Below, one piece after another: positions 1-64,000 of a stretch of DNA of 64,000 nt. The DNA comes from Bacteroidota bacterium (lineage in GTDB: Bacteria; Bacteroidota; Bacteroidia; Flavobacteriales; TMED113), in assembly GCA_036158635.1 (NCBI GenBank), contig JAYYFR010000006.1, positions 14,281-78,280 of the forward strand, given 5' to 3'. The translations under genes were made by a program, and so were the position numbers. Numbering within the stretch: the stretch's first letter is position 1; each line of letters starts with the position of its first letter. Under the pieces are notes generated by a model. The model saw only the letters and a program-made list of their open reading frames with translations. It searched no databases and was not told where the DNA came from.

Positions 1-2
1 TC

Positions 3-554
3 TATCCGTTCTACAAAATATTTGAAGTAATTACTGATAATGTAATGGAAGAAGAAACCATAACTATTAGCCCTGAAACAAGCTACAAAGAAAACACAAA
101 CTTTAAGTTTTTAAATCAAGGTTCTTTTGAAATAGGAAATATGCTTCAAGAAACTGAAAATAGTGACACTATTCCTTTAATTCAAAGTAACGAAGTGTTT
201 GATGGTGAAAAATCATGTGCTATTTGTATTAACAACTCAAATAATATATATCAAGTTATTACTATTGACGAATTATTGTTTAAAAGTTTTCCAGAGTATG
301 TTTTTTTAGAAATGAATTTTAAGTCTGACATAGACTTTAAAATCGGTCTAATTAGAAATAATAATATTGCAGATAAAATTGAACACATGAAGGTTTATAA
401 ATCTGAAAACTGGAAAAAAATTTATTTAAATTTAAGCTCCTTACTAATTCCAAATATTTCTAATTCTACTTTTCAAATTTATTTTGAAAGTGAAATGGCT
501 TATAATGATAATGAAGGCTGTACATATTTAGATAATTTAAAAGTCGTTTATTAA
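3..554 (+). CDS. Hypothetical Bacteroidota protein, 5'-truncated by the window edge
   Basis: Frame is open from base 3 (YPFYKIFEVITDNV...) into the tracked ORF at 45; beta-rich C-terminus ending YLDNLKVVY; stop overlaps the next ATG (TAATG). Confidence 0.6.
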   Translation, partial: YPFYKIFEVITDNVMEEETITISPETSYKENTNFKFLNQGSFEIGNMLQETENSDTIPLIQSNEVFDGEKSCAICINNSNNIYQVITIDELLFKSFPEYVFLEMNFKSDIDFKIGLIRNNNIADKIEHMKVYKSENWKKIYLNLSSLLIPNISNSTFQIYFESEMAYNDNEGCTYLDNLKVVY

Positions 555-1960
555 TGATTAAAAGAATCGAAACTATAAAATTTATTTTCTTTGACATTCT
601 CACCTCAGTTAGCAGTTGGATTTTATTTTTTATGTTTAGAAAAAAACTTGAAAATCAAGCTTTTGAATTCCTAGATCATTCTTTAATTAAAGGTTGTATT
701 GTTATTTGTGTTTTTTGGATATCTATTTATACTTTATCAGGAAAATACCAAAATGTTCTTAGAGCATCTAGACTACAAGAATTTTACAAAACAATAAATC
801 AAACAATAATTGGGTGTATTATTATTTTCTTTATTTTGATAATTGATGATATAGAGTATCAAACTAATTACAACTATTATTATAAGTCTATTTTATTTCT
901 ATTTACAACGCACTTTGCCCTAACTTTTCTATTCAGGTATATTTTAACATATAGAATAGTAAAAAAAATAGAAAAGGGTAACATTGGATTTTCAACAATA
1001 TTAATTGGCTCATCAAAAAAAGCAATTAATATTTATAATCAAATTATGGACTTACCAAGATCTAGTGGTTATAAACTAATAGGTCTAGTAGAAACTTCAG
1101 AGCAAAAAAATAATTTTTTTTCTAAAAAGTTAAAAAAACTAGGCACACTATCGAACTTAGATCAAATAATAAAATATAACCAAATTGATGAAGCAATTAT
1201 TGCCGTTGAAAATGAAGAATTTGTTTTAATTGAAAAAATTTTATGTGAGCTAAATTACAAAAATATAATTGCTAAAATTATTCCAAATAAAAGTAATCTG
1301 CTTCTAGGAAATGTGAAGATGTCGTCAATTCATGGAATTCCATTTACAGAGATATACCCTTCATCAATGAATCTCTTTGAGTCATTTATCAAAAGAAAAT
1401 TAGACATCATTATTTCATTAATTGCCCTTATAGTACTTTTTCCAATATTTATATTTAATGCTTTTATAATAAAATTATCATCTAAAGGACCCGTCTTTTA
1501 TTCTCAAGAAAGAGCTGGAAAACACAGAAAAATTTTTAAAATAATTAAATTTCGATCAATGTATATTAACGCTGAATCTGAAGGAAAACCAAAACTAACT
1601 CAGGAAAACGATAATAGAATTACTAGTTGGGGAAAAATAATGAGAAAATATAGAATTGATGAACTTCCGCAATTTTATAATGTTTTAAAAGGCGAAATGT
1701 CTCTTGTTGGCCCAAGACCTGAAAGAAATTATTTTATTGAAAAAATAATAAAAAAAGCACCTCATTACAAATTAGTTTTTAAAATTAGACCTGGAATAAC
1801 ATCTTGGGGAATGGTAAAATATGGTTATGCTGACAATGTTGAAAAAATGATCGAAAGATTAAAATATGATATCATTTATTTAGAAAATCTATCTATATTT
1901 AGCGATATAAAAGTTCTTGCATATACTTTAATTATCGTATTGCAAGGGAGAGGAAAGTAA
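554..1960 (+). CDS. Polyprenyl glycosylphosphotransferase (WcaJ/WbaP-like sugar transferase)
   Basis: N-terminal TM helices, Rossmann-like middle, C-terminal bacterial sugar transferase motifs KRKLDI, FKIIKFRSM, RIDELPQFYNVLKGEMSLVGPRPE, PGITSWG. Confidence 0.92.
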   Translation: MIKRIETIKFIFFDILTSVSSWILFFMFRKKLENQAFEFLDHSLIKGCIVICVFWISIYTLSGKYQNVLRASRLQEFYKTINQTIIGCIIIFFILIIDDIEYQTNYNYYYKSILFLFTTHFALTFLFRYILTYRIVKKIEKGNIGFSTILIGSSKKAINIYNQIMDLPRSSGYKLIGLVETSEQKNNFFSKKLKKLGTLSNLDQIIKYNQIDEAIIAVENEEFVLIEKILCELNYKNIIAKIIPNKSNLLLGNVKMSSIHGIPFTEIYPSSMNLFESFIKRKLDIIISLIALIVLFPIFIFNAFIIKLSSKGPVFYSQERAGKHRKIFKIIKFRSMYINAESEGKPKLTQENDNRITSWGKIMRKYRIDELPQFYNVLKGEMSLVGPRPERNYFIEKIIKKAPHYKLVFKIRPGITSWGMVKYGYADNVEKMIERLKYDIIYLENLSIFSDIKVLAYTLIIVLQGRGK

Positions 1961-1963
1961 ATT

Positions 1964-2851
1964 ATGAAAAATATATCTGTTATAGGTTCCGGAACAATGG
2001 GGAACGGAATAGCGCATTGTTTTGCTCAAAAGGGATTTGAAGTCTCTTTAGTTGACATATCTGTAGAAAATTTAGAAAATGCAAAAATCACAATTTCAGA
2101 AAATCTTGAAAGATTAGTAAAAAAAGATAAAATTTCAAATCTAGACATGGAGAAGACCTTGTCAAAAATTTCATTTTATAGTGATATGAAAAACTGTGTA
2201 AATAATAGCGACCTTATTATTGAGGCTGCAACAGAATCAAAAAAAATAAAATTAAAAATTTTTAAAGAATTAGATTCCATTTGCAAACCTGAAGCTATTT
2301 TAGCTAGTAACACGTCTTCCATTTCTATCACTGAAATTGCTTTATCAACAAATAGACCTGATAAAATCATTGGAATGCATTTTATGAATCCTGTACCAAT
2401 AATGAAATTGGTTGAAGTCATAAAAGGTGAACAAACATCTAAAAAAACATTTGATACTATCATGGATTTATCAAAAAAGCTAGATAAAATTCCTGTATTT
2501 GTAAATGATGCTCCAGGTTTTGTCGCAAATAGAATATTGATGCCTATGATTAATGAAGCAATTTTAACTTTAGAACAAAAGGTTTCTGGTGTTAAGGAAA
2601 TTGATACTGTTATGATGTTAGGAATGTCTCATCCAATGGGGCCACTATTTTTAGCTGACTTTATTGGATTAGATGTATGTTTATCAATCTTAAATGTTAT
2701 GCACGATGGATTTGAAGATGAAAAATATATGGCCTGCAATTTACTCAAAGAGATGGTAAGAAATAATGAATTAGGGGTTAAGACTGGAAAGGGGTTTTAT
2801 GACTATTCAAAAGGGATAAAGAATAAAGAGGTTTCTTCAAAATTTTTATAG
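1964..2851 (+). CDS. hbd: 3-hydroxybutyryl/3-hydroxyacyl-CoA dehydrogenase
   Basis: GSGTMGNGIA NAD-binding motif, LASNTSSISI, GMHFMNPVP, PMGPL, ADFIGLD. Confidence 0.92.
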   Translation: MKNISVIGSGTMGNGIAHCFAQKGFEVSLVDISVENLENAKITISENLERLVKKDKISNLDMEKTLSKISFYSDMKNCVNNSDLIIEAATESKKIKLKIFKELDSICKPEAILASNTSSISITEIALSTNRPDKIIGMHFMNPVPIMKLVEVIKGEQTSKKTFDTIMDLSKKLDKIPVFVNDAPGFVANRILMPMINEAILTLEQKVSGVKEIDTVMMLGMSHPMGPLFLADFIGLDVCLSILNVMHDGFEDEKYMACNLLKEMVRNNELGVKTGKGFYDYSKGIKNKEVSSKFL

Positions 2852-2854
2852 TAG

Positions 2855-3358
2855 TTAATTCATTTCATTATTAATTATTTTTTCAATTATAAAATCCTCT
2901 TTATTTTTTTTTGGATCATACTTTGATTTTATATCACCATCATATAATAGTGCTAAATTTTGCCACCAAAACGCACTCCATTTTCCCTTGTATTTTTCTA
3001 TAATATCAAATACTGATATACCAAATTCTCTGTAAATTAATTTAGATAAAATAACACCCTCTTTTCTTGTTAAAGACTTTATTTCAATTAAAAATTTATC
3101 CATTAATACTTTTTTGTAATTTCTAATAAATTTTTTTTTATGTTTTTTTTTTGATTTGGTCAATAATTGAGAATCAATATCAAAAATTATGTTGTTAATT
3201 GTATCTAAATAATGGTAAACTTTTTTTACTTTTCTTTTATAAAAAAAATACTCTTTGTATGAATACTGAATTTTATCTGATAACTCTACTTCATTTAAAA
3301 TAATACTATTATCAAAATCCTGAGAATATAGAGATGAAATATTGAAAAAAATTAGCAT
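2855..3358 (-). CDS. DUF4294 family secreted protein
   Basis: Motifs VKKVY, LTRKEGVILSKLIYRE, AFWWQNLA...YDP; likely start at ATG 3358 (MLIFFNISSLYSQ signal-like) rather than 3409. Confidence 0.75.
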   Translation of the reverse strand: MLIFFNISSLYSQDFDNSIILNEVELSDKIQYSYKEYFFYKRKVKKVYHYLDTINNIIFDIDSQLLTKSKKKHKKKFIRNYKKVLMDKFLIEIKSLTRKEGVILSKLIYREFGISVFDIIEKYKGKWSAFWWQNLALLYDGDIKSKYDPKKNKEDFIIEKIINNEMN

Positions 3359-3409
3359 TAAAGTATTTATTAAAAAAAGCTTATTATATTGAATAAAATA
3401 GAAGTTCAT

Positions 3410-4159
3410 ATGTTAAAAAAAATACTTGATAAAAGTAAGTTAATTTCTTTAGAAGAAGAAAGCCATACATATACACTTTTAAATTCAACAATAGAATTTA
3501 AAAGTGTCACCGAATTTATTCATACATTTTTCAAGCCTTTTGATGAAAAAAAAATTGCAAAAAAACTTACTCAAACAAATCTAAAGTATAAAGGAATGAG
3601 TGTTGAAGAATTAATTGGAAGTTGGAACAAGAGAAGAGATAGAGGAACCATTGTACATAAACAAATAGAAGATTATATTAATTCAAATTTTATAATAAGC
3701 GAGTTAGAATTTAACAACTTAGACCCAAAAACTCAACAGGGAATAAACTTTATAAAGAAAAAATGTTTAAAAAATACTAATAAACTATTTTCTGAAGTAA
3801 TGATTTACTCAGAAGAACTAAAACTTGCAGGTACTATTGATTTAATTGTATATAATGAAGAAAAAAATCACATTTCACTTATTGATTGGAAGACAAATAA
3901 AAGAATTAACAAAAGCTCATTTAATAACCAAAAGGGAACTAAATTCCCTCTTAATAATATGGATGATTGTAATTTCACTCACTACAATCTACAATTATCG
4001 ATGTATCAATATATTTTAGAGAAGTATTATAATGTAAATGTTAATGGTTTATTTCTTGTGCATTTAAATGAACAAGACTATAACTACAAAAATTATATGT
4101 GTGACTACAAAAAAAATATGATTATACAAATGATAAACGAACTTCTAAACATAAAATAA
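3410..4159 (+). CDS. PD-(D/E)XK (RecB/Cas4-like) exonuclease, phage-like
   Basis: SVT, RGTIVHKQIE, SE...LAGTIDL...IDWKT, and RecB-family QLSMY (QxxxY) motif; ATG at 3410. Confidence 0.85.
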   Translation: MLKKILDKSKLISLEEESHTYTLLNSTIEFKSVTEFIHTFFKPFDEKKIAKKLTQTNLKYKGMSVEELIGSWNKRRDRGTIVHKQIEDYINSNFIISELEFNNLDPKTQQGINFIKKKCLKNTNKLFSEVMIYSEELKLAGTIDLIVYNEEKNHISLIDWKTNKRINKSSFNNQKGTKFPLNNMDDCNFTHYNLQLSMYQYILEKYYNVNVNGLFLVHLNEQDYNYKNYMCDYKKNMIIQMINELLNIK

Positions 4160-4168
4160 TTTCTAATA

Positions 4169-6925
4169 ATGAAAAAAAATCTAAAATTCATTGAGAGACT
4201 AACTAGCGAAATAGAATTACTAGAAAATTTAATTAATAATGAAGAATTAGAAGACCATGGACGTATCGGTGCTGAACAGGAGTTCTGTTTATTGGATGAT
4301 AATTTTAGAGCTAGTCCCGTAAATAAAAAAATACTAAAAGGTATTAATAATGATGGATTTGTAACAGAAATTGCAAAGTTCAACATGGAACTCAATTTAG
4401 AACCATTAGAAATTAACAAAACTTGTTTAAGGAGACTAGAAAAAAACATTCTTAACAAAATGAGTATAGTAAATAAATTTGCCTCGAAATTTGATACCAA
4501 ATTAATTTTAACTGGAATTTTACCAACTGTTAGAAAATATGATTTAAGATTTGATAATATCACAAATAACCAAAGATATTTTGAACTATGTGAATCAATT
4601 AATAAAATCAGGGGAGAAAATTATAAGTTAAGAATTAGAGGGATTGATGAATTAGTTTTTGAACATGATTCTCCTCTAGTTGAAGGATGTAATACTGGAT
4701 ATCAATTTCATCTACAAATTGGGCCTAAAGATTTTGCAAGAATGTATAATATTTCTCAATTAATTTCAGGACCTGTCTTAGCAATAAGTACAAATTCGCC
4801 TATGTTATTTGGAAAGAGATTATGGCATGAAACTAGAATAGCTGTCTTTCAGCAATCTACTGATACGAGAGTTATTGGGAGTTATCATCCTGGAACACTT
4901 CCAAGGGTAACATTTGGTAATCAATGGATTGATAAATCAATTATAGAAATCTTTAAAGAAGATATTATAAGGTATAAAATTTTATTAAAATCATTAAAGA
5001 AAATCTCCAAATTAGATCCAAAAAAACCTAAACTTGAGGCACTATCTCAACACAACTCAACAGTTTATAGATGGAACAGACCATGTTATGGAATATATAA
5101 TAACAAGCCCAGTCTAAGAATAGAATCTAGAATGTTTCCTGCAGGACCTACAATAGTTGATGAGGTAGCAAATTCAGCTTTTTGGCTTGGTTTAATGATG
5201 TTTTATAAAGAAAGTAGTATTTCTAATATTTCTGAAATCATGGAGTTTGATGATGCTAGAACTAATTTTTATTCAGCTGCACAACAGGGCATAGATTGCA
5301 CATTTAAATGGTTTGATGGTAAAAGAATTGATGCAAGAAAATTAATTTTAAATGATTTAGTTCCTAAAGCAGCTATTGGATTATCAAACATTAATATAGA
5401 CCCTAAAGACATTGATAAATACTTAAATATAATTAAAGACCGAGCACATTCAAGAAAAACTGGATCTAGATGGATTATAGATTCTTTTGACCTTCTATCT
5501 AAAAAAGTATCAACACAAAACGCTTTAACTACAATAACATCAGAAATAATTAAAAATCAAAAAAAAAACATACCTGTTCATAAGTGGGAATTAACAAAAA
5601 ATAGTGTTTTAATTAATAACCCATCTGAACTCCTTGTTGAAGAATGTATGGACAGGTATATTTATTCAGTTGATGAAAGTGAGTCTTTTTCTCTTGCAAT
5701 AAAAATTAATGAGTGGAAAAAACATGACTATATTGTTGTTGTTAACATAAATGGTAAAATTACAGGAGAACTCACAAAAGATATTTTGGAAAACAAAAAA
5801 AACATTCAAAATAAAAATAACATTCTTGTAAAAGACGTAATGAAAAAAAATCCTATATGTATTGAACCCAACGAAAATATTTCCAACGCAATTAAATTAA
5901 TGAAACTAAAAAAAAGTGAAATGATTCCTGTTCATGAAAAAAAATTATTTATTGGGATGTTACAAAAGAAATATTTGTTACAGTATGAATTTGAATCTCC
6001 AAAACTGTTAAAAAAACAAGAAATATTAGCATTTGAAGATAGGATATTAGGAAACTACCACTCAGGTGAAAAAGGTAAAACAATAGTATTTATGTGTGGA
6101 ATTCATGGCAATGAATTATCAGGAAAAAAGGCACTTAAAAAAATCTTTTCATATTTAGAAAATAATAAAATTGAAATCAGGGGGAATATTATAGGAATTC
6201 AAGGAAACTTAAAAGCTATTGAGAAAAAAGAAAGATATATTGACGTAGACTTAAATAGAATTTGGACAAAAAAAACAATAAATGAAGTTAAAAAGGGAAA
6301 AATAAAAGACGTGTATGAGTATAAAGAATTAATTAAAATTCATGATATAATAGATGTTATTCTTAAAAAGAAAAAAAAGAAAGATATTATTATAATTGAC
6401 CTGCACAACACTTCCTCTGCAAGTGGTTTATTTACAGTTATTAATAATACTAAAGATTTCAAATTAGCATCTGCCATTCAAATACCTGTTATTACAAAAT
6501 TATTTAATAAAGTAAAGGGCTCTTTTTCTCAATACTATAATTCAAAAAATATTTCAACTATTGTTTTTGAGGGTGGTGCTATAGGTGATCCAGCTTCAAC
6601 TAATAATCATGAAATAGGAATTTTTAAAATTTTAGAAAGCTGCGGGGTAATTAAGAAAGAAGATACTCCTAATTTTATTACAAATCGTTCTAAGTCAAAA
6701 ACTAAAAAGAGCTTATATAAAGTAAAGTATATTCATTTAATATCAGAAAGTGATAACTTTTTAATGAAACCAAATGTTATCAATTTTCAAAATATAAAAA
6801 AAGGAGAAGTATTAGGTAGTGATAAGAATGGGGATGTTAAATCACCATTTGATGGAAAAATACTTATGCCTTTATACCAAGAACAAGGTAGAGAAGGGTT
6901 CTATATAATTCAAAATGAAAATTAA
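4169..6925 (+). CDS. Fusion: GCS2 carboxylate-amine ligase + CBS pair + AstE/AspA-family zinc amidohydrolase
   Basis: aa ~30-475 GAEQEF, TEIAKFNMELN, QFHLQ, WNRPCY, LRIESRMFPAGPT; aa ~488-604 two CBS repeats; aa ~624-918 GIHGNE, DLNR, DLH, FEGG, MPLYQ. Confidence 0.85.
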   Translation: MKKNLKFIERLTSEIELLENLINNEELEDHGRIGAEQEFCLLDDNFRASPVNKKILKGINNDGFVTEIAKFNMELNLEPLEINKTCLRRLEKNILNKMSIVNKFASKFDTKLILTGILPTVRKYDLRFDNITNNQRYFELCESINKIRGENYKLRIRGIDELVFEHDSPLVEGCNTGYQFHLQIGPKDFARMYNISQLISGPVLAISTNSPMLFGKRLWHETRIAVFQQSTDTRVIGSYHPGTLPRVTFGNQWIDKSIIEIFKEDIIRYKILLKSLKKISKLDPKKPKLEALSQHNSTVYRWNRPCYGIYNNKPSLRIESRMFPAGPTIVDEVANSAFWLGLMMFYKESSISNISEIMEFDDARTNFYSAAQQGIDCTFKWFDGKRIDARKLILNDLVPKAAIGLSNINIDPKDIDKYLNIIKDRAHSRKTGSRWIIDSFDLLSKKVSTQNALTTITSEIIKNQKKNIPVHKWELTKNSVLINNPSELLVEECMDRYIYSVDESESFSLAIKINEWKKHDYIVVVNINGKITGELTKDILENKKNIQNKNNILVKDVMKKNPICIEPNENISNAIKLMKLKKSEMIPVHEKKLFIGMLQKKYLLQYEFESPKLLKKQEILAFEDRILGNYHSGEKGKTIVFMCGIHGNELSGKKALKKIFSYLENNKIEIRGNIIGIQGNLKAIEKKERYIDVDLNRIWTKKTINEVKKGKIKDVYEYKELIKIHDIIDVILKKKKKKDIIIIDLHNTSSASGLFTVINNTKDFKLASAIQIPVITKLFNKVKGSFSQYYNSKNISTIVFEGGAIGDPASTNNHEIGIFKILESCGVIKKEDTPNFITNRSKSKTKKSLYKVKYIHLISESDNFLMKPNVINFQNIKKGEVLGSDKNGDVKSPFDGKILMPLYQEQGREGFYIIQNEN

Positions 6926-6927
6926 AG

Positions 6928-7923
6928 TTAATTTTCATTTTGAAACATAATCTTTGCTAAATCAACTAGTCTATTTGAATAACCGTATTCATTATCATAC
7001 CAACCAACTATTTTAATCATATTATCTAAACAAAAAGTCAATTTAGAGTCAAAAATACAAGAAAACGGAGAAGATATAACATCGACTGAAACAATAGGAT
7101 CTTCGGTATAAGAAAGAATACCAGAAAAAGTATCATTAGATTCTTTTTTAAATAAGTTATTTATTTCAGAAACAGAGGTTTTATTTCTAACAATACAAGT
7201 TATGTCAGTTAAAGAGCCATTTGAAACAGGAACACGAATTCCACACCCACCTATATTCATTTTAGGAAATATGTTACTTAAAGCTTTTGCCGCTCCTGTG
7301 GTAGTTGGGATAATTGAGTTTGGGGCTGACCTGGCTCTTCTCAAATCATGATGGTTTGAGTCGTGTAAATTTTGATCAGTGGTATATGAATGAACAGTTG
7401 TAACATACGCTTTCTCTATATCAAAAGAATCATTTAGAATTTTTATCATTGGTGCAGCACAATTTGTTGTACATGAAGCATTTGAAATAATTAGATCCGA
7501 TTTAGTAATAATACCTCCATTAACACCTAAAACAACGGTCTTAATAGACTTATCCTTTGGGGGAGCTGATAGAATAACTTTTTTTGCACCTGACTTAATA
7601 TGTTTTTTTAAATATTGACCAGTTAAATACTTACCAGTTGCCTCAATAACTAAATCAACATTATATTCTTTCCATGGTATTAATTCAATTTTAGAGTGGT
7701 TTATAACGGGAATTTTTTTTTCTCCAATTATTAAATTTTTTTCATCATACGACAATTTTTCAGGAAATCGACCGTGAATTGAATCATATTTCAATAAATG
7801 ACTTAAAACTTTTAAATCACTTAAGTCATTAATAACTACTATTTTAAAATTATTATCATTAAAGATAGACCGAAAAAAAGACCTACCTATCCTACCAAAT
7901 CCATTTATAGCAACTCTTATCAT
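6928..7923 (-). CDS. gap: Type I glyceraldehyde-3-phosphate dehydrogenase
   Basis: INGFGRIGR, SNASCTTNC active site, WYDNEYGYS. Confidence 0.96.
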   Translation of the reverse strand: MIRVAINGFGRIGRSFFRSIFNDNNFKIVVINDLSDLKVLSHLLKYDSIHGRFPEKLSYDEKNLIIGEKKIPVINHSKIELIPWKEYNVDLVIEATGKYLTGQYLKKHIKSGAKKVILSAPPKDKSIKTVVLGVNGGIITKSDLIISNASCTTNCAAPMIKILNDSFDIEKAYVTTVHSYTTDQNLHDSNHHDLRRARSAPNSIIPTTTGAAKALSNIFPKMNIGGCGIRVPVSNGSLTDITCIVRNKTSVSEINNLFKKESNDTFSGILSYTEDPIVSVDVISSPFSCIFDSKLTFCLDNMIKIVGWYDNEYGYSNRLVDLAKIMFQNEN

Positions 7924-7929
7924 AATTAT

Positions 7930-8853
7930 TTAAAATAAATGCTTTTCTGCGTGATACGATGACCTTACTAACGGCCCACTTTCAACATACTTAAAACCCA
8001 TTTCTAATCCTATTTCTTTAAAAAAAGAAAATTTTTCGGGTTTAATAAATTTACTTACTGGGAGATGTTTTTTCGTAGGTTGTAAGTATTGACCAAGTGT
8101 TAATATATCTACACCAACATCAATTAAATCCTTCATAGATTTTAAAACTTCTTCATCAGACTCACCTAAACCAAGCATAATTCCAGATTTTGTTCTTTTA
8201 ATACCAGATTTTTTTAAATAATCTAGCACAAATAAACTCCTAGTATAACTAGCTTGGACTCTAACATTTTTAGTTAATCTTTCTACTGTTTCCATATTGT
8301 GTGAAATAACTTCTGGATGAACTAGTATAATTCTATCTAAATTTTTTTTATTTCCTTTAAAATCAGGAATTAGAGTTTCAATAGTGGTTTTTGGAGATAA
8401 TCTTCTTATCGCCTCAATTGTTTGTACCCATAAAATAGATCCGCCATCATCCAAATCATCTCTATCAACTGAAGTTAGAACACAATGTTTAATATTCATT
8501 AAAGAAACAGAGTTAGCAACTTTTTCAGATTCAGACCAATCTATATTTTTTGGCTTCCCAGTTGAAACAGAACAAAAACCGCACGATCTGGTACAAATAT
8601 TTCCTAAAATCATAAATGTAGCTGTACCAGCCCCCCAACATTCACCCATATTAGGACAATGACCACTTTCACAAATAGTATGTAAATTATGTTCGTCAAC
8701 TATTGAACGAAGTTTTGAGAATTTTTCTCCTGTAGGCAATTTGACTCTAAGCCAATTAGGTTTTTTTTTAAAACTTGATTCTACAATAGGTTTTGAAACT
8801 TTTTTTTTCAAGTCGACAACGTACCAATCATTAGAATTCTCCGGATTATTCAT
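7930..8853 (-). CDS. lipA: Lipoyl synthase
   Basis: [12 protein letters not shown] (CX4CX5C), CTRSCGFC radical-SAM motif, C-terminal RSSYHA. Confidence 0.97.
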
Positions 8854-8900
8854 AGATTAAAAATAAAGCTCATTTAGTAAATAAAAATTATTTTTTTTCG

Positions 8901-9026
8901 TTAAGAGTTTATGTTCTCTTTTTCAACATCATTCCCGTTAGATAATCCTGGGCAATTTGCTGTAATACAACAAGATTGAAGAAATAGAATAAAAAGTAAA
9001 GAAAAAAAGAAAAGAAATTTTTTCAT
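8901..9026 (-). CDS. Small Cys-rich lipoprotein, 41 aa (not in ORF track)
   Basis: MKKFLFFFSLLFILFLQSCCITANCPGLSNGNDVEKENINS*: basic N-terminus, hydrophobic core, LQS-C lipobox; TAnnTTTG promoter element 20 bp upstream. Confidence 0.75.
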   Translation of the reverse strand: MKKFLFFFSLLFILFLQSCCITANCPGLSNGNDVEKENINS

Positions 9027-9045
9027 TATAATTAATTTTATGTTT

Positions 9046-9053
9046 CAAATTTA
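9046..9053 (-). promoter_or_regulatory. Bacteroidota -7 promoter element (TAAATTTG) for small lipoprotein-lipA-gap
   Basis: Exact TAnnTTTG match on the minus strand just upstream of ATG 9026; no clean -33 TTTG seen. Confidence 0.5.
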
Positions 9054-9106
9054 ATAATTTTTTAATTAAATAAATTCTAAAAAGATTTAAAACTTTAGAA
9101 CAGTAC

Positions 9107-10537
9107 ATGATTTTAAAAAAAATTTTTTTTCTATTAATTTTAAACAACTTAATTATTTTTTCAAATAATTTAAATATTATTGAAGACTCATTAATTAATC
9201 AAAATGATTATAATTGGATTATATCAAATTTGAATGATTATGAAGTAAAGAAAAAAAATGAATTTAATAAAAAAGAAATTGATTCAGTTTTATATAGTAT
9301 TGCAAAAAAATTAGAGGACACAGGATATCCATTTGCTGTTATTGAATTTAAATATGACTCAATTATTAATAAAAATATTTATGGAAAAATATTCTATAAA
9401 AAAGGTAGATTAACAAATATTGATAGTGTAGCAATTAAAGGTTATAATAAGTTCCCAAAATACTTAATTGAAAGAACTTTAGACTTGAAAAAAAAAGAGC
9501 CTTATAGTCAAAAGAAAATAAATAATATTTCTAAAAAAATATCAGAAAATAATTATATAAATGAATTCAAAGAGAATAGTGTTTTATTTAACAAACAAAA
9601 AACATTACTATTTCTTTATTTAGAAAAAAAAAACAATAATACAATTGATGGTATTTTAGGATATAATAATGAAAATGAGAAAAACGAATTATACGGAAAA
9701 ATAAACCTTAAATTAACAAACTCATTTAATTTATGGGAGAAAATAGAACTTAATTGGAATAAAATGTCAGATAGAAATCAGGAACTTTTAATTAATTTGA
9801 GTTTCCCTTATTTCTTAAACTCAATTTTTTATTTGGAAACAAACTTTAAAATTTTACAACTTTACAACTCTTATATTAGTAAAAAAATAAATTATAACTT
9901 GGAAATAAGAAAAGTTAATAGTCATTTTAAAATTGGATATATAAATAATATATCCAATAGTTTAACTAACAATAATAACTTAATTAAAGATTATAAAAGT
10001 AATTTATTATTAGTCAATTGGACTTTTTTAAAAAATAATTTTTCTAAAAAAAATATTGATCTAAAAGTAAGTAACGAATATACAATTGGAGTAAATAAAA
10101 ATTTTAATCAAAAAAAAATTCGTCAACAAATTAATTTTAAATTAAAATTAAAATTACCTGTTTTTAAAAGCAATTTTTTTTATTTAAGCACTGAAAACAA
10201 TCACATTTTTGGAAATGAAATATTAGAAAATGAAAAAATTGGAATTGGAGGGGTAAGTAGTTTAAGAGGATATATTGAAAATAGTTTTTTTAGTAAATCA
10301 TTCAATATTTTAAATATAGAAAACAAATATTTTTATAATAATAACTCATATTTATCTATTTTTTTTGACCATGGAAAATTATATGATCTAAATACAAGCA
10401 TTTCATCATATGGATTTGGAATAGGTTTTGATTTGGAAAAAGATATTTTTATAATAAATTATGCTGTTCCAACTTACAGTAATAGTTTAGATTTTAATAA
10501 CTCAAAAATTCATTTTAACTATATATTAAAATTTTAA
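9107..10537 (+). CDS. POTRA-containing Omp85 (BamA/TamA-like) outer-membrane protein
   Basis: GYPFA POTRA motif, N..DGILG, GGVSSLRGY (VRGY-like loop), C-terminal beta-signal ending in F. Confidence 0.75.
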   Translation: MILKKIFFLLILNNLIIFSNNLNIIEDSLINQNDYNWIISNLNDYEVKKKNEFNKKEIDSVLYSIAKKLEDTGYPFAVIEFKYDSIINKNIYGKIFYKKGRLTNIDSVAIKGYNKFPKYLIERTLDLKKKEPYSQKKINNISKKISENNYINEFKENSVLFNKQKTLLFLYLEKKNNNTIDGILGYNNENEKNELYGKINLKLTNSFNLWEKIELNWNKMSDRNQELLINLSFPYFLNSIFYLETNFKILQLYNSYISKKINYNLEIRKVNSHFKIGYINNISNSLTNNNNLIKDYKSNLLLVNWTFLKNNFSKKNIDLKVSNEYTIGVNKNFNQKKIRQQINFKLKLKLPVFKSNFFYLSTENNHIFGNEILENEKIGIGGVSSLRGYIENSFFSKSFNILNIENKYFYNNNSYLSIFFDHGKLYDLNTSISSYGFGIGFDLEKDIFIINYAVPTYSNSLDFNNSKIHFNYILKF

Positions 10538-10539
10538 TA

Positions 10540-11283
10540 ATGAAACCAGAAAACAATAAATTAAGAATATATGGAATAAGGCCTGTAATTGAACTTTTAG
10601 ATAGTGAAAGAGAAATACAAAAAATATATATACAAAAAAATATACAACACGAAAAAATAAAAGAAATAGAGACAAAAGGTAAAAATAAAAAAATTGAAAT
10701 AAAATATATTCCTGTTCAAAAATTGAATAGATTGACTAAAAAAAATCATCAGGGAGTTTTTGCTTTCTGCTCACCAATTACATTCATTGAATTTGAAAAT
10801 TATTTACCTCAATTATTTGAAAAAGGGGAATCTCCAATTTTTTTTGCTTTAGATAGAGTTACAGATGTTAGAAATTTTGGTTCTATTTGTAGAAGCGCTA
10901 AAGTACTAGGAGCTCATGGTATTATTATTCCAAAAAAAAAATCAGCAGAAATAAATGAAATTTCGATTAAAACATCCTCAGGAGCTTTAACTAAATTACC
11001 AATATGCAGAACTGAAAGTCTTGAAAAAACATTAATTTTTGCTAAAAATAGCGGACTTAAAATTTGCTCTCTTTCTGAACATGCTAAAAAGTCAATTTAT
11101 AAAACTAGCTTGAAAGAGCCATGTATTTTAGTACTTGGATCCGAAAAAGAAGGTGTTTCAAATAAATTAATTAAAATTAGCGACGAACTAATAAAAATAC
11201 CAACAAATGGAGATATAATATCACTAAATGTATCAGTCGCCGCAGGTATAATTTTGTCAGAAGTACAAAGACAAAGATTTTAA
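10540..11283 (+). CDS. rlmB: 23S rRNA (Gm2251) 2'-O-methyltransferase
   Basis: IYGIRPVIE, NHQGV, LDRVTDVRNFGSICRSA, GSEKEG, SLNVSVA SPOUT motifs. Confidence 0.92.
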   Translation: MKPENNKLRIYGIRPVIELLDSEREIQKIYIQKNIQHEKIKEIETKGKNKKIEIKYIPVQKLNRLTKKNHQGVFAFCSPITFIEFENYLPQLFEKGESPIFFALDRVTDVRNFGSICRSAKVLGAHGIIIPKKKSAEINEISIKTSSGALTKLPICRTESLEKTLIFAKNSGLKICSLSEHAKKSIYKTSLKEPCILVLGSEKEGVSNKLIKISDELIKIPTNGDIISLNVSVAAGIILSEVQRQRF

Positions 11284-12584
11284 GTAAATTTCTTTTTTAT
11301 AATTTCCGTTGGCATTGATACGGGTCTTTCAATTGGGCTACCCAATGCTCTGTTCCATATCAATTGAGATAATATTCCCAATGAACGAGAAACACCAAAT
11401 AAAACAGTGAAAAAGTCATATTCTTTCATTCCATAATTAAGTAATAAAACACCGGAGTGAGCATCAACATTAGGCCATGGATTTTTTACTTTTCCTGTAG
11501 CATCTAATATTGGAGGAACAACTTCATAAACCTTACTTACTAAATCAAATAAATCATAATCATTTAAATATTTTAAAGCAAAGTTTCTTTGAGCTATATA
11601 TCTAGGATCTGTTTTTCTTAAAACAGCGTGACCAAATCCAGGAATTACCCTTCCCTCAGATAGGGTTTTTTTAACGTAATCAGAAACTTGTTCTTTTGAT
11701 GGTATTTCATTATTATAAAAATCTTTCATTTTCAATAACCACTTTACAACTTCTTGATTTGCTAAACCATGAAGTGGACCAGCTAAACCGTTCATTCCAG
11801 CAGAAAAAGATAAGTAAGCATCACTTAATGCTGAACTAACTAAGTGAGAAGTATGAGCTGAAACATTACCACCTTCATGATCAGCGTGAATTGTTAAATA
11901 TAATCGCATTAATTCATGGAAATTTTCATCATCAAAACCTAACATATGAGCGAAATTTCCAGACCAATCTAAGTCTAAATTAGGAGCAATATGATCATTA
12001 TTTTTATAAACTCTCCTATATATATATGCTGCAATTCTAGGTAAAGTAGCAATTAAATTCATTGCATCTTCATAAGATGAATCCCAATAGTCTGTTTTTC
12101 TAACACCATCATTATATGCTTTCATAAAACAGCTATCGCCTCTTAATGCTAATATTGCAGCTGAAAATTGAGTCATGGGGTGCGCATCCTTGGGAAATGA
12201 GTCTAAAACTGAAAAAACATGTTTAGGCACATTAGATCTTCTCTTCCAATCTTCCCCAATTAATTTTATATCATTATCATTAGGAAGCTCACCTAATAAC
12301 ATTAAATAAAATATACCCTCAGGCATCGGTTGCTTTCCCCCATTATATGTAGGAAGTAAATCTAATAACTCATCAAGAGAATACCCTCTAAATTTAATAC
12401 CGTCCTCTGGATCTAATTTAGATGTTTCTGTTACCATACTAATCATTCCTCTCATTCCAGAGTATATTTGACGTAATTTAATATCTCCTATCACTTTATC
12501 ACCATGATTTTTGATTAGTTGTTTAATTTCTTCTCTAGCGGGAAGAATTTTATTTTCAAATTTTTGTTTTAAATTATTTTCCAT
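11280..12584 (-). CDS. Citrate synthase, eukaryote-like type
   Basis: GMRG...ETSKLDPEDGIKFRG, HADHEGGNVSAH, GLAGPLHGLANQEV, PGFGHAVLRKTDPR, NPWPNVDAHSG. Confidence 0.95.
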   Translation of the reverse strand: MENNLKQKFENKILPAREEIKQLIKNHGDKVIGDIKLRQIYSGMRGMISMVTETSKLDPEDGIKFRGYSLDELLDLLPTYNGGKQPMPEGIFYLMLLGELPNDNDIKLIGEDWKRRSNVPKHVFSVLDSFPKDAHPMTQFSAAILALRGDSCFMKAYNDGVRKTDYWDSSYEDAMNLIATLPRIAAYIYRRVYKNNDHIAPNLDLDWSGNFAHMLGFDDENFHELMRLYLTIHADHEGGNVSAHTSHLVSSALSDAYLSFSAGMNGLAGPLHGLANQEVVKWLLKMKDFYNNEIPSKEQVSDYVKKTLSEGRVIPGFGHAVLRKTDPRYIAQRNFALKYLNDYDLFDLVSKVYEVVPPILDATGKVKNPWPNVDAHSGVLLLNYGMKEYDFFTVLFGVSRSLGILSQLIWNRALGSPIERPVSMPTEIIKKKFT

Positions 12585-12585
12585 T

Positions 12586-13872
12586 TTATTTACAGTATTT
12601 TAAATTTTTTCCAGAAAAAGAAGCTTTAGTAGATAAACTTTCTTCAATCCTTAATAATTGATTGTACTTCGCAACTCTATCAGATCTTGAGCACGAACCT
12701 GTTTTAATTTGAGAACAAGAAAAAGCCACAGCTAAATCTGAAATAAAAGAATCCTCAGTTTCTCCTGATCTGTGACTCATTACAGTAGAAAAGTTATTTT
12801 TTCTTGCAAAATTTATTGTGTTAAAAGTTTCTGTTAAAGTCCCAATTTGATTAGGTTTTATTAAAATTGAATTAGATGAATTTTCTTTAACACCTCTATC
12901 TAGTCTACTTAAATTAGTTACAAATAAGTCATCACCAACTAACTGAATTTTATTTCCAATTTCTTTATTTAATAAATACCAACTATCCCAATCGTCCTCA
13001 TGTAATCCATCTTCAATTGAAAATATTGGATATTTATTTGTCCAATTTTTCCAAAAATCAACCATTTCTAAAGAACTCAATTTTTCTCCACTGTTAAATT
13101 TATACTTTCCATCAACAAAAAATTCAGAAGATGCAGCATCAATAGCCAAAAAAATATCAATACCTGGTTTATAACCAGCTTTTTCAATAGCTAATAAAAT
13201 CAAATCTAGCGCTTCTTCATTTGATTTAAGATTTGGAGCAAAACCTCCTTCATCTCCAACGTTTGTTGAAAGACCTTTGGACTTAAGTACATTTTTTAAA
13301 TTATGAAAAACCTCTACTCCCATAAATAGAGATTCCTTAAAACTAGTTGCTCCAACTGGTGCGATCATAAATTCTTGAATATCGACTAAATTATCGGCAT
13401 GACTTCCTCCATTCAAAATGTTCATTAATGGAACCGGTAGTTGAAGACTAGAAGAGTGTGAATTAAAAGAAGATAAATACTCAAATAAATATTGTTTTTT
13501 TGTTAAAGCTGCTAATCTAGAGACAGCAAAGGAAATTGGTAAAATAGAGTTTGCTCCTAAAACAGATTTATTTTCAGTTCCATCCAACTCACACATTTTT
13601 GCATCAATACCTTCTTGATCAAAAATATCAAACCCAATTAACTGATCTCTGAGTCTCTTCTCAATATTGTTTATTACTTTTTGCACCCCTTTTCCCATTA
13701 ACATATCACCTCCGTCTCTAATTTCAATAGCTTCATACTTTCCAGTTGATGCTCCAGAGGGGATAGATGCACGAGAAAATAATGAGTTAGAGAAAACATC
13801 TACTTCGACTGTTGGATTACCTCTTGAATCAAAAACTTGTCTGGCTTTTATGTCCTTTATTTTATAATCCAT
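12586..13872 (-). CDS. eno: Enolase
   Basis: DSRGNPTVE, PSGASTG, GDEGGFAP, SHRSGETED, QIKTG. Confidence 0.98.
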   Translation of the reverse strand: MDYKIKDIKARQVFDSRGNPTVEVDVFSNSLFSRASIPSGASTGKYEAIEIRDGGDMLMGKGVQKVINNIEKRLRDQLIGFDIFDQEGIDAKMCELDGTENKSVLGANSILPISFAVSRLAALTKKQYLFEYLSSFNSHSSSLQLPVPLMNILNGGSHADNLVDIQEFMIAPVGATSFKESLFMGVEVFHNLKNVLKSKGLSTNVGDEGGFAPNLKSNEEALDLILLAIEKAGYKPGIDIFLAIDAASSEFFVDGKYKFNSGEKLSSLEMVDFWKNWTNKYPIFSIEDGLHEDDWDSWYLLNKEIGNKIQLVGDDLFVTNLSRLDRGVKENSSNSILIKPNQIGTLTETFNTINFARKNNFSTVMSHRSGETEDSFISDLAVAFSCSQIKTGSCSRSDRVAKYNQLLRIEESLSTKASFSGKNLKYCK

Positions 13873-14978
13873 TAATCAATATATTTATCCATATTAGAAA
13901 CGAAGTGATCAAATAAATATCTAGAGTCTTGAGGACCTGGTGATGATTCTGGATGATACTGAACAGAAAAAAAAGGTTTATCAGTAAACATAATACCCTC
14001 AACAGTATTGTCATTTAAATTCCTGTGAGTGATTATAATGTTATTTTTTCCATTCAAACTATCTTCATCTATAGAAAAACCATGATTTTGAGAAGTAACT
14101 TCACATTTTTTAGTATTTAAATTTAAAACTGGATGATTGATTCCTCTGTGACCATTATGCATTTTATATGTCTTTAATCCACTAGCTAGAGCTATCAACT
14201 GGTGACCTAAACAAATTCCAAAAATCGGAATGTTTTTTTGAAGAATTATTTCTATATTTTTTATAACGTTCTTCATTGATGATGGATCGCCAGGGCCGTT
14301 AGAAAAAAATATACCTGTAGGTTTCCAATTAAGTATTTCTCTAGCTTCAGTATCAAATGGGAAAACTTTCATATACACTCCTCTATTTTCTAGACATCTT
14401 ATAATGTTTTTTTTAATTCCAAAATCAAGTACAGCCACTCTATATTTTGAATTATCTTCTCCGATTTCATAGGGTTCTGAAGTAGAGACAAAAGAAGATA
14501 AATCTAATCCTTTCATGGAAGGTGCTTTTTTTAATTCCAATTTTAAAGATTCTATATTATTAACGTCAGAAGAAATCAAAACATTCATGACACCTTTATC
14601 ACGAATATAACTAACTAGAGATCTAGTATCAACTTCAGAAATCACAAAAATATTTTCTTTTTCAAAATAATCTTTAATATTACCATCAGAATGATGTCTT
14701 GAGTTATCTAGATTAAAATCTTTACAAATTAACCCAGCTATTTTCATGGAATCAGATTCAACTTCACTTAAATTATAACCATAATTACCAATATGAACAT
14801 TTGTTGTAACAACAACCTGACCATAATAAGATGGATCTGTGAAAACTTCTTGGTATCCAGTCATTCCTGTGTTAAAACAAATCTCACCAAAAGAAGTTCC
14901 TTTTTTACCTGCACATTTTCCATAAAAAATGGTACCGTCCTCTAAAATTAATACTGCGTTATTATCTTCTTTTTTCAT
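13872..14978 (-). CDS. carA: Carbamoyl-phosphate synthase small subunit
   Basis: GEICFNTGMTGYQE, SNGPGDP, GICLGHQ, QYHPE. Confidence 0.97.
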   Translation of the reverse strand: MKKEDNNAVLILEDGTIFYGKCAGKKGTSFGEICFNTGMTGYQEVFTDPSYYGQVVVTTNVHIGNYGYNLSEVESDSMKIAGLICKDFNLDNSRHHSDGNIKDYFEKENIFVISEVDTRSLVSYIRDKGVMNVLISSDVNNIESLKLELKKAPSMKGLDLSSFVSTSEPYEIGEDNSKYRVAVLDFGIKKNIIRCLENRGVYMKVFPFDTEAREILNWKPTGIFFSNGPGDPSSMKNVIKNIEIILQKNIPIFGICLGHQLIALASGLKTYKMHNGHRGINHPVLNLNTKKCEVTSQNHGFSIDEDSLNGKNNIIITHRNLNDNTVEGIMFTDKPFFSVQYHPESSPGPQDSRYLFDHFVSNMDKYID

Positions 14979-14989
14979 ATATTTTTTTT

Positions 14990-15024
14990 AAAAAAAGGAC
15001 AAAACCTAAGAGGCTTTGTCCTTT
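14990..15024 (-). terminator. Rho-independent terminator after rplQ
   Basis: Minus strand AAAGGACAAAGCCT-CTT-AGGTTTTGTCCTTT stem (near-perfect) running into a U tract. Confidence 0.75.
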
Positions 15025-15056
15025 ATAAAATAATGTAATTAATATTTATTTAACTA

Positions 15057-15794
15057 CTATTTTTCTTCAGCCTCTTCTTTATTTTCTTCGTCTGTTGAAC
15101 CTTCTTTTTCAGTAAGCTCTTCTTCTGCAGGTTCTTCTTTAGCAGGTGCCTCTTCAACAGGTGTCTCCTCAGCAGGTGCCTCTTCAACAGGTGTCTCCTC
15201 AGCAGGTGCCTCTTCAGCAGGTGCCTCTTCAACAGGTGTCTCTTCAGCAGGTGCCTCTTCAGCAGGTGTCTCTTCAGCAGGCGCCTCTTCAGCAGGTGCC
15301 TCATTGTTTGATGAATTTGAAATAGATTTAGATTCTTTAACTTTTGAATCTAAATTTTCACTATTATTTGAAGATTTAGATGATCTTCTAGATCTTCTTG
15401 TTTTCTTTTTATCTTCTTTGTCAGGGTTATAAATTTCATTAAAATCAACTAATTCAATAAAACATATCTCAGCTGCATCACCTAGTCTTTTTCCTAATTT
15501 TATAATTCTTGTATACCCCCCTGGTCTATTTGAAACTTTTTCTGAAATAACAGAGAAAAGTTCAGAAACAGACTTTTTATCTTTTAATTTAGAAAAAACA
15601 ACTCTTCTAGAATGTGTGGAATCATTTTTTGATTTAGTGATAATAGGCTCAACATATCTTTTTAAAACTTTTGCCTTAGCAACAGTAGTTTTTATACGCT
15701 TATGTATAATTAAAGAGCAAGCCATATTTGAAAGCATAGCCTTACGGTGACTTGCTGTTCTACTTAGTGATTTATTTTTATTTCTGTGCCTCAT
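15057..15794 (-). CDS. rplQ: 50S ribosomal protein L17 with long acidic repeat tail
   Basis: MRH...[31 protein letters not shown]; then a Ser/Lys linker and E-A/T-P-A/V-E repeats. Confidence 0.97.
15123..15302 (-). repeat. In-frame 15-bp tandem repeat (11 units plus 1 degenerate) in rplQ
   Basis: Minus-strand unit GAGRCACCTGYTGAR encoding [15 protein letters not shown]. Confidence 0.95.
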
Positions 15795-15797
15795 TTT

Positions 15798-16790
15798 TTA
15801 TTCTTTTTCTAATTTATACTTTTCTAAATCCATACCAAAGGATAAATTTTTATCTTCAACCAAAGCATCAAGTTCAGTTAATGATTTTTTACCAAAATTT
15901 CTAAATTTCATTAAATCATTCCTATTATAAGAAACTAAATCCCCCAATGTATCAACTTCAGCAGCTTTCAAACAATTTAAAGCTCTAACAGAAAGGTCCA
16001 TATCAACTAATCTAGTTTTAAGTAACTGCCTCATATGTAATGATTCTTCATCATATTCATCTTCCTTAGAAGAACCATCTGTTTCAATGGAAATTCTTTC
16101 GTCAGAAAATAACATGAAATGATGGATCAATATTTTAGCCGCTTCAGTTAACGCATCTTTTGGTAAAATAGAACCATCAGTAAAAATTTGAAAAATTAAC
16201 TTTTCATAATCAGTCTTTTGTTCTACCCTGTAGTCTTCAATTGAATATTTAACATTTTTTATTGGAGTAAATATAGAATCCATAGGTATAGTACCTATAG
16301 GTGCATCCATTTTTTTATTCTCCTCTGATGAAACATACCCTCTTCCCTTTTCAATACATATTTCAAAATCTAATTTAACTGATTTTTCCATAGAACAAAT
16401 ATGAAGGTCTGGGTTTAAAACTTGAAATCCAGAAATAAATCTTCCAATATGACCTGCATTTACAGATTCTTGATTTGAAATTGAAACCTTAACAATTTCG
16501 GATTCAAATTCTTCAACTTGCTTCTTAAGTCTAATTTGTTTTAAGTTTAAAATAATTTGAACAACATCCTCGACTACCCCATCAATTACAGAAAATTCAT
16601 GATCAACACCATCAATTTTAATTGAAGTAATTGCATAACCTTCTAAAGAAGATAATAAAACTCTTCTCAAAGCATTTCCTATCGTAAGACCATATCCAGG
16701 CTCAAGTGGACGAAATTCAAAATCACCTTGTGAATCGGTAGATTTTACCATAATCACTTTTTCTGGTTTTATAAAGTTTAGTATCGACAT
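15798..16790 (-). CDS. rpoA: RNA polymerase alpha subunit
   Basis: [38 protein letters not shown]. Confidence 0.99.
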
Positions 16791-16821
16791 AATATTAATT
16801 TTTTATTTAATTTTTTTATTA

Positions 16822-17427
16822 CTATTTAGAATATAATTCAACAATTAATTGTTCTTGTATATTTTCTGGAATCTGATTCCTTTCTGGAAGATTTAGGAAC
16901 TTACCGTTAAAACTATCTGGATTCCATTCCAACCACTCAACTACATCTCTATTTAAAGATAAAGAATTAGTTATACACTCTAATGACTTTGACTTTTCTC
17001 TAACAGAAATTATATCACCAGGCTTCAAAGAAAATGAGGGTATATTAACAACTTCTCCATTAACAGTGATATGTTTATGTGAAACAAGTTGACGTGCACC
17101 ACTTCTAGTATTTGCCATTCCAAGTCTAAACACTGTATTATCTAATCTAGACTCACAAAAAGCAAGTAGTGCTTCACCGGTTACTATTTTACTTTTTGAT
17201 GCCCTTTTAAACAAGTTAGAAAACTGTTTTTCCAATATACCATAAGTATACTTTGCTTTCTGTTTTTCTGACAACTGAATTGCGTATTCTGATTTCTTTC
17301 CTCTTCTTTTTGATACACCGTGCTGTCCAGGTGGATAATTTTTTTTCTGAAGATATTTATCTGGCCCAAAAATTGGGTCTCCAAATTTTCTTGCTATTTT
17401 CGTTTTAGGTCCTATATATCTAGCCAT
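16822..17427 (-). CDS. rpsD: 30S ribosomal protein S4
   Basis: [29 protein letters not shown]. Confidence 0.99.
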
Positions 17428-17442
17428 AATTTTATTCTATTA

Positions 17443-17829
17443 TTAAACTCTTCTTCTTTTTGGTGGTCTACATCCATTATGCGGAGTAGGAGTAACATCT
17501 ATAATTTCAGTAACAGATATTCCAGCTCCATCAATAGCTCTTACAGCAGATTCTCTTCCATTTCCAGGTCCTTTTAAATACACCTTAACAGAACGAAGCC
17601 CTGCATCAAAAGCTACTTTTGCACAGTCTTCTGCAGCAACTTGCCCAGCGTAAGGAGTATTCTTTTTAGAACCTCTAAAGCCCTGTTTTCCTGCAGATGA
17701 CCAACTAATAACTTCACCTGAGCTATTAGTAATTGAAATAATTATATTATTAAATGTAGAACTAATATAAGCATAGCCATTATTGTCTACTCTTACTTTT
17801 CTTTTCTTTTTATTTTTTGTATTTGCCAT
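17443..17829 (-). CDS. rpsK: 30S ribosomal protein S11
   Basis: [30 protein letters not shown]. Confidence 0.99.
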
Positions 17830-17836
17830 TTAAAAA

Positions 17837-18214
17837 TTATTTAGTTGCTTTCTTTTTATTCGCAATTGTTTTCTTCTTTCCCTTCCTTGTTCTTGAGTTA
17901 TTTTTTGTTTTTTGTCCTCTCAGTGGTAATCCTAATCTGTGTCTAATTCCTCTTTGACATCCAATATCCATTAGCCTCTTGATACTTAGCTGAATTTCTG
18001 ATCTAAGTTCACCTTCAATTTTATATTCGTCAGAGACTATTTTTCTAATAGTAGTTAACTCTTTATCAGTCCAGTCTTGAACTTTTTTATTTAAGTCTAC
18101 CTTTGCTTTTGATAAAATTTCTTTTGACCTACTTGGTCCTATACCAAAGATATAAGTTAAACTAATTACTCCTCTTTTATTTTTTGGTATATCAACACTT
18201 GCTATTCTAGCCAT
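17837..18214 (-). CDS. rpsM: 30S ribosomal protein S13
   Basis: [31 protein letters not shown]. Confidence 0.99.
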
Positions 18215-18230
18215 AATTAAATATTTATTA

Positions 18231-18347
18231 TTAACCTTGTCTTTGTTTAAATCTAGGATTTAATTTATTAATCACATATAAACGTCCTTTTCTTCGAACT
18301 AATTTACAATCTGTACTTCTTTTTTTAATTGAAACTCTTTTTTTCAT
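18231..18347 (-). CDS. rpmJ: 50S ribosomal protein L36, zinc-free type (not in ORF track)
   Basis: Manual translation [38 protein letters not shown], at the canonical infA-rpsM position. Confidence 0.97.
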
Positions 18348-18353
18348 AATTCA

Positions 18354-18569
18354 TTAATATCTAAATGTAATACGTCCTTTAGTTAAATCATATGGTGACA
18401 TTTCTAATTTAACCTTATCACCAGGTAATAGTCTAATATAATGCATCCTCATTTTTCCTGAAATATGTGCAGTAATTACATGCCCATTATCAAGTTCAAC
18501 TCTAAACATTGCATTAGATAATGATTCTTTTATAATTCCATCTTGTTCAATTGAAGCTTGTCTTGCCAT
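18354..18569 (-). CDS. infA: Translation initiation factor IF-1
   Basis: [37 protein letters not shown]. Confidence 0.99.
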
Positions 18570-18573
18570 AATT

Positions 18574-19347
18574 TTATTTATTTAAAGATTCATCAATTAA
18601 ATTAAATGGTGATAAAATTTCCACTCCTTTATCAGTTATAGCTACTGTATATTCAAAATGAGCAGATGGTTTACCATCCTTAGTTTTTATTGTCCATCCA
18701 TCATCTAATGAAACTATTTCTTTATCACCATAATTAATCATTGGTTCTATAGCAAGAACTAACCCTGGTTTAATTAAAACACCCTCTCCTTTTTTTCCAT
18801 AATTAGGTACTTCAGGTGCTTCATGTAAATTAAACCCAACTCCGTGCCCTACTAACTCCCTCACCACACTAAAACCAAAAAATTCCGCATAATTTTGAAT
18901 TGTAAAACCAATATCACCAATATATCCACCAACATTAACTGCAGCTACTGCTAGATCAAGACATTTTCTAGTAACTTCTAAAAGTTGCTTTTTTTCATTA
19001 GAAACCTCTCCAACTTCGTAAGTAAATGCGCAATCACTGAAATAACCATTTTTAATAACACCGCAATCTATTGAAAGAATGGTACCAGATTTTATTTTTT
19101 CATTATTAGGTAAACCATGAACAACTTCATCATTTGGTGAAACACATAGAGTATTAGGGAAATTATTATAACCTTTAAAAGCAGGAACGCCACCATTATC
19201 TCTGATAAATTCTTCAGCTGTTTTATCTAAAAAATCAGATGAGACCCCCGGTTTTATAAATTTTGCAATTTCAGCGTGAGTCCTAACCAGTAAAGAAGAA
19301 CTTTCTCTTATTCCGTCAATATCTTTATTTGTTTTTAACATAATCAT
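18574..19347 (-). CDS. map: Methionine aminopeptidase type I
   Basis: VVHGLP, SIDCG, GHGVG..LHEAP, AIEPM, SAHFE. Confidence 0.97.
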
Positions 19348-19351
19348 AACG

Positions 19352-20695
19352 CTACATCATTGATTTTCCTTTAATTCTTCCTCCTTTCATTAATCCATCG
19401 TAATGTCTATTTAATAAATAACTTTCAATTTGTTGTAAAGTATCTAAAACAACACCAACCATAATTAAAAGAGAAGTTCCACCATAAAATAAAGCAAATT
19501 GTGGACTCACTCCCAACATTCCAGCAAATGCAGGTAAAATAGCTACAAATGCAAGAAATAGGGAACCAGGTAATACAATCCTGGACATAACAGAGTCTAG
19601 ATACTCTGCAGTCTGTCTTCCAGGCTTAATACCTGGAATAAAGCCACCATTTCTTTTCATATCATCTGCCATTTGAGAAGAGTTTACAGTTACCGCAGTA
19701 TAAAAGTATGTAAACGCAACTACCATCCAGAAATAAATGAAATTATACCAAAATCCAAACATTGAGTCAGGTGAAGCAAAAGTAGTGTACAACCACATAG
19801 AAAAATTACCAGTTGTATTTGGATCTGGAGCTCCACCAAATCCAGAGAATGTCATGGGCAAAAACATCAAAGCTTGAGCAAAAATAATCGGCATTACTCC
19901 AGCAGCATTTACTTTTAAAGGAATATATTGCCTAACACCTCCAAACTGCCTATTACCAACGACTCTTTTAGCAAATTGAACTGGAATTTTTCTAGTACCT
20001 TGAACTAATAAAATAGAAATAAGTATTACAAGAAGTAAAAATAAAACTTCAATCAACATCAAAATTAAAACCCCACCTGTTTCCGCGAGCTTAGTTGTAA
20101 ATTCTTGAACAAATGATAAAGGAAGAGCTGCAATAATACCAATCATAATCAAAAGAGATATACCGTTACCAATTCCTCTCTCAGTTATTCTTTCTCCAAT
20201 CCACATTGCAAACAAAGTACCAGTGATTAAAACAATGTATGAAGTCCACCAAGCTGAAGAGGTCATTTGAATCCCATAAGCCGACAATGCTGTTAAATAA
20301 CCAGGAGCTTGCACTGCACATATTGCAATGGTAAGGTACCTAGTAAGTTGATTGATTGTATTTCTTCCACTTTCTCCTTCCTTTTGTAATTTTTGGATAT
20401 ATGGCAAACCTATACCTAAAAGTTGAATTACAATTGAAGCAGATATATATGGCATTATTCCCAAAGCCATAATTGAAGATTGTGAGAAAGCTCCACCAGT
20501 AAATAAATCAAGAATACCTAAAAGACCTTCTTGACTTTGCTCAGTAAAATTTTGTAATGCTTCTCTGTTTACCCCAGGAAGTGTAACAAAAGCACAAATA
20601 CGGTAAATTAAAACAAAACCAAGCGTAACATAAATTCTTGATTTAAGCTCTTCTATTTTAAAGATATTTTTTAATGTTTGTAATAGCCCCTTCAT
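19352..20695 (-). CDS. secY: Preprotein translocase SecY
   Basis: SIMALGIMPYISASI, GIGNGISL, AGVMPIIFA, IPGIKPG, GGTSLLI. Confidence 0.99.
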   Translation of the reverse strand: MKGLLQTLKNIFKIEELKSRIYVTLGFVLIYRICAFVTLPGVNREALQNFTEQSQEGLLGILDLFTGGAFSQSSIMALGIMPYISASIVIQLLGIGLPYIQKLQKEGESGRNTINQLTRYLTIAICAVQAPGYLTALSAYGIQMTSSAWWTSYIVLITGTLFAMWIGERITERGIGNGISLLIMIGIIAALPLSFVQEFTTKLAETGGVLILMLIEVLFLLLVILISILLVQGTRKIPVQFAKRVVGNRQFGGVRQYIPLKVNAAGVMPIIFAQALMFLPMTFSGFGGAPDPNTTGNFSMWLYTTFASPDSMFGFWYNFIYFWMVVAFTYFYTAVTVNSSQMADDMKRNGGFIPGIKPGRQTAEYLDSVMSRIVLPGSLFLAFVAILPAFAGMLGVSPQFALFYGGTSLLIMVGVVLDTLQQIESYLLNRHYDGLMKGGRIKGKSMM

Positions 20696-21147
20696 TAATC
20701 AGAAATTAAATTAGTTTTACCACCACTTTCCTCAATTAACTTGATAGAGGATTTTGAAAATTGATGAGCAAAGATTTCTAATTTAGAATTGAAATCTCCT
20801 TTACATAAAATCTTTACCTTTTCGTCTTTCTTTATTAACCCTAATTTGATCATTAGTTTTAAATCTAGCTTATCACTTATTTTCTTTTCATCAATCAATT
20901 TTTGAATTCTACCAAGATTTAACGGGGAAAATACTTTTTTATTTGGACTAAAAAAACCAAATTTTGGCACACGTCTTTGAAGCGGCATTTGACCACCCTC
21001 AAAACCTATTTTTTTAGAATAACCTGAACGAGATTTTTGTCCTTTATGCCCCCTTCCTGCAGTAGAACCACCAGAAGCCTGACCTCTTGCTATTCTTTTT
21101 CTATTTCTTACCGAACCTGAACTAGGTTTTAAATTTGATAAATTCAT
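20695..21147 (-). CDS. rplO: 50S ribosomal protein L15
   Basis: GRGHKGQKSRSG, GFEGGQMPL. Confidence 0.98.
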   Translation of the reverse strand: MNLSNLKPSSGSVRNRKRIARGQASGGSTAGRGHKGQKSRSGYSKKIGFEGGQMPLQRRVPKFGFFSPNKKVFSPLNLGRIQKLIDEKKISDKLDLKLMIKLGLIKKDEKVKILCKGDFNSKLEIFAHQFSKSSIKLIEESGGKTNLISD

Positions 21148-21149
21148 AA

Positions 21150-21332
21150 TTATTTTATTTCTTTAGTTTCAACTAGGTGCGAAACTTTTTTAATCATTCC
21201 TATTATTTGAGGAGTAGCCTCAACTTCTACTGTTTTATTAATTTTATTTAAACCTAAAGCAATCAAGGTTCTTTTTTGATTTTCAGGTCTTCCAATTTTA
21301 CTTCTAAGCTGTTTTATCTTTATTTTTGCCAT
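21150..21332 (-). CDS. rpmD: 50S ribosomal protein L30
   Basis: MAKIKIKQLRSKIG, LGLNKI, GMIKKVSHLV; start at ATG 21332. Confidence 0.96.
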   Translation of the reverse strand: MAKIKIKQLRSKIGRPENQKRTLIALGLNKINKTVEVEATPQIIGMIKKVSHLVETKEIK

Positions 21333-21336
21333 CTTT

Positions 21337-21861
21337 TTATCCATTAAATACTTTTTCTAAACTTATTCCTCTGACTGCTGCAATTTTACTAGCACTTCTT
21401 AAACTAATAAGAGCTTGAAAAGTAGCTTTAACAACATTATGAGGATTTGAAGATCCTTTAGACTTTGATAAAATATCTTTAATACCTACACAATCCATAA
21501 TAGCTCTCATTGCACCACCAGCAATAACACCTGTACCACTAGAAGCAGGTCTCATAAAAACAGTAGCTCCACCAAACTTACCGTTTTGCTCATGGGGGAT
21601 AGTTCCGTTAATAATAGGAATTCTCATTAAATTTTTCTTTGCATTTTCTAAACCTTTTGCAATTGCAGATGTTACTTCACCTGCCTTTCCTAATCCATAA
21701 CCAACTACACCATTTTTATCACCAACTACAACAATTGCAGAAAAGGTAAAAGTTCTTCCTCCTTTGGTTACTTTTGTTACTCTTTGAATACCGACAACTT
21801 TTTCTTCTAGCTCTAAACCACTCGGTCTTACATACTCTATAATATCTTTATATTTTTTCAT
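21337..21861 (-). CDS. rpsE: 30S ribosomal protein S5
   Basis: [30 protein letters not shown]. Confidence 0.99.
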
Positions 21862-21871
21862 AAAAGTTTAA

Positions 21872-22225
21872 TTAAAATTTTAATCCTTCCTTTCTAGCAC
21901 TCTCAGCTAATGATTTAACTCTACCATGATATAAATAACCATTTCTATCAAAACAACATTCCTTTATCCCTTTAGATAAAGCTAATTTTGCTATATTTTT
22001 TCCAACCTCTTCTGATTGTTTAACCTTATTTCCATTGTTTTTAAAAGATTTTGTAAGAGAAGATGTAGAACAAATTGTTTCACTAGTCTCATCATTAACA
22101 ATGGACGCGTAAATTTCTTTATTACTTCTAAACACAGTTAATCTTGGCACTTTACTTGTTCCAAAAACAACCTTTCTTATTCTATTTTTTATCCTAAGCC
22201 TTCTGTCTTTTTTTGTTAATTTCAT
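21872..22225 (-). CDS. rplR: 50S ribosomal protein L18
   Basis: PRLTVFRSN, FDRNGYLYHGRV; start at ATG 22225. Confidence 0.98.
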   Translation of the reverse strand: MKLTKKDRRLRIKNRIRKVVFGTSKVPRLTVFRSNKEIYASIVNDETSETICSTSSLTKSFKNNGNKVKQSEEVGKNIAKLALSKGIKECCFDRNGYLYHGRVKSLAESARKEGLKF

Positions 22226-22235
22226 AAATATATTT

Positions 22236-22784
22236 TTATGCTGTTGTTTTTCCTGCTTTTCTTCTAACTTTTTCTCCAACAAACCTGATTCCTTTTCCTT
22301 TATAAGGGTCGTGCTTTCTAAAAGATCTTATCTTAGCACAAACCTGACCCAATAACTGTTTGTCATAAGACTTTAATATTATTTTTGGATTAGAACCCTT
22401 CACAGTCTCTGTTTCTACCTTAACTTCTGGACAAACTTCAAAAACAATATTGTGAGAATAACCTAAGGAAATGTCTAATTTTTGACCTTGATTAGAAGCT
22501 CTAAAACCAACACCATGTAGTTCAAGTTCTTTAGTATAACCTTTTGAAAGTCCCTCTATCATATTAAAAACAAGAGACCTATATAATCCGTGTTTTGATT
22601 TAATTTCTTTATCATCAGAACTTCTTTTAACTTCAATAATTGAATCTTTTACAATAAAATCAAAATCTAAACCTACATTTAAAGACATTGATTTCCCATT
22701 GCATGAAACAGTAACAACACCTTCTTCAAACAAAAAGTTTACATTTTCAGGGAGCTCTATAATTTTTTTTCCAATTCTTGACAT
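22236..22784 (-). CDS. rplF: 50S ribosomal protein L6
   Basis: MSRIGK, LGYSH, PYKGKGIR, RRKAGK. Confidence 0.98.
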   Translation of the reverse strand: MSRIGKKIIELPENVNFLFEEGVVTVSCNGKSMSLNVGLDFDFIVKDSIIEVKRSSDDKEIKSKHGLYRSLVFNMIEGLSKGYTKELELHGVGFRASNQGQKLDISLGYSHNIVFEVCPEVKVETETVKGSNPKIILKSYDKQLLGQVCAKIRSFRKHDPYKGKGIRFVGEKVRRKAGKTTA

Positions 22785-22795
22785 TTTTTTTTATT

Positions 22796-23194
22796 TTAAT
22801 AGACTAAACATAAAACTTCACCTCCAACATTAGTTTTTCTTGCTTCTTTATCAGTCATAACACCTTTTGATGTAGAAACAATTGCAATTCCAAGACCATT
22901 TAGAACCCTAGGTAAATCGTTTTTACTAGAGTAATTTCTCAACCCAGGTTTACTAACTCTCTTTATTTTTTTAATGGCAGGAATTTTTGTTACCAAATCA
23001 TATTTTAAGGCAATTCTGATAATACCTTGATTTCCATTATCTACAAATTTGTAGTTCAATATATACCCTTGATCTTTTAATATCTTAGTTATATCTTTTT
23101 TTATGTTTGAACTAGGTACATCAACAACCTTATGCTTTGCCATGTAAGCATTTCTGATTTTTGTTAAATAATTTCCTATTGAATCTGTTATCAT
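22796..23194 (-). CDS. rpsH: 30S ribosomal protein S8
   Basis: LTKIRNA, SKPGLR, GLGIAIVSTSKG, GGEVLC. Confidence 0.99.
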   Translation of the reverse strand: MITDSIGNYLTKIRNAYMAKHKVVDVPSSNIKKDITKILKDQGYILNYKFVDNGNQGIIRIALKYDLVTKIPAIKKIKRVSKPGLRNYSSKNDLPRVLNGLGIAIVSTSKGVMTDKEARKTNVGGEVLCLVY

Positions 23195-23206
23195 ATTAAT
23201 TAAATT

Positions 23207-23476
23207 TTACCAACTTGATTTTTTTACTCCAGGTATTAAGCCTGCATTAGCCATTTTTCTGAACAAAACTCTAGAAATTCCAAATGTTCGCATATATCCT
23301 TTAGGTCGTCCTGTAATTTTACATCTGTTGTGTAATCGGACAGGAGAAGCATTCTTTGGAATGCTTTGGAGACCTTCATAATCACCAGCTTCCTTAAGCG
23401 CCTTTCTTTTAGCAGCATATTTAGCTACCAATCTTTGACGTTTTACTTCTCTTGCTTTCATTGATTCTTTTGCCAT
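23207..23476 (-). CDS. rpsN: 30S ribosomal protein S14 (zinc-free, 89 aa)
   Basis: [28 protein letters not shown]; single Cys. Confidence 0.98.
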
Positions 23477-23483
23477 AATCTAT

Positions 23484-24029
23484 TTACTTTTTTTTGAATG
23501 GTAAACCAAAACTTTCAAGTAAACTTCGTGCATCTTGGTCAGACTTAGCCGAAGTAACAAAAGTAATATCCATTCCAGTTATTTTTTTAACTTCATCTAC
23601 TTTAATTTCAGGAAAAATTATCTGTTCTTTTATTCCTACAGTGTAATTTCCTCTTCCATCAAATCCTTTGGGATTGATCCCCTGAAAATCTCTTATTCCA
23701 GGCATAGATATGGAGATTAATCTATCCAAGAATTCATACATCCTATTTCTTCTTAAGGTAACTTTAACTCCAATTGGCATACCTTTTCTTAATTTAAAAT
23801 TTGCAATATCTTTTTTTGATTTTGTAATAATTGATTTTTGACCTGCAATTTTTGTCATTTCAAGATTAGCTTGTTCAATCATTTTTTTATCAGAGACAGC
23901 AGAACCGATACCCTGACTTAAACAAATTTTCTGTATTTTAGGTACTTCCATAACGTTATCAAAATCTAAATCTTTCAATAATTTTGGAAGAATTTCCTTT
24001 TCATATTTTACTTTTAATCTTGGTTTCAT
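23484..24029 (-). CDS. rplE: 50S ribosomal protein L5
   Basis: [25 protein letters not shown]. Confidence 0.99.
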
Positions 24030-24036
24030 TTTATTT

Positions 24037-24357
24037 TTATTTTACTAAATCTCCTGTAGTTTTAAAATATCTTTCTTTTTTTCCTGTTTTCTTATTAATT
24101 CTTTTTCCAATTCTAGATGGTTTTCCTTTAGAATCAACTAACAATAAATTAGAAATATCAATACCTGCTTCTTTTTTAAGGACACCACCTTTAGGGTTAT
24201 CTTGATTAGGTTTAGTATGTTTAGAGACTAAGTTAACACCTTCAACAATTGCAATATATTTCATTTTATTAATTGAAATAATTCTACCCTTTTTTCCCTT
24301 ATCACGACCAGTCATGATTTGAACATTATCGCCTTTTTTTAAATATGTCTTTTTCAT
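24037..24357 (-). CDS. rplX: 50S ribosomal protein L24
   Basis: [19 protein letters not shown] motif, VEGVN. Confidence 0.98.
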
Positions 24358-24366
24358 TTTTCTTTA

Positions 24367-24735
24367 TTATAAAACTTCAGGTGCTAATGAAATTATTTTC
24401 ATATATTTTTTTTCTCTTAACTCTCTAGCAACAGGTCCAAAAACTCTAGTGCCTTTCATTTCATTATTTGTATCTAATAAAACACATGCATTATCATCAA
24501 ACCTGATATAAGAACCATCTTTTCTTCTAACTTCTTTCTTTGCCCTCACTACTACTGCTGTACTTACTTGACCTTTTTTTACAGTCCCGTTGGGAGTAGC
24601 TGATTTTACAGTAACAACTATCTTGTCTCCTAATGAAGCATATCTTCGTTTTGTGCCACCTAAAACACGAATACATAAAACTTCTTTAGCCCCAGTGTTA
24701 TCTGCAATATTTAATCTTGATTCTTGTTGTAACAT
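24367..24735 (-). CDS. rplN: 50S ribosomal protein L14
   Basis: [32 protein letters not shown]. Confidence 0.99.
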
Positions 24736-24737
24736 GG

Positions 24738-25001
24738 TTATTTAGCTTTTTCTATAATTTTAATTAATCTCCAACACTTATTTTTACTTATAGGTCTTGT
24801 TTCCATGATTGATATTCTATCTCCAATATTACACTCATTGTTTTCATCATGAACAAAAAACTTAGTTGTTTTTTTTATAAACTTCCCATAGATCCTATGC
24901 TTGATTCTTCTTTCCACAGAAACAACTAATGACTTATCCATAGAATTACTTGTAACAATACCTATTCTTTCCTTTCTAAAATTTCTTTTTTTTAACTCCA
25001 T
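24738..25001 (-). CDS. rpsQ: 30S ribosomal protein S17
   Basis: MDKSLVV, HDENN, ETRPISK..W. Confidence 0.98.
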
Positions 25002-25002
25002 T

Positions 25003-25197
25003 TTAAATACTTATATCTCTATTTTTTAATTCTGTAATCATTCGAGCAATACTCCTTCTAGTAAATTTGATTTGAGAGGGATTTTCAATTTGCGATACAG
25101 AGTGCTGTAAACACATTTTTTCATACTCAGAACGTGTATCAGTTAACTTTTTTTGTAACTCTTCGTTTGTCATTTCTTTATAAATCTTATTACTCAT
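25003..25197 (-). CDS. rpmC: 50S ribosomal protein L29
   Basis: [16 protein letters not shown]; position between rplP and rpsQ. Confidence 0.93.
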
Positions 25198-25210
25198 AAT
25201 CAAATAAATT

Positions 25211-25633
25211 TTAATTTTTTACGTAATCTCTCCTGATAACAAATTTTGTTTTTATAGGAAGCTTCTGAGAAGCAAGCCTTAATGCTTCTTGAGCAACTTC
25301 AAATGAAACACCATCTATTTCAAACATAACCCTACCTGGTTTTACTACAGCTACAAAATGCTCAGGAGCACCTTTTCCTTTACCCATCCTAACTTCAGCT
25401 GGTTTCTTAGTAATGGGCTTATCAGGAAAAATTCTAATCCATAATTGCCCCTCTCTCTTCATATATCTAGTTGCTGCAATACGAGCAGCTTCAATTTGTC
25501 TAGATGTCATCCAACATTCTTCTAATGCTTTAATCCCAAAGGAACCAAAGTCTAAATTACTTCCCCTGTGAGCAAGACCTTTCATTCTTCCCTTTTGCAT
25601 TTTTCTAAATTTTGTTCTTTTAGGTTGTAACAT
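25211..25633 (-). CDS. rplP: 50S ribosomal protein L16
   Basis: [27 protein letters not shown]. Confidence 0.99.
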
Positions 25634-25639
25634 ATTATT

Positions 25640-26326
25640 TTACTTTTTTCTATTATTCTTTTTTCTTCCAAGATTTAGAGTTTCAATAGGTGTCAAATCT
25701 CTTTTCCCATAAACCTCTCCCTTAAATATCCAAACTTTAACTCCAATTATTCCATAGGTTGTTAGAGCCTCTTCACAAGCATAATCAATATCAGCTCTAA
25801 AAGTATGGAGTGGTATTCTACCCTCTTTCCAACTTTCAGTCCTCGCCATTTCAACTCCATTAAGTCTTCCAGCAACTTGAATTTTAATACCTAAAGCTCC
25901 CATTCTAACTGACGATGAAATGGCCATCTTAACGGCTTTTCTGTAGTTAATTCTACCCTCAATTTGACGTGCAACATTCATTGCCACTAAATATGCATCT
26001 AATTCCTGTCTTTTAATTTCAAAGATGTTTAACTGAATATCTTTTTTTGTTAACTTTTTTAATTCTTCCTTTAATTTATCTACCTCTTGACCTCCTTTTC
26101 CAATAATTATACCAGGACGAGCAGTACTAATTGTAATAGTTACTGACTTTAATCGCTCAATTACAATTTTTGATACACTAGCTTTTGAAAGCCTTGCTCT
26201 GATGTATTTTCTAATTTTATAATCTTCTGAAAGTCTATCACCAAAATCATAACCCCCGTACCATACTGAGTCCCAGCCCCTAATAAAGCCTAATCTATTT
26301 CCTATTGGATTTGTCTTTTGTCCCAT
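25640..26326 (-). CDS. rpsC: 30S ribosomal protein S3
   Basis: [34 protein letters not shown]. Confidence 0.99.
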
Positions 26327-26332
26327 ATTTTT

Positions 26333-26749
26333 TTAATTTATTTTAACTTCTTTTTGTTCAACTTCATCAATTATCATTGTAACATGATTTGATCTCTTTC
26401 TTATCCTATGTGCTCTTCCTTGGGGAGCGGGTTGGATTCGCTTTAACATTCTAGCTGAATCAACAAAAATTTCTTTTACAATAAGATCAGTATTTTCAAT
26501 ATTTTTTTCTTTATTTTTTTCTTTCCAATTTGCCATACAAGACAATAAAAGTTTGTACATTCTTTTAGAGACTTCCTTTGAATCTGTTTTTAAAATATTT
26601 AAAGCAATATTTACGTCTATACCTCTAATTTGATCAGCAACTAATCTCATTTTTCTAGGAGAAGTTGGACACTTCATAAGCTTTGCAAAAGCTAACTTTT
26701 TATTAGCTTCTTTAATTAACTGTGCTTTATTTTTTTTTCTAACTCCCAT
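26333..26749 (-). CDS. rplV: 50S ribosomal protein L22
   Basis: SPRKMRLVAD, PAPQGRAHRIRKRSNH. Confidence 0.98.
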   Translation of the reverse strand: MGVRKKNKAQLIKEANKKLAFAKLMKCPTSPRKMRLVADQIRGIDVNIALNILKTDSKEVSKRMYKLLLSCMANWKEKNKEKNIENTDLIVKEIFVDSARMLKRIQPAPQGRAHRIRKRSNHVTMIIDEVEQKEVKIN

Positions 26750-26762
26750 TTTATTTTATCTT

Positions 26763-27032
26763 TTATCTCTTTTTATTACCAGAATGACCTCTAAAATTTC
26801 TTGTCGGAGAAAATTCTCCTAACTTATGACCAACCATATTTTCTGTAATAAAAACAGGAATAAATTGCTTTCCATTATGAACGGCAATAGTTTGACCTAC
26901 AAAATCTGGAATAATCATTGAAGCTCTACTCCATGTTTTAATAACAGTCTTTTTATTTGACTCAGTTGCAACAGCAACTTTTTTTGCCAATTTAACGCTC
27001 ACAAATGGTCCTTTTTTTAAAGATCTTGCCAT
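26763..27032 (-). CDS. rpsS: 30S ribosomal protein S19
   Basis: [23 protein letters not shown]. Confidence 0.99.
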
Positions 27033-27035
27033 AGT

Positions 27036-27857
27036 TTATTTTTTTCTTCGTTCAATTATAAATTTATTTGATGCCTTTTTCTTTTTTCTAGTTTTGAATC
27101 CCTTCGCTGGAACTCCAGTTCTAGACCTGGGATGACCACCAGAAGACTTTCCTTCTCCACCACCCATAGGATGATCCACTGGGTTCATTGCAACACCTCT
27201 AGTTCTTGGCCTTCTTCCTAACCATCTACTTCTTCCTGCCTTTCCTGACTTTTGCAAGTTATTTTCTGAGTTAGATAAAGAACCAATTGTGGCTAAACAA
27301 GTTGATAAAACCATTCTAATTTCACCACTTGGTAATTTTAAAGTGACATATTTTCCTTCTCTAGCAACTAAAGTCGCGAATGAACCTGCACTTCTTGCAA
27401 ATTCACCTCCTTTTCCAGGTGTTAACTCTACATTATGAACAGCTGTTCCTAATGGAATATCAGACAGATATAGTGCGTTTCCAACATCAGGGGATGATTT
27501 TTTACCAGATGAAATTGTATCACCTACTTTCAGATCTTTTGGACATAAAATATAACTTTTTTCACCGTCAGCATAATAAACTAGAGCTATTCTTGCACTT
27601 CTGTTAGGGTCATATTCGATGGTCTTTACAATTGCCGGAATATCAGTTTTTTGTCTTTTGAAATCAATGATTCTATATTTTTTCTTGTGACCACCACCAA
27701 TGTATCTCATTGTCATCTTTCCGTCTTTATTTCTACCACCGCTCCTTTTATTTACAGCTAACAAACTTTTTTCGGGTCTCGAAGCAGTAACATCAATTGA
27801 TGTTACAACTTTAAAACGTTGCCCAGGAGTTGTTGGATTTAATTTTCTAGTTGCCAT
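27036..27857 (-). CDS. rplB: 50S ribosomal protein L2
   Basis: [29 protein letters not shown]. Confidence 0.99.
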
Positions 27858-27858
27858 T

Positions 27859-28146
27859 TTAATTATTGTAAAAATCTATATTATTATCTTTTTCTAATCT
27901 AACTATCGCCTTTTTAAACGAATTCGTCTTTCCCTTAATTACACCAGTTTTAGTGAATCTACTTTTTTCTTTACCCCTATATATCATTGTTCTAACAGAT
28001 TTGACTTTTACATTGTAGTTAGTTTCAACTGCTCTTTTTATCTCTATCTTATTAACCTTTTTATTGACCACAAATCCATAATCGTTTAAGGACTCAGTCT
28101 TTTGAGTCATCTTTTCTGTTACTATAGGCCTTATAATTACTTTCAT
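27859..28146 (-). CDS. rplW: 50S ribosomal protein L23
   Basis: [21 protein letters not shown]. Confidence 0.97.
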
Positions 28147-28151
28147 TTTAT

Positions 28152-28778
28152 TTATTTTAATAAATTTTCTATGTTTTTTATAGCAGCTTCAGTTATAACT
28201 ATTTTACTAGCGTTCATCAAAGAGAATATGTCTAATTCATGAGAGTTAATTACACTAACTTTTTGGACATTTCTGGAAGAAAGAAGTAAATTATCATTCT
28301 TTTTTTCAGAAATCAGTAAGGATTTACTCATATTAATACCTAAATCAGAGAGCATTTTTATACATCTTTTAGAATTTGGCTTTTCAAAAAGAAAGTCTTC
28401 TAAAATTAAAATACTTTTGTCTTTAAATTTTGAGCTTAAAACAGTTTTTTTAGCTAATTTTTTTACCTTTTTATTTAATTTAAAAGAGTAATCTCTTGGC
28501 AAGGGGCCAAAAGTTCTACCACCTCCTCTAAATAAAGGTGACTTAATGCTTCCTGCTCTCGCCGTACCTGTTCCTTTTTGTTTTTTTATCTTTCTAGTAC
28601 TTCCAATAATCTCAGATCTTGGTTTAGCCTTATGAGTACCCTGTCTATTGTTAGCCATATATTGTTTTACAGCTAGGTAAACAACATGATCATTAGGATC
28701 TGATTTAAAGACTTTATCACTTACAGATATTTCTCTACCTGTTTCTTTACCTTCAATATTTAAAACTTTTAACTTCAT
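28152..28778 (-). CDS. rplD: 50S ribosomal protein L4
   Basis: RQGTHKAK, QKGTGTARAG, GGGRTFGP. Confidence 0.99.
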   Translation of the reverse strand: MKLKVLNIEGKETGREISVSDKVFKSDPNDHVVYLAVKQYMANNRQGTHKAKPRSEIIGSTRKIKKQKGTGTARAGSIKSPLFRGGGRTFGPLPRDYSFKLNKKVKKLAKKTVLSSKFKDKSILILEDFLFEKPNSKRCIKMLSDLGINMSKSLLISEKKNDNLLLSSRNVQKVSVINSHELDIFSLMNASKIVITEAAIKNIENLLK

Positions 28779-28784
28779 AATTAA

Positions 28785-29441
28785 CTATTTAGTTATTTCA
28801 ACATAACTATTCTTAGGACCTGGGATAGCACCTCTTATTAATAATATATTTCTATCACCTAGAATTTTCATAATTTTCAAATTCTGATAAGTAACTCTTT
28901 TACCACCCATTCTACCTGCCATTCTCATTCCTTTAAATACTCTGGCAGGATAAGAGGCAGCACCAATTGACCCAGGGGCCCTCATTCTATTATGTTGACC
29001 GTGTGTAGCATCACCAACTCCTCTAAAGCCATGTCTTTTAACTACTCCTTGAAACCCCCTTCCTTTACTTTTTCCACTAACATCAATAAAATCACCTTCG
29101 TTAAATAACTGACTAGCCGTAAGAACATCACCAACTTTAATATCTTTAACTGTTGTATTGCCTTCGTCATCCGATTCAGAAATAGCAAAAGATGGAAACT
29201 CCTTATAAATTTTTTTAGGGCTCGTTTTTGATTTTTTTAAATGACCAATTTCTGATTTAATGGATTTCTTTAAATTTTTATTTTCGAAACCTATTTGAAT
29301 AGATTCATATCCGTCATTTCCCTCTGTTTTTAACTGAGTAACAACACATGGACCTGCTTCTACAATTGTACAAGCTACATTAATACCATTTTCATCAAAA
29401 ATGCTAGTCATTCCTATTTTTTTTCCTATAATTCCAGCCAT
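28785..29441 (-). CDS. rplC: 50S ribosomal protein L3
   Basis: [35 protein letters not shown]. Confidence 0.99.
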
Positions 29442-29445
29442 TTAT

Positions 29446-29757
29446 TTATACTTTTATTTCTACTTCTACTCCACTCGGAAGTTCTAATTTCATAAGTGCA
29501 TCAACAGTTTTGTTGGCATTTGTTGCGCAAAAAATATCTAACAGTCTTTTAAAAGAACTTAACTCAAATTGTTCTCTTGCTTTTTTATTAACATGAGGGG
29601 ACCTTAAAACTGTAAAATGTTTTTTGTGAGTAGGAAGTGGAATTGGCCCACTTACAACTGCACCCGTTGGTTTTACAGTTTTTACAATTTTTTCAGCAGT
29701 TCTATCAACTAAATTGTGATCGTACGATTTTAATTTTATTCTAATTTTTTGACTCAT
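29446..29757 (-). CDS. rpsJ: 30S ribosomal protein S10
   Basis: [30 protein letters not shown]. Confidence 0.99.
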
Positions 29758-29761
29758 AACT

Positions 29762-31867
29762 TTAAGCCTCTATTTTTTTAACTTTATTAATAACTTCTTG
29801 TGCTATATTTTTTGGAGCTTCTTCAAAATTAAAAAACTCCATTGTTGATGTTGCTCTACCTGATGTTATAGTTCTTAAATCAGTTACATATCCAAACATT
29901 TCAGATAAAGGAACTTTAGCGTTAATTATTGTAGCACCGCTTCTTTCGTTAGTGCCTTCTATTAAACCTCTTCTCTTGTTCAGGTCACCGATAACGTCAC
30001 CCATATTTTCTTCAGGAGTAACAACTTCTAATTTCATAATTGGTTCTAATAAAATAGGATTACATTTAGGAAGAGCCTCTTTAAAAGCCAATTTGGCACA
30101 TATTTCGAATGATAACGAATCTGAATCTACAGCATGATATGAACCATCAGTTAATGTAACTTGCATGGAATCCATAGCAAATCCTGCTAAAACACCATTT
30201 TCCATTGCTTGTTTAAAACCTTTTTCAACTGAAGGTATATACTCTCTCGGAATGTTACCACCTTTTATTTTATTAATGAAAACAAAACCAGGGTTTTCAG
30301 TATCATTGTTTGGTTCAATGGTAAAAACAATATCAGCAAATTTTCCTCTACCACCGGTTTGTTTCTTATAAATTTCCCTATGTTCAGAAGAACCTGATAT
30401 AGCTTCCTTATAATTCACTTGAGGAGCTCCTTGAGTACATTCAACTGAAAATTCTCTTTTTAATCTATCGATAAGAACCTCAAGATGAAGTTCACCCATT
30501 CCTGAAATAATAGTCTGTCCAGAATCTTCATCAGTTTTAACTTGAAAAGTTGGATCTTCTTCTGCAAGTTTTGCTAAACCATTTCCTAATTTATCTAAAT
30601 CTGCCTTAGTTTTTGGTTCCACGGCAATACCTATAACTGGTTCAGGGAATTCCATTGACTCTAAAGAGATTGGTGCATTTTCTGCACATAAAGTATCACC
30701 TGTTTTAATATTTTTAAAACCAACTGCAGCACCAATATCTCCGGCTTCAATAACATCAAGAGAATTTCTATTATTTGAATGCATTTGGAATATCCTAGAA
30801 ATTCTTTCTTTTTGATCTGACCTTGTGTTTAAAACATAAGATCCTGCATTTAATTTTCCAGAATATACTCTAAAGAAACATAATCTTCCAACAAAAGGAT
30901 CGGTAGCAATTTTAAAAGCTAGCGCACTAAAAGGTTCATCGTTTGAAGGACCTCTTTTAATAATTTCTTCTGAAGAAGGTTTTTTACCCTCGACCTCACC
31001 AACATCAAGAGGACTAGGTAAATATAACATTACATTATCAAGAGCAGTTTGAACACCTTTATTTTTGAAAGCTGACCCACACATTAAGGGGGTAACTGAC
31101 ATATTTAAAGTTGCTGTTCTTAGAGCCCTTTCAATTTCACTAGGAGTAATAGATTCAGGATTATCAAAATATTTTTCCATTAGGGCTTCATCAGATTCAG
31201 CAACTGACTCAAGCAATTTTTCTCTCCATTCATTAGCGTCTTGCTTTAAATCATCAGGAATATCTAGTTCTTCATATGTCATTCCTAAATCTTCCTCGTT
31301 CCATATAATTGCTTTCATTTTTATTAAGTCAACAACTCCTTTAAAATTATCTTCAGTTCCAATTGGGATTTGAATAGGAACTGGATTCCCATTTAATCGT
31401 TCTTTAATTTGATCTACACATCTAAAGAAATCAGCACCAATTCTATCCATTTTATTAACAAAGCCAATTCTAGGAACCTTGTACCTGTCAGCTTGCCTCC
31501 AAACAGTTTCAGACTGAGGTTCTACCCCACCGGAGGCACAAAATAAAGCAATAGCTCCATCTAGAACTCTCAATGATCTTTCTACTTCAACGGTAAAATC
31601 AACGTGACCTGGTGTATCAATAATATTCATTTTAAATTCCTCTCCTCTAAATTTCCAATTTGTTGTAGTAGCAGCAGAAGTAATAGTTATCCCTCTTTCT
31701 TGTTCCTGTTCCATCCAATCCATAGTAGCAGCTCCATCATGAACCTCACCAATTTTATGACTCAAACCTGTGTAATATAAAATACGCTCAGTTGTGGTAG
31801 TTTTACCAGCATCTATGTGAGCCATAATTCCAATATTTCTAGTGTATTTTAAATCTCTTTTTGACAT
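29762..31867 (-). CDS. fusA: Elongation factor G
   Basis: [36 protein letters not shown]. Confidence 0.99.
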
Positions 31868-31872
31868 TGTAA

Positions 31873-32346
31873 TTAAATTTTAAAATGAGAAAATGCTTTA
31901 TTAGATTCTGCCATTTTATGAACTTCAGTTTTTTTCTTATATGCCCCGCCTTCTTCATTAAATCCAGCAATAATTTCTGCTGCTAATTTCTCAGCCATTG
32001 TCTTTCCATTTCTTTTTCTAGAAAAATTTATAAGCCATGACATTCCCATTGAAATTTTTCTTTCAGGTCTAACTGGCATGGGAATTTGAAAAGTAGCACC
32101 ACCTACTCTCCTACTTCTCACCTCAACTTCTGGCATAATATTTGAAAGTGATTTTTTCCATACTACTAATGGATCTTCATCTATATTTTCATTTTTTTTC
32201 ACTAAATCTAAGGCATTGTAAAATATCTTAAATGCTTTTTGTTTATTGCCACTAATCATGAGACAATTAACAAATCTAGTAACCAATGTGTCTCCAAATT
32301 TTGGGTCTGGTAATAATATTCTTTTTTTAGCTCTTGATTTTCTCAT
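31873..32346 (-). CDS. rpsG: 30S ribosomal protein S7
   Basis: [28 protein letters not shown]. Confidence 0.99.
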
Positions 32347-32355
32347 TGTGTGATA

Positions 32356-32730
32356 TTATTTTTTTGGTTTTTTAGATCCGTACTTTGACCTTCTTTGATT
32401 TCTGCCCTCGACACCAGCTGTATCAAGTGCACCCCTAACAATATGGTATCTAACACCTGGAAGATCTTTGACTCTACCTCCACGAACAAGTACAATAGAG
32501 TGTTCTTGTAAATTATGGCCTTCTCCAGGTATATATGCATTAACTTCATTTCCATTTGTAAGTCGCACCCTAGCAACCTTTCTCATTGCTGAGTTAGGTT
32601 TTTTTGGTGTTGTAGTATATACTCTAGTACAAACACCTCTTCTTTGAGGACAAGTATCCAAAGCACCAGACTTACTTTTACTTTTAAAAACTTTTCTCCC
32701 CTTTCTAATTAACTGTTGTATTGTTGGCAT
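32356..32730 (-). CDS. rpsL: 30S ribosomal protein S12
   Basis: [24 protein letters not shown]. Confidence 0.99.
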
Positions 32731-32795
32731 TATTTAAAATTATTTTTAATTAGCTAAACCCTCATAAAAAAGCATAGGCCTCCCTAAAAGGTCTG

Positions 32796-32826
32796 CAAAT
32801 CTATAATTTTTAATCTTTATATCAAA
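32796..32826 (-). promoter_or_regulatory. Bacteroidota housekeeping promoter (-33/-7) of the str-S10-spc-alpha superoperon
   Basis: Minus strand TTTG (32826-32823), 19-bp spacer, TAGATTTG (32803-32796): matches the TTTG-N19-21-TAnnTTTG consensus. Confidence 0.8.
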
Positions 32827-32974
32827 CCTTATCATTTCTTTTTTTAAAAAATATTTACTAGTTAACTGCCCAAACCATTGTCTTCTAGTTACTTATGGTT
32901 TTAAAAAAAAACTAAAATATTATTAATTAACAGATTAAATAAAAAGAATTTATATTTAAGCATTAAAATTATTT

Positions 32975-35212
32975 ATGGAACAAATTAAATTTCTAAATAA
33001 TATACAACAAGAATGTGTAAAAAATACTGAGGGACCAATGATAATTATATCTGGTCCTGGTTCAGGAAAAACTAGAGTCATCACTTCTAAAATTGCTTAC
33101 ATATTAAATAAAGGAGTCAACCCATATAATATTTTAGCTTTAACATTCACTAACAAATCTGCAAAAGAATTATTAAACCGCATTCAGTCTATATCCTCTA
33201 ATGTATCATTGTGGAAATTATGGGCAGGCACATTTCATTCAATGTTTGCAAGAATATTGAGAATTGAATCTGAATTCATTGGTTATAATAACCACTTTAC
33301 TATTTTAGATAATGAGGACTCTAAATCGATGATAAAAAGAATAATTAATGACTTTAAACTTGATAAAGAAAATTACAGACCTAATGGTGTTTTTTCGAAA
33401 ATATCTTTATTAAAAAACAATCTTATTGACCCACATGAGTATGAAAAAAACCATGAATTTATTAAAAACGATGAAAATAAAAACCAACCTAAATTTCTAC
33501 TCATTTACCGGACTTATATCAATAAATGTAAACAAAATCAAAATATGGATTTTGATGACTTATTAGTCAATACATTAAACCTATTTAGAAAAAACAATAG
33601 TGTTTTAGAAAAATATCAAGAAATTTTTAAGTATATATTGATTGACGAGTTTCAAGATACAAATATTCTACAATTAGAAATAATTAAACTCCTAGCAAAA
33701 AAAAATAACAATTTATGTGTAGTAGGTGATGATTCGCAAAGTATTTATTCGTTTCGCGGGGCTAACATAAATAATATATTAAACTTTAATAAGTTATATC
33801 CACTTGCAAAAATATTTAAACTTGAGGAAAACTACAGGTCTACAAAAATTATTCTTAAAGCTGCTAATAGTTTAATTTCTCACAATGAACAAAAACTAGA
33901 GAAAAAAATTTGGACGAATAAAGAAAATGGAGAAAAAATAAATTTAAATTTAGTGGATTCTGACAAAGAAGAAGGATTGTTAATAGCAAAAACAATCAAA
34001 GAACTCTACCCCTCAAAAAAATTTTCTGATCATTTAGTGTTATTTAGGATGAATAGCCAATCAAGAGTTATTGAGGAGGGACTAAGAAGATTAAATATAA
34101 ATTACAAAGTTTTTGGATTATCCTTCTACAAAAGAAAAGAAATTAAAGACGTTTTAGCATACTTGAAATTAATTACAAATAAACAAGATGATGAATCTTT
34201 AATAAGAATTATTAACTACCCTGCAAGGGGGATTGGGAAAACTTCAATTGAAAGAATTAGAGAATTTGCATTCAAAAATAATATTTCTTTGTGGGAAGTA
34301 ATCTCAAAAATTAAAAACATAGATATCAAAATTAATGAAGGTTTGAAGGGCAAAATACATGATTTTTTTAATTTAATAGAAAGTTATTCATCTAGAAATT
34401 CTGAAAATGCATTTGACTTAGTAATCTCATTAGTTGATGGATTAAAAATAATTGAAATTTTATCAAACGATCAATCTGTTGAAAGCAACACAAAAATTGA
34501 AAATATTAGAGAATTACTTAACGCAATTAAATCATTTACTGAGGAACAAGAAAATAATACAATAGCAAATTTTCTAGACCAATCTGTTCTTGTAAATGAA
34601 AGTAATAATGAAGAAAATTCTAACAATGACGATTTCGTGTCATTAATGACAATTCATCAATCGAAAGGATTAGAATTTTCACAAGTTCATATAGCTGGAA
34701 TGGAAGAAAACATTTTCCCTTCTCAACAATCTATGTTTTCTCAGAAAGATATTGAAGAAGAAAGAAGATTATTATACGTAGCTATAACTAGAGCTAAAGA
34801 TAAAGTTTACATGTCTCATTGTAAATCAAGATTTAGATTTAATAACTATGTATCCAATGAACCAAGTAGATTCATTAATGAAATTGATGAAAATTGTATT
34901 GAAAAAAATGAGACCAAAAACTATATTAGCGATTTGTCAAGCCACAAATCTTTTCAAAGGAAAGCGAACGAAAAGAAATTTGACTTTAAAACACCCAAAA
35001 AAAATTTAGTTAAAATAACAAAATTTAAAACTTCAAAAGATAATATAAAAACTAAAAATTTAAATGTCGGTAGATTCATCATACATAATATATTTGGTAA
35101 AGGGAAAATTGTTTCATTAACTGATTCAAATGAAAAAATGGAGGTTGAATTTGAAAATAAAAGCAAAAAAACAATTTTAGTTAGATATGCTAAATTTGAT
35201 TTAATTGATTAA
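32975..35212 (+). CDS. uvrD: UvrD/PcrA superfamily 1 DNA helicase
   Basis: GPGSGKT, TFTNK, DEFQD, VGDDSQSIYSFRGA, LEENYRS, HQSKGLEF, EERRLLYVAITRA, C-terminal Tudor-like HNIFGKG. Confidence 0.95.
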   Translation: MEQIKFLNNIQQECVKNTEGPMIIISGPGSGKTRVITSKIAYILNKGVNPYNILALTFTNKSAKELLNRIQSISSNVSLWKLWAGTFHSMFARILRIESEFIGYNNHFTILDNEDSKSMIKRIINDFKLDKENYRPNGVFSKISLLKNNLIDPHEYEKNHEFIKNDENKNQPKFLLIYRTYINKCKQNQNMDFDDLLVNTLNLFRKNNSVLEKYQEIFKYILIDEFQDTNILQLEIIKLLAKKNNNLCVVGDDSQSIYSFRGANINNILNFNKLYPLAKIFKLEENYRSTKIILKAANSLISHNEQKLEKKIWTNKENGEKINLNLVDSDKEEGLLIAKTIKELYPSKKFSDHLVLFRMNSQSRVIEEGLRRLNINYKVFGLSFYKRKEIKDVLAYLKLITNKQDDESLIRIINYPARGIGKTSIERIREFAFKNNISLWEVISKIKNIDIKINEGLKGKIHDFFNLIESYSSRNSENAFDLVISLVDGLKIIEILSNDQSVESNTKIENIRELLNAIKSFTEEQENNTIANFLDQSVLVNESNNEENSNNDDFVSLMTIHQSKGLEFSQVHIAGMEENIFPSQQSMFSQKDIEEERRLLYVAITRAKDKVYMSHCKSRFRFNNYVSNEPSRFINEIDENCIEKNETKNYISDLSSHKSFQRKANEKKFDFKTPKKNLVKITKFKTSKDNIKTKNLNVGRFIIHNIFGKGKIVSLTDSNEKMEVEFENKSKKTILVRYAKFDLID

Positions 35213-35269
35213 AAAAAATTATATTTACGATAAATATCTATACTACTCTACAAAATCCAATCTTATATT

Positions 35270-35887
35270 ATGAAATATAACACTGAACTATCAAAACTTA
35301 TTATTCCAGAATACGGAAGACATATTCATCAAATTATTGACTCTCTTTCATTAATTAAAGACAGAAAAAAAAGAAATGAACAAACAGAAATTGTGATTCA
35401 AATTATGGGAAATCTAAACCCTCACTTAAGAGATGTGAATGACTTCAAACATAAATTATGGGATCATCTTTTCATAATGTCTGATTACAAACTTGACGTT
35501 GACTCACCATATCCTATTCCTGAAAAAAAAGAAAAAAAAGAAAGACCCATCAAAATAACTAATACACAAGGTACCGTGAAATATAGACATTATGGAAAAT
35601 TTGTAATTGAGATGCTTAAAAAATTATCAGATTCAAAAAATGAAGTAAATAAAAATCATTTAATTATCTCTATTGCAAATCAAATGAAAAGGTCTTACAT
35701 AAATTGGAATAAATCAAATGTTTTAGATGACGTGATTTTTAGCGAAATTGAAAACATATCAAATGGGAAAATAAAAATTCCAGAAAACACTGTTTTAGAT
35801 AATATCCAAATTTATCAAAAACAAAATAATCACCATAAATCCGGTCCTAGAAAAAAGTTAAATCACAGACCAAAAAAATTCAAGTAA
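35270..35887 (+). CDS. DUF4290 family protein
   Basis: YNT...LIIPEYGRH, MGNLNPHLRDV.DFKHKLWDHLFIMS; sits upstream of murA as is typical of Bacteroidota. Confidence 0.85.
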   Translation: MKYNTELSKLIIPEYGRHIHQIIDSLSLIKDRKKRNEQTEIVIQIMGNLNPHLRDVNDFKHKLWDHLFIMSDYKLDVDSPYPIPEKKEKKERPIKITNTQGTVKYRHYGKFVIEMLKKLSDSKNEVNKNHLIISIANQMKRSYINWNKSNVLDDVIFSEIENISNGKIKIPENTVLDNIQIYQKQNNHHKSGPRKKLNHRPKKFK

Positions 35888-35891
35888 AAAA

Positions 35892-37193
35892 ATGAGTAGC
35901 TTTGAAATAATTGGAGGCAGAAGTTTATCCGGAACAATAACTCCTCAAGGTTCGAAAAATGAAGCTTTACAGGTCATCTCCGCCTGTTTACTTTCCAGTA
36001 AAAAAATTGAAATAAAAAATGTACCCGAAATTACTGATGTTCTTAATTTAATTAAACTACTAAAAGTAATTGGTGTAAAAATTAATAGAAAAAACAAAAA
36101 TCACTTTATCTTTCAAGCAAAGAAAATAGATCCAAACTATTTTAAAAATGAGAATTTTATAAAACTTAGCTCGAAAATTAGAGGTTCTATTATGATAATG
36201 GGACCTTTAGTATCTAGATTTGGAAGATCTTATGTTATTACTCCAGGGGGAGATAAAATTGGGAGAAGACCATTAGACACACATTTTGTAGCTCTTGAAA
36301 AATTAGGAGCAATTATCAAATCAAGAAAAAAAAATGTCTTCAAAATAGAGGGAAGGAAATTGATTGGCAAAGAAATATTATTAGAAGAAGCTTCTGTTAC
36401 TGCTACTGCAAATATTATTATGGCAGCAAGTTTAGCAAATGGAGTTACAAAAATATATAATGCGGCTTGCGAACCATATATACAACAGTTGTGCAGAATG
36501 TTAAACAGTATGGGAGCTAAAATAACTGGTCAAGGTACTAATTTAATTCAAGTACAAGGGGTTAAAGAATTAAATGAAACTAAACATGAAATTTTACCTG
36601 ACATGATTGAAATAGGTAGTTGGATTGGTTTAGCAGTTATGACTCAATCTAACCTTACGATAAAAAATTGCTCAATAAAAAATCTTGGAATTATACCTAA
36701 CATATTTAAAAAATTAGGAGTAAAACTGAAAATTAAAAATGATGACATTATAATTAAAAAACAAAAAACACATGAAATTCAAACCTTTATGAATGGATCT
36801 ATTTTAACAATTTCTGATGCACCATGGCCAGGTTTCACCCCTGACCTAATTAGTATTATATTAGTGTTAGCTACTCAGGCAAAAGGTAGTATACTTATAC
36901 ATCAAAAAATGTTTGAAAGTAGATTATTTTTTGTTGATAAATTGATTGATATGGGAGCTAAAATAATTTTATGTGATCCACACAGAGCTACAGTTATAGG
37001 GATTGACAGAAAATATCCTCTCAAGGGAACTGTAATGAGTTCTCCTGACATTAGAGCTGGAATTGCTCTATTGATTGCAGCTTTATCCGCTCACGGCAAA
37101 AGCATTATTTTCAATATTAATCAAATTGATAGAGGATATGAAAATATTGTGGAAAGATTACAACAAATTGGAGCAAAAATAAAAAGAATATAA
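35892..37193 (+). CDS. murA: UDP-N-acetylglucosamine 1-carboxyvinyltransferase
   Basis: GSKNEAL, PGGDKIGRRP, SVTATAN, PWPGFTPD, SPDIRAG, IDRGYE. Confidence 0.97.
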   Translation: MSSFEIIGGRSLSGTITPQGSKNEALQVISACLLSSKKIEIKNVPEITDVLNLIKLLKVIGVKINRKNKNHFIFQAKKIDPNYFKNENFIKLSSKIRGSIMIMGPLVSRFGRSYVITPGGDKIGRRPLDTHFVALEKLGAIIKSRKKNVFKIEGRKLIGKEILLEEASVTATANIIMAASLANGVTKIYNAACEPYIQQLCRMLNSMGAKITGQGTNLIQVQGVKELNETKHEILPDMIEIGSWIGLAVMTQSNLTIKNCSIKNLGIIPNIFKKLGVKLKIKNDDIIIKKQKTHEIQTFMNGSILTISDAPWPGFTPDLISIILVLATQAKGSILIHQKMFESRLFFVDKLIDMGAKIILCDPHRATVIGIDRKYPLKGTVMSSPDIRAGIALLIAALSAHGKSIIFNINQIDRGYENIVERLQQIGAKIKRI

Positions 37194-37202
37194 ATTTTCA
37201 AC

Positions 37203-37217
37203 ATGACAACTTGTCAT
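37203..37217. promoter_or_regulatory. Perfect palindrome ATGACAA-C-TTGTCAT, candidate operator/activator site
   Basis: 7-bp arms with a 1-bp spacer in the murA-grpE gap, 10 bp upstream of the sigma-54-like element. Confidence 0.6.
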
Positions 37218-37227
37218 AATTATTGAT

Positions 37228-37244
37228 TTGGCAGAGATTTTGCT
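37228..37244 (+). promoter_or_regulatory. Sigma-54-type -24/-12 promoter upstream of grpE
   Basis: TTGGCAGAGATTTTGCT versus consensus YTGGCACGNNNNTTGCW; GG(37230-31)-N10-GC(37242-43); predicted +1 near 37255, ATG at 37271. Confidence 0.7.
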
Positions 37245-37270
37245 TTATAAATTTTATAATAATTACAATA

Positions 37271-37753
37271 ATGACAAAAAAAAAGAAAATACTTAAAAAA
37301 GATCTTAACCAAAAAAAAATTGAAGAACTAAAAAATCAAGTAAATGAAGGAAATGAAAAGTACCTGAGGTTGTTGGCTGAATGGGAAAATTATAGAAAAA
37401 GAACTCTCAAAGAAAAAACTGCTTCAGTCAATTATGGAAAAGAATCAATAATTTCTAAAATCCTACCTATTTTAGATGACTTTGAAAGAGGTCTTAAAGC
37501 AAATGAAAAAAAAGATACTGGTAGTGGGTTTCAATTAATTATTCAAAAACTATTTGATGTATTACAAAAGGAAGGGTTAATTAAAATTTCGGTTAACTCT
37601 GGTGACGAATTTGATGTAAATCAACATGAAGCAATTAGTCAAATTCCAATAAAAAAACCAGAATTAAAAGGAAAAATTGTTGAAGAAATTGAATCTGGGT
37701 ACACATTCAATGAAAAAATCATAAGATTTAATAAAGTCGTAATTGGAAAATAA
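37271..37753 (+). CDS. grpE: Nucleotide exchange factor GrpE
   Basis: [32 protein letters not shown]....KIIR; real start ATG 37271. Confidence 0.96.
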
Positions 37754-38862
37754 TGAATAAAAGAGATTACTATGAAATACTTGGTTTACAAAAAAATGCA
37801 AGTGACCAAGAAATAAAAAAAGCTTATCGGAAATTAGCAATTAAGTATCATCCTGACAAAAATCCAGATGACAAAGAAGCTGAAGAAAAATTTAAAGAAG
37901 CAGCAGAAGCATACAGCGTTTTGAGTAATAATGAAAAAAGAAGAAGATACGATCAATTTGGTCATCAAGGAATTAGTGGAAATGGTGGATTTGGTGGGGG
38001 AATGAATATGGAGGATATTTTTGATAGTTTTGGGGATATTTTTGGTGGATTTTCAGGATTTGGAGGAAGAAGCACTAATCGAAACAGAGTTTTAAAAGGT
38101 TCTAATTTAAGAATTAGACTTAAACTGAACTTAAAAGAAATATGTGAAGGGACTACAAAAAAAATTAAAGTAAAAAAATTAGTTCAATCTAAAAATATAT
38201 CATTTGAAAATTGTGATATGTGCAATGGAAGCGGACAAATTACCAGGGTTACAAATACCATACTTGGTCAAATGCAAACAAGTTCTGTTTGTCCTAAGTG
38301 CTCTGGGAAAGGAAAAATAATAACAAAAAAACCTATTGATTCTGATGATAATGGTATGGTAAGAAAAGAAAGTTTAGAAGAGATTGAAATTCCAGCTGGC
38401 GTTTCTGAAGGCATGCAATTAAAAATACCAAGTGCAGGTAATGAAGCTCCGTTCGAAGGAGTTAATGGTGATTTATTGGTGTTAATTGAGGAAGAAAAAC
38501 ATGAAGATTTAATCAGAGATGGAATCAACATTCATTATAACCTTTATATTAATATTTCTGAAGCAGTGTTAGGAACAAAAAAACAAATACCTACTATTGA
38601 AGGAAAGGTTGAAATCAATATTCCTTCAGGTATTCAAAACGGAAAAATTCTTAGACTTCAATCAAAAGGTGTTCCGGATATTAATGAATATTCTAGAGAT
38701 AGAGGTGACCTACTAGTTCACATTAATGTTTGGACTCCTAAAAATATAAATTCTCATCAAAGAAAATTTTTTGAAGAACATATTTCAGCAGAAGAGTTTG
38801 AACCAAAAGTAGATAAATCTGAAAAGTCTTTTTTTGAAAAAATCAAAGAAATGTTTAACTAG
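37753..38862 (+). CDS. dnaJ: Chaperone DnaJ
   Basis: J-domain with HPD, G/F-rich region, two CxxCxGxG repeats, C-terminal domain. Confidence 0.97.
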
Positions 38863-38863
38863 A

Positions 38864-39787
38864 ATGTCTAAAATTGGCATTATTGATATTGGAAGTAATA
38901 CATTCAATCTGTTAATTAGTTGTGTGACAACTAAAAAATCCATTTTTCGATGCGAAGATTTCGTTGGAATTAGAAAAGGAACAATTGATGGATTTATTCA
39001 AGAGAAAACTATATCAGACTCTATTAAAACAATTAACAAGTATAAGAACAAATGCAAAAAACATGATTGTAAAAAAATATATTTAGTTGCTACCGCTTCG
39101 TTAAGAGAACCAAAAAATAATTTGGAATTTTTAGATAGATGTAAAAAGGAAACAGATCTAATTATTAATATTATTTCAGGTCTTGAAGAAGCTAAATTAA
39201 TATTTCATGGAATTTCAAATAATATTCATCATCTTAATAACTATTTAATTGTTGATATTGGTGGAGCAAGTACTGAATTTGTTATTTGTAAATATAAAAA
39301 AGCAATTTATAAAAAAAGCTTTTCATTTGGCAGTCAGTTATTATTACAAAAATTTAAGCCTTCCTCACCAATTAATAGTCAGGATTTATATAAGATTAAT
39401 AGCTTTTTCAAAAAAAAATTAAAAAACTTATTATTAGTTGTCAAAAAATATAAAATTATAAATTTAATTGGTTCTTCAGGTTCCATTAATTGTTTAGCTA
39501 ACATTCAATCATTGAGCACAAAAGCTGAGAAATTAGACCATTTAAATATTGAACAATTTACTCAAATTACATCACCAAAAATTCTAAACAGTACAGTTGA
39601 GGATAGAAAAAAAATACCTGGTCTCGTAAAAATGAGAGCTGAAAATATAATTATTACAATTATTTTAATTAATTTCTTACTGGATGAAGGAATTAAAAAT
39701 GTATACACATCAAAGTTTTCATTAAATGACGGAATTTTTTCAAATATTTTAAATAATACAATATCATGGCAAGAATCATTATTATAG
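38864..39787 (+). CDS. ppx: Ppx/GppA-family exopolyphosphatase (short form)
   Basis: IDIGSNT, ATASLRE, ISGLEEAKL, DIGGASTE; no C-terminal HD domain; ATG 38864. Confidence 0.85.
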   Translation: MSKIGIIDIGSNTFNLLISCVTTKKSIFRCEDFVGIRKGTIDGFIQEKTISDSIKTINKYKNKCKKHDCKKIYLVATASLREPKNNLEFLDRCKKETDLIINIISGLEEAKLIFHGISNNIHHLNNYLIVDIGGASTEFVICKYKKAIYKKSFSFGSQLLLQKFKPSSPINSQDLYKINSFFKKKLKNLLLVVKKYKIINLIGSSGSINCLANIQSLSTKAEKLDHLNIEQFTQITSPKILNSTVEDRKKIPGLVKMRAENIIITIILINFLLDEGIKNVYTSKFSLNDGIFSNILNNTISWQESLL

Positions 39788-40923
39788 AAGATGAGATTTC
39801 AATTCGAAATGTCTTAAAAAATATTTTAGTAGATGAAAACAAAAATTATAAAATTGATGAAGCTTCAAATGGAGAAGAAGGCTTAAAAAAGATATTTTCC
39901 GAAAATTATGATTTGGCTTTGTGTGATATAAAAATGCCAAAATTAGATGGAATTGAAGTTTTAAAAAAAGCTAAAGAACTAGATTATCATCTACCCTTTA
40001 TAATGATTTCAGGACATGGAGATTTAGATACAGCTGTTGAATGTATTAAACTTGGTGCTTATGACTACATCGGGAAACCACCTGATCTAAATAGATTATT
40101 GACAACGATAAGAAACGGATTAAATAATAAAAATTTAAATCAGGAAAACATAATCTTAAAAAAGAAAGTCAAAGATAAATATCAAATGATCGGAGAATCA
40201 AATGAGTTGAAAAAAATTGAGAAAATAATTGAAAAAGTTGCAGGAACAAATAGTAGAGTATTGATAACAGGAGAAAATGGAACCGGTAAAGAATTAGTTG
40301 CACATTCAATCCATGAAAAGAGTAATAGATCGAAAATACCAATGATTGAAGTCAATTGTGCTGCAATTCCTTCAGAGTTAATAGAAAGTGAACTTTTTGG
40401 ACATGAAAAGGGTTCTTTTACATCTGCTAACAAACAAAAGAAGGGAAAATTTGAAATCGCAAATGGCAGTACAATTTTTTTAGATGAAATAGGTGATATG
40501 AGTTTATCAGCTCAAGCTAAAGTTTTAAGGGCTCTTCAAGAAAATAAAATTACAAGAGTTGGTGGAGAAAAAGAAATTGAAATTAATGTTAGAGTAATTG
40601 CTGCAACCAATAAAAATCTAGAAAAAGAAATCCAAGAAGGAAGATTTAGAGAAGACTTATTCCATAGATTAAGTGTAATTAAAATACACGTCCCCTCATT
40701 AAAAGAAAGAAAGGAAGACATACCATTGTTAATTGATTTTTTTTCTAAACAAATATGTAAAGAACAAGGTATAAAAACTAAACATATTGAGCTTGAAGCG
40801 ATTAAAAAAATTACGGAAAAAGAACTCTCTGGAAACATACGACAATTAAAGAATATAATTGAAAGATTAATAATATTATCTGAAAATGAAATTACAGTTG
40901 ATGACGTTATGCTCTATGTTTGA
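39766..40923 (+). CDS. NtrC/NtrX-like response regulator (REC + sigma-54 AAA+), no C-terminal HTH
   Basis: REC with D54 (LCDIKMP), GENGTGKE, ESELFGHEKGSFTSA, FLDEIGDM, FREDLFHRL; ends right after the AAA+ lid. Confidence 0.92.
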   Translation: MARIIIIEDEISIRNVLKNILVDENKNYKIDEASNGEEGLKKIFSENYDLALCDIKMPKLDGIEVLKKAKELDYHLPFIMISGHGDLDTAVECIKLGAYDYIGKPPDLNRLLTTIRNGLNNKNLNQENIILKKKVKDKYQMIGESNELKKIEKIIEKVAGTNSRVLITGENGTGKELVAHSIHEKSNRSKIPMIEVNCAAIPSELIESELFGHEKGSFTSANKQKKGKFEIANGSTIFLDEIGDMSLSAQAKVLRALQENKITRVGGEKEIEINVRVIAATNKNLEKEIQEGRFREDLFHRLSVIKIHVPSLKERKEDIPLLIDFFSKQICKEQGIKTKHIELEAIKKITEKELSGNIRQLKNIIERLIILSENEITVDDVMLYV

Positions 40924-43389
40924 TTAAAGCTCCCCATCTCTAAGAACTGCAGATAAATTTTTATTAAAACTATCATAAATATTCCTCATTTCATTATCTA
41001 TAAATTGATCTGTTAATGTAGCATTATCATTTTGAAAGATAAAGCCCATTGCATAAGATTTTTTACCTTTTTCAATTTTATCTCCCCTATAAACATCAAA
41101 TATTAAAACTTCTCGCAGAACATCAATTGAAGTTTTAAAAGCTAAATTTTTTAATTGCAAAAAGGATATTGTCTCGTCGACTACAAGAGCTAAATCTCGC
41201 CTGACCTTCGGAAACTTAGTAATATTATTAAACTTAATATTTTCTGTAGAAATCAAAGAAGTAAAATAAGACCAATCAATGGAACAATAATATACATTTT
41301 GTTTTATATTAAAATCTGAGACAATTTTTTTTGAAAGAAGACCTAATTTAGCAGTAATATTATTACCAACTTTATATAAAAGTATATTATCAAAAAAATC
41401 ATTATAAATATCATTTGATTTAATATTATTTTTTTCGACTTCAAGAATAAAATTTATACCAAATAAATCAAACAATTTCTCAACTAATCCTTTAGCATGA
41501 AATATATCTAATTTTTCTGCTTCTTTATTCCAATTTTCATTTAAAAAATTTCCTGATAAAAAAATATTTAATTCAGGTTTGTCATAAAATTGTTCGTCAT
41601 TAATATAGACGTTTCCAAACTCATAAAATAATATATTATTATTTTTTCTGTTAACGTTATAACTTATTGCCTCTAAACCGCCAAATAAAAGAGTAGGACG
41701 AAGCACATTCATCTCAGAACTTGAAGCATTTATGATATTAATCCCTAAGTTGCCCAAATTGTATTTGTCTAATATTTTCAAACTTATAAGTGAGTTCGTT
41801 TTTATTTCAAAAAAACCATTATTTGATAAGAAAGTAGAGGTAATTTTTTTGACATTGTTTTCAAAATAAGAGTTCTTATTTTTTGAAACAGGAAAAGAAA
41901 TATTTTTGGCATTTTCTATTTTTTCATAACCATAGATTCTGAGAATTTCTTCAAAAAGGTCAACATCTCTTGTCACATCAAATCTAAAACTTGGAACAGA
42001 AATAGTACATCCTTCAACTAAAGAACCATTATTTAAAATTTCAAAATCTAAATCAAATAAAATTTTTTCAACTATTTCTTTTGGAATGATTTGACCAGTA
42101 ATCTTATTAAATTTTTTAAAAGACCAATCAATTGTTTTTTTTGAAGTATAATTTTTATTTGAAAAAGAAATGATTTCAGAGCTGATTTTTGATTCTGGCA
42201 GTAATTGTTTAATCATTAGGGCGGCTCTTTGTAAAGCATATACACAATTATTATAATCCACTCCCCTTTCAAACCTGTAAGAAGCATCTGTTTGAATAGA
42301 ATGTTTTTTTGAAGATGATCTGATTAAAGAAGGATTAAATGAAGCTGACTCTAAAAAAATATTTTTTGTATTGGAAGAAACAGAAGATTCCTTTCCTCCA
42401 ATTATTCCCGCTAAACAAATAGGCTTATCTGAGTCCGAAATAATTAGATCATCATTTAATTTAATATCTTTACCATCTATTTTTGTAAAATTTTTAAAGC
42501 TTTGGCTTTTTTTAACAATTAATTTATGATTAGTTACTAAATCATAGTCAAATGCATGTAATGGATTTCCTGTTTCAAATAACACGAAATTTGTGACATC
42601 AACAACGTTATTAATTGGATTAATTCCAATTGAGTTTAATTTTTGTTTTAACCAAATAGGAGAGTCTTTAATTGTAACATTTTGAATTGTTAAACCACTA
42701 TAGTATAGTATAAAGCTTTCATCCTCAATTTCTATTGAAAATGGTAAGTTTTTATTGTCAATTTTAAAATCTAAAATTGGTTTTTTTAAATCTAAATTGG
42801 CACCGTTAAGATTAATAACTGATTTTATATCTCTACAAACTCCAATGTGACCAAATGCATCTGTTCTATTTGGAGTTAATCCAATTTCAAAGATATAATC
42901 TTGTTTTAGTTTAAAATAATCTTGAAAACTTTGACCGACTTTAAAATTTAACTTTTTATCAAGCTCCATTATTCCTTTATTACTATCTCCAAAACCAATT
43001 TCAAACTCAGAACATATCATTCCCTCAGAGTATTCACCTCTTATTTTTACTTTTTTAATAGTAAGAGTTTCATTATTTAAATTAGTTATAGTAGTCCCCA
43101 CCATTGCCACAACCACAAACATATCTTTTTTAATATTAGTCGCACCACAAATTATATTTTTAGTAGAATTTCCTAAATCTACTTTTGTAATTTTTAATTT
43201 ATCTGCATTAGGATGTTTTTTGTAATCTAAAACTTTACCAATAACCAACTTATTAAAAGATTCAAAATCATGAAATCTTGGAGACATCTTTTCCACTTCA
43301 AGACCAGAGTTTGTTAGAATATTAGATATTTCTTCAGGAGAAGATTTAAAATCTAAATAATCTTTTAACCAATTGTAAGAAACTTTCAT
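40924..43389 (-). CDS. pheT: Phenylalanyl-tRNA synthetase beta subunit
   Basis: SYNWLKDY, HPNADKL, LTPNRTD, RFERGVD, FPKVRRDLAL. Confidence 0.97.
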   Translation of the reverse strand: MKVSYNWLKDYLDFKSSPEEISNILTNSGLEVEKMSPRFHDFESFNKLVIGKVLDYKKHPNADKLKITKVDLGNSTKNIICGATNIKKDMFVVVAMVGTTITNLNNETLTIKKVKIRGEYSEGMICSEFEIGFGDSNKGIMELDKKLNFKVGQSFQDYFKLKQDYIFEIGLTPNRTDAFGHIGVCRDIKSVINLNGANLDLKKPILDFKIDNKNLPFSIEIEDESFILYYSGLTIQNVTIKDSPIWLKQKLNSIGINPINNVVDVTNFVLFETGNPLHAFDYDLVTNHKLIVKKSQSFKNFTKIDGKDIKLNDDLIISDSDKPICLAGIIGGKESSVSSNTKNIFLESASFNPSLIRSSSKKHSIQTDASYRFERGVDYNNCVYALQRAALMIKQLLPESKISSEIISFSNKNYTSKKTIDWSFKKFNKITGQIIPKEIVEKILFDLDFEILNNGSLVEGCTISVPSFRFDVTRDVDLFEEILRIYGYEKIENAKNISFPVSKNKNSYFENNVKKITSTFLSNNGFFEIKTNSLISLKILDKYNLGNLGINIINASSSEMNVLRPTLLFGGLEAISYNVNRKNNNILFYEFGNVYINDEQFYDKPELNIFLSGNFLNENWNKEAEKLDIFHAKGLVEKLFDLFGINFILEVEKNNIKSNDIYNDFFDNILLYKVGNNITAKLGLLSKKIVSDFNIKQNVYYCSIDWSYFTSLISTENIKFNNITKFPKVRRDLALVVDETISFLQLKNLAFKTSIDVLREVLIFDVYRGDKIEKGKKSYAMGFIFQNDNATLTDQFIDNEMRNIYDSFNKNLSAVLRDGEL

Positions 43390-43439
43390 TTAAAATATTT
43401 GTAGTAAATGTAAAAAATTAATCAATCATAAATAATTTT

Positions 43440-45539
43440 TTATGAAATTCTTGCCCACTTTATTTGTTCCGAATAATTTTTTATAAAATATTTTTTTATC
43501 ATTTTATTTTTTGGATTTATTAATTCCTTATCAAATTCTAATAACTTATTTGCACTTTTTCTTGCTTCAACTAATATTCCAGTATCTTTAACTAAGTTTG
43601 ATATTTTTAAATTTAATAATCCGCTTTGTCTAGTACCCATTATATCTCCCGGCCCTCTTAATTTCAAATCCGCCTCAGAAATATCAAAACCATTAGAGGA
43701 TTCTACCAAAACATTTATTCTATACTTAGCTTCATGACTTAATTTATATGGGGTTTTTAAAATGCAGTATGACTGTGTATTACCTCTTCCCACCCTTCCT
43801 CTAAGTTGGTGTAATTGAGCTAAACCAAAACGCTCAGCATTTTCAATTAACATAATTGATGCATTTTTTACGTCTAAACCCACCTCAATTACAGTAGTTG
43901 ATACTAGAATTTGACTTTTCTTATTTAAAAAATCCTCCATATGTTGAGTCTTTTCATCTACTTTCATATTTCCATGTAGCATAGAGACAACAAAACCAAA
44001 TCTTGAAAAATAATTACTTAAAAAATTATAACCTGAAAATAAATTTTTATAGTCTAACTTTTCGCTTTCTTCAATTAAAGGATATATAACATAAACTTGT
44101 TGACCTAATTCAATTTTTTCTCTTAAGAATGACAAAACTCCTTCTTTATCTTTATCAAACTTATGGACTGTTTTTATTTCTTTTCTTCCCGGGGGCAATT
44201 CATTAATTACTGAAACGTCTAGATCTCCGTAAAATGTCATTGCTAAAGTCCTTGGAATTGGAGTTGCAGTTAATACAATTACGTGAGGGTCTAAAATTGA
44301 TTTTTTTGATAATTTTGCTCTTTGTGCTACACCAAACTTATGTTGTTCGTCTATAACAACTAAACCTAAATTATTAAATACTACAGAATCTTCAATTAAA
44401 GCATGAGTTCCAATAATTATATCAGTCAAACCATTTTCTAGGTTTGATAAAATTTTCTTTCTATCAGATTTTTTAGTTGCACCAGTTAATAATGAAATAT
44501 TTAATTCTAAATCTTTACAAATAGTAAGAAGTGTTCTAAAATGTTGAGAGGCTAAAACAGATGTTGGAACCATCAGAACACCCTGATAACCGTTATCAAC
44601 ACACATCATCAATGACATCAAAGCAACAACTGTTTTTCCAGAACCTACATCTCCCTGAATTAACCTGTTCATTTTATAACCACTCAATACATCCTTCCTA
44701 ACATCTCTAATTACTTTTTTTTGCGCTTCAGTTAATTCAAATGGAAGGGATTTAAAAAAAGAATTAAATTTATTTCCAATTTTTTTGAATAAATAAGATT
44801 TAATTTTTTTATTGACAGATTTTTTAGATAGAATTGAAAGTTGTAAAAAAAATAATTCTTCGAATTTCATTCTAAAAATTGCTTGATTCAATTTTTCCTT
44901 GCTTTCTGGAAAGTGTATGTTGTTTATTGCCTCAGATCTTGAAATTAATTTGTATTTATTAATAATATCTAATGAAAAATTTTCTAAAATTTTCCCCCTC
45001 AATTTATCTAATGCCGTACGGATTATTTTTTTAATTAGTTTCGTTTGAATGTTATTGCTCTTAAGCTTTTCAGTAGAACTATACATAGGCTGGAAACTAG
45101 TAGAAAAATCAGTATTTATATTTTCAACTAATTCCATTTCTGGATGAACAAAAGAATAAACCCCATTAAATAAGTTTGGCTTCCCAAAAACGATGTATTT
45201 TTTTGAAATTTCAAGAAATTTTTTAATCCATAAAATTCGTTTAAAAAAAATTAAATTTATTTCAGATTCTTCATCATAAAATAAAACAATTAATCTTTTC
45301 TTCCTTCCAAAACCTTCTTCTTTAATTGATTTAACAGTACCTACTATTTGTATATCAAGATTTGCACTATTAATTTGATTAATTTTATGAAAATTAGTTC
45401 TGTCTATATATCTGTAAGGAAAAAAATACAGTAAATCTTCCAAAGTCTTTATTCCTAATTCCTCATTTATTATAGAAGCTCTTTGGGGACCTACTCCTTT
45501 TAAATATTCTATAGAAGAATCAATCATAAAATTAGTCAA
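43440..45539 (-). CDS. recG: ATP-dependent DNA helicase RecG
   Basis: LKGVGP, QGDVGSGKT, DEQHKFGV, TATPIPRTL, QLHQLRGRVGRG; exact start uncertain (45539 or 45527). Confidence 0.97.
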   Translation of the reverse strand: MTNFMIDSSIEYLKGVGPQRASIINEELGIKTLEDLLYFFPYRYIDRTNFHKINQINSANLDIQIVGTVKSIKEEGFGRKKRLIVLFYDEESEINLIFFKRILWIKKFLEISKKYIVFGKPNLFNGVYSFVHPEMELVENINTDFSTSFQPMYSSTEKLKSNNIQTKLIKKIIRTALDKLRGKILENFSLDIINKYKLISRSEAINNIHFPESKEKLNQAIFRMKFEELFFLQLSILSKKSVNKKIKSYLFKKIGNKFNSFFKSLPFELTEAQKKVIRDVRKDVLSGYKMNRLIQGDVGSGKTVVALMSLMMCVDNGYQGVLMVPTSVLASQHFRTLLTICKDLELNISLLTGATKKSDRKKILSNLENGLTDIIIGTHALIEDSVVFNNLGLVVIDEQHKFGVAQRAKLSKKSILDPHVIVLTATPIPRTLAMTFYGDLDVSVINELPPGRKEIKTVHKFDKDKEGVLSFLREKIELGQQVYVIYPLIEESEKLDYKNLFSGYNFLSNYFSRFGFVVSMLHGNMKVDEKTQHMEDFLNKKSQILVSTTVIEVGLDVKNASIMLIENAERFGLAQLHQLRGRVGRGNTQSYCILKTPYKLSHEAKYRINVLVESSNGFDISEADLKLRGPGDIMGTRQSGLLNLKISNLVKDTGILVEARKSANKLLEFDKELINPKNKMIKKYFIKNYSEQIKWARIS

Positions 45540-47766
45540 TTTTTTTTGACAAAGAATTATAGTATTTTTCTTTTAAAACATTAATTTTTCCAAAATCAAT
45601 ATCATCAATTAGAACTTTTTCTTTACAAACAAAACCTAATTTATAAAAAGGAAATTTTGAATTCTTCATGATTTTCTTGAAATCTTTATCTTTTTTAGGG
45701 CTTATAGATACTAAAACTCTGCTTTGAGATTCTCCAAATAAATATGCATCTTGTCTAAATAACTGATCCGTGTATACCTCACATCCTAAATTTCTAGGAA
45801 ATAAGCTTTCAACTAATGCAGTAAACAGCCCTCCTTCTGAAATGTCATGAGCAGATTCCAAAAACCCTCTTTTGACTAAGTCTTTCATAACTAAGTGTAA
45901 TTTATACTCTGTTTCTAAATCAAAAAATGGAACTGGACTTTCTTCGATATTTAATATATTCACAAGGTACTCCGATGAAGAAATATCATCTTTGGACGGG
46001 CCAAGTAAATAAATTATATCTTTTTCATTTTTAAAATCTAAAGTTGTAAAATTCTTTTTTTCTTCCATGACTCCTAACATACCAATGGTTGGAGTTGGAA
46101 AACAAGGTTCAACACTTTTATTTTTACTTGTTTGATTATAAAAACTTACATTACCACCTGTAACAGGGGTTTTAAACTTTTTACAGGCATTAGACATTCC
46201 CTGTATAGAACCAACAAATTGCCAATAAACCTCCGGGTCATATGGATTTCCAAAATTTAAACAATTTGTTATGGCAGTAGGATTTGCTCCAGAACATATG
46301 ATATTTCTTGCAGCTTCAGCTACTGCTATTTCACATCCAACTTTAGGATCGGCTTTAACATATCTTGAATTACAATCAACAGAGAAAGCAAGGCATTTAT
46401 TTGTTCCTTTTAAATTAACAACAGCAGCATCTGATGGATTATTAGTGGTCATATTAACAGTTCCAACCATTGAGTCGTATTGTTCATAAACCCATTTTTT
46501 AGAACAAATATTTGGTAATGAAATGAGTTGATGAGCTACATTAACGATATCATAAGGAATGGCAATGTTATTTATATCAAACTTCTTTAACTCGTTGTAA
46601 TAAGATGGTTCTTTATAATCTCTTTTATAAACTGGTGCTCCTCCACCCAAAACTAAAGCCTCTGCCGGAACATTAGCAACAATGTTATTGTTAAATGAAA
46701 ATATTAAATCATTTCCGTCTGTTACAACCCCAACTTTTTCACAATTTAAGTCCCATTTTTCAAATATTTTTTTCACTATTTTTTCTTTACCTTTTTTAAC
46801 CACCACTAACATTCTTTCCTGAGATTCAGATAAAAGAATTTCAAATGGTTTCATATTTTTTTGTCTAGTTGGAATTTTATCCAAATTAATTTTCATTCCG
46901 CACCCTCCAGAGGAACTCATTTCTGAAGTTGAACAAATAATTCCAGCTGCTCCCATGTCCTGCATTCCTATTATAGCATCTGTCATACTTAATTCCATCG
47001 TCGCTTCTAATAATAACTTTTCTTGAAATGGATCTCCAACCTGTACTGAGGGAATATCATCAGCGGAATCTTCGGTTAAATCTTTTGATGCAAAGGCAGC
47101 TCCATTAATACCATCTTTTCCAGTGGAAGAACCAACAATAAAAACAGGATTTCCTTTTCCTGAAGCTGTAGCAGAAATAACATTTTTAGTATTTACTACC
47201 CCAGCAGAAAATGCATTAACTAAAGGGTTTGTATTATAACTCTTGTCAAAGTAAACTTCACCACCAACGATTGGTATTCCAAATGAATTTCCATAATCAC
47301 CGATTCCTTTAACAACCCCTTTCATAAGCCATTTAGTGTGCGGTAAATTAATATCTCCAAATCTTAAAGAATTTAATTGAGCTATCGGTCTGGCTCCCAT
47401 TGTAAATATATCTCTGTTAATTCCCCCAACGCCAGTTGCTGCTCCTTGATAGGGCTCCAAGGCAGATGGGTGATTGTGTGATTCTATTTTAAAAACACAA
47501 GCTAATCCATCTCCTATATCAACTAAACCAGCGTTTTCTTCCCCAGCTTCAATTAAAATTTTCGAGCCTTTTTTTGGTAATTTCTTTAACCAAAGTATAG
47601 AATTTTTATAAGAACAGTGTTCAGACCACATCACTGAAAAAATACATAACTCTGTGTAGTTAGGTTTTCTATTTAAAATATTACAAATTTGATCATATTC
47701 TTCAGACAAAAGACCCATTTCAACAGCATCTCCAAGGTCAGCATTTTTTGGCGTATATTTTTCCAT
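45532..47766 (-). CDS. purL: Phosphoribosylformylglycinamidine synthase subunit PurL (small type)
   Basis: MWSEHCSYK, KIESHNHPS, QDMGAAG, LSESQERM, GGNVSFYN. Confidence 0.98.
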   Translation of the reverse strand: MEKYTPKNADLGDAVEMGLLSEEYDQICNILNRKPNYTELCIFSVMWSEHCSYKNSILWLKKLPKKGSKILIEAGEENAGLVDIGDGLACVFKIESHNHPSALEPYQGAATGVGGINRDIFTMGARPIAQLNSLRFGDINLPHTKWLMKGVVKGIGDYGNSFGIPIVGGEVYFDKSYNTNPLVNAFSAGVVNTKNVISATASGKGNPVFIVGSSTGKDGINGAAFASKDLTEDSADDIPSVQVGDPFQEKLLLEATMELSMTDAIIGMQDMGAAGIICSTSEMSSSGGCGMKINLDKIPTRQKNMKPFEILLSESQERMLVVVKKGKEKIVKKIFEKWDLNCEKVGVVTDGNDLIFSFNNNIVANVPAEALVLGGGAPVYKRDYKEPSYYNELKKFDINNIAIPYDIVNVAHQLISLPNICSKKWVYEQYDSMVGTVNMTTNNPSDAAVVNLKGTNKCLAFSVDCNSRYVKADPKVGCEIAVAEAARNIICSGANPTAITNCLNFGNPYDPEVYWQFVGSIQGMSNACKKFKTPVTGGNVSFYNQTSKNKSVEPCFPTPTIGMLGVMEEKKNFTTLDFKNEKDIIYLLGPSKDDISSSEYLVNILNIEESPVPFFDLETEYKLHLVMKDLVKRGFLESAHDISEGGLFTALVESLFPRNLGCEVYTDQLFRQDAYLFGESQSRVLVSISPKKDKDFKKIMKNSKFPFYKLGFVCKEKVLIDDIDFGKINVLKEKYYNSLSKKID

Positions 47767-47873
47767 TTAAATTTGAGAAATTGATTAACATGAAAAATGA
47801 ATATAAAAATAAAAATTTAACTTTTAAATTTTTATTTTCTTAAATTGTAAACATAACCCAAAATTTATTTTAA

Positions 47874-49664
47874 ATGGAAGATTTAAAAATATTTAACCTT
47901 GACAGAAGGTATGCAAATCTATTTGATAAAGAAGATATGATTGCGGGAAGAAAAAATGGTAAATGGAAAAAATACAGTTGTAGTGAATATATTCAAACTT
48001 CTGATTCTATTGGTAGCGGCTTATTAAATTTAGGAATTACAAAAGGAGACAAGGTATGTATTATTTCAAGTAACAGAGCAGAATGGAGTTTATGTGATAT
48101 GGGAATTAATAAAATTGGTGCAATTAATACTCCTTTGTATCCCAATATAACCAGAGCAGAATATAAGTACATAATTAAAGACTCTGAAGCAAAACTAATT
48201 TTTGTGGAAAATGATGAAATATATAAAAAGATTGAAGGTCTTGAAAATGAAGTCAAAACGTTAAAATTTATTTTTTCTTTTGATAAATTATCAAATGTAA
48301 AAAATTGGGAAGAATTAATTGAATTAGGTTTAACAACCCCTCAGTTTGAAAAAATGAATGCTATTCAAAATTCCATTTCTGACGATGATTTATTTACTTT
48401 AATTTACACTTCTGGAACCACAGGAAATCCTAAAGGAGTAATGATTACTCATTCAAATATAATTAGCCAAATTTCAGCTTTAAAAGATACTTTAGATTGG
48501 GGAAAAAATGATAGAGCTATTAGTTTTCTTCCCTTATCTCATGTTTTTGAAAGAATGGTAGAATATTTTTACATGTTCAAAGGGGTTTCAATTTATTATG
48601 GAAGTATTGAAAATATTGGAGAAGATTTGAAATCAATTCAGCCAACATTAATGCCAACTGTTCCTAGATTATTAGAAAAAGTATATGATAAAATCATGAC
48701 TAAAGGTGAGTCTTTAACAGGTATTAAAAGAAAGTTATTTTTTTGGGCCGTAAATCTTGGACTCAAACATGAATACAATGGAAAAAATGGAGTTTGGTAT
48801 GAAATTCAATTAAAAATTGCAAATAAATTAATTTTCAATAAATGGAGAGAAGCAGTTGGGGGAAGAATGAGAATGATTATTTGTGGTTCTGCTGCTTTGC
48901 AAGAAAGACTTGCAAGAATTTTTACAGCCGCGAAAATGCCAGTTAGTGAAGGATATGGTTTAACAGAAACATCCCCTGTTGTTTCTGTTAATTTTGCAAA
49001 CTCAAAGGATGCTTGTTATGGAACAGTAGGACCAATGATTCAAGGAGTAAAAGTCAAAATTAATCATGAGGATGGGATGAGAGAAGGAGAAGGTGAAATA
49101 CTTGTAAAGGGGGCAAACGTAATGTTAGGATATTATAATAAGCCTGATGAAACAAAAAAAGTAATTGATAATAATGGTTGGTTTCACACTGGTGATATAG
49201 GTACATTAATTGAGGGTAAATATTTAAAAATAACAGATAGAAAAAAAGAGATATTTAAAACGTCAGGGGGGAAATACATTGCTCCTCAGGTCATGGAAAA
49301 TAAATTTAAACAATCTATTTTCATAGAGCAACTTATGGTGCTAGGAGAAAATGAAAAACATCCTGCGGCATTTATAGTTCCAGATTTTGCCTTCCTGAAA
49401 GATTGGTGTAAGGATAACAAAATTAACTTTTCGAGTCCTGAAGAAATTGTTAGAAATCCAAAAATTTTAGAACTATTTGACAAAGAAGTTAAAAAATATA
49501 ATGAGTATTTTAGTCACTATGAACAAATAAAGAAATTTATTTTACTAGGTAACTCATGGTCGCCCGATGGTGGAGAGCTAACAGCAACATTAAAATTAAA
49601 GAGAAGGAATATTTTAGAGAAGTACTCTGATTTATACTTAAAAATATTTGAAAAAAATGTATAA
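47874..49664 (+). CDS. fadD: Long-chain fatty-acid--CoA ligase
   Basis: YTSGTTGNPKG, EGYGLTETSP, GWFHTGDIG, DRKKEIFKTSGGKYIAP. Confidence 0.92.
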   Translation: MEDLKIFNLDRRYANLFDKEDMIAGRKNGKWKKYSCSEYIQTSDSIGSGLLNLGITKGDKVCIISSNRAEWSLCDMGINKIGAINTPLYPNITRAEYKYIIKDSEAKLIFVENDEIYKKIEGLENEVKTLKFIFSFDKLSNVKNWEELIELGLTTPQFEKMNAIQNSISDDDLFTLIYTSGTTGNPKGVMITHSNIISQISALKDTLDWGKNDRAISFLPLSHVFERMVEYFYMFKGVSIYYGSIENIGEDLKSIQPTLMPTVPRLLEKVYDKIMTKGESLTGIKRKLFFWAVNLGLKHEYNGKNGVWYEIQLKIANKLIFNKWREAVGGRMRMIICGSAALQERLARIFTAAKMPVSEGYGLTETSPVVSVNFANSKDACYGTVGPMIQGVKVKINHEDGMREGEGEILVKGANVMLGYYNKPDETKKVIDNNGWFHTGDIGTLIEGKYLKITDRKKEIFKTSGGKYIAPQVMENKFKQSIFIEQLMVLGENEKHPAAFIVPDFAFLKDWCKDNKINFSSPEEIVRNPKILELFDKEVKKYNEYFSHYEQIKKFILLGNSWSPDGGELTATLKLKRRNILEKYSDLYLKIFEKNV

Positions 49665-52032
49665 AATAAATAAAGTAGCTATTATCGGATCTGGAATTAT
49701 GGGTTCTAGAATTGCTTGTCATTTTGCCAACATTGGAGTTGAAGTTCTTCTGCTTGACATAATAAACAAAGAAGCAGAAGAGGATTTAAATAATAAAAAT
49801 TTTAGAAATAAAATTGTTAATGAATCTCTTGACAATACAATAAAATCAAAACCATCGCCTATTTATTCAAAAAAATTCATAAATAGAATTAATACAGGAA
49901 ACTTAGTTGATGATTTAAATAAAATTGCTGACGCAGATTGGATAATTGAAGTAATAATTGAAAATCTTCAAATAAAAAAAGGATTATTTGAAAAAATAGA
50001 AAAGTATAGAAAGCCTAACTCAATTATTAGTTCCAATACATCTGGAATACCAATAAATCAAATGATTGAAGGTCGAAGTGAAAATTTTTGTAACAATTTT
50101 TGCGGCACTCATTTTTTTAATCCTCCTAGGTACTTGAAGCTACTTGAAATTATTCCATCAAAGAAAACAAATAATAATTTAATAAATTTTTTGTTGTCTT
50201 ATGGTGAGAAATTCTTAGGAAAAACTACAGTACTTTGTAAAGATACTCCTGCATTTATTGCTAACAGAATTGGAATTGCTGGCATAGCATCTCTTTTTAA
50301 AATAATTGAAGATTTAGAGCTTTCAATTGAGGAAGTTGATTCTCTTACCGGACCAATTATTGGTAGACCAAAATCAGCAACATTTAGAACTTGTGACCTT
50401 GTTGGACTTGATACACTGAATAATGTTGCTAAAGGGGTTTATGAAAACTGTCCAAATGATGAAAATAGACATATTTTCAAACTTCCTGACTTTATAAATA
50501 AAATGTTAAAAGAACAATACCTGGGAGATAAAACTAAACAGGGTTTTTACAAAAAAAGTAGAGATGACAAGGGAAGAAGACAGATACTTTCTCTTAATTT
50601 AAAAAATTTTAAATATGAAAATAAAAATAAAGTTAGATTTGAATTAATAGGAAAAGCAAAAAAAATTAGCAAACTAAAAGATAGATTAAAAATATTAGTT
50701 GAAGGTAATGATAAAGCCTCATTATTTTATAAAAAAATGTTTGCCATTATGTTCTCTTATGTTTCTAATAGAGTCCCTGAAATTAGCAACGAAATATACA
50801 AAATAGACTCTGCAATGTGTGCTGGTTTTGGATGGGAATTGGGACCGTTTGAAATTTGGGATGCAATTGGTATTCGAAATGGAATTGATCTAATCAAACA
50901 GGAAAAGTTAACCATTCCAAAATGGTTAGAAAAAATCGATAAAAACACTACTTTTTATTCAATCAGCAAAGGAGAAAAAAATTATTTTAATATCTCAGAA
51001 GAAAATCATAAAAAAATTCCAACGTTAAATAAATTTATTAATTTAAATCATATTCGGTCTAACTCCTTGATTTGGAAAAATGATGGAGTTTCCATTTTAG
51101 ATATTGGAGATAATGTTATGAATATCGAATTTCATACAAAAATGAATAGTATTGGCGAAGACGTAATTATTGGGGTTAGAAAAGGAATTGAAATTGCTGA
51201 AAAAGAATTTCGTGGAATTGTAATTGGAAATCAAGGTAGTCATTTTTCTGCAGGTGCTGATATTAGCATGATTTTTACTTTAGCTGTCGAACAAGAATAT
51301 GATAAATTAAATCTTGCAATCAAAACATTTCAGGATACATCCATGTTAATCAGATATTCTAGTATTCCAATCGTGGTTGCCCCTCATGGGTTTACTTTTG
51401 GTGGTGGTTGTGAGTTCACATTACATGCAGATGCAGTCCAATGCGCTGCTGAAACTTACATGGGACTAGTAGAATTAGGAGTTGGTCTAATTCCAGGTGG
51501 AGGTGGAACTAAAGAAATGGCGCTAAGAGCATCGGACGCTTTTTACGATGGAGATATTGAATTGCCAAGAATAAAGGAGTATTTTCTTAATATTGGACAA
51601 GCTAAAGTAAGTACTTCAGGGCAAGAAGCATTTGAGTTAGGTTATTTAAGAAAAGGATACGATAGCATTAGTATTAACTCTGATAAATTAATACAAGATG
51701 CTAAAGAAAAAGTTATGATAATTGATAATCAGGGATACACAAAACCTATAAAAAGAAAAGATATTAAAGTTTTAGGTAATCAAGCTTTGGGAATGTTTTT
51801 AGTAGGAGCAGATAGCTTTAAAGAAGGAGGCTATATAACAGATCACGAAAAGTTAATGTCTAAGAAATTAGCACATGTTTTGTGTGGGGGAAATTTATCA
51901 TCACCAACACATGTATCTGAACAATACTTATTAGATCTTGAAAGAGAGGCTTTTTTATCATTGTGTGGAGAAGCTAAAACCCTGGAAAGAATCAAATATA
52001 TGTTAGAAAAAGGAAAACCATTAAGAAATTAA
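49657..52032 (+). CDS. 3-hydroxyacyl-CoA dehydrogenase/enoyl-CoA hydratase (FadN-like)
   Basis: GSGIMGSRIA, SNTSGIP, HFFNPPRY, C-terminal crotonase GGGCE...GLVELGVGLIP, GKPLRN; ATG 49657. Confidence 0.93.
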   Translation: MYKINKVAIIGSGIMGSRIACHFANIGVEVLLLDIINKEAEEDLNNKNFRNKIVNESLDNTIKSKPSPIYSKKFINRINTGNLVDDLNKIADADWIIEVIIENLQIKKGLFEKIEKYRKPNSIISSNTSGIPINQMIEGRSENFCNNFCGTHFFNPPRYLKLLEIIPSKKTNNNLINFLLSYGEKFLGKTTVLCKDTPAFIANRIGIAGIASLFKIIEDLELSIEEVDSLTGPIIGRPKSATFRTCDLVGLDTLNNVAKGVYENCPNDENRHIFKLPDFINKMLKEQYLGDKTKQGFYKKSRDDKGRRQILSLNLKNFKYENKNKVRFELIGKAKKISKLKDRLKILVEGNDKASLFYKKMFAIMFSYVSNRVPEISNEIYKIDSAMCAGFGWELGPFEIWDAIGIRNGIDLIKQEKLTIPKWLEKIDKNTTFYSISKGEKNYFNISEENHKKIPTLNKFINLNHIRSNSLIWKNDGVSILDIGDNVMNIEFHTKMNSIGEDVIIGVRKGIEIAEKEFRGIVIGNQGSHFSAGADISMIFTLAVEQEYDKLNLAIKTFQDTSMLIRYSSIPIVVAPHGFTFGGGCEFTLHADAVQCAAETYMGLVELGVGLIPGGGGTKEMALRASDAFYDGDIELPRIKEYFLNIGQAKVSTSGQEAFELGYLRKGYDSISINSDKLIQDAKEKVMIIDNQGYTKPIKRKDIKVLGNQALGMFLVGADSFKEGGYITDHEKLMSKKLAHVLCGGNLSSPTHVSEQYLLDLEREAFLSLCGEAKTLERIKYMLEKGKPLRN

Positions 52033-52034
52033 AA

Positions 52035-53213
52035 ATGGAAGTTTATATAGTACAAGCATACAGAACAGCAGTAGGAAAATCTAAAAGAGGTTCTTTAAAA
52101 TTTACAAGACCTGATGATTTAGCCGGGCAATTAATTAGTAAAATGCTAAAAAAAATACCCAATCTTGATAAAGAATCAATAGATGATGTAATTGTTGGGA
52201 ATGCAACACCAGAAGCTGAACAAGGATTAAACATTGGGAGACTTATCTCTCTAATTGGTTTAAATACGGTTAAGGTTCCTGGTATGACAGTTAACAGATT
52301 TTGTTCATCTGGCCTTGAAACTATTTCAATTGCAGCTAGTAAAATTCACGCAGGAATGGCTGATTGTATTATAGCAGGTGGAGTTGAAACAATGTCTCCT
52401 ATTCCATTTGGAGGATGGAGAATAGTACCTAATTATAATGTAGCCAAAAAAAATCCTGACTGGTATTGGGGAATGGGGACAACTGCTGAAGCAATTGTAA
52501 AAAAATATAAAGTAAGTAGAGAAGATCAAGACATGTTTGCCTTTCAATCAAATATGAAGGCTGTTAGCGCCATAGAAAATGGTTTATTTAAGCAAGATAT
52601 TATTGAATATGATATTCAAGAAACCTTTTTAGATGAAAACGAAAATAAAAAAACAAGAGTTTTTTCTTTTAATGAAGATGAAGGACCAAGAAAAGATACA
52701 ACAATAGAAAAACTATCTAAACTAAAGCCTGTGTTTTCTAAAAATGGAACTGTTACAGCTGGAAATTCATCACAAACCTCTGATGGCGCTGCATTTGTTA
52801 CGTTAATGTCAAAAAAAATGGTACAAAAACTAAATATTCAACCTATAGCTAAAATGCTTTCATATGCTGTCTGTGGAGTTGAACCAAAACATATGGGAAT
52901 TGGACCAGTTGAAGCGATTCCCAAAGCCTTAAGTCAAGCTAACCTATCAATTAATGATTTAGATTTAATCGAACTTAACGAGGCATTTGCTTGTCAATCT
53001 TTAGCGGTTATAAGAGAAGCAAATTTAAATCCAAATATCATTAATGTAAATGGTGGAGCAATTGCCCTAGGTCATCCTCTTGGTTGTACTGGAGCAAAGC
53101 TAACTGTTCAATTAATTAACGAATTAAGAAGACGAAAACAAAAAATAGGTATGGTAACAATGTGTGTTGGAACTGGGCAAGGGGCAGCTGGAATTTTTGA
53201 ATTACTAAATTAA
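52035..53213 (+). CDS. fadA: Acetyl-CoA C-acyltransferase (thiolase)
   Basis: NRFCSSGL, NEAFA, GGAIALGHPLG, MCVGTGQG. Confidence 0.95.
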   Translation: MEVYIVQAYRTAVGKSKRGSLKFTRPDDLAGQLISKMLKKIPNLDKESIDDVIVGNATPEAEQGLNIGRLISLIGLNTVKVPGMTVNRFCSSGLETISIAASKIHAGMADCIIAGGVETMSPIPFGGWRIVPNYNVAKKNPDWYWGMGTTAEAIVKKYKVSREDQDMFAFQSNMKAVSAIENGLFKQDIIEYDIQETFLDENENKKTRVFSFNEDEGPRKDTTIEKLSKLKPVFSKNGTVTAGNSSQTSDGAAFVTLMSKKMVQKLNIQPIAKMLSYAVCGVEPKHMGIGPVEAIPKALSQANLSINDLDLIELNEAFACQSLAVIREANLNPNIINVNGGAIALGHPLGCTGAKLTVQLINELRRRKQKIGMVTMCVGTGQGAAGIFELLN

Positions 53214-53217
53214 TTAT

Positions 53218-55017
53218 ATGAAAACAAATTTAAAAGGTGGTGGTTTTTTAATCTCTGAAACAAATCCTGATGAAATATTTATTTTAGAAGAATTTGGAGA
53301 GGAAGCTAAGATGATGCTAGAGGCAACAAGGGAGTTTAATGAAAAAGAAATAAAACCTAATATTTTTGAATTCGAAAAGAAAAATTATAAGCTCACTGAA
53401 GATTTAATGAAAAAAATAGGAGAAATGGGTTTGTTGGGTATAACTGTTCCTGAAAAATATGGGGGGCTTGGAATGGGTTTGAATATTTCAATGCTAATTT
53501 GTGGAGAAATAAGCAGCTATTCTGGCTCAATTGCAACCGCTTACGGAGCACATACTGGAATTGGAACACTTCCAATTCTTTTTTATGGAAGTAATGAGGT
53601 AAAAGAAAAATTTTTACCTAAAATATGCTCAGGAGAGTGGATGTCATGTTACAATTTAACGGAACCTAATGCTGGCTCTGATGCAAATTCAGGAAAAACA
53701 ACAGCAACTCTAACAAATGATGGAAATAGTTATGAAATTACTGGTCAAAAAATTTGGATTAGTAATGCTGGATTTGCAGAGGTTTTTATTCTATTTGGTA
53801 GAATTGAAAATGACAAAAATATAACTGGATTTGTTTTAGAAAAATCTAAATCTAATGGAATAAATTTAGGAGAAGAAGAAAATAAACTTGGACTTAGAGC
53901 ATCATCTACTAGACAAGTATTTTATGAAAAAACTTTAGTTCCAAAAGAACAAATGCTAGGAGAAAGAGGAGATGGTTTTAAAATTGCTTTAAATGCCCTT
54001 AACGCAGGTAGAATTAAATTAGGAGCAGCAACAGGTGCAGCTGCTATCAAAGTTATTAATGAATGTATATCTTATGCAATTGAGAGAAAACAATTTGGTG
54101 AATCTATTTCTAATTTTGGTGCTATCCAAGAAAAACTTGCAATAATGGCTTCATCTATTTATACTACAATGTCAGGATTATACAGAGCGGGATTTAATAT
54201 TGAAGAAAATACAAAAAGATTAGAAAAAAAAGGTGTTGAAGTTTGCGAATCAAAAAAAGATGGAATTATTGAATACTCTGTAGAGTGTTCTATTATTAAA
54301 GTACATGGATCAGAAGTTATTAGAGATGTTTCAGATGAAGCCATACAAATTTTTGGAGGGATGGGCTTTTCTGCAGAATCAATTGTAGAACCTGCTTATA
54401 GAGATGCAAGAATATCTAGAATTTATGAAGGAACTAACGAAATCAACAGAATGCTTATAGTTGGAATGTTAATAAGAAAGGCTCTTAAAAAAGAAATTGA
54501 TTTGTTTTCTCACGCAAAAAAAGCAGGAAAAGAATTGACAAGTATTTTTTCATTTTTTAAAAAAGAAAATATCAATGGTGTTTTGGGAAAAGAAAAAACT
54601 ATTCTAAAGAATGTAAAAAAATTAATATTAATTCTTCTTGGAAAGTGCAGTCAAGTTTATAAAAAAGAACTTGAAAACGAACAAGAAATAATGATAAACT
54701 TAGCTAATATGATCATTGATTTATACATGTCTGAATCCTGTTTATTAAGATCAGAAAAATTAACATTAAAGAGAGGAGAAGATAACTGTGAAATTCAAAT
54801 TTTAATGAGTAAAAATTATATCTTAAAAACCTTAGAAACTTGTTCGAAATCAGGATTTGAAATAATTCAAGCACTTCCATCATCATCAATTGAAAAGAAA
54901 ATACTACTTAAAGCACTCAATCGCTTAACAAAAAAGCCAGATTACAACATTAAAGAAATTAGAAGAAAAATTGCGTCAGACTTAATTAGTAATAAAAAAT
55001 ATAGGTTTAATATTTAA
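53218..55017 (+). CDS. Acyl-CoA dehydrogenase (long, FadE/VLCAD-like)
   Basis: LTEPNAGSDA, GQKIWISNAG, RKQFG, QIFGGMGF, RIYEGTNEINR. Confidence 0.94.
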   Translation: MKTNLKGGGFLISETNPDEIFILEEFGEEAKMMLEATREFNEKEIKPNIFEFEKKNYKLTEDLMKKIGEMGLLGITVPEKYGGLGMGLNISMLICGEISSYSGSIATAYGAHTGIGTLPILFYGSNEVKEKFLPKICSGEWMSCYNLTEPNAGSDANSGKTTATLTNDGNSYEITGQKIWISNAGFAEVFILFGRIENDKNITGFVLEKSKSNGINLGEEENKLGLRASSTRQVFYEKTLVPKEQMLGERGDGFKIALNALNAGRIKLGAATGAAAIKVINECISYAIERKQFGESISNFGAIQEKLAIMASSIYTTMSGLYRAGFNIEENTKRLEKKGVEVCESKKDGIIEYSVECSIIKVHGSEVIRDVSDEAIQIFGGMGFSAESIVEPAYRDARISRIYEGTNEINRMLIVGMLIRKALKKEIDLFSHAKKAGKELTSIFSFFKKENINGVLGKEKTILKNVKKLILILLGKCSQVYKKELENEQEIMINLANMIIDLYMSESCLLRSEKLTLKRGEDNCEIQILMSKNYILKTLETCSKSGFEIIQALPSSSIEKKILLKALNRLTKKPDYNIKEIRRKIASDLISNKKYRFNI

Positions 55018-55793
55018 AATCTCAATCCAATTGATTGAAAAATAACCCATGGTCTGTAATGAGGAAATTGATTTGAATCTCTGTCAATATATGTTCCCGC
55101 ACTATATGAAATATCAAATTTATAAATAAGGCGACACCTAAACATATATTGCAACCCAGCATGCAACCTTCCAAGTAGGTAATATTCAGAATACCAGTTA
55201 TCTAAAAACATATTATTTTGGAAAATATATTCATAAGAGTATTTTACCTCGAATCCCAAAGAGGCTCCAAGGTATGGTCTCATAACGCCTCTATTTCCTA
55301 AAGGAAATAAACTCAGCCCACTTCTTAATCCATACAATTGAACATCATCATTAAAAACCGGTGCCGATAACCACACATCAAATGAAGTATTTTCAGTAAA
55401 ATATTGAATTCCAATGTTTAAATCTGATAATTGCCAAGAATCATAATCATAAAGACCTGTAAGACTATAATAGTATTCAGAAAAATTAATATGCATGGCT
55501 AAATTTCCGTACTGTTTTTTACAACTAATTAAATTTGAAAAAGATCTATTAATAGAATTTGTTAGATTAAACTTATTAGTACTTCCATTTGATTTTGATT
55601 TATCATCTGGGCAATTACAATCCTCTTTTTTTTTACTTCTTTTTAACAAAACAGAGTTGAATAAATCCTTTAATTTACTAACGTCACGAGTTTTAGTTTC
55701 AATTTTATTTTCAGGGTTATAATATTTTTTTGGAGAATAATCTTGAGAGTATAAAATATGAGAAAAAATAAAAAAAATAAAAAATAACCTCAT
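55014..55793 (-). CDS. Hypothetical outer-membrane beta-barrel protein
   Basis: Signal peptide MRLFFIFFIFSHILYSQ, amphipathic aromatic strands (RPYLGASLG, GLQYMF), C-terminal SIGLRF. Confidence 0.6.
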   Translation of the reverse strand: MRLFFIFFIFSHILYSQDYSPKKYYNPENKIETKTRDVSKLKDLFNSVLLKRSKKKEDCNCPDDKSKSNGSTNKFNLTNSINRSFSNLISCKKQYGNLAMHINFSEYYYSLTGLYDYDSWQLSDLNIGIQYFTENTSFDVWLSAPVFNDDVQLYGLRSGLSLFPLGNRGVMRPYLGASLGFEVKYSYEYIFQNNMFLDNWYSEYYLLGRLHAGLQYMFRCRLIYKFDISYSAGTYIDRDSNQFPHYRPWVIFQSIGLRF

Positions 55794-55795
55794 TA

Positions 55796-58327
55796 CTAAA
55801 TATTATAAATTTGCTCAATTAAATAAAGTAAGTACCTTCTATGGTCTTTTGTCTTTTTATTACCATATTTAAGTCCTAGATTATTTTCTAACCAAACTAA
55901 ATTATTAAAAACAGTGGATTTAGTTAGATTATCGTAGCTGGACTTTTTTAAAATTGAAATTAAAGTAGATACATACTCAACCTGTAAATTCATTCTTGTC
56001 AAACTGACAGATTTATTTATATCAGATAAAAAAATTGCATTTGTCAAATCTTTAAGAAAATTATTCAATTCGTACTCATTACCATAAAAACTACTGTTAC
56101 TAATTCTTTTTAAAACATTTGGATGTAATAAATGAGTCAATACTTTTTTTTGACCGAACAAAACAAGAGAAAGAATTTTTGGGTCCTCCCCTGTAGATCT
56201 AAAATTAAAACCCCTTCTTTGTGATTGTAAAAATGGGTAAACTTCATCAAATGCCATTAATTTCTCATCACTAAAAGCATATTTTGATAAAGCCTCAATT
56301 GATTTTTTTTGTATTGAAAGCGGAACTGCAGAAAATGGTTTATTATTATTTTTTTGACCAATAAACGACCTATCTACATAAACACCACCTATTTGTCTTG
56401 AAATAATATCTAAACATGTGAAATAATTACTTGTTAGAGAATAATAAGATCGTTTTAAACTTTCGTATGTTTCCCCATCCTTGCTGTACTTTTCTTTTAA
56501 TTTTGGTAAAAGAGAATTAATAAGTTCCATTCTTTCAATGGAATGTTCAATTGGATCACTTGTCAAATCATTTATCATTGCATTAGGATCAATACCTTTA
56601 CCAGGAGATCTCATGTCGTCTGCATCATTAGCAAAAGAATGTTCTGGTAGTATTGATCTAGATAATATCTTTTCCAGTCCTTCTTTTTCATTGTTTTGGA
56701 ATGATTTGTAACCAAATTCAATAGCCCAATTGTCATACGGCCCGGGTTTTATATCATAAAAAAGACTTTGGTTTTTTGGGTCTACAGAAATATTTATTGC
56801 AGGATATTCCATTACAGAGGAACATAAACCCTTGGACTCAACTATTTCTTTATTTTTAATCTCTTTATTTGATAATAGTGTACTACCTTTAAAATTATGA
56901 TTTAAACCTAAGGTATGTCCAACTTCGTGTAAAACTAGTCTATACAAAGATTGTTTTACCATTTCTTTTTTCATTTCATCACCAAGATTTAATAAATCGA
57001 CACAATTTGAACCAAAAACTGTTTGTTTTTGAAATTCTTGAGATGCAGAACAATAATGGTCATTATATAAATAATTTATTTGGTTGTCATCATAAAGAAA
57101 GTCATACTTTATACGATTTGTAATGTAAACCCATTCTAGCATTATATCAGCACCTAAAATTTCCCCGGTTCTAGGGTTTACAAATGAGGGACCATAACCA
57201 CCAAACGGAGGGTTTGGAGATGATGTCCATCTTAAAACATTATACCTGATATCTCCGGCATCCCAATCAGCTGAATCAGGTTGGATTTTAACTTCAATCG
57301 CGTTCTTAAAACCTGCAAACTCAAAGGCTAAATTCCATGATTCAACTCCTTCTTTAATTATATCCCTAAACTCATATGGTGTTGTGTTTTCAATCCACCA
57401 AGTTATTGGTTTAATGGGTTCTGAAATTTTTTTTGAAGGATCTTTTTTTACAAGATTCCATCTATGTATCATGTCTTTGTAATTTATTTGATCAATACTA
57501 GTCATATCATTTGTCTGGGTGTGAAAATACCCAATTCTAGGATCATCATATCTAGGTACATAATTATTATTAGGAACTTTAATTAAACTATGTTGGATTT
57601 TGATTGTAACAACTCTTGAATCAGTTACTGCTGAACTTCCTCTTTTTGAAGGATATTTATTTTCATAAACATAATCAACAATAACATCAGTGTTCTCTGG
57701 ATAATTATTTATTTCACTGTACCTGGTTTTATCTTTACTTAATGATCCCAGTTTGAAACCTTTATACCATGAAGGGTAAGATGACTTTACTTGTTGAAAT
57801 GATTCAGTTAAAAATAATTTATCAGCATTAATTAAAAATCTAGTACTATCATCATTTGAAGCAATTATTTCCTCAGAAATAACTAATGGATCATTAATAT
57901 TTGCTTTTGATGATTTACTCAAAGGGCTTGATGGATCAAAGTAGTATTTAGTGTTTTCAACAATAAAATCAATTTTGTTAAAATATTTCTTAATCTTAAT
58001 TATTTTAGATCCTCTGAATCCTCCCCTAAAGTTCCATGAGTCGACAACTCCATCTTCAACGTAACTAAAGTAAATAAATTCATCATTTATCTGATTTTGA
58101 TCAATTTCAATGAATGACTTTCCATCTTTTTTTGACTGATAAATACAAAAAAGACCATCATATTTAATACAATCTTTTGTTTTCTTAGCAATTGAGTTTT
58201 CAGAGTTAGATTCTTTTAACTCTACTTTATTTTTATTGTTTTTTTTCTTTTTAAAAAAACCTTGAGAATTAGCAGAATAAATATTTAAAAAAAGAATCGA
58301 AATAAAAATAAAAGTGAGGTTTTTCAT
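55796..58327 (-). CDS. Secreted zinc-dependent metalloprotease (DUF5117/DUF4953, EcxA-like metzincin)
   Basis: Signal peptide, PRYDDPRIGYF, PRTGEIL, HEVGHTLGLNHNF zinc motif, SSVMEY Met-turn. Confidence 0.9.
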   Translation of the reverse strand: MKNLTFIFISILFLNIYSANSQGFFKKKKNNKNKVELKESNSENSIAKKTKDCIKYDGLFCIYQSKKDGKSFIEIDQNQINDEFIYFSYVEDGVVDSWNFRGGFRGSKIIKIKKYFNKIDFIVENTKYYFDPSSPLSKSSKANINDPLVISEEIIASNDDSTRFLINADKLFLTESFQQVKSSYPSWYKGFKLGSLSKDKTRYSEINNYPENTDVIVDYVYENKYPSKRGSSAVTDSRVVTIKIQHSLIKVPNNNYVPRYDDPRIGYFHTQTNDMTSIDQINYKDMIHRWNLVKKDPSKKISEPIKPITWWIENTTPYEFRDIIKEGVESWNLAFEFAGFKNAIEVKIQPDSADWDAGDIRYNVLRWTSSPNPPFGGYGPSFVNPRTGEILGADIMLEWVYITNRIKYDFLYDDNQINYLYNDHYCSASQEFQKQTVFGSNCVDLLNLGDEMKKEMVKQSLYRLVLHEVGHTLGLNHNFKGSTLLSNKEIKNKEIVESKGLCSSVMEYPAINISVDPKNQSLFYDIKPGPYDNWAIEFGYKSFQNNEKEGLEKILSRSILPEHSFANDADDMRSPGKGIDPNAMINDLTSDPIEHSIERMELINSLLPKLKEKYSKDGETYESLKRSYYSLTSNYFTCLDIISRQIGGVYVDRSFIGQKNNNKPFSAVPLSIQKKSIEALSKYAFSDEKLMAFDEVYPFLQSQRRGFNFRSTGEDPKILSLVLFGQKKVLTHLLHPNVLKRISNSSFYGNEYELNNFLKDLTNAIFLSDINKSVSLTRMNLQVEYVSTLISILKKSSYDNLTKSTVFNNLVWLENNLGLKYGNKKTKDHRRYLLYLIEQIYNI

Positions 58328-58348
58328 AGAACAATTTTAAAATTTAAA

Positions 58349-58356
58349 CAAAAGTA
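58349..58356 (-). promoter_or_regulatory. Bacteroidota -7 promoter element (TACTTTTG) for the metalloprotease operon
   Basis: Exact TAnnTTTG 21 bp upstream of ATG 58327; no -33 seen. Confidence 0.45.
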
Positions 58357-58391
58357 ATCATTTTAGTAAATTATAATGAAAAAACAGAAAT

Positions 58392-59033
58392 ATGAATTTT
58401 ATAAATTCTGAAATTGAAAAATATTGTCTAAAATATAGTAGTGAAGAATCTTCAATTCTAAAAAATTTATCTAGAGAAACAAATCATAAAATTTTAATGC
58501 CAAGAATGATGAGTGGTCACTACATGGGTTTACTTTTAAAATTAATTGCAAGTTTTAAAAAACCAAAAAAAATTTTAGAAATAGGAATGTTTACAGGATA
58601 TTCAACTATCTGCCTAGCCAATGAGTTGACTGAGCGGGGAGAGCTACATACCATTGAAAAAAATGAAGAAATAATTGATTTTGCATCAAAATATTTTATT
58701 GATAGTAAACTACAGGATAAAATACATATTCATTATGGTGATGCAAAAAATATTATACCAAAAATTAAATCGAAATTTGATTTAATTTTCATTGATGCAG
58801 ATAAAAAAAACTACTGCTTATATTATGATTTATGTATAAAAAAATTAAATAAAGGAGGTCATATTTTAATTGATAACGTACTATGGAGTGGAAAAGTTTT
58901 AGAAAAAATTATGGATAATGATAAAGAGACTTTAGAAATCAATAAACTAAATAAAAAAATTAAAGAAGATAAGAGAGTTGAAAATATATTATTACCTATA
59001 AGAGACGGATTAATGATTTGTAAATTAAAATAA
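58392..59033 (+). CDS. SAM-dependent O-methyltransferase (caffeoyl-CoA/YrrM family)
   Basis: PRMMSGH, LEIGMFTGYS, FIDADK, DNVLWSG, LPIRDG. Confidence 0.92.
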   Translation: MNFINSEIEKYCLKYSSEESSILKNLSRETNHKILMPRMMSGHYMGLLLKLIASFKKPKKILEIGMFTGYSTICLANELTERGELHTIEKNEEIIDFASKYFIDSKLQDKIHIHYGDAKNIIPKIKSKFDLIFIDADKKNYCLYYDLCIKKLNKGGHILIDNVLWSGKVLEKIMDNDKETLEINKLNKKIKEDKRVENILLPIRDGLMICKLK

Positions 59034-59034
59034 A

Positions 59035-59172
59035 GTGGATAAAATATACTTTTTTTGGTTTACCTTAATTGTTTTGTGGAATTTTGGATTCCCTCATGCC
59101 ACTCCACTATTAGATGTTTTAATTGCTGTTTTACTCTCTATAATCACATATTTTTTAAAAAGGAATAAATAA
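59035..59172 (+). CDS. Small two-helix membrane protein, 45 aa (not in ORF track)
   Basis: GTG one base after the methyltransferase stop; MDKIYFFWFTLIVLWNFGFPHATPLLDVLIAVLLSIITYFLKRNK*. Confidence 0.65.
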   Translation: MDKIYFFWFTLIVLWNFGFPHATPLLDVLIAVLLSIITYFLKRNK

Positions 59173-59705
59173 ACTTTGTAAACGAAAAGAGCAATTAAAT
59201 AACCTAATAAAACACCAAAAATAACATCTAAAGGAAAATGTTTACCTACGTATATTCTGCTATAGCAAATTAAAGTAACCCAAATAATTAAAATATCTTT
59301 GATCCAAATTTTTAAGTTTGGTATAGTAAAAAACAAAATACTTACAATTGCAGATGTACTTGAGGCGTGACCAGAAACAAAACCATACTTACCACCTTTA
59401 TCAACTAAAATTCTACATAATTCAGAAATTTGCGGATCCCAACATGGTCTTAATCTTTGGAAAAATTCTTTAAAAACATGATAATGAACTAAATCAGTTA
59501 TTAAAAAAGTTAACAAGACGCATAAAATAATAAGTTTAAATTTTTGTTTTTGGAATATAAAAGCAAGTATAAAAACCGTGGGAACTGTTAATAATACCAT
59601 TGTTTTGTGATTTGTTATAAAAACAAAAAAATCATCAAAAAGAGAATTATTTTTATTAAGAAATAAAAATAAATTTTTGTCAAATTGAATTAGACTATCA
59701 ATCAT
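59094..59705 (-). CDS. PAP2-family membrane phosphatase
   Basis: KEFFQRLRPC, FVSGHA, SRIYVGKHFPLD catalytic motifs; multiple TM helices. Confidence 0.92.
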   Translation of the reverse strand: MIDSLIQFDKNLFLFLNKNNSLFDDFFVFITNHKTMVLLTVPTVFILAFIFQKQKFKLIILCVLLTFLITDLVHYHVFKEFFQRLRPCWDPQISELCRILVDKGGKYGFVSGHASSTSAIVSILFFTIPNLKIWIKDILIIWVTLICYSRIYVGKHFPLDVIFGVLLGYLIALFVYKVYLFLFKKYVIIESKTAIKTSNSGVA

Positions 59706-60705
59706 AGCTAGGATTTAATAAGGACCAAATTTTATCTTTTAATTCAACTAATCCAAAATTAGAAATAGAAGAAATAAAAATAAATGATATTTTATCTCCT
59801 ATTTCATTAGAGATTTTTTTTATGAGTCTTTGATCTCCTATGTCACATTTAGAAATTACCAAAATCCTTTTCTTAATAAGCATATTTTCATCGTAGCTTT
59901 TTAGTTCATTTAAAAGAATCTTATACTTCTTTAATATGTTTTTTTCATTTATAGGAACCATAAATAATAAACATGAATTTCTTTCAATATGCCTAAGAAA
60001 TCTATAACCTAATCCTTTTCCACTACTTGCTCCTTCAATTATACCAGGAATATCAGCCATAATAAAAGAGTTTTCGTCTCTATAATTTACAATTCCTAAA
60101 TTTGGAACTAAAGTAGTAAATTCATAATCTGCTATTTTTGGCTTAGCAGAAGTTAAAACAGAGAGAAGAGTTGACTTGCCTGCATTTGGAAATCCTACTA
60201 AACCTACATCTGCTAATACTTTTAATTCAAAGGAAAAATAACCTTCTTTACCTGATTGACCATTTTGTGAAAATCTTGGAGTTTGTCTAGTTGGGGTTTT
60301 AAAAAACGCATTTCCTTTTCCTCCTCTACCTCCACTTAAAAGAACAAATTCTTGTTTATCGTTTTCAAGTTCAAATAAAATTTTATTGTTATCAATATTT
60401 TTTATGACTGTTCCTAAAGGAACATCAACATATATATCTTTTCCTTGTGCCCCAGTACTTAAACTTTTCCCTCCTCCTGAACCGTGTTCTGAAATAATAT
60501 GTTTTGTGTATTTCAAATGAAGTAGAGTCCATTTGTTTCTATTTGCTCTGACTATAATATGCCCCCCTCTTCCTCCATCTCCCCCATCGGGACCTCCTTT
60601 GGCAGTGATTTTATCTCTTCTTAAGTGAGCTGAACCATTTCCACCATTGCCAGATTTACAAAATATTTTTACATAATCGACAAAATTACTTTTTGAACTT
60701 GGCAT
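59698..60705 (-). CDS. obgE: GTPase ObgE
   Basis: Gly-rich Obg fold GGPDGGDGGRGG, GFPNAGKST, FTTL, DIPG, FLRHIER. Confidence 0.98.
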   Translation of the reverse strand: MPSSKSNFVDYVKIFCKSGNGGNGSAHLRRDKITAKGGPDGGDGGRGGHIIVRANRNKWTLLHLKYTKHIISEHGSGGGKSLSTGAQGKDIYVDVPLGTVIKNIDNNKILFELENDKQEFVLLSGGRGGKGNAFFKTPTRQTPRFSQNGQSGKEGYFSFELKVLADVGLVGFPNAGKSTLLSVLTSAKPKIADYEFTTLVPNLGIVNYRDENSFIMADIPGIIEGASSGKGLGYRFLRHIERNSCLLFMVPINEKNILKKYKILLNELKSYDENMLIKKRILVISKCDIGDQRLIKKISNEIGDKISFIFISSISNFGLVELKDKIWSLLNPSYD

Positions 60706-60714
60706 ATTTATTAA

Positions 60715-61299
60715 CTAATTCTTTAAATTATAAGAATCAATTAAAGAAAATATTTTTTCCTTAACTTCTTGAATCGATGAAGTCCCATCAACACTATAGA
60801 ATTTATTTTGAGTTAAATAATAATCTTTAAGTATCTCTGTCTGTTCCTTATAAATTTCAATTCTATTAGTAATTATTTCTTTGTTCTGGTCATCTTTTCT
60901 ATCACTACTCTCTCCCCTTATCAAAAGTCTTTTTATTAGTTCAGATTCTGGCACTTCAATACATATCATTAGAGAAATTTCTTGATTTAACTTTAAAAGT
61001 AATTGATCAAGAGATTGTGCTTGTTTTATTGTTCTTGGAAAACCGTCAAAAAGAAAACCATTCAAATTATTTACACTCATCATTTCTTCATTAAGCATAC
61101 CAATAGTAACAGAGTCTGGTACTAATTGTCCCTTTTCGATAAAAGATTTTGCCTCTAAACCTAAATTTGTTTCATTTTTAATGTTATCTCTGAAAATATC
61201 CCCTGTTGATAAGTGTTTTAAATTATATTTACTAACCAAAAATTCTGATTGAGTTCCTTTGCCACAACCCGGAGGGCCGAAAATTAAAATATTTAACAT
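60715..61299 (-). CDS. adk: Adenylate kinase (short LID)
   Basis: GPPGCGKGTQ, HLSTGDIFR, DGFPRT, RKDD; start at ATG 61299. Confidence 0.97.
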   Translation of the reverse strand: MLNILIFGPPGCGKGTQSEFLVSKYNLKHLSTGDIFRDNIKNETNLGLEAKSFIEKGQLVPDSVTIGMLNEEMMSVNNLNGFLFDGFPRTIKQAQSLDQLLLKLNQEISLMICIEVPESELIKRLLIRGESSDRKDDQNKEIITNRIEIYKEQTEILKDYYLTQNKFYSVDGTSSIQEVKEKIFSLIDSYNLKN

Positions 61300-61420
61300 A
61301 GCTATAATATAATTTGACACAAGTTAATAATTAAAAAAAATAAAATAATTTATTGTGATAATATATTTTATTCACTTAAAAGTTTATTTTTACTTTCTAA
61401 ATTATATAATCAATACAAAT

Positions 61421-61927
61421 ATGAAAGCAATAGTAAGTATTATAATGGGTAGCACATCAGACTGGCCGGTAATGAAAAAAGCAGCCGATTTTTTTGAATC
61501 AATGGAGATTCCATTTGAAGTCAATGCTTTATCTGCACATAGAACTCCTGAAGAAGTTGAAAAATTTGCTAAAAATTCAGTAGAAAACGGAATTAAAGTT
61601 ATTATTGCTGGAGCAGGTATGGCTGCTCATTTACCTGGTGTTATTGCTGCAATGACTCCTGTCCCTGTTATTGGAGTTCCTATAAAAGCTTCTTTAGATG
61701 GTTTGGATTCTTTACTTGCAATTGTTCAGATGCCCCCTGGAATACCTGTTGCAACTGTTGCTATTAATGGAGCATTAAATGCTGGAATACTAGCTGCACA
61801 AATGCTAGCAACAAATGATAGAGAAATTTTTTCAAAAACTGTCGGGTATAAAAAAGAATTGAAAAACAAAATCGTTAAGGCTAATCAAGATTTAGAAAAA
61901 GAAAAATTCAAATTCAGAGTTTCATAA
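61421..61927 (+). CDS. purE: N5-CAIR mutase / AIR carboxylase PurE
   Basis: IMGSTSD, SAHRTP, AGMAAHLPG, QMPPGIPVATV; start at ATG 61421. Confidence 0.97.
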   Translation: MKAIVSIIMGSTSDWPVMKKAADFFESMEIPFEVNALSAHRTPEEVEKFAKNSVENGIKVIIAGAGMAAHLPGVIAAMTPVPVIGVPIKASLDGLDSLLAIVQMPPGIPVATVAINGALNAGILAAQMLATNDREIFSKTVGYKKELKNKIVKANQDLEKEKFKFRVS

Positions 61928-61931
61928 AAAT

Positions 61932-62495
61932 CTAAATTCCACTTAATTTAATTGCGATTGCTAAAAGAAGAATCCCAAAAACTCTTCTAAGTATCTCTAT
62001 TCCTACAGGGCCTAACAATTTTTCAATAGGAATTAACATTTTCAATACAATATAAATAAATACAACATTTATGATTATACCTAAAAAAATTTCTATAAAA
62101 CTATAGGCTTCAATAGATTTTAAAGACAACAATGTTGTCAAAGTACCTGCACCAGCAATTAAAGGAAAAGCAATGGGAACAACGTCACTTACTTTTTTAG
62201 CTTGTTTAACAGGCTTAAAAAGTTCTATGTTCAAGATCATTTCTATTGCAATTAAAAAAATAACTATTGCTCCTGCTATAGAAAAAGATTTTAAATCTAT
62301 TCCAATTAATTTTAATATCCCTTCTCCTGTAAACAAAAAGATTAACATAATTAAAGTTGAAATCCAAGTGACTCTTATTGCGTTTATTTGACCTGTTTTT
62401 TGCTTTAAACTAATTAGTAAAGGAATATTACCTAATATATCAATTACAGCAAAAAGAGTTAATGTAATAGTTAATAAATCTGTGAATTGAACCAT
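61932..62495 (-). CDS. MarC family membrane protein
   Basis: LFAVIDILGNIP, VPIAFPLIAGAG, RRVFGILLLAIAIK; probable ATG 62495. Confidence 0.9.
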   Translation of the reverse strand: MVQFTDLLTITLTLFAVIDILGNIPLLISLKQKTGQINAIRVTWISTLIMLIFLFTGEGILKLIGIDLKSFSIAGAIVIFLIAIEMILNIELFKPVKQAKKVSDVVPIAFPLIAGAGTLTTLLSLKSIEAYSFIEIFLGIIINVVFIYIVLKMLIPIEKLLGPVGIEILRRVFGILLLAIAIKLSGI

Positions 62496-62510
62496 AACCT
62501 TTATTTTTTG

Positions 62511-62518
62511 CAAATCTA
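62511..62518 (-). promoter_or_regulatory. Possible -7 element (TAGATTTG) for the MarC gene, overlapping the aroA stop codon
   Basis: Exact TAnnTTTG 15 bp upstream of ATG 62495; no -33 seen. Confidence 0.35.
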
Positions 62519-63754
62519 TAAAGATTTGTTATTTGTAATAATTTTTATTCCTATTTTTTTTAAATCACTCCAAAACTGTGGATAAGATTTTGATACCACA
62601 TCATAATTATCTATTTCTATTTTTTTAGTTAGTATAACCAATGGGGAAAATGCTAAAGCAACTCTGTGATCAAAGTAAGTTGATATAGAAGAAAATTTTA
62701 AATCAACTCCCGAAGTATCTAAAAAAAATATATTATCCTTTATTTTTACACTTGCATTAAATTTTAAAAGTTCTTTTTTAATTACTTGTAACCTGTTTGA
62801 CTCCTTGTAATTAAGAGAATTAAAACCTGTTAATTTTAAATTTATTCCAAGACCTAAACATGTTACTACGTATGTCAAAAATAAATCAGGATTATTGCAT
62901 ATATCCCACTCAATTAGTTTTGGCTTAATAAATGAACTGACTTTTGTAATTAAAACTTCTTTTTTTTTAAATGTAGTTTCAACTCCCAATAAACTGAAAA
63001 ACGAAATCAAATTTGAGTCTCCTTGTAAACTTTCTTGATGAAATTTAGAACAAGTAATAGTTGTATTTTTTGAAAAAGAAACTATTTCATATATGTATGA
63101 AATAGATGTCCAATCTGATTCAATATTTAAATATGGTTTTTTATACCTCCCTTCTTTAATTATTATTGAGTTACCAATATTTGATATATTAATACCACAT
63201 TCCCTCATCATTTTTAGCGTCATATCAAAATAAGGCTTTGAAACTAAACTTTGTTTAATTGTTAATTTTAATCCCCCAGGAATAAATGGTGCGATTAAGG
63301 CAATACCTGATGCAAACTGGCTTGTTTTATTTGAGTCAATAATTAAATGTCTGGTTTTAAGCTGCCCACCTTTAATAATAAGAGGGATATTAAAGTCTTT
63401 TTCAATAAATTTAAAATGAACTCCTAGTTTTTTTAAAAAAACTATTAAATCTTTAATCGGCCTCTTTTTTAGTAAAACATTTCCTTTTACATAATATTCA
63501 TTTTCTCTTGTTGATAAAAGACATAATAAAAATCTCAAAGTGGTTCCACCTTCCTTTACATCAATTAATTCATCATTTGAACTTAATATTTTATTCAATG
63601 TTATAGTATCTTTTGAGTTTGATAAATTTTTAATTTTTTCATTAGTAATGAATGAGTTTATGATTAGCGCTCTTTGAGAAATACTTTTTGAACCACAAAT
63701 ATTCAATGTAATTTTTGATTTAAACGAATGAAATTTTAGAGTACAACTATACAT
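62516..63754 (-). CDS. aroA: EPSP synthase
   Basis: GSKSISQR, GTTLRF, RPI, SQFASG, KESNRL, DHRVALAF, VSKSYPQFW. Confidence 0.92.
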   Translation of the reverse strand: MYSCTLKFHSFKSKITLNICGSKSISQRALIINSFITNEKIKNLSNSKDTITLNKILSSNDELIDVKEGGTTLRFLLCLLSTRENEYYVKGNVLLKKRPIKDLIVFLKKLGVHFKFIEKDFNIPLIIKGGQLKTRHLIIDSNKTSQFASGIALIAPFIPGGLKLTIKQSLVSKPYFDMTLKMMRECGINISNIGNSIIIKEGRYKKPYLNIESDWTSISYIYEIVSFSKNTTITCSKFHQESLQGDSNLISFFSLLGVETTFKKKEVLITKVSSFIKPKLIEWDICNNPDLFLTYVVTCLGLGINLKLTGFNSLNYKESNRLQVIKKELLKFNASVKIKDNIFFLDTSGVDLKFSSISTYFDHRVALAFSPLVILTKKIEIDNYDVVSKSYPQFWSDLKKIGIKIITNNKSL

Positions 63755-64000
63755 TTATACTATTAAAATAATTTAGAGATTCTTTAACTTGTTTTTCGCT
63801 TATACAAATATCATAAATAGGATTTCCAATTTTAGATATACTTACTATTTTAATTTCATCATTTTCTTTTTTCTTATCACTTAAGATATATGACAAAATT
63901 TTATTTGTATTGTTAAGTTTGGGAAGAGAAAAATTAAAAAGTAAAGTTTTATAAATTTCTATGAACATTTCATCAGTTAGATGAAATAATTTATTAGTAA
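63747..64000 (-). CDS. aroB: 3-dehydroquinate synthase, C-terminal fragment (gene starts beyond the window)
   Basis: Frame open to the window edge; DKKKENDEIKIVSISKIG resembles the AroB DKK...L..IG C-terminus; adjacent to aroA. Confidence 0.7.
   Translation of the reverse strand, partial: TNKLFHLTDEMFIEIYKTLLFNFSLPKLNNTNKILSYILSDKKKENDEIKIVSISKIGNPIYDICISEKQVKESLNYFNSINV

Follow-up and report, generated by a model that had tools for sequence, protein, structure and literature searches.

The gene analysed here encodes a genuine fusion of a GCS-fold ligase, a CBS pair and an AstE/AspA-type zinc amidohydrolase, and its two enzymatic halves constitute a real, uncharacterised and widespread two-enzyme module. 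The gene lies within a 64,000-nucleotide stretch of a Bacteroidota contig (hereafter the window), whose translation gives one 918-aa frame with zero internal stops at this locus, and it is single-copy in the source assembly (1.0 Mb, 60% complete). A first-pass annotation had described three domains in one uninterrupted frame and had named the residues of two catalytic sites, all of which are in place (E36, E38, H646, E649, D694-L-N-R697, H746, E801). Our leading reading, held tentatively and at a little under even confidence, is that the protein is a make/break enzyme acting on some gamma-glutamyl-amino acid other than a precursor of glutathione. No study of the ligase–hydrolase pair was found in a literature search in which most items were judged by their listing; Iyer et al. 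2009, on amidoligases, which is said to survey ligase–peptidase neighbourhoods and could mention the pair, lay outside its scope.

The domain layout (Table 1) emerged from profiles and structure models of uneven strength. Pfam searches of the 918-aa protein placed AstE_AspA_cat at residues 636-804 (74 bits, cut-off 25) and CBS at 554-605 (34 bits; the second repeat alone scored), with an NCBIfam CBS-pair profile covering residues 486-609, and the GCS2 match was marginal (21.7 bits against a cut-off of 21). The N-terminal part of the full-length AlphaFold model resembles YbdK and GCLs, residues 484-610 align with CBS pairs, and its C-terminal part resembles AstE, aspartoacylase, EutE and CphZ; the model has pLDDT 77 and pTM 0.63, so that its domain packing is tentative. 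All three domains are under purifying selection (dN/dS 0.05-0.26 over six pairs, one ligase value being saturated), which, together with the invariant catalytic sites described below, upholds a functional link between the halves.

Table 1. Features of the fused gene, in window coordinates or residues of its product.
Feature	Position	Strand	Basis
Fused ORF: GCS-fold ligase, CBS pair, AstE/AspA-type zinc amidohydrolase	4169..6925	+	Translation, Pfam, junction-spanning contigs
Predicted carboxylate-amine ligase domain, unnamed family	4169..5593, aa 1-475	+	Invariant motifs, fold match
Ligase invariants	G34-x-E36-x-E38, E67, E74, R136, E172, Q179-x-H181, R223, R246, W302, R304, R317-x-E319-x-R321		
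CBS pair	5624..5986, aa 486-606	+	Pfam, NCBIfam, model; ribose-phosphate motif degenerate
Variable linker (fusion junction)	5987..6040, aa 607-624	+	27% mean identity among fusions, low pLDDT
M14-like AstE/AspA zinc amidohydrolase	6041..6922, aa 625-918	+	Pfam, motifs, fold
Hydrolase residues	H646, E649, H746 (predicted Zn ligands); E801 (predicted general base); R689, N696, R697, Y903		
Junction-bridging contig X3	3900-7179		
Junction-bridging contig X2	4799-6650		
Junction-bridging contig X5	5305-7200		
Junction-bridging contig X7	5908-6068		

An assembly chimera is excluded as the source of the 918-aa fusion. Specifically, Logan contigs (assembled contigs, not raw reads) from four runs in four seawater studies bridge the CBS–hydrolase junction gap-free, even with the best holder left out as a possible source, and one contig covers the entire ORF; the stop or chimeric join that the first-pass annotation had flagged as a risk at this junction is not seen. 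Among the best 120 matches, CBS and AstE occur together in 45 further 90%-identity clusters, 41 of them longer than 900 aa with 58-98% identity, and the named members of these clusters are Flavobacteriales MAG proteins. Fourteen of 15 genomes of the same family match the fusion, 12 as a single stop-free frame (two cut at contig ends), the exceptions being one whose hydrolase part is interrupted by a TGA at position 826 and one two-piece gene remnant.

The two halves also travel together as separate genes. In a sample of 401 Bacteroidota genomes, the ligase was found in 127 besides the source genome, and split homologues are adjacent on the same strand, ligase first, in 94 of these 127, though two families (f32 and f25) account for most of this pairing and their members, as kin, are not independent. 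The longer, CBS-type ligase occurs in 94 of the 127; an orthologous hydrolase is present in 70 of those 94, directly downstream on the same strand in 63, and 63 of 73 strong hydrolase matches stand directly downstream of the ligase-CBS gene. The remaining 33 ligases, which are without CBS, belong to one family that carries FmoA (5/5 tested) and that we therefore take to be green sulfur bacteria; a divergent hydrolase, a type sought in 57 genomes only, accompanies 31 of the 33 and is adjacent in all 31. In a cross-phylum set, hydrolase and ligase adjoin in 31 of 80 loci (some others being cut by contig ends), including loci from Planctomycetota, Gemmatimonadota, Myxococcota and Ignavibacteriota. 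The Rosetta-stone logic of the first-pass annotation is borne out by this survey and the fusion proves recurrent, while its statement that flavobacteria usually carry the pair split was too broad: in the most-sampled family of the same order the ligase is present in 4 of 28 genomes, although the hydrolase adjoins it in all 4.

The pairing is not obligatory. The hydrolase orthologue is absent from 26 of the 127 ligase genomes; for the CBS-type ligase the number without an orthologous hydrolase is 24, 7 of which have distant, unlinked M14 matches only. Conversely, three genomes carry the hydrolase without the ligase, placed after a gene of the MATCAP/QEGLA peptidase family and a PRK12458 ATP-grasp ligase, and at four other loci the same ATP-grasp operon holds an extra 263-278-aa gene (Pfam FGase amidohydrolase in 4/4). 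The ligase-less hydrolases beside an ATP-grasp enzyme indicate that the hydrolase follows amide ligases of two folds. Among 100 loci in which ORFs of at least 90 aa were clustered, no third gene recurs across phyla, and the commonest neighbour cluster after ligase and hydrolase occurs in 11, mostly from Saprospiraceae.

Fusion itself has recurred. Profile searches returned one 965-aa ligase-CBS-hydrolase singleton and a family of CBS-less 825-aa forms, which make up 116 of the best 120 matches and some of which are named Gammaproteobacteria or Planctomycetales. In a 30-row subset tree, from which two long-branch rows had been removed, a single clade for all fusions was rejected (p-AU 7e-58), as was a clade joining the window's clade to the 965-aa protein (p-AU 3e-5); phylogenetically, then, the fusion has at least three independent origins. 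It is in this light that we consider highly improbable the view that the halves share no pathway and became fused only because genes in a small genome are crowded together: the family's assemblies are indeed small (0.8-1.6 Mb) with tightly packed genes, and each half is found without the other in some genomes, but adjacency in many phyla, its occurrence with both subtypes of the hydrolase and the repeated fusion argue against coincidence. A complex prediction for a split ligase-CBS and its hydrolase scored 0.00 and carries no weight either way.

The N-terminal half is predicted, from its model and motifs, to be a GS-fold carboxylate-amine ligase of an unnamed GCS-fold family. Modelled alone (pLDDT 93), it aligns with YbdK at Z 40 (rmsd 2.2, 344 residues aligned), with plant GCL at Z 34 and with yeast GCL at Z 29 over 462 of its 475 residues, and PafA and Dop share the fold at Z 21-22. 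The signature of the superfamily runs from strand 1 (GhExE) through strands 2-3 (acidic residues), strand 4 ([HQD]x[NH]) and strand 5 (arginines) to strand 6 (E-x-[RK]-x2-D; PMC2588565). The motifs of strands 1-5 are found here as invariant G34-A-E36-Q-E38, E67, E74, Q179-x-H181 and R223/R304/R317; E319-x-R321 is also invariant, with P324 (P/A/S in relatives) at the position of the YbdK Asp in a weak hhalign alignment (prob 34%). Motif invariance extends over 44-46 of 46 fusions (2 are N-terminally cut), 73/73 split ligases and 116/116 CBS-less fusions.

With YbdK/GCS2 (PF04107; PDB 1r8g, 1tt4) the window ligase shares the fold and the ExE, QxH and R-x-E-x-R motifs, but it has 11% identity, is ~110 aa longer, apparently carries Pro for the Asp of E-x-R-x-x-D and has CBS and hydrolase partners. 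Eukaryotic GCL (yeast Gsh1, 3ig5; PF03074) and plant GCL (2gwc) likewise have the same fold, near-full-length in the yeast alignment, but identity is 15-17% and the genomes that host the window's type of ligase are mostly without GshB. YbdK, EgtA and plant-type GshA were each rejected as identities, all members falling far below the NCBIfam equivalog cut-offs (17 bits against 409 for the window ligase; best E among 59 members 6e-9), and no sequence-profile match to yeast GCL 3ig5 was found in PDB at E up to 10. Nor does the ligase belong to the two new families of PMC2588565, which, as described in the available part of that paper, have different partners; no match to them was found. The family is large, comprising 1241 clusters when grouped at 50% identity (E up to 1e-30), and includes actinobacterial "glutamate-cysteine ligase family" proteins, with no adjoining hydrolase in the two loci viewed.

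These structural relatives bear directly on a rival in which the ligase synthesises gamma-Glu-Cys, or another thiol dipeptide, and the hydrolase is dedicated to it, the product serving as a cysteine store or stand-alone thiol with no glutathione route. It gains from the alignments to yeast and plant GCL just given, from Foldseek, which ranks yeast GCL first for the ligase model (TM 0.74), from PF03074, which matches 14 of 64 ligase-family members (best E 6e-5), and from the ESM Atlas, where a eukaryotic GCL cluster scores 0.92 against the ligase. We nonetheless judge it unlikely, as members score far under the cut-offs for EgtA, plant-type GshA and YbdK and as the thiol context points elsewhere. 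BshC is present in 15 of 16 genomes of the window's family, the source genome included, and no convincing GshB was found in that family (assemblies 52-98% complete), the GSH-S_ATP (PF02955) matches being weak and partial (19-39 bits). GSH-S_N (PF02951) occurs in 20 of the 401 genomes and in 7 of the 127 with the ligase, the examined ones being PRK12458-like. According to the accessible part of one study, no GSH was detected in Chlorobiaceae and Cba. tepidum has cysteine and N-methyl-bacillithiol, gamma-Glu-Cys not being directly addressed there (PMC6282198). A plain glutathione pathway is unlikely on the same grounds (BshC present, GshB scarce, and green sulfur bacteria that carry the pair but lack glutathione). 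GGT was not found in the source genome (60% complete) and is present in 6 of 15 relatives.

The C-terminal half is predicted, by its motifs and two-domain fold, to be an M14-like AstE/AspA zinc amidohydrolase. Its zinc triad, catalytic Glu and R/NR residues align with those of aspartoacylase and AstE, and H646, E649, H746, E801, R689, N696 and R697 are invariant in 67/67 aligned hydrolases and 46/46 fusions. Fold comparison with AstE, aspartoacylase and EutE/DoeB gave Z 20-25, and AstE succinylglutamate desuccinylase, aspartoacylase and EutE/DoeB (PF24827) share its HGNE, DLNR, DLH and catalytic Glu motifs; the window hydrolase differs from AstE and aspartoacylase in its pairing with a ligase and in scoring below their cut-offs. 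AstE or aspartoacylase proper was accordingly rejected (47-69 bits against equivalog cut-offs of 170-306; 69 against 180 for PRK02259 and 60 against 170 for PRK05324), and no ast genes were seen among the annotated neighbours. Enzymes of the AstE/AspA fold use the NR pair to bind the leaving amino acid by its free alpha-carboxylate, which fits an acyl-amino acid such as gamma-Glu-Xaa; a gamma-glutamyl amine without this carboxylate fits less well.

A partial precedent comes from CphZ/AotO, which has the same fold (Z 19.9) and is an isopeptidase recycling the product of an amide ligase pathway. CphZ cleaves the isopeptide beta-Asp-Arg, is specific for beta-Asp-Arg/Lys and is nearly inactive on gamma-Glu-Arg, and its essential N112 and R113 bind the Arg half of beta-Asp-Arg (PMC9974463); the precedent therefore covers beta-aspartyl and not gamma-glutamyl cleavage. 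From motif order, N112 and R113 would be equivalent to N696 and R697 of the window. The window hydrolase is not CphZ itself: set against >30% identity and the Asp/Arg pocket residues D181, D222, E223 and K366, its structural identity is 14-16% and T748, not Asp, stands two after the third zinc His. No cyanophycin genes were found among the recurrent neighbours annotated.

The intervening region (residues 482-612) folds as a Bateman pair in the AlphaFold model (Z 16.2-16.6 to CBS-pair structures), so that the two CBS repeats of the first-pass annotation stand as a fold, while the canonical nucleotide motif is degenerate. That ribose-phosphate motif is G-h-h-S/T-x-x-D/N (PMC11172384), against which the window's CBS2 reads G596-M-L-Q-K-K-Y602 (5954-5974). 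The S/T position of CBS2 holds Q/E/D/H in 46/46 fused proteins versus T/S in 72/73 split ones, and the D/N position holds N or D in 62 of 73 split ligases versus variable residues in the fused clade; CBS1 is without D/N in both forms, and R520 and R538 of the split forms are lost in the fused clade, as is P523 in the window protein. With the motif so degenerate, a canonical adenylate-binding pair was rejected for the fused clade, where canonical adenylate binding has probably been lost; in the split forms the CBS pair may sense a nucleotide. The green sulfur bacterial pair and the 116 other fusions have no CBS at all, and on these comparisons the CBS pair reads as an optional module. The first-pass proposal of switching by energy charge is therefore unsupported for the window protein and unnecessary to the system. 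Purifying selection on the CBS region nevertheless implies some function, which may be structural or involve a different ligand.

Under our preferred reading, the ligase half would use ATP to couple glutamate, through its gamma-carboxylate, with the amino group of another free amino acid (cysteine is improbable), by way of the gamma-glutamyl phosphate expected from family chemistry. The zinc hydrolase half would then cut the same amide and free the amino acid, family chemistry suggesting that a free alpha-carboxylate is needed on the leaving residue. Because 26/127 genomes have the ligase without this hydrolase and no further gene accompanies the pair from phylum to phylum, the product may be an end metabolite (a nitrogen/amino-acid store or a compatible solute), as the genomics suggest. 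Several points count against this reading. The nearest fold relatives of the ligase, plant and yeast GCL and to a weak extent YbdK, take cysteine as a substrate, and a single polypeptide with opposed activities and a degenerate sensor would be liable to waste ATP in a futile cycle. The near inactivity of CphZ on gamma-Glu-Arg, the apparent P324 in place of the YbdK Asp, the family bias of the pairing counts and the two damaged gene copies among the relatives also weigh against it.

Ligase–amidase couples have known parallels. Bifunctional glutathionylspermidine (Gsp) synthetase/amidase couples an ATP-dependent amide ligase to an amidase, and it is a closer likeness than RelA/SpoT or GlnE, to which the first-pass annotation had compared the protein rather loosely. 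Gsp synthetase/amidase, PuuA/PuuD and EgtA/EgtC all combine an amide ligase and an amidase, fused or in one operon, but their amidases are cysteine or Ntn hydrolases, the Gsp ligase fold is different and their substrates are known. The EgtA/EgtC case also illustrates a two-step biosynthesis in which the hydrolase would remove a protecting group, acyl or glutamyl, either ahead of the ligation step or following it; such a linear pathway avoids the futile cycle and suits a fusion, and AstE, AspA and EutE/DoeB, the top fold matches, are deacylases. It seems rather unlikely here, given the ligase genomes that lack the orthologous hydrolase and the want of a third gene across phyla in 100 loci.

The target might instead be a protein or peptide that is reversibly glutamylated, with the ligase as writer and the hydrolase as eraser, but we regard this as quite improbable. 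The first-pass annotation had allowed for such a protein tag, a possible outcome that drew no positive support. PafA and Dop do share the ligase fold, and the hydrolase also has genes for an ATP-grasp ligase and a MATCAP-family protein as neighbours, eukaryotic MATCAP members being tubulin deglutamylases (PMC10499314); but YbdK and the GCLs score far above PafA, no conserved small ORF was found (ORFs under 90 aa fell outside the clustering) and the nearest hydrolase structures act on small molecules.

The surroundings of the fusion are local in character. The window neighbours (PD-(D/E)XK nuclease, DUF4294, GAPDH, LipA and 3-hydroxyacyl-CoA dehydrogenase) are syntenic within the family only. 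A class-I glutamine amidotransferase, whose best PDB match is the plant gamma-glutamyl peptidase GGP1, overlaps the stop of the fusion in 6 of the 13 relatives whose sequence continues downstream, and its homologues were found in 17 of the 24 genomes that have ligase-CBS and lack the hydrolase versus 2 of 101 with both. We do not count it as support: in the 24-genome set it is unlinked to the ligase and neighbours Maf at 6 of 10 loci, its closest homologues are in ligase-negative genomes, and the hydrolase-less genomes may be one lineage. Contigs from four RNA runs (three studies) cover pieces of both ligase and hydrolase and none crosses the junction; a promoter scan was at chance level (36 versus 35.9).

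The ligase family is auto-annotated as glutamate-cysteine ligase in bacillithiol-using organisms, and this label is therefore probably wrong across many genomes. As the fusion unites both halves in one protein, it makes the substrate directly testable. A bolder reading, which we consider unlikely, is that the pair makes and recycles an unreported gamma-glutamyl metabolite in marine Bacteroidota, green sulfur bacteria and several other phyla, with the ligase family as the closest bacterial relative of the non-plant eukaryotic GCL in a state that precedes dedication to glutathione. The near-full-length structural match of the model to yeast GCL is a clue to how glutathione synthesis arose in eukaryotes. 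Since most genomes of a marine family with small genomes retain the fusion and split homologues occur in cultured flavobacteria, the compound that it makes may be a widespread store of glutamate and nitrogen that has gone unrecognised.

Among relatives carrying the fusion gene with downstream DNA available, a class-I glutamine amidotransferase gene, whose product has plant GGP1 as its best PDB match, overlaps the stop codon of the fusion in 6 of 13; at one of these loci (L167) it is in two pieces. The same gene was sought in the window's own genome (60% complete) and not found. On the 5' side, a PD-(D/E)XK nuclease-like gene directly precedes the fusion on the same strand in every family locus with upstream DNA, an association that probably reflects synteny only. 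Further along the window lies an ORF that, from its sequence, we take to be ribosomal protein L17-like; it ends in a long tail of acidic, proline-rich repeats, and this repeat also begins an 84-aa ORF on the opposite strand (window:15050-15304).

Many split hydrolases (L081, L104, L119, L123, and others) carry a conserved C-terminal extension of ~90 aa that the fused form lacks. The linker between ligase and CBS pair is strongly conserved within the fused clade in a sequence unlike that of the split forms, and could be an interdomain contact, though model confidence is low there. The fusion gene shows decay within the family: in a 98%-complete genome (G410) it is reduced to residues 5–91 and 845–915, and another (G406, locus L165) has a TGA at position 826.

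Across the wider ligase family, P0139, P0125 and P0250 represent further domain arrangements: a ligase-CBS-HIT architecture (a cluster of three), which hints that the CBS pair is tied to a dinucleoside polyphosphate, a ligase with additional CBS repeats, and a ligase with a pyridoxamine-phosphate-oxidase-like domain. Diverged ligase-CBS copies stand in tandem in five genomes (G172, G200, G332, G368, G380) and at L056 and L057, in most cases preceding a single hydrolase. P0226, a 583-aa member on a long branch of the tree, is extended at its N terminus by a Ser/Ala-rich segment resembling the transit peptides of eukaryotic organelle proteins, and is possibly of algal origin. A haloarchaeal member is distant, at 24% identity.

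Features of the fusion, its neighbors and compared loci
Feature	Location	Strand	Remarks
PD-(D/E)XK nuclease-like gene	window:3389-4159	+	immediately upstream of fusion
Ligase-CBS linker of fusion	window:5600-5626		aa 478-486
Ribosomal protein L17-like ORF (presumed)	window:15057-15794	-
Class-I glutamine amidotransferase	L158:4247-4972	+	241 aa; also L159, L161, L163, L165, L167
Remnant of fusion gene	G410:C24:9390-9885
Distant haloarchaeal ligase-family member	L137:5503-7056		517 aa; Natrinema plasmid; annotated hypothetical
Operon of MATCAP/QEGLA peptidase, PRK12458 ATP-grasp and amidohydrolase	L142:8017-12175, L143:5879-9786, L144:7229-11135		compare L150-L153

In the MATCAP/QEGLA operon, the PRK12458 ATP-grasp is glutathione-synthetase-like and the amidohydrolase is either of the fusion's AstE/AspA type or, alternatively, an FGase-family member. 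Bacteroidota thereby have, in this operon, a second system that pairs a ligase with a peptidase and is uncharacterised.
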